A stretch of 62,264 nt of DNA, counting the filler, from Bipalium vagum (taxonomy: Eukaryota), in the NCBI GenBank assembly GCA_037834085.1. It is 3 parts of 3 records of this genome, joined end to end, with 100 filler letters (N's around TTAATTAATTAA, not from the genome) between each part and the next. Parts side by side here need not be neighbours in the genome. Positions count along the whole stretch, not along the records: positions 1 to 21,726 come from JBBMKC010232948.1; 2 more parts are not named here. The stretch is one strand, 5' to 3'. Of the stretch, positions 1 to 62,264 are shown piece by piece. A program made the position numbers and the translations under genes. The notes under the pieces were generated by a model that did not search any database, was not told the origin of the DNA, and worked only from the letters and a program-made list of their open reading frames with translations. Position 1 is the first letter of the stretch; the number at the start of each line of letters is the position of its first letter.

Positions 1-66
<66 letters not shown>
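1..66. repeat. (TTA)n microsatellite
   Basis: Perfect TTA run at the window start. Confidence 0.95.
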
Positions 67-70
<4 letters not shown>

Positions 71-1009
71 TTTTATTCAACTCCGTACACTTTTGATTAA
101 CCCTGAAGACAGTTATTATTATTAATTTAAAAAAATCAGAATCTCTAATTTTTTTAATAAAATTTATTGATGACCAAAAGTAAAAGGAAGACCCTATCCG
201 TAAATATTGACTCAACTGATAAAATCTAAACTAAACAAATCAGACATCTCAACAGAATACGCTACACTTGTTAGCACAAGTTGAACTCAATTCATTCTAA
301 TAATAATTATTATCATTATTATTATTTTTATTATACTTGATGATTAAATCTTGGATAGTCAATCAAAAACTATCAAGACATTAAATAAACAAAAACACCA
401 ATTGAAAATAACAATAATTGAATGGTATTCATTGATATTTAATTAATATTTAATCTTTTAGCATGATTAACCTATTAAAGATTCAATGGTCCAATTATAG
501 TATTCATCAGTCCACTTCGGGCTTTTACAATAGATTATATCTGAAAACTACTTCAAATCACACTCAGACTTAACATTTTACAGATCCAAATGATCTGATC
601 TTGAGAAAACGTTCACTCTTGTGAAGCTTGAAAAACTTTCAGCACAGTTTTTATAATGGTTACTGATTATTAATAATTCATTTCATTTGTCATTGAATAG
701 TGGAACATTTTTCTTTGATTTTCAGTAATAATTTTTTATTATTTTTTTGTTAAAGTGAATAAAATTGTGTTTTGTCTATATATGGTTGATGTTCGAGTGA
801 ACGTTCTCTCTTGATTTATTTCTCATTTACCATATCTAAATCTCTTTTTCTCTGTTAAGCCACAATGGCGTACTGGTTGTACCATATTATCGGGATCTCC
901 GCTGCAAAGTAGTTCTTCAAGTTCTTGACACTAGATCATAATCAATCGCAATAAGTATTGTAAGTCGTTCAAAAAGACATGCAAAACTTTTTTTTATTTC
1001 GAAAATACA

Positions 1010-1790
1010 ACATACCCTATCTCTCAACATAATTTCCTTTGCAAGTCCTTACACTTTTCCAGCGAGATGCGAGATCTTGGAAAGTTTTCTTAAAAGTTCC
1101 ATTCCACAATCTAAGATATTGGATTTGGAAACTCACTGTTGTGCATGTGTGCGTTATCATTCAGATAATAAAGTTTGAGTAGTCCACTCTTCCGTCATAG
1201 CTTCCTTGTCCTTTGGACGATTTTTGAATACTATCGACTGTCTAATCTCACTCCATTTTCAATGAAATCAATCAAAATTATGCCTTTGCCATCCCAAAAG
1301 ATAGACAGGATTAAACACTTCCAATGACCTGTTGATGATGGCATTTTCTTCGAATGGACTTTGCCAAGCAATGTTCACTCTGAAGACTCTTTTTACACTC
1401 TGGTATATAAAAGGAAAGTGGTGTTTTGTCCTGTGTGATGACCAACACTGTCAAGAATATTCAGCTTTTCTTGACAAATATCAAAACAATGTTGTCACAT
1501 TTCAGCATCCAAAAAGCAAGAGACAAATCTAAAACATAATTTTCGAACACCTCAAAATGTAAGGAGAGAATCAAGATTGCCTTTACTTACATTCAGGCGT
1601 AATATGAACATTCTGGCAATTTTTAATCAGTTTGTAACAAATTGTGTTACCTTTTCAGTTATTTTGTCAGTTATTTTGGTAAGCACCAAGCAATTCTGCA
1701 ACTATTTGCTAATGATTGGTTCCTTCCAAAACAGGAAATAATATGAACATTCGATATTGTACTTCTTCGAGACTCATTTCACAATTTTAG
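1010..1790 (-). mobile_element. Degenerate mariner transposase remnant
   Basis: Minus-strand fragments read 'VITQDKTPLSFYIPECKKS' (decayed ITxDETW..YxPExK), 'ILSIFWDGKGIILIDFIENG' and C-terminal 'RWKSVRTCKGNYVER*'. Contains stops and frameshifts; boundaries approximate. Confidence 0.8.
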
Positions 1791-1859
1791 CTTTTAAATG
1801 AAAACATAGATTCATTTAATATAATAAACAAGATGAACAATAAAATAATAAATATAAAT

Positions 1860-2240
1860 ATAGGGTGCTTTTTAAGTGCATTACAACTTTTTTTGAGATT
1901 AGAAACAAGGAAAAACAATTTTTGCAGAAAAATCTATTTTATTGCAAAAGTAAATGTTTGCCATTCTTTCTTAAAATTATTTCGCTCATATGACCACCTC
2001 GGATGTTCTTGAAAAACTCCACTTTGAGGACCAGATTTTAAACACTTTTTCCAGCATTTCAGGTCGTATATCCTTTATGACTCGAGAAATGTTTTCTTCT
2101 AGTTCGCCAATTGATTTTGGTTTATCAGTATACACCAACGATTTCACATATCCTCACAGGAAATAATCAATAGGAGTCAAATCACACGATCTAGTCCATG
2201 TCTGGAAATCAATTTATCGCTAAATTGTGTTCTTAATAGG
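1860..2240 (-). mobile_element. DD41D/rosa-like (Tc1-mariner superfamily) 3' remnant
   Basis: Minus strand reads 'RSCDLTPIDYFL*GYVKSLVYTDKPKSIGELEENISRVIKDIRPEML', matching the WPPRSxDLTPLDxFLWGYVK motif. Confidence 0.8.
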
Positions 2241-3269
2241 TCTATTATATAAATATTATTTAAATAACAAATAAATTAAATTAAATATAAAATATAAAAT
2301 ATTACACTAAATATAATATAATAAATTAATATAATAATATATATAATTAATTAATATTATAAACCAAACTGATTTTAATTTACCTACGATATAAACGTAT
2401 ATAAACAAAAGTGTATTGCAGAAAAACGTTATTTACTTTATATTATTGTTTATATACGAAAGAAAATTCTTATTGAGTGTACCAAGTACATTCATGAAAA
2501 ATTATAAAACGCAACTGGTAAAAAATTATATTATTTTTTCTAATTTTTCATTGATACAATAGAAAATTGAGACAATCATTTACAGAACAAAAATTTTTGT
2601 AGACAAAAAGAAAAATCTGGATTCCATGTATTACTTTTAGTTAAATGGTCTGACAAAACTTTCTTATATTCAACCAAGACATTGCAACCAAATTCACTTA
2701 TGAAAAAATCACTTTTAGAAACTAGGTTGTTCCTTTTCATAAAATATTCATTTACTGGTCTTGATCAACAGAAAGGGACCAGTAATTCTCGAAGAATCTG
2801 CAATCGCTTTACCAAAATTGAATTAGTTAGGCTATGAAACCATGTCTCATCTTTTATACTCTTCACAATACTTGGTTACTAAAAACTATTTCTCAAATAT
2901 TTGAAAAAATCAACAAATCAACTGTTCTCAAAGGAATAACCTCAGTAATACTTGCTAAGATTTCTTGGCTTCAAAGTGTTAGAGGTTTCCATTGTTCGTG
3001 GATAAATAAACCTTTAGTTTATTGTGAGAACGTATTATATCTACCACGAGGTCTTATTTCGGTTTTAAGCATCTCTACAATTTAATTTGAGAGTTAAGAC
3101 CATTATTTATTAATTTACACCATAATATTTATAAAAAATAAAAAAATATTACATTTTACAATGAAAATTAAATTAGAAAAATTAATATCTCAGTTACTAA
3201 ATTAATAACGAAACACAAATTTATTAATTTATCATTATTATAACTAATTAATATAATTAATAATAATTA

Positions 3270-4120
3270 ACTAATATTCCTCTATTTCTAAGTATTAGCT
3301 GAACACGGTTTGGCATAGACTCTGCTAGTTTTAAATAGTCACTGATAATTTCTGGATCATTGTACGATACTTGAGTCATGGCTGAAATTAGCTTTTTCAT
3401 CACCGAACAAATGCGAATTTTGTATACGGACCATAAATGTTAGATTGGATTAAGGGTCGAAGAATTCCCCAGGTCAACCAAGTACTTTCATTCTCCTCTC
3501 CATCATGTAACTATTCATCATTTTCGATGTGTGACATGAAGCAAGGTCATATTGAAAGATCCTAGAACTGTCTTTATTCTTCCTCTGAAGCTCTGGATAA
3601 ACTCCTTTTCGAAGAACTTCAATATATTGTTGCGAATCTATTTGATTGACTGCAAACTTCCAATACCTTAATAAATAAAGTATAATTAAAACATCTTCTG
3701 TGCCTACTTGACATACTGATTGATGTGGAAGTTGCATAGCTTTTCTCCAGGTGACCTACAAATATGATGAATTCTTTGATCCTGTACAAAGAAAAAGACT
3801 TTTCTCTCCTGTTCTTTCGTCCAATTCTTGAACTTTTTGCCCACTTATATCGTTTTACTTTCATTTTTTTGATTAAAATCTGCTTTTCACAGGTCTTTTG
3901 GCTTTACGACTAAATGAACTGATTTCGATTTGTTTCTTCTTTAAATCCATTTTCAATTCATCACTCATTTTGCGGGGATCATTTTTACTTTTTCATATTA
4001 AGTAACAATCATCTCTTGAAGTGGTTTTCTTCTTAAGACCACAATTTCCTTTGTGTTTGGAAGAAAAGGATCTTGACACTTGCTAAACAATGAAATAGAC
4101 AATTGCAGCAATGTCTCGGT
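3270..4120 (-). mobile_element. Tc1-like (DD34E) transposase remnant
   Basis: ORFs 3474-3737 and 3619-3864 plus flanks give 'IFQYDLASCHTSK...MKVLG*PGNSSTLNPI*HLW' (decayed FQQDNAPCH / WPGNSPDLNPIENLW). Confidence 0.8.
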
Positions 4121-4360
4121 GTCTTTTCTATGAATTCATTTCGTAATATTCAAATACATAATATTCTATATTATTCAAATAAAGACTAAATTATATTATT
4201 AATTTTGCAAATATGTAATATTAAGGTGAAATAATAAGAAATTTCGGTCTACTTCATAAAGTGATATTTGAATATTTATAGTTGTAAATCAATTAATAAT
4301 TAAAAATTTTATTTCGTTATTTAAGTAAGATATATATTTAATACAATTTGTACAATACAA

Positions 4361-4645
4361 TTTGAAATGGTTTAAAAATGCAAATTAAACCAAGGAATTG
4401 AAATTCCGAACACATTCAAGAACATTTGTTCGAATGTATTTGGAGAAGCATCTATAAACCAAATATATGGGAATCCTTTCTAAAGGCACTCGCTTTATAG
4501 TAATTCTATCTATAAAAGTAAGGACTAAAATTTAAATAATTTAATGCTCTATTTTAAATCTAGGAACATTAAAACTCCTTGATCAGTAAACCAAATGGAC
4601 AAAATTATGTAAAATTTGGTTTATATATTTAATAAATTTTACTAA
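4361..4645 (+). mobile_element. Merlin (IS1595/IS1016-like) transposon 3' fragment; inverted copy of 14605-14890
   Basis: Reverse complement of 14605-14890 with about 6 substitutions and one small indel by eye. Encodes '*NGLKMQIKPRN*NSEHIQEHLFECIWR...'. Confidence 0.85.
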
Positions 4646-4681
4646 TAATATTCAAATATTGCAGAAAGATTTGAATTTATT

Positions 4682-5729
4682 ATGATTGATCAAAAATATA
4701 TTTTTCGTGCCGCTCTTTTATTTCAATTCAAATTGGGTGAAATTGCGGCTGAATTGTGCAGAAAGCTTTGCAAAGCTTTTGGTAACAACTTTATATCGGA
4801 ACATCAATGTCAAAATTGGTTTATGACATTTACAGATGGAGACGAAAATCTGAAGGATTGAGAACATGGACATTGACTTTTGACTATGAATTTGGACTTT
4901 TTGAAAGAAAGCATTGAGTCAGATACTCAACAATTCACTCGAGAACTTGCCTATAAATTCAGTTGTTCTCAGAAGACTGTGCAACAAACTGCATCGTCTT
5001 TGGAAAACATATAGACATGGAAAATGGATTCCCCATGATTTTTCAGAGAGCAACAAAACCAGTCGTATTCTTCTCTGCTTTTCATTGCTCTCGCAGTCTA
5101 AAGATAGGCTATTCTTCGATTCAATTTTAGCATCAGATGAAAAGTCAATTCAATACGACAAGCAACATAAAAATTCCAATGGTTGGGCAAAAATGATCAG
5201 GCGACTTCTTTTTGTCTGGTGGAATATACACGGTCTAGTATATTATGAGTTGCTCAATCGAAGAAAAACAATAGGTGCAGAACGTTATTGCCAACAATTA
5301 AGCTGTGTGGACTAGGCTCTTCGTCGGCAAAATACCGCAAAGACTAAATTGTTACATGATAATGCTCGACCGCATGTAGCAAAATTAAAGCAGGTGAAAT
5401 TAGAGGAATTAGGTTTGGAGGTTTTTCCTCATCCGCCATACAGCCCTGATCTGGCGCCAACGGCTTACCACTTGTCCAGGACCATGCAGCATTATTGGAT
5501 TAGAAAAAATGTTAAAATACAGAGGACATTGAAATTTGGGTCAAGATTTACTTTGACTCACAGGAACCTGAATTTTTCAACAGAGATATTCGTGCTTTTA
5601 CTGTAAGATGGCGAAACATCATTTATGTGAATGGTGATTACTTTTTGGATTAAGATAGTGTGTGCTTTGTTTCATGTTTTATTAATATATATTGAAAAAC
5701 TGAAATTTCTTATTACTGACCCTGATATT
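4682..5729 (+). mobile_element. Near full-length dead mariner (DD34D)
   Basis: Contains the 'MIDQKYIFRAALLFQFKLG...' HTH start, 'KWIPHD', 'ILASDEK', 'FVWWNIHGLVYYELL', 'LHDNARPHVA' and 'HPPYSPDLAP', and ends 'GDYFLD*'. Several stops and frameshifts; TIR-like end near 5710-5729. Confidence 0.92.
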
Positions 5730-6057
5730 TAACATTTGACAGTTACTTAGGATAAAACTTTGGGAAATTGATTATATCTCAGGAAAAGAATAATTAAATT
5801 AAGAACTAAAATATATTTTTATTTTTAATTGAAAATGTATTTATGTTAATTACTTGGCCTTAATTTGGGTTGAAATCAAATTTTAATATATAATTTATTA
5901 ATTAATTAGTAAATAATAAATAAATAATAATAATAATAAATGATTAAAATCTTTATTGATAATTCTGAATAAAAAGTGATTCCAATAATTTTTCTTATCA
6001 ATAGTTAGTATTTTATTATTGTTCCAGACATCAATATAATTAACACTATTATTTTAA

Positions 6058-6076
6058 TTATTATTTATTATTATTA

Positions 6077-6147
<71 letters not shown>
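6058..6147. repeat. (TTA)n microsatellite
   Basis: Imperfect TTA run of about 90 nt. Confidence 0.9.
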
Positions 6148-6176
6148 GCTTATAAAAATAATAAGAAATAATACAG

Positions 6177-7187
6177 CTTATTCAAGAAAAGTCTCTTAAC
6201 AGAAGAAGATTGTTGCGTAAAGTTATGAGAGAAAAGTCCACTAAATCTTCCGATAACACAAAATCTGAGGAAATGGCACAAAGCATTGTATAATTATTAT
6301 TTCATTTCTTGAATTCAAAGATCTAATTATTATACAGAACAATAAAAATGAAAATTGTAACCATTCCGGTGACATCGTCCAGAGTGACACAATTCTTAAA
6401 AGATTGGATGAGCTGAAAAATGAGGTTTGAGGTATTTTAAATATATATCATTTATGCTATAATTATTAGCTTAACAACATTACTGATCTAACCAGGAGGA
6501 GAGAATTAAGGAAAGAGATTCAACAACTTGAAGAGAAGTCTAATTGCTAAAAGCTGTACATAATATGATGTCCATTTAATAGGAAATGTGATTGCAATTC
6601 AGAGGCGACCTCTGTCGAACGAATCACTTCAGTGAAAGAAACCGATAAAGTTGATGGGTCATTTAATAAATCAAAAGTAAATCGATCTGATAGCCAGAAT
6701 ATAGAAGACCGTGAAAAAGTTGAATTATACAATAACATAAAACCTTAAAAAATTATGCAGAAAGAAATAAAATACAATACTCAGACCTCAGTGGAAAAAG
6801 CTTATGAAAGACAAGCACCAAAAACCCAAGAATCAAGTCTCACAACTTTGAAATCCAATGTTTATTTATTGTCAAATCAAATGCAACCTTCAAGTACCAA
6901 AGATCAGGTCCTACCTCAAAGTAATTTTAGTTTCATCAAAAATACCTTATTAAAATAGAAATAATTTCAAATACCGAGGAAAAGATTATCAAAAACGAGA
7001 ACACATTTTCAAGCTTGAAACGGTTAAACAGTTCAAATCCAGTTTCCGATGTTCGAAGCCGGCAGACAAGTGAGTCTGCCCTTCCTGCTGGAGAAAAGCA
7101 GGTGAAAATCTCTAGAGTAAGTAGTATGAGAGACATGTTTGAAAAGCCAAAATTATCAACTTCTATCAAACCACTCCAAGTAAGATT

Positions 7188-7235
<48 letters not shown>

Positions 7236-10200
7236 TTATTTTTATTATTATTTAAAAACCTTTCTGCTTCTTTTGACTAGAAAGATGAAACTATCCAATC
7301 TATAACTCAGAATAATATAGAGAAGGGTAAGTTCAGTGACAGGGTAACAGACAACCATTCTTCTAGTCTCAAATCATTTCCATCCGATAATAGCTTATTA
7401 AGAAATACAGTTAAGCCACCAAACGAAATTAATAAATTATCATCTCAAAGTAATGTTGTCCTTTGACTTTTGAAAACATCTAACTTCCCAAATCCAGCAG
7501 TAGACAATAGAAAAGAACAAAAACCACAAATTTCAAGACCATTAAGTACCTCCAACACGTTCCGTGAATCTTCGAAAACTGAAATTAACGAACGTCCCAT
7601 TCCAATGGACCAAAAAACCAATATTCTTAGACCAGGCAATGTAAAAGAAAAGCTTGAGCAACCAGGCTCTCAGACCTCAAGTAAGGTGTCATTAATAATT
7701 TACGTCATTAAAATTTTACGTTAAAGATACGCAAAGAAAAACTGCCACAGTGAAACTGCTAAGCGATAATGAGATCAATGATTTGGTTAACAGTATTTTA
7801 AAAATGGATGAACCAAAACCAAGTAGCTTTTATATTGATGTTATGTCATTATATTAAGGAATGAATTAAGATTTATTCCTTTTTCAACAAAAATATTTTA
7901 ATTCCCATTATACAGTGAGAAATATTCGCTTATATGAGGTCGTTTTTTGTCTCTTAATCTTAGATCCTATCTTGGTACAGAAATGAGAATCTATGAACAG
8001 CAACGATTTGGACAAAATAAGTTTAAAAATGAACTGAATTTCTTTAAGAAATCGGAATTTTATTAAAACAAACAGAAAAGTCCGAAATATTTGGTTATAA
8101 AAATAGTTACTTTGAAGGAAAACTATAAGAAATTACAATCGTTACTGTTTTCTTATTTAGATTTTAATACTTCGTTGGTTTTCCGTGATTTTTGGTGTCC
8201 TCAGAAATCCTGCTAGACATTGATTTGACTAAGTTTTCGGAGTTGATTTTCTTCCAACACATTATAACACAGTTCTTGAGGTATTGAACAGAATCAAATT
8301 GCTTTCCGTTGGCATATACTTTTCCTGTCAAAATTCCTTAAAGGTTTTCGATCGGATTACAATCTTGACAACATGAAGGCTACTCCATGTCAAGTATTCC
8401 AATGCCTGAAAACCATTATTTAGATTCTTTGGAAACGTGAATTGATGCATTGTCTTGTTGACAGGTAAAATGTATGTGCTCGATTTCTTCAAGATAATTT
8501 ACTAGGAGTTGTACATACATGGAAGATGAATGTACGAGTGGAGATGTAACATATAGGAATTGCATCGTGAGATGAAAATGCTCCCCAGATCATTAGAGTA
8601 CCTCCACCAAAATTACGCTTTGATATAATGATGTTGTGTCTGATAATTGTTGTTCTGCTGTTATTAGAATTCCTATTTGGATATTTTAACATTTTTCATA
8701 TTATTAATATTTGATCTATGATGTGATGGGTGAGCGAAGCGTGTAAACAGGAACATCTTGAGGTAATATTTTGAAGTTAGACGTTTTGGAGTACGATTCT
8801 GAAACTTGAAAATTGATTACGTGACATTCGAGAATCGTATTGGTAATTATTAGGTAACTTTGTCGTTGATGAACCGACATTTATTGTCATACTGTGTCGA
8901 TTATTGGGATATTGGGTTATTATTAAACTTAATAGTGATAAAGTGAAGGAATCAGGTTTTTTAATATGAAATATTAACATAAAATTTATTTTAAAGGGCT
9001 TTCAAATATTTTTTAATTGAAGACTTTCCAGTCACCCCTTTGTCATTATTTTAGGAAAACTTTATTAATAACTCTCAACACTAAATTCTACTGGGAATTA
9101 TTAATTTTATTGTTAATTAGCAAATACTGGTGGCAGCAGTAACCTTCATCCGCCAGAACAGAGACAGAGGAAAACTAGTCAAACGTAAGTGATTTTTCCA
9201 ATTCTGAATATTTTAATGTATGGATAACTTTGGGAAATTATAAATTATTGAATAAAATCTCTAGAAAGATTTCATATGATAACTTTTCAAATCTTAAAGA
9301 CTTTTGATCATCAAAATATTTTTCAATTTTTAAAAATTTTTACAACTTCCATTAATCAATTAAACACGGTAGGTTAAAAATGTTTAACATTAAACTATAG
9401 ATTTTACAAAAGTAGATTGATAATAGAAATAATGTATTGGGTGTCAATTAAATAGTTTTACAGCTTTATTAGTGAATATCAAAAGAATCCCTCTTGTAAC
9501 TTGAAAATAAAGACATACACAACATTTATTTATTTTCAAAATGTTCTCTTTTATCTTCCTTGAAATTATGTAATCCATCAGGAACAAACAAGCTAGATTT
9601 TCCAAAAAAGTCGATTGGCATATACATCAATGAATAAATACAATAAGTAAATACATCAATAATCCTTTGTTTCAAATCTTTCAATGAAGGAATTAATTGT
9701 GAATAAACTATTTGCTTAAAATGCCTCTACCTAAAAAGTCAATGTTGGTAAGATAGGGTGACCTTGGTGGTAAATCAATATTTCTTCTTCCAGGCCATTT
9801 TCAGGAGAATTTGGAACATCAATTCTTGAACTGCTATAGACACCATTTTACATAAAGATTATTGAGGAAGCTGAGAGTCATTGAAAAAACAGGCCAAAAA
9901 AGCTTTCAATATTTCCTATTAATTTGTGCATGTCACCTTTTCGGAAAAGAAATAGAGTCCAATTAAACCACCAGCACATACAGAGGACCATACCATGACA
10001 CCATGCAAATTGACAGATCTCTCCATTCTCGGATGAAGATTGTCTAAACACCAATAAGTACTGTTGTGTCTGTTCACACAGTTGTGGATTTGAAATTTTT
10101 TACTTGTCACTTCACAAACTCAGATTACGAAGATTTGCATCTCTCTCAGTTCATGAGGAATTCGAATAAAAACTCAACTAGCCTGTCAAAATCATTTTCT

Positions 10201-11916
10201 GTCAATGACTGAAAACCAATCTGGTTCTTAACGATTTAAAATAAAATGTCTTCACCGCTTTACTGTTTCGTGTGTAGCAGTAGATTCAAAAATTGATTTA
10301 TATTTTCATTCAAAATTTCCCCACTTTGCCTTGCCTGACGTCCAGTTTTTTCTTGCACTCAGGACACTCATACTTTTGATGAAATTGTTGGAATCGATTC
10401 TTGGTCTACTTGGTGAATCAGTACCCATTTCCCGTTTCAGTATTTTTTGAATTGTTATAGATGAGCTAAATTTATACTTTAATTCAACCATTTTGACTCG
10501 CTCTTCTAAACTGCCTGACAATTATGTATAATCTTAAATAAAAATAATTATATTACAATTATATATATTACATATATCACTGACAATGGTTCAGCTAAAA
10601 AAGCTAAATATTCAAAGATTTATTACACTTTAAATTTGTAAAGCTACTTAATTGACATTCTGTATATCTTCAATCATTATGTACAAAAACAAACATTTGA
10701 TATCTACTATTAATAAACAGCACCAGTTAAAAAATAAATCCATTTTCCGTAGAGATTTCTACAAAAAGTTTTTATTATATCAAAGTAGAATAGAAATCTT
10801 GAATTGTGAAACTAAATCGTGGAAAGCATTTAAAAAAGCATCACGATTACTGAAATTAAATTGTCAAAGTATTTGAGAAACTGTCATTCAAAGCGCACAG
10901 TTTTCGTAGAATAAGCTATGGCTGGCCATGTCATGCAAAACTAGAAAGCATTTCAACATGTGACTTCTTAGTTCATTTTTTGTATAAGGAAGATTTACTT
11001 GATCAGGTTTATATTCCAATGAATTTATGTTTAGAAATATTATCAAGATGATTCCTCAAATGAAAAAAATGGCCAAAACTGCACGCTCCACCGTCCAAGC
11101 AATGAAAGAGCAAATTATTGCCTTTTGTCAGGGAAATACGCAAGAATATGAGGTTTATCCCCTAAATTAGAATTATTGTGAAGTTATATGTATATATACG
11201 GTTTTATATGCTTATACCACACGTTATTTACTCAATTGATTTTGCACAATAATCAACTCATAATAATCATTCAAATGATTTTTTCGCTAATAATAAACAT
11301 ATAAAAAATGATAATTTTTGCTTTAAAAATCTCATATCACTTATAGACAGGGCAAATCTCACAATCAAATTAATTTGACTAAAAGCAATAATTGTTCCAA
11401 AGCATCATTAAAAGAAATGTTGCTCATATGGATTCAGAAAAACACTGATGAATATCAAGTACTGCGTCAATTTTATTAATTTTGCGCTATTGCTGCATTA
11501 GACCCCTTCACGAAGTTCCTAACACATAGAGCATCATAAATTTGAGATAATCCTTCCTTTATTTCAGAATGTTCAAATTGTAAACTACTCCAAAAGCTGG
11601 GCCGACGGGCTTGCATTCTGTGCTCTCATTCATCACTTCTATCCAAACTCATTTGACTACGGTTCTCTTAGCTCCAAAAATCCTCTGTACAATTTCAAGC
11701 TGGCTTTTGAAACGGCAAAGTAGTAGTCTCACTTGATGTTGGCCAATGTAAATTGTTGATTTCAGGAAATACGCCAATATTGAACCTTTAATAGATCCCG
11801 AAGATATGTTGATACTGGAAAATCCCGATGAAAAGTGTGTCTATACTTATGTTCAGTTTATGTACAATGCTCTCAAGCAGCATCCGAGAAACATGCTGAA
11901 ACGTCTAGGAAACTGA
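6177..11916 (+). CDS. Smoothelin-like protein with C-terminal calponin-homology domain (multi-exon, 5' start not found)
   Basis: Phase-consistent exons at ~6177-6287, 6338-6424, 6470-6537, 6583-6718, 6761-6920, 6959-7179, 7281-7449, 7498-7680, 7728-7822, 9121-9184, 11035-11152 and/or 11347-11458, 11568-11719, 11766-11916. N-terminal smoothelin-type repeats 'NRRRLLRKVMRE' and 'TDLTRRRELRKEI'. CH domain reads 'NVQIVNYSKSWADGLAFCALIHHFYPNSFDY...NFKLAFETA...IDPEDML..PDEKCVYTYVQFMY'. Confidence 0.85.
8150..8650 (-). mobile_element. Tc1-like remnant inside a smoothelin intron
   Basis: Fragments 'RNFGGGTLMIWGAFS', 'QQDNASIHVS' and 'DCNPIENL*GI'. Confidence 0.82.
9437..10662 (-). mobile_element. DD41D/rosa-like element with both TIRs, inside a smoothelin intron
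   Basis: Imperfect TIR 'tgtcaattaaatagttttaca' (~9442-9462) versus the reverse complement of 10637-10657, 'tgtcaattaagtagctttaca'; flanked by TA. Coding remnants 'MSGSLEERVKMVELKYK', 'VNRHNSTYW...GVMVW...GLIGLYFF' and 'LPPRSPYLT'. Confidence 0.85.
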
Positions 11917-14604
11917 AAAAGCGGGATAATGTAAAATAAAATAGTAGTAGATGTCGGCTTCTAGTTGTTCCGTGATAGGTTTGCTAATAATAATATAATA
12001 GTTATAATCAAAAGTTCCATAAAACTGCAGATGACTGATGACAACCAACTTTCATTTGGCATAAAAATTCAATAAATTCTTTCATTTCTTTTCTTTGCTA
12101 TGTTAACATGAATTTTGAAAGGCAGGTCTACGTCTAAATTACAAGTTAACTCGAGTTCTAATATATATCTAATCATATATATATATACGTTAAGTGCAAG
12201 GAGCTTGTTTAATATAATTTTTCATTTTATTTTATTTTACAATTAAATCTCTTTTGATATTTATATCAATTTAATTGAAAAATTAAAACACGAAGGTGAA
12301 CCAAAGTTGGTGCCAAAAAAAATTTATATTATTAATAAAACTTTACTTTCCTCTCATTAGTACTTCTCATGTTCAGCACTTACTTCTCCGGTGATCACAA
12401 CAATAGCGTGGGCATTGGTTTGAGAATTCTGAAACTTGCTATGTTTTCTCTTGGTAAAATATTACCTAGTTGTTTTGCAGAATATATAAAACGGGAACTA
12501 AGTTAAAATCAAACGATAAAGCTATGTAAAGACCCATTTCCCCTCCTTTTAAATTTTTCCTTGCGCACATAGATGTTTGGAAATTGTTGATCTGTGTTTA
12601 GTACAATATATAGCTGTTTGAGAGAGGTAGTCATTCAACAAGTATTGCAATCACTGTCTTTAAACTTTTTGATTGACCTTGTCTTTTTTTATCATTCAAA
12701 TCGAAGTAACTCGAATTCACAGTTTTACTACTACGGAACCTTGTCAGTAAATATTTCCTCAAATATTTGATATCCTTCCGATACTGGTTTCCGCATTTCG
12801 AATAAAAAGTAAAAGGATGAGATGTATATTTGGCCTATTCATTTATTTTGCCTTCTAAAAGTGTTAATTTAAATAAATAGCATTTAAGGATGATCGGAAA
12901 GTTTTGGCACAAAATATATAAGCTGTTATAAACATATGTAAAGTTAAATTAAATATTCAGACATTTAAAATAAGTTGTTATTTTGACTGTTGAAATATAA
13001 CTAATGTTATTACTTGTTTTGGTTTTAGACCAGAATTAGTGAAACCCCTTAATAACTAATACTCATGATGTTAGGTCTACAAGTTGAAAGGTGCTTATTA
13101 AGTAAATGACTCCAAAGTTACAATCTAACCGAAATTTGTTTTAAATAAGAAAATTTTTAATTAAAGATAATTAATAATTAATTTACACATATTTAAATTC
13201 TATCTTTTGTTAATATTTTAAGAGAGTAATAATAATAAGTATTATCCTATTAGGATGAATTTCGGTGGATGTAACACCAAGGACATCTTTTGTTTAAATA
13301 TTTTATTTTTTTAATTTTTGTTAATTGTCAAGTAACATATTACTCTTTAATTATTTATTAATTATTAACTAAAGAATTGAAAAAGATTTACTTATATATT
13401 TATGTGAATGATAACAGTCCTCTTTAGGGCCATGTGTAAGGGTTTAATTCGACGCTTACTTCGAGATCTAATCTCGAAAATATAAAAATGCTAACACTAT
13501 TCATATAGGTTAGAACTGGGCTCACCAACTACGTCAAAGGTAGTGTAACAAATAGGTGTTCTAAGATACGAGCTATTTTTAATTAAATCAAGTAAGATGA
13601 CTCGTTTTTTGTTACAAAAATATATTTTGTAATACAAATACAACTCTTATCACAGTTATAATATATATATATTAATTAATTAAAGTCTTCTTGTTTTACT
13701 ATAACCGAAGAAGCCCTGATGTCAAAAATGTGTATTCTGTCGCCTAAAGCGAAGCAGAATCGAATTGCCAAGAAAACAAACAAAAGAAATAAGAAGATTA
13801 ATAAAAAGAATGTATTGCAGAATATTTGCTCTGAATACGTTAATGATTATTTAATTAATATTATTTTTCTCAAAAGAGATCGATGTTTCAAATAGCCGAT
13901 GTGTATTTATTACCTTTTATCAGCTTAACTTGTCGGAGCGAAGTGAATTGCGAATTGAATGAGAAAACCAAGAGCTTATATACTCCCGATTTTCACATTC
14001 CTGATCTCTTGATTGATGGAAAATAAGACTTTCCATTAATAGAATAATATGGGGTTTTTGCTATTTTAGGAAAGTTCTTATATTATAGAATTTACTAAAT
14101 ATAGCCTCCCACATATTAATTATTTTTCATATTAATGTATTTTTAGTAAGTTTTATTTTCTAATTTATTATTATTCATTATTAATTATAATTATTTTATC
14201 AATTAACTTCAACCCACAATTTATATTATTATTATTTTACTTATTTATATTAATTAAAAACGAATATATAATTTAATTATTATTTATAAAATATAAAATG
14301 TAAAATGACATAAAAAGAGTCAAAATATAAAAGAAAGTAAGCCTAACAAGGCTTTTTTCATGTACATGTTTAAAATCAAACTGTTTATTAATTGTCAATA
14401 ATGAGCTTTGGAGAATCATCCTCCATAAGCTCTTGCTCTGGATGTAGAGGTTCCGTCTCAATTGCGGGCTTTGAATTTGAGTTGATTGGTACTGGGACCT
14501 TTTTTTCTATAGATCAAAACACATGTATATACATATATATAGATTGTTAAGTTATTATTAATTATTAAGTTATTATTATTAATAAACAATTTATAGTAAA
14601 TTAA

Positions 14605-15055
14605 TAGTAAAATTTATTAAAAATATATAAACCAATTTTTACATAATTTTGTCCATTTGGTTTACTGATCAAGGAGTTTTAATGTTCCTATATTTAAAAT
14701 AGATCATTAAATTATTTAAATTTTAGTCCTTACTTTTACAGATAGAATTACTATAAAGCGAGTACCTTTAGAAAGGATTCCCATATATTTGGTTTATGGA
14801 TGCTTCTCCAAATACATTCGAACAAATGTTCTTGAATGTGTTCGGAATTTCAATTCCTTGGTTTAATTTGCATTTTTAAACCATTTCAAATGCCTTCAAT
14901 ACTATTGGTGCTGACAACAGTAATTGGATTTATATATGAAACAGAGTGATTGACAGTTTTATGTTCATATCCCTTATGAGCTAATCCAATATACCTTTTT
15001 GACATATCAGTGTGTATGATTGTTCCATGTTTCACATGTTTCGTAATTTTTTTTA
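14605..15055 (-). mobile_element. Merlin (IS1595/IS1016-like DDE) transposase remnant
   Basis: Minus strand reads 'KHVKHGTIIHTDMSKRYIGLAHKGYEHKTVNHSVSYINPITVVSTNSIEGI*NGLK...HLFECIWR', matching the GTxIxTD / HxTVNHS / TNxIEGxW / YLxEFxWR motifs of Merlin/IS1595. Confidence 0.88.
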
Positions 15056-15462
15056 TGTATCTGAAGAATATCTTTCACTGGGCGACCTGAGAATGGCCTA
15101 GAGAGTGACCCGCAGACCCCTGTCGCTCTTGGTGGAACCTTTACATAAATTTCTTAGTTCAAATTAAAACAATTTTTCAGAAATTTTAGTCATTTTTAGA
15201 GGCACAAAAATATACCATTGCTATTGAACACTAAATACTTTATACTATAAGAATAATTACAAAATGACAAAGTAATTATAAAGAATGAAAAGAAGTCCAA
15301 AGATCAGTACAATTTATTACTATAAAATACAAGTCTATTTACACAACAGTCACAAAGCAAAAACTCGCCATAAATGCAGCATAAACATTGTCAATGTAAA
15401 AATATCATTTGGACCATAAAATCTGTACTGATTTATTTTGTCACTCTCACTGTCATTGCACA

Positions 15463-18400
15463 TCATAATCTGGAATATTGAACTCCTTGAATATTAAACG
15501 GAATTAATTTCAGAACAAAAATAAATTAATTTCTTACCAAAATTATACTTGCTATAAATGCTCTTGAAAAATTCTTCCAACACAACTGCCATCTCCATGA
15601 TCTGAGTTTCTGGCAAATTGTATTCTTCGGCATTGAAAAATATCTGACCGATATCTGCAAGGAACAATTTCAGTGACGGAACGCCACCGCGATATGCACC
15701 GTTCTTGCACTTGTCCATCATTTGGACGAGATCCATGGGCGCAGTAATAATCTGGTAATAGTCGGGTACCTGAATAAAATAAACATTTAATATAATCCTA
15801 TCAACAACAACGGTACCTCTTCTGGATCAACGGGTTCACGGAACGGCCATGACGCTTTGTGATTCATTAAATGTTTCAGCATGCTGTGACATGCTTTTTC
15901 GATTTTCTCAGGATTTATTTCACCATGACTGTTTCGAGCGCGTTTAATTACTGTGTGGCCACCGTCACCATTGCTATCGACAGCTGAAACACGTTTTCTA
16001 TTCACTTTCTTTGAAAACAGACTAGACAAATTCTCCACATCTTGGTCTGATTCTTCTGCGTCGCTATTCTGCACTCGTGTTTTGTTATCCTTGTACACCG
16101 TATCATCGGATTTGGCACCATATCTGGTTCTCTTTCTCGAAGGCCTTGAAGAATTTTTGTTTCCACTTATTGCGTCTTCATCATCACTAATTCCAACGTC
16201 TTCATCGTCTTCTGATTCTGTCTTGTCTTTGAATGATTTCTTTCTTTTAACGCCAGCACCGTTTCTCGACTCCGTCCCTATGGACTGTTTCTTCGTGGTT
16301 TTCTTCACAGCCATGGTTTTCTTTGATATTACATCTTTTTCTGCAACATCAACAACGTCCTCAAAATGGGTTTCTTCGTTTGACTCGTTATCCTCCTGTC
16401 TTTCCGTTGCTGCGGAACTACGAGATCGATTACTGTTTTGTTGTGATTTGACCTTGTGAATTGAGACCTCATCCAACCGACACTCACAACAGTGCCAATT
16501 CATTCGCCGAATTTGGCGCAAAGCCGGTTCGTGACATTGAGCATGAAAGCATTTTTTGCAAGACGTACATTTGGCCAATTGGTCACCATTGCTACGACCG
16601 TGGCACACACAGCACTGTTCTGAGCCGGCCGCCTGTCGTGTTTTCGTCTTCAAAGATGTCATCGTGGTTGCAACCGTGTTATCATTGTGACCACCACCTT
16701 CATTGTCACGAGCCCGGCATACCGGTCGGCAATGAGGACAGAACCATTCACCGTCTGGCACATCGTGTAGTGGAGGACGCAAACAGAACATGTGAAAAGC
16801 GTGATTACAACTGTCACAGAGTAACATGGCGTTTTCGTCGGAGCTCTTTCGGCAGACACGACATTTGTCGTCTTTGGCAGATTTGCTCCAGCACACACAG
16901 GCGTCCAAAAACGATTGTAGCACGTTCAATCGACCCTGGGTCTGAGCCTGTTGAACCGCATTGAGGAATTCGTTGCGACCGTTTGACGACTTGAGTGGCG
17001 GATTCAGAAATCGTTCATGAACACCCAAAAACACCGTCACGAGCGCTTGTTTCATTTCATCTATCGATTGGGCATTGATTAGGCACCGGTTCCATTCTTC
17101 GTAGCTCTCAACACCACCTAGACTGCCACTGCGAATCGACAACTCCGTTTCGCGCAATTCATTTTTGAATCCTTTTACCAAAAAAGATTCGACTGGTTCT
17201 GCATTCGGCGACTTCATATCTGTTGCCACCGATTCTGTCGCAGGTACCGACTTGTCCATTTCTTCTTTCAATCGTGGCAAAATCGATTCCAGCTCAATTC
17301 GGAGCGAGCTTTCACGAATACCCTTTTCACACAAACTATCGATTACTTGGACGATTTCCTCCGGAGACTTGTACATTGTCCATTCCGTTTCAATCGGTTC
17401 ACAAAAACTGCCACTATCCGGATTCAATTCCTTTTCCACATACACGGCACCGGGAGCCGTACTGAAATACCAATATCGACGGAAGAATCTATCACATCCC
17501 AAGGGTTGGATTCGCATCAATTGCTTGGCATCGCTTATCGCTGTCAAGTACGCTTTTTGACACTGCTCTATCGATTTTCGATATGTCATCTCTTCCTTCT
17601 CCAATTTTTGCATTTGTCTTTCACTTTCCAATCGTTTCTCTTTCTCTTCGGACTCCTTCAATTTCATTTCAATCGACTGACGCCGCCTGGCAACCTGACT
17701 GTACTCTTCACTACCAAATTGATCCGCTCCCGAACCTCCATTTTCATTGATAACACCTGTTCCATTATTGGTTTCGGCCATAGTACGGCACACTGCCTGT
17801 TTTGTTTGCCTCAACGATTTCAATTTGTCATTAAACTCTTTGGTATCTGACACTTTCTTTTTATATGCTTCACACGCTTCTCGTTGAAACTCGTCAATAA
17901 ACGAACTGACCATATCTAGTTCAAGAATTCGACTCTGTAAAAGTTCCAAAACGGAGATTTTGTCATCGATCGATAATTCGCAGAGTTCTTCTGTTTCCAG
18001 TTTCTCACAAATTGGAGCGGCGATTTTGTTATTGCTATGAGTAAGCATTTCGCTCTGAAAGAAAACTTGTTATTGCCGTAAACAAGAAAAACAAGTGAAA
18101 AAACACATCCCAACTTCTGTTCATTCTCGATATTAAAATAACAAAAACTTACCTCTTCTGCACCGTCAACAGATTCTTTGTTGTCCTCGACTTCGTCGTT
18201 ATCGTTCGGCTCCAGCTCCTCTGAATTTCGCACTTCCTCCAATACCAGAACCAAACGCAACAGTTCCCCGGCCGTACATGCCGTCACCGCCAATTCAGCC
18301 AGACCAAGTCCCATTTCGCGTCGATTCTAAATTTTTTTTTTAATATCAATAACGAATATCGACGTGTTTTCTATTCATACCCTGACCCGATTGTCTTGCA

Positions 18401-20396
18401 AAAGTGTTTTCAATAAGACACAGACCAACTCAGCGAGAACGGCATGCTCTCGATCACTATTTTTTACTACTGCCAAACACAATTCCTCGTTACAAATCAC
18501 CCCATTGCTATCATTAGCTTTTCCTGTCGGTACCAGAAGCTTCTTGTAACAGCGAAAGAATTCTGACATTGACAATAACCGGATCCATTGGTCCATTCTC
18601 AAACCGTCACAAACTATCACCGGGGTCCCATTGGGGATTTGTTTTGTGTACTCGATCTCAATATCTTCCACTTTTGCATTCTCCTCGCGTTTCTTCTCAC
18701 GCAATTGCGCTCGTAATTGAATTCTTCTAGCTGACATATAGGCTTCACGTTCCTCTTGGTTCATGGCATCACTAAAACGATTTAAACAGTTAAAATTGAT
18801 TATGTGAAGATAATTATTAAATCATTTGAGGTTTATGTGCAACGAGAAAATATAAAATCAATAAGAAAAAAAAGTTGTTCCCACATTTTCTTTTTCTCGT
18901 CCAACTTTTCTTTTCGAGCTTTGATGGGAATTTTGATGATATCGGGAAATTTATTGATTTGTTGATTGCTAAACAATTGACAACATTTGAAAATCAATTG
19001 TTTGACACCGGGATCGTTTGGACTATCCTTGACCAGCTTCCACAATCGCTGGGCCAAAGGTGGCAACGACCGTGTCGGACTGGACAGTGGAGATCGGATT
19101 TGGGTTTTGGGCGCCGGGGCATTCTGGGGTCCGGCAGTAATAGGAATTTCGAACAAAGTTGCCTGTTTTAATTTTTTCTTGGTTTTACCGCTCTCGTTGG
19201 ACTTTTTCGACTTTGTATTTCGCTGTGTCTCGTCTTCTCCTTTTATTAAATCACCACAGCCACTTTGGTTTTCTTTCTGACCCGACTCTTCCCTGATTTT
19301 GTTGTACATTTGAATTTCTGTATTTCGTGAAAGCTCTTTCATTTTCGATTTATCGACCACAAATTCTGGCTCAAGCACCGGCAATCGATATTTCTTCACT
19401 AAATCGTCGTCGACAACCCAGGGGAAGTTCTGCTTGCCAGAATGTCTGATAGCATGTGCACGAATAAACATTCGAATCTGATCTTTACAAGGCGGTCTAA
19501 GCGTGCGACTGGAAAGTTTGAAAAAATAGTTAAATCAATACAGAAATCGATACTTTGTTTATTGATCGGATAAACATTAGATAAAAATACGTACTCTATC
19601 GTTTCCGCTGGAATATCTTTCACCAGTTTGTCCATTTCGAAGATTTTAACGCTGTAAAAATAGTTTTTCTGAATTTACACAATAAAATACACAATTAGAA
19701 TTTAATGTTCTACTTTGACTGGGATTATTTTCTTTTTTGTATTTTCTTTATCACTGCTTGACGCATCTGAGTTGAGTTTGTTTGGAGAATTCTTATTAAA
19801 TAATAATGAATATAAGATAATAGTTCAAAATTGCTAAAACAATTACATCTGGTTCTTTGTCTTCATTGGACTTAGATCTGTCGACTTTAACCACAATACC
19901 CTTAAGACTAGGAAAATTAATAAGAATTTCCTATGGACAATCACGCAAACATACATCACTTCTTTCGGAGAGGTAAGTTTAATGGTCACTGGTTCATTAA
20001 CACAAAACTCGTGATGAATTTGGGTCCAAGATTTGTGAACAAGAGTATCAAGACTTTCCTTGCCTATATTTATATCTTAATAAATTCCACAAACAAAACT
20101 GCGTTACTGTGATGAACAAATTGAAGGACAGTTGCTTCGAAACATTTCTTGAAAGTAGTTTTCAACATTTTTGCCCAACTTTGTTCTGATTTCATAGCTT
20201 CTTTGAAAGTTAGATTTATCTGACCTGATATTCGACATGTCCATATTTTTTGATTATATAAGAAAGTTTTTCGTTTAAATTCTTCTTCATTTTCGCAAAT
20301 TTCATTTGTTAAAGAATGAAATAAAAGAGATTCCTCATCTTTCTTGTCTTTTTTAATCTTGTTGAGAATATAAAGCTTGTTTGATAATAATGGCAT
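15463..20396 (-). CDS. BAZ1A: Bromodomain adjacent to zinc finger 1A / ACF1 (WAC-DDT-WHIM/WSD-PHD-PHD-bromo)
   Basis: N-terminal WAC 'MPLLS...YNQKIWTCRISGQINLTFKEAMKSE'; DDT 'LLSMSEFFRCY'; WSD 'PLGCDRFFRRYWYF...W...EEIVQVIDSLCEKGIRESSL'; two PHD fingers (CRVC..LLCDSCNHAFHMFCLRPPL..GEWFCPHC and CCVC..CTSC..H..C..WHCCEC); bromodomain '[26 protein letters not shown]...IFFNAEEYN'. Short GT-AG introns, e.g. 20107-20064. Stop at 15463-15465. Confidence 0.95.
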
Positions 20397-21726
20397 CTAA
20401 ATCTAAATATATAATAATAATTTTAAGTTAAACGCCTTATAAAAACAAATTTATTAAAATACATCCCGCCAAAACTTGAAAATTAAAATACTGAAATCTT
20501 TATTAAAATAAGGATATTAAAATACATAGAGGAAATTTAACTCGTCAATTTTAAAGTATTATTGAAAAGTTTTTGATAATTAAGAAAATGTTTAAAAAAT
20601 TGTGTATTTAATGAATTTTTACTATTTTTATAAAAAATATTTAGTATATTGATTTTTTAATTTCACATTTCAAAATTATAGTGTTACATATCTATAACAT
20701 TAAAATTAAATAACAGTAAGAATAATTATATTGATAACAATACATAGTGAAACTTTTTAATTTATTTCTGGTTAGAGCTCATTTAAAACTTTTTAATCAA
20801 AAATGATCCTTTATTTTAAGAAAATTAATTGTTGAGATTGGATCTCTAATGCACTAGACTATAACTGTCTTTGATACTTGATATCAAACTCTCTTCTGCA
20901 CTCTGAATCGATATTGGAATGAGTATTTTGTGTAATAAGAAAATCGTATCAAGTAAGTCGGGCGATTAGTGATCTTAAATTCAATTATCAAAGTGTTTTT
21001 CTTTTTGGTGTTACCATTTTTAAAATTCAAAGCTTAGTACTTTAAAAGTAGATCACTTACTTCTCCAAAACTCTTCTCAATGACATCTTCTGTTATTTAT
21101 CTACCTTTACTGTATTATTGTGATTTTCCCAAAATTGAGAAAAATAGTAAATATAATCAAATCACTATTATGATAAAAGAATAATAATGATTAAATAAAA
21201 TAATAATTAAATAATAATACTAATAATAAAATATTAATATTAATAAATTCGGTCATAATAATAAAATAAATCTATTAATCTAAATAATGATAATATTAAG
21301 TTGCAGTCTAATGTGTTTTTACTCCTGTTTTATAGTAAATTTATCAATCACTTACATATACATGACAAATGATTAAAGCAAACTCTCTTTTTAAAATGTA
21401 TATAAATTACAAAATAAAATGGTCTAAACAAATATAATCAAAATTAAAATTTATTAATTTAAGATAAACCTAAGCTATACTAGAAAGAAAAAATATGAAT
21501 TAGGTGACTAATTCATCAGAACGTGAATGGTGAAGCTAAAAACAAAAAGAAGAGATGGGAAATTTAATTTTAAAAGCAGAAACGTGGGATTAGTTTTTCA
21601 TAAACAGCACCATTCTGTTATTTGTTTAATTAAACATTAAAATAAATACATTAACACTAGAACATCCGAGGAAATTATATACCTATAACATCCAAGGAGT
21701 CAGTTTTGACTACTTTTTCAAAAAAC

Positions 21727-21826
21727 NNNNNNNNNNNNNNNNNNNNNNNNNNNNNNNNNNNNNNNNNNNNTTAATTAATTAANNNNNNNNNNNNNNNNNN
21801 NNNNNNNNNNNNNNNNNNNNNNNNNN
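21727..21826. other. Artificial scaffold linker (N44-TTAATTAATTAA-N44)
   Basis: Exactly 100 nt with a central six-frame-stop palindrome; identical to 44761-44860. Confidence 0.95.
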
Positions 21827-23214
21827 TTATTATTATTATTATAATCATTATCATGTTATCAAAAAAACGGTCATCACTTCTGAAAATTATACTGTTACCG
21901 ATTTTATTTTTTGTATAAATTTTATTTTTGTCTAAATCGTTAATTAAATATAATATCTGCAATTTTAATTATTAGTTTCCATAACAACAAAATCAAGAGA
22001 TGTTAGTTTTCAAAAGATACATAATTTATTATGGTTTATATATTATTTCTTTTGAAAAATATTAAATTAAATTAACAATAAAATATAGATTTGCTTAATT
22101 TGATTTTTTTAAAATGTTCATTTTGGCATTATAATGATCTCACTTTCAATTGTTTTTAATTTTCTCTACAAATTATGGCATTACATGTTCAGTATTTTCA
22201 TAATAATAGACGGAGAAATATCATTAAATAATTGATTATTCTGTCAAATTTTTAATTATTAAACCTATCATTTAGATATATGGATTTATACACAAAATTA
22301 ATCCAATATTCTTGACTGTTACCTAAAAACTGATTATCTAAAATTATTCTTAAATAATTAATTAATTTTTTTAAAAAAATATAAAAATTTAAATAAAATT
22401 TAAAATAAAGTTAAATAATTAAAAAATAAAAAAATAAGAACAAAAACTAGAATAATAGATAATTTAAAAGTATAACAATAGAATACTTATTTTATAAATA
22501 ATAAAAAAATTAAAAATTATATTAATTAAATATACTATATTTGATTATTCATATTGATATTAAACTAGATGAAAATTCAACAATAAAATTAATAAATAAA
22601 CTAATAACAAAAATTAAAAAGAAGAAAAACATAACTAATGATGAGTAAAATAAATAAAAGCAAGAAAAAAAATTAAATATAAATTAAAATTTAATCAAAA
22701 AGTAAAATTGAATAAAAGAACATTGTTTTTTGTTGTATATCATTATTTCCAAAAATTTTCAACTAATTTTAGTAAAAATGATTTTTTATTTCTTTAATTT
22801 TTCCATTCATTCTCTTTTTTCATATTTCTTTCCTACTTTGTGAAAGCTTCTTAAAAACTTTTATGTGATTACAACTCTAAACTCACAGTATCTATATTTA
22901 TGATAATATCAAATAATTAATAATATTTGTTCAAGTCTTAGATGCTTATTAGCTTATTTCTAACTTCCACATAATTTACATTATTATTATGATTTTAAAT
23001 TAAAGTCTCCTGGTATGAAAACTTATAACAAGTTTAGTAAGATAAACGTTGTTTTAATTTTTTTTAAAATTTATTGATTTAATCTATAATTATTAGAATT
23101 CACATTATTTAACGTTTAGTTTTAATATTAACAAGTCACATGTTATAAAAATGTCGATACTTAACTTCAAAAATTAATTTTGTCTAAATTTATTTTTGTT
23201 AATTGCTATTCAAG

Positions 23215-26200
23215 AACGACCAAGACCTTAGTGAACTGGTTCTGAATCTGAGGCAAATTGAAGCTGAACGAGATGAATTACTTTTCAAATTTGAAAATCT
23301 TCTTTTAAAATCTGAAAATTCAAATGGTGTTGAAATCGACGATAAAATTGAGCCACAAAATGGAAGGGAAATCAACGGAGCAGAATCTACTTATAATGAA
23401 GTAAAATCGATTTTTCATGTTCACAATTTAAATTCATTTTATATTGAATTTATTTGTTTTTATTCTGCTAACCATACTATTATTAGGTTGTGACTCTAAG
23501 TCATAAATCTTTTCCCAATAATTTTTGAAATATTTATTTTTAAGTAAAAGTAAATGTATTCTATGTTTTGTTTTCAATAATATTCTGTCAAATTTTGTTT
23601 TTAATTTATATAGTATTATAAATTTCAATTTTTAAACTTTTGTGTAACGATGTAATGTATCTTGACCTACATTCATTTTTACAACATCGGCACTCCTGAT
23701 GTTGCAAACAAGATTTTAACTTCAACATCTCACTCATGGAAATAGACTGCCCAAATGCTTTGTACAAAGCAAGAAACAGTTTTTCTGGTGCATATAAAGT
23801 TCTTAGGGCCTTTGACTCAATTGAAAATGTGTATGATGGTAGAACCAGCAATGGAGCTCATCCTAAGACGACTGGAACAAGATCAGTTTGGTAAAAGACT
23901 ACAATAATACCAGCAACAAAAGTCTCTAAAACGCACCCAAGAAATTCAATGTGTGTCACATAACTATATGGAAAAGGTGGCACAGAAAGGAGCTTTTTTC
24001 CAAACATACTGGTAGAGCAACTAACTACAGTATACGTCATATTATTATAACCATTACATTTTTCATATTTTTTAAATTTATCTTAACTAAAAATTAATAC
24101 TATTTAAATATTTATAATTAACAATTAACAATATTTTCAACCAGTAGGATGTATGACTGCCTTTAGCATCGATTACTTGCTGCAAGCCCTTGGGTATACT
24201 GTTAATAGATTTGTGGAGCCAGATCCTGTCGATGCTGCCGATGAGATCCTTCTTCGTTGTGAGTCATCTCGCGCAGATTACTCTTCATAATGCCCAAGAT
24301 ATTTTCAATCGGGTTCAGATTCTGCTAATTCCCTAGCCAGAGCAGAACATTGGTGGTGTTCATGCATGACTATACAGTCAGAAGTCTATCCACACCAGTT
24401 CTGTTCTCATCACTTCTAGATATTGTATCTTGTACATTATGCTTTCTACCACATCGAGACATCCAGGGCCTTTAGAATTGTCTACTCCCCACAACATAAC
24501 CTTGACTGGATGCTTAAGAGTTTCTGTCACCGGTGATGGACTACCCGTTGTTTGCCAAACGCGTTTCTTGTTAGCTGATTGACAATCGAATATATTTTTA
24601 TCACTGAAGCACACCTTCCTCAAAAAATCAACTGGTCTATCAACAAACTGATGAGTAAACTTAATACACTTGGCTTGCATAGTTGAAGGCAACTTGAGAT
24701 TTTTCATAGGATTCATAATGAATCCATCCTAATTCACGGAGACAACAATGCACTCTGCATACTAACACATTCACTTCTTGCTCTACTAATTGTTCTTTGA
24801 CTTAATTTGCTCACAGCATCTTGTTTAGTATTATCATGCGGACTATAGTATGATCATTTTGACTTGGTGTTTTCCGTTTTGGGCCACATCTGCCGAATCT
24901 AGGTTTCGTTAATCCGTTCTTGATTTTTTGTAAACTCGAATGATGAATATTGCATTTGTGGGTTATCTGTCTTATGTAGAAATTCCTGGTAAGTAATAAT
25001 TTCTGAATTGATCAACATTGATTGAGTTAAAATCTTTACCTTTACCCATACTTAATATGAGGGAATCAATAAAAATTTATAATTAATTAATAATTAAAAT
25101 ACCTTGAAAAAATATTTTAAAAATCTTATAGTTATTATAAAATACTGTATAATGTGACAAGAGAGAGATTAAAAAGTAACATTATCATTCGGAAAACGTC
25201 CTAATTTTTCGGTAGTTGCGTTTTCATTATTTTTCAATCACTTTATAAACATTAAATTTATAAACATCATTAATTTTATCAATTTAAATAACCAATTTGC
25301 AGTTGGAAAACAATGGAAAGATATGGAGAAATGAAAACTTTAGCGCATATTGGATTGTAAATAGGTGTTAGTATAAGAAAGCAAGCTATATATTATTATG
25401 ATGCAAATATAAGGTTTTATTGTAAATTTACTATTCTAACTAAAAAAATCTATATTTTATGATTAATAATTCTTATGACTTAAATAATGTGTTATTTTGA
25501 GTCAAAAATATGGGTTTTACTTAACTGCTTTAACCTAGTTTTAATGGGGTTAATTAATTATTATCTTTTAAAAAGAATTAATTTTAAGTAGATCATTATA
25601 GGAATTATTGATCATTTTCAGTTATCAATTGTTAACATTACTTTGATTATTATCATTATAAATTTATCGATTATTAAAATCGAGTTATTTTTATTTATTT
25701 CCGACGAAAAATTAAATTAATTTATGTTACATCGATTGATAACAGCGAAAAAGATATATTTCGTAAAGTTAAGAAATTAATTTAGGAGATAAATCAGGAT
25801 TTGACGGAAAAACTGAATCGAGTTATATCTGAAAACAAAGTATTGATGGAAAAAAATAAACATTTGGAACATATAGTAGAACAGTTGGAAAGTGAAACCG
25901 ACACTATTGTCGACTATATCAATCTCTATCAGAATCAGAGATGGCTGCTGAAACAGAAGGTCAATGCTCGCGATCAACTCATGTCGAAATTAAATCATCA
26001 GAAGCAACTTATCGAAAACAAACTACGCCAATTGGAAAATTCCATTCGATCCGTTAGTCAGACAGGTGACTCGATTATTATTATTTATCATTATTTTTAT
26101 CGATTATTTAGATCTTATCGAAGATAATCAATACCGAATCACATCAGAAACATATGAGCAGATTTTGTCCATTGTTAAGGAGCTCCGGAAACCATGTGAC

Positions 26201-26371
26201 TTCATTTCCAAGCCTGACCTATCGTTAGCACAGGGTGACAATCACAATGACGGAGGTCAGAATAACTGTCAATCGTCCGCCTCAGACGGGAACGAAATAT
26301 ATCTGAATGATTTATTCGATTATCACATAATCCATTGTAAGTGCTGTGTGGGTAAAGTTATCGATCTGTGA
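23215..26371 (+). CDS. GOLGA2: Golgin subfamily A member 2 (GM130)-like, 3' exons only
   Basis: Exons ~23215-23400, 25786-26066 and 26113-26371. Conserved 'LEHIVEQLESETDTIVDYINLYQNQR' (cf. GM130 [26 protein letters not shown]) and an invertebrate-type C-terminus 'CKCCVGKVIDL*'. The 5' part was not found and may lie beyond the linker. Confidence 0.85.
24130..25049 (-). mobile_element. Tc1-like remnant in the GOLGA2 intron
   Basis: Start 'MGKGKDF' at 25049; 'KVCFSDKNIF...TLKHPVKVMLWG...GPGCL'; decayed WPGNSPDLNPIENI near 24300-24340. Confidence 0.82.

Positions 26372-62264: not shown

Follow-up and report, generated by a model that had tools for sequence, protein, structure and literature searches.

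Tandem exons for helix I of the smoothelin CH domain in Bipalium vagum: a probable, old mutually exclusive pair

A smoothelin-like gene on the plus strand of a 62,264-nt stretch of Bipalium vagum DNA (assembly GCA_037834085.1; the whole stretch is hereafter the window) carries, near its 3′ end, two neighbouring exons that both encode the first helix of the CH domain. From comparative sequence evidence, we put at about 0.8 the probability that Bipalium vagum uses these exons, A and B, as alternatives, that is, as an old mutually exclusive pair of which one is spliced in at a time. The W form, containing exon B, would keep the canonical helix I behind a flexible linker, and the F form, containing exon A, would swap the conserved Trp and set a basic amphipathic segment directly before helix I. 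This is likely an old splice switch, because mollusc, brachiopod and shrimp gene models carry the same pair. The features concerned are the following:

6496..7822 (+), seven coding exons from the upstream part of the smoothelin-like gene, with its low-complexity N-terminal region, placed by frame continuity
9121..9184 (+), common upstream exon U, ending in phase 2; AG/GT sites, frame from the upstream chain
11035..11152 (+), putative alternative exon A, F-type: basic amphipathic segment and CH helix I with Phe for the conserved Trp; 118 nt, phase 2 to 0
11113..11393 (+), possible RNA stem in which 11113-11130 of exon A would pair with 11376-11393 of exon B, 16 of 18 positions complementary
11153..11346 (+), A-B intron, 194 nt, AG-free over its last 163 nt
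11347..11458 (+), putative alternative exon B, W-type: linker and canonical CH helix I; 112 nt, phase 2 to 0
11349..11350 (+), second AG before exon B; its use after A would give an in-frame A+B with a 108-nt B
11568..11719 (+), common exon C, CH helices II-IV; 152 nt, phase 0 to 2; Pfam CH 40.8 bits
11766..11916 (+), terminal coding exon D, helices IV-VI and stop; single copy, the sole match in the window (61.3 bits)

The gene and its constitutive exons

The window has a G+C content of 28%, and its introns are mostly 38-55 nt long with weak donors. The eight upstream exons (6496-9184), whose boundaries are our own picks by frame continuity, give 355 open codons with 2 nt left over, so that the donor after 9184 is of phase 2. 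Splice dinucleotides are present at this donor, at exons A (11035-11152) and B (11347-11458) and at the common exon starting at 11568. In this regard, the coordinates and splice dinucleotides given in the first-pass annotation were all borne out, including the second AG at 11349-11350, and its assignment of both exons as phase 2 to phase 0 is upheld by the upstream chain together with the frames of the A-C and B-C junctions. One public contig, which may be the source of this DNA, spans positions 10950-11960 unbroken, with 0 differences, introns included, and no joints.

Further upstream, an exon at 6338-6424 ends in phase 0 and the next one starts in phase 2, a mismatch (window positions 6338-6537) which could stem from a sequence error, an overlooked micro-exon or the use of a different donor. 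The upstream Smoothelin domain PF12510 is found in many members of the family, though not in all; it gave no match in two short upstream exons or with a local profile over positions 1-9300, a region that has diverged.

The constitutive part of the domain places the gene in the smoothelin family. Exon C finds its best PDB matches in human smoothelin (2D87, E 2e-16) and SMTNL1 (2JV9), above actinin, EHBP1 and MICAL. No close relative of exon C came to light, the best identity being 74% in one search and 70% in another. As is typical of the family, there is one type-2 CH domain, which is C-terminal and ends 49 codons into exon D. The mouse helix-I exon measures 118 nt (SMTN, SMTNL2) or 115 nt (SMTNL1) and is followed by an invariant exon of 152 nt, and in vertebrate smoothelin a single 118-nt helix-I exon precedes the 152-nt one (E19/E7) (PMC10643981). 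The same succession is found here, with a 152-nt exon C behind helix-I exons of 118 nt (A) and 112 nt (B).

Among the related loci (the best 80 of 547 confirmed), the helix-I exon is separate in 41, contiguous in 13 and not in range in 26. All 41 separate-exon loci show an AG before exon C and 40 of them a GT after the helix, indicating a conserved intron. No second helix-I or F exon was found in these 41 genomic loci, 10 of which extend more than 5 kb upstream. Similarly, a second terminal exon is absent from the window, and none of the 48 loci with a match had two.

Two exons for helix I

When the 29,487 22-mers of the window were scored against a helix-I profile, exon B ranked first (21.4) and exon A second (11.8), both above the top score obtained across 20 shuffled windows (10.1). 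When a richer profile was used and candidates had to end at a GT, as both exons exactly do, the two scores rose to 27.8 and 17.5, the runner-up among 1,417 candidates on both strands reaching 2.8. These matches are not due to chance. Moreover, upstream-A-C and upstream-B-C each yield a full CH domain, of 173.1 and 175.7 bits respectively with an HMM of 20 homologues, which together with the profile ranks sustains the original proposal that both exons encode the smoothelin CH helix I. Taken alone, neither exon was detected in a Pfam scan, and the ESM Atlas gave no usable match for exon A.

The two exons display several of the characters used to recognise mutually exclusive exons, as they are neighbouring, similar in sequence, in the same frame and of like length (118 and 112 nt). 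Their likeness is confined to the helix, where 7 of 22 residues are common, the 5′ halves being wholly different. For exon A, two other acceptors, at 11007 and 11048, have higher scores, but they would not keep the frame set by the phase-2 donor and were rejected.

The pair in other animals and its age

A search for the same exon pair in other invertebrate smoothelin genes, as suggested in the first-pass annotation, found it in gene models of Lingula, Liolophura, Haliotis, Elysia and Penaeus. The first two protein searches yielded 97 scorable helices, of which 96 carry Trp and one Phe, the latter being isoform X5 of Lingula anatina. Three species offer both types in RefSeq: Lingula anatina (X3 and X5 F-type; X1, X2 and X4 W-type), Liolophura sinensis (X2 F-type; X1, X3, X4 and X5 W-type) and Haliotis rubra (X1, X2 and X4 F-type; X3 and X5 W-type). 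In all 15 of these isoforms, which are predicted models, as are the database gene models behind every F and W tally given here, exactly one helix type lies between shared flanks and the two never occur together, which lends support to the either-or reading first advanced. In Liolophura, the swap starts at Lys versus Asn, consistent with a phase-2 boundary.

Additional F-type segments were found in Elysia crispata, E. marginata, Plakobranchus ocellatus, Penaeus vannamei and unnamed JGI/Logan/ENA proteins, two of the latter reading on into a Val codon immediately past the exon end, as expected from a GT in phase 0. Another protein (P0256) is F-only, with the F part running straight into exon C; in a tree of exons C-D it falls together with Penaeus (91/90). 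Altogether, 287 proteins comprise 9 F, 198 W, 2 with both and 78 unclassified, numbers that are not frequencies because F forms were deliberately sought after the first Phe case. The F exon was not found among the retrieved flatworm proteins. As a separate observation, two models of Opisthorchis felineus (P0011 and P0302) differ in that one of them has 22 extra residues inserted where the helix-I exon begins, which suggests an alternative acceptor at that exon.

The resemblance of exon A to these F exons extends over both of its halves. An HMM built from four F exons, the window excluded, ranked A first of 6,981 open stretches with 29.8 bits, against 8.9 for B. In a tree of 24 helix columns, from which two W rows were left out, A and eight F rows form one group (98/99) and B falls among the W exons; the grouping of A with the F exons persists when the W/F column is removed (97/97). 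The first 15 residues of A, which lie outside the tree block, can be aligned ungapped with six mollusc-type F exons (shuffle P 0.00075), scoring 14 to 20 against these six and -30 to 1 against 24 W exons. By its sequence, exon A is the counterpart of the F-type exon of Lingula, Liolophura and Haliotis. For its part, exon B has the Met-Leu-Leu and the Trp of the W type, along with an Asn-Thr whose Asn occupies that column in 6 of 6 F exons and 0 of 24 W exons, through either conversion from A or convergence.

A duplication private to the Bipalium vagum lineage, with the F-likeness of A arising by convergence, would account for the fact that an A+B clade is not rejected by the AU test (p 0.29, 23 columns), and also for the likeness between the 3′ ends of the two exons, where 32 of 66 nt are identical (P 0.0002 versus shuffles) and the Asn-Thr is common. 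Such nucleotide likeness is nevertheless expected between any two helix-I exons, and only the 7 helix residues mentioned above are held in common by A and B. Moreover, the N-terminal half of A aligns ungapped with the mollusc F exons in the region where B scores -17 to -18, and the exon order is the same in Elysia and Penaeus, all of which makes a private origin very improbable. The pair is more likely an old one, to judge from its presence in lophotrochozoans and crustaceans, and it would probably be as old as the protostomes, with patchy loss, provided that the F exons of crustaceans and lophotrochozoans are orthologous.

An old pair may also have fallen out of use in part, one exon no longer being spliced in Bipalium vagum and now decaying. 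The branches of the helix tree are long (A 0.74, B 1.06), a pattern compatible with relaxed selection and with fast evolution alike; both acceptors are weak, and the F exon seems lost or absent in many lineages. However, the constitutive exons C-D of Bipalium vagum also sit on a long branch (1.56), without firm placement. Both exons keep open frames, lengths of 3n+1 and donors within the range of 22 introns, and exon A has stayed free of Gly and Pro, with a charge of +4 and an amphipathic moment like that of the mollusc F exons. Decay of one exon is therefore unlikely.

How one exon at a time may be spliced in

Since both exons are of 3n+1 length, wrong combinations meet early stops. Skipping both exons leads to a stop 136 nt before the last junction, and joining A to B at 11347 leads to one 237 nt before it; messages with both exons or with neither would then be removed by nonsense-mediated decay. 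The rule holds at the main acceptor, 11347, and the acceptor at 11351 escapes it, as A+B joined there stays in frame without an early stop. The caveat already attached to the first annotation, that the second AG allows in-frame inclusion of both exons, is thus confirmed by translation and by the level scores of the two acceptors (3.1 for 11347 versus 3.0 for 11351 with one scoring, and -0.6 versus 0.4 with the other). In a human atlas, lengths other than 3n were reported in 60% of mutually exclusive clusters, the frameshifting configuration being the commonest, and joined reads in only 22% of such clusters, from which it follows that some other control usually acts first (PMC5740500).

With a splice-site model built from 22 introns of the window, the donors of A and B fall within the range of 22 other introns and both acceptors are weak. 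Such weak acceptors may let cell-type splicing factors choose between A and B. A long AG-free stretch is a sign of a distant branch point, followed by scanning to the first AG. That of the A-B intron begins about 31 nt after the donor of A; its 163 nt are unusual in comparison with intron shuffles (P=0.002), and that length is reached by only 15 of the window's 5,521 AG gaps. This hints at such an arrangement in the A-B intron, and the stretch perhaps helps splice choice. Branch-like motifs lie 53-190 nt from the donor of A in this 194-nt intron, except for one at +4 inside the donor; this donor-internal match aside, no branch motif near enough for steric exclusion (<50 nt) was found in the A-B intron.

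RNA structure provides a weak lead only. The A:B stem has a z of -1.8 and a P of 0.03-0.08 under synonymous shuffles, 5 of 260 window tiles being equally strong. In the local fold, the donor of A pairs with the start of B (0.92), yet the acceptor of C, a constitutive site, is paired as well (0.98), and the A:B duplex as a whole does not stand out (P 0.14-0.30).

The tie between the two acceptors of B, together with the open frame through 11351, raises the question of whether A and B are mostly co-included, so that a spare helix would precede a canonical CH domain. In this line, F and W parts are joined in three gene models, one of Elysia crispata (P0287), one of Penaeus vannamei (P0209) and one unnamed (P0085), always in the order F then W, as in the window. 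These models suggest that exclusivity is not strict, unless they are prediction errors, as their ragged junctions hint: P0287 and P0085 have a truncated F part, and in P0209 the F part is followed by a Val-initiated run-on. Errors are the likely explanation because of this raggedness, and the 15 RefSeq isoforms with a single helix type also stand against co-inclusion. Furthermore, 11347 is the first AG after the 163 AG-free nt, and only with this acceptor does exon B keep the ancestral 3n+1 length (112 nt), as 108 is not 3n+1. Routine joining of A and B is for these reasons quite unlikely, and the use of A or B as alternatives remains the preferred reading.

Consequences for the protein

The Trp of helix I is described as one of the two most conserved residues of CH domains (PMC7240100). 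The first-pass annotation had presented exon A as a W-to-F variant of the helix; the Phe for Trp holds, and the description needs refining since the F exon also adds a conserved basic segment. AlphaFold models of the chiton F and W isoforms are both CH domains with a helix I pLDDT above 90, and the F model differs from 2D87 by an rmsd of 0.9 over 104 columns. Both forms are predicted to fold into a normal CH domain, and the Phe to be tolerated in the core, because the F isoform models as a CH domain.

The larger change lies before the helix. In the 15-residue region preceding helix I, mollusc F exons have 12-15 of 15 residues in common, and W linkers 1-3 of 15. Exon A and six F exons are all free of Gly and Pro over these 15 residues, with a charge of +4 and a hydrophobic moment in the range 0.39-0.49, and 24 W exons contain a mean of 4.6 Gly/Pro there. 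The F exons of Lingula and crustaceans are shorter and lack most of the basic segment. AlphaFold places no helix in the F segment (pLDDT <50), from an alignment dominated by W-type rows (34 of 40), and a disordered model of this kind would fit folding on binding without showing it.

SMTNL1 has a Ca-calmodulin site at residues 310-325, a short way ahead of its CH domain, and tropomyosin binding is tuned by the upstream region (PMC5359911, PMC7240100). The likeness is an analogy drawn from position, and the accessible parts of those reports do not describe the SMTNL1 site as alternatively spliced. From the conserved basic upstream segment and these pre-CH sites of SMTNL1, we infer a switch of partner or affinity, and the F form would most likely change a binding partner on the thin filament. 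That the F segment is itself a binding site has, on this analogy, a little under an even chance, and that it is a calmodulin site specifically is doubtful.

A broader proposal, speculative and on balance improbable, would be that the protostome ancestor had a smoothelin switch that traded the most conserved residue of the CH domain and installed a basic amphipathic binding helix. It would have been kept in molluscs, brachiopods, crustaceans and Bipalium vagum, and would separate muscle types (e.g., catch or smooth versus striated) by turning a calmodulin/tropomyosin site on or off. A smoothelin-like protein has been reported as enriched in scallop catch muscle (PMC5963113). The function of the smoothelin CH domain is still unsettled, and a natural, old isoform without the Trp and with a conserved basic segment offers a ready test of the role of helix I and its linker. 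F and W forms can be distinguished in existing RNA data from mollusc and shrimp muscle.

Relation to known systems

Alpha-actinin exon 8 lies within the CH region. Its alternatives 8A and 8B in ACTN2 and ACTN4 resemble the present pair in being mutually exclusive and in belonging to an actin-binding cytoskeletal protein, and an effect of the 8A/8B swap on cell migration has been reported; the gene is a different one, and the available part of that report mentions no swap of the helix-I Trp or the upstream linker (10.1101/2024.10.05.616792). The muscle myosin heavy chain clusters (PMC3912159) and those of the human atlas (PMC5740500) are likewise made of neighbouring homologous exons of like length and frame, and both sources describe old tandem-duplicated exon clusters as gained and lost patchily. 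The Bipalium vagum pair differs from those clusters in that about one third of the helix residues are common and the 5′ halves are wholly unlike.

Within the family, the E20/E21 system of vertebrate smoothelin shares with the present gene the single C-terminal type-2 CH domain, the 118- and 152-nt exons and CH variants produced from homologous exons (PMC10643981). There, helices IV-VI vary by means of a cassette exon that carries a stop of its own, and helix I comes from a constitutive exon, whereas in Bipalium vagum helix I would be the variable part and the terminal exon is single. The 2023 analysis of the family treated the helix-I exon as constitutive and found no other splice-varied CH domains (PMC10643981). 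In Lingula, isoforms X1 and X2 (P0178 and P0282) differ from the start of the terminal exon, as in vertebrate E20/E21, and this animal, as far as its gene models tell, seems to vary both ends of the CH domain.

Altogether, the mechanism is known from myosin and actinin, and variation of the smoothelin CH domain is known at helices IV-VI; the helix-I pair is apparently new and is unremarked in the RefSeq models. The literature searched, by listings and abstract starts, held no description of a helix-I smoothelin exon pair, which genome-wide exon tables could list, and the main text of the human atlas has 0 matches to SMTN (PMC5740500).

Neighbouring features of the window

Other genes are recognisable in the window. 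A BAZ1A/ACF1-like gene (WSD, PHD, bromodomain) occupies positions 15494-20396 of the minus strand, with a 2.3-kb exon of about 45% G+C, compared with 28% for the window. An ankyrin-repeat gene, presumably a TRPV channel, is found at 33830-41350 of the plus strand, and single exons resemble Golgin A2 (PF15070, 25786-26371, plus strand) and the zf-MIZ of PIAS (55111-55500, minus strand). What we take to be broken fragments of Tc1/mariner-like transposases lie at 4649-5650, about 9750-9950, 42453-42854, 43926-44384 and 46532-46825, one of them inside the intron before exon A. Lastly, an element of about 270 bp, spotted by eye, occurs as two near-identical copies in opposite orientation, at about 4366-4640 (plus strand) and 14620-14890 (minus strand).
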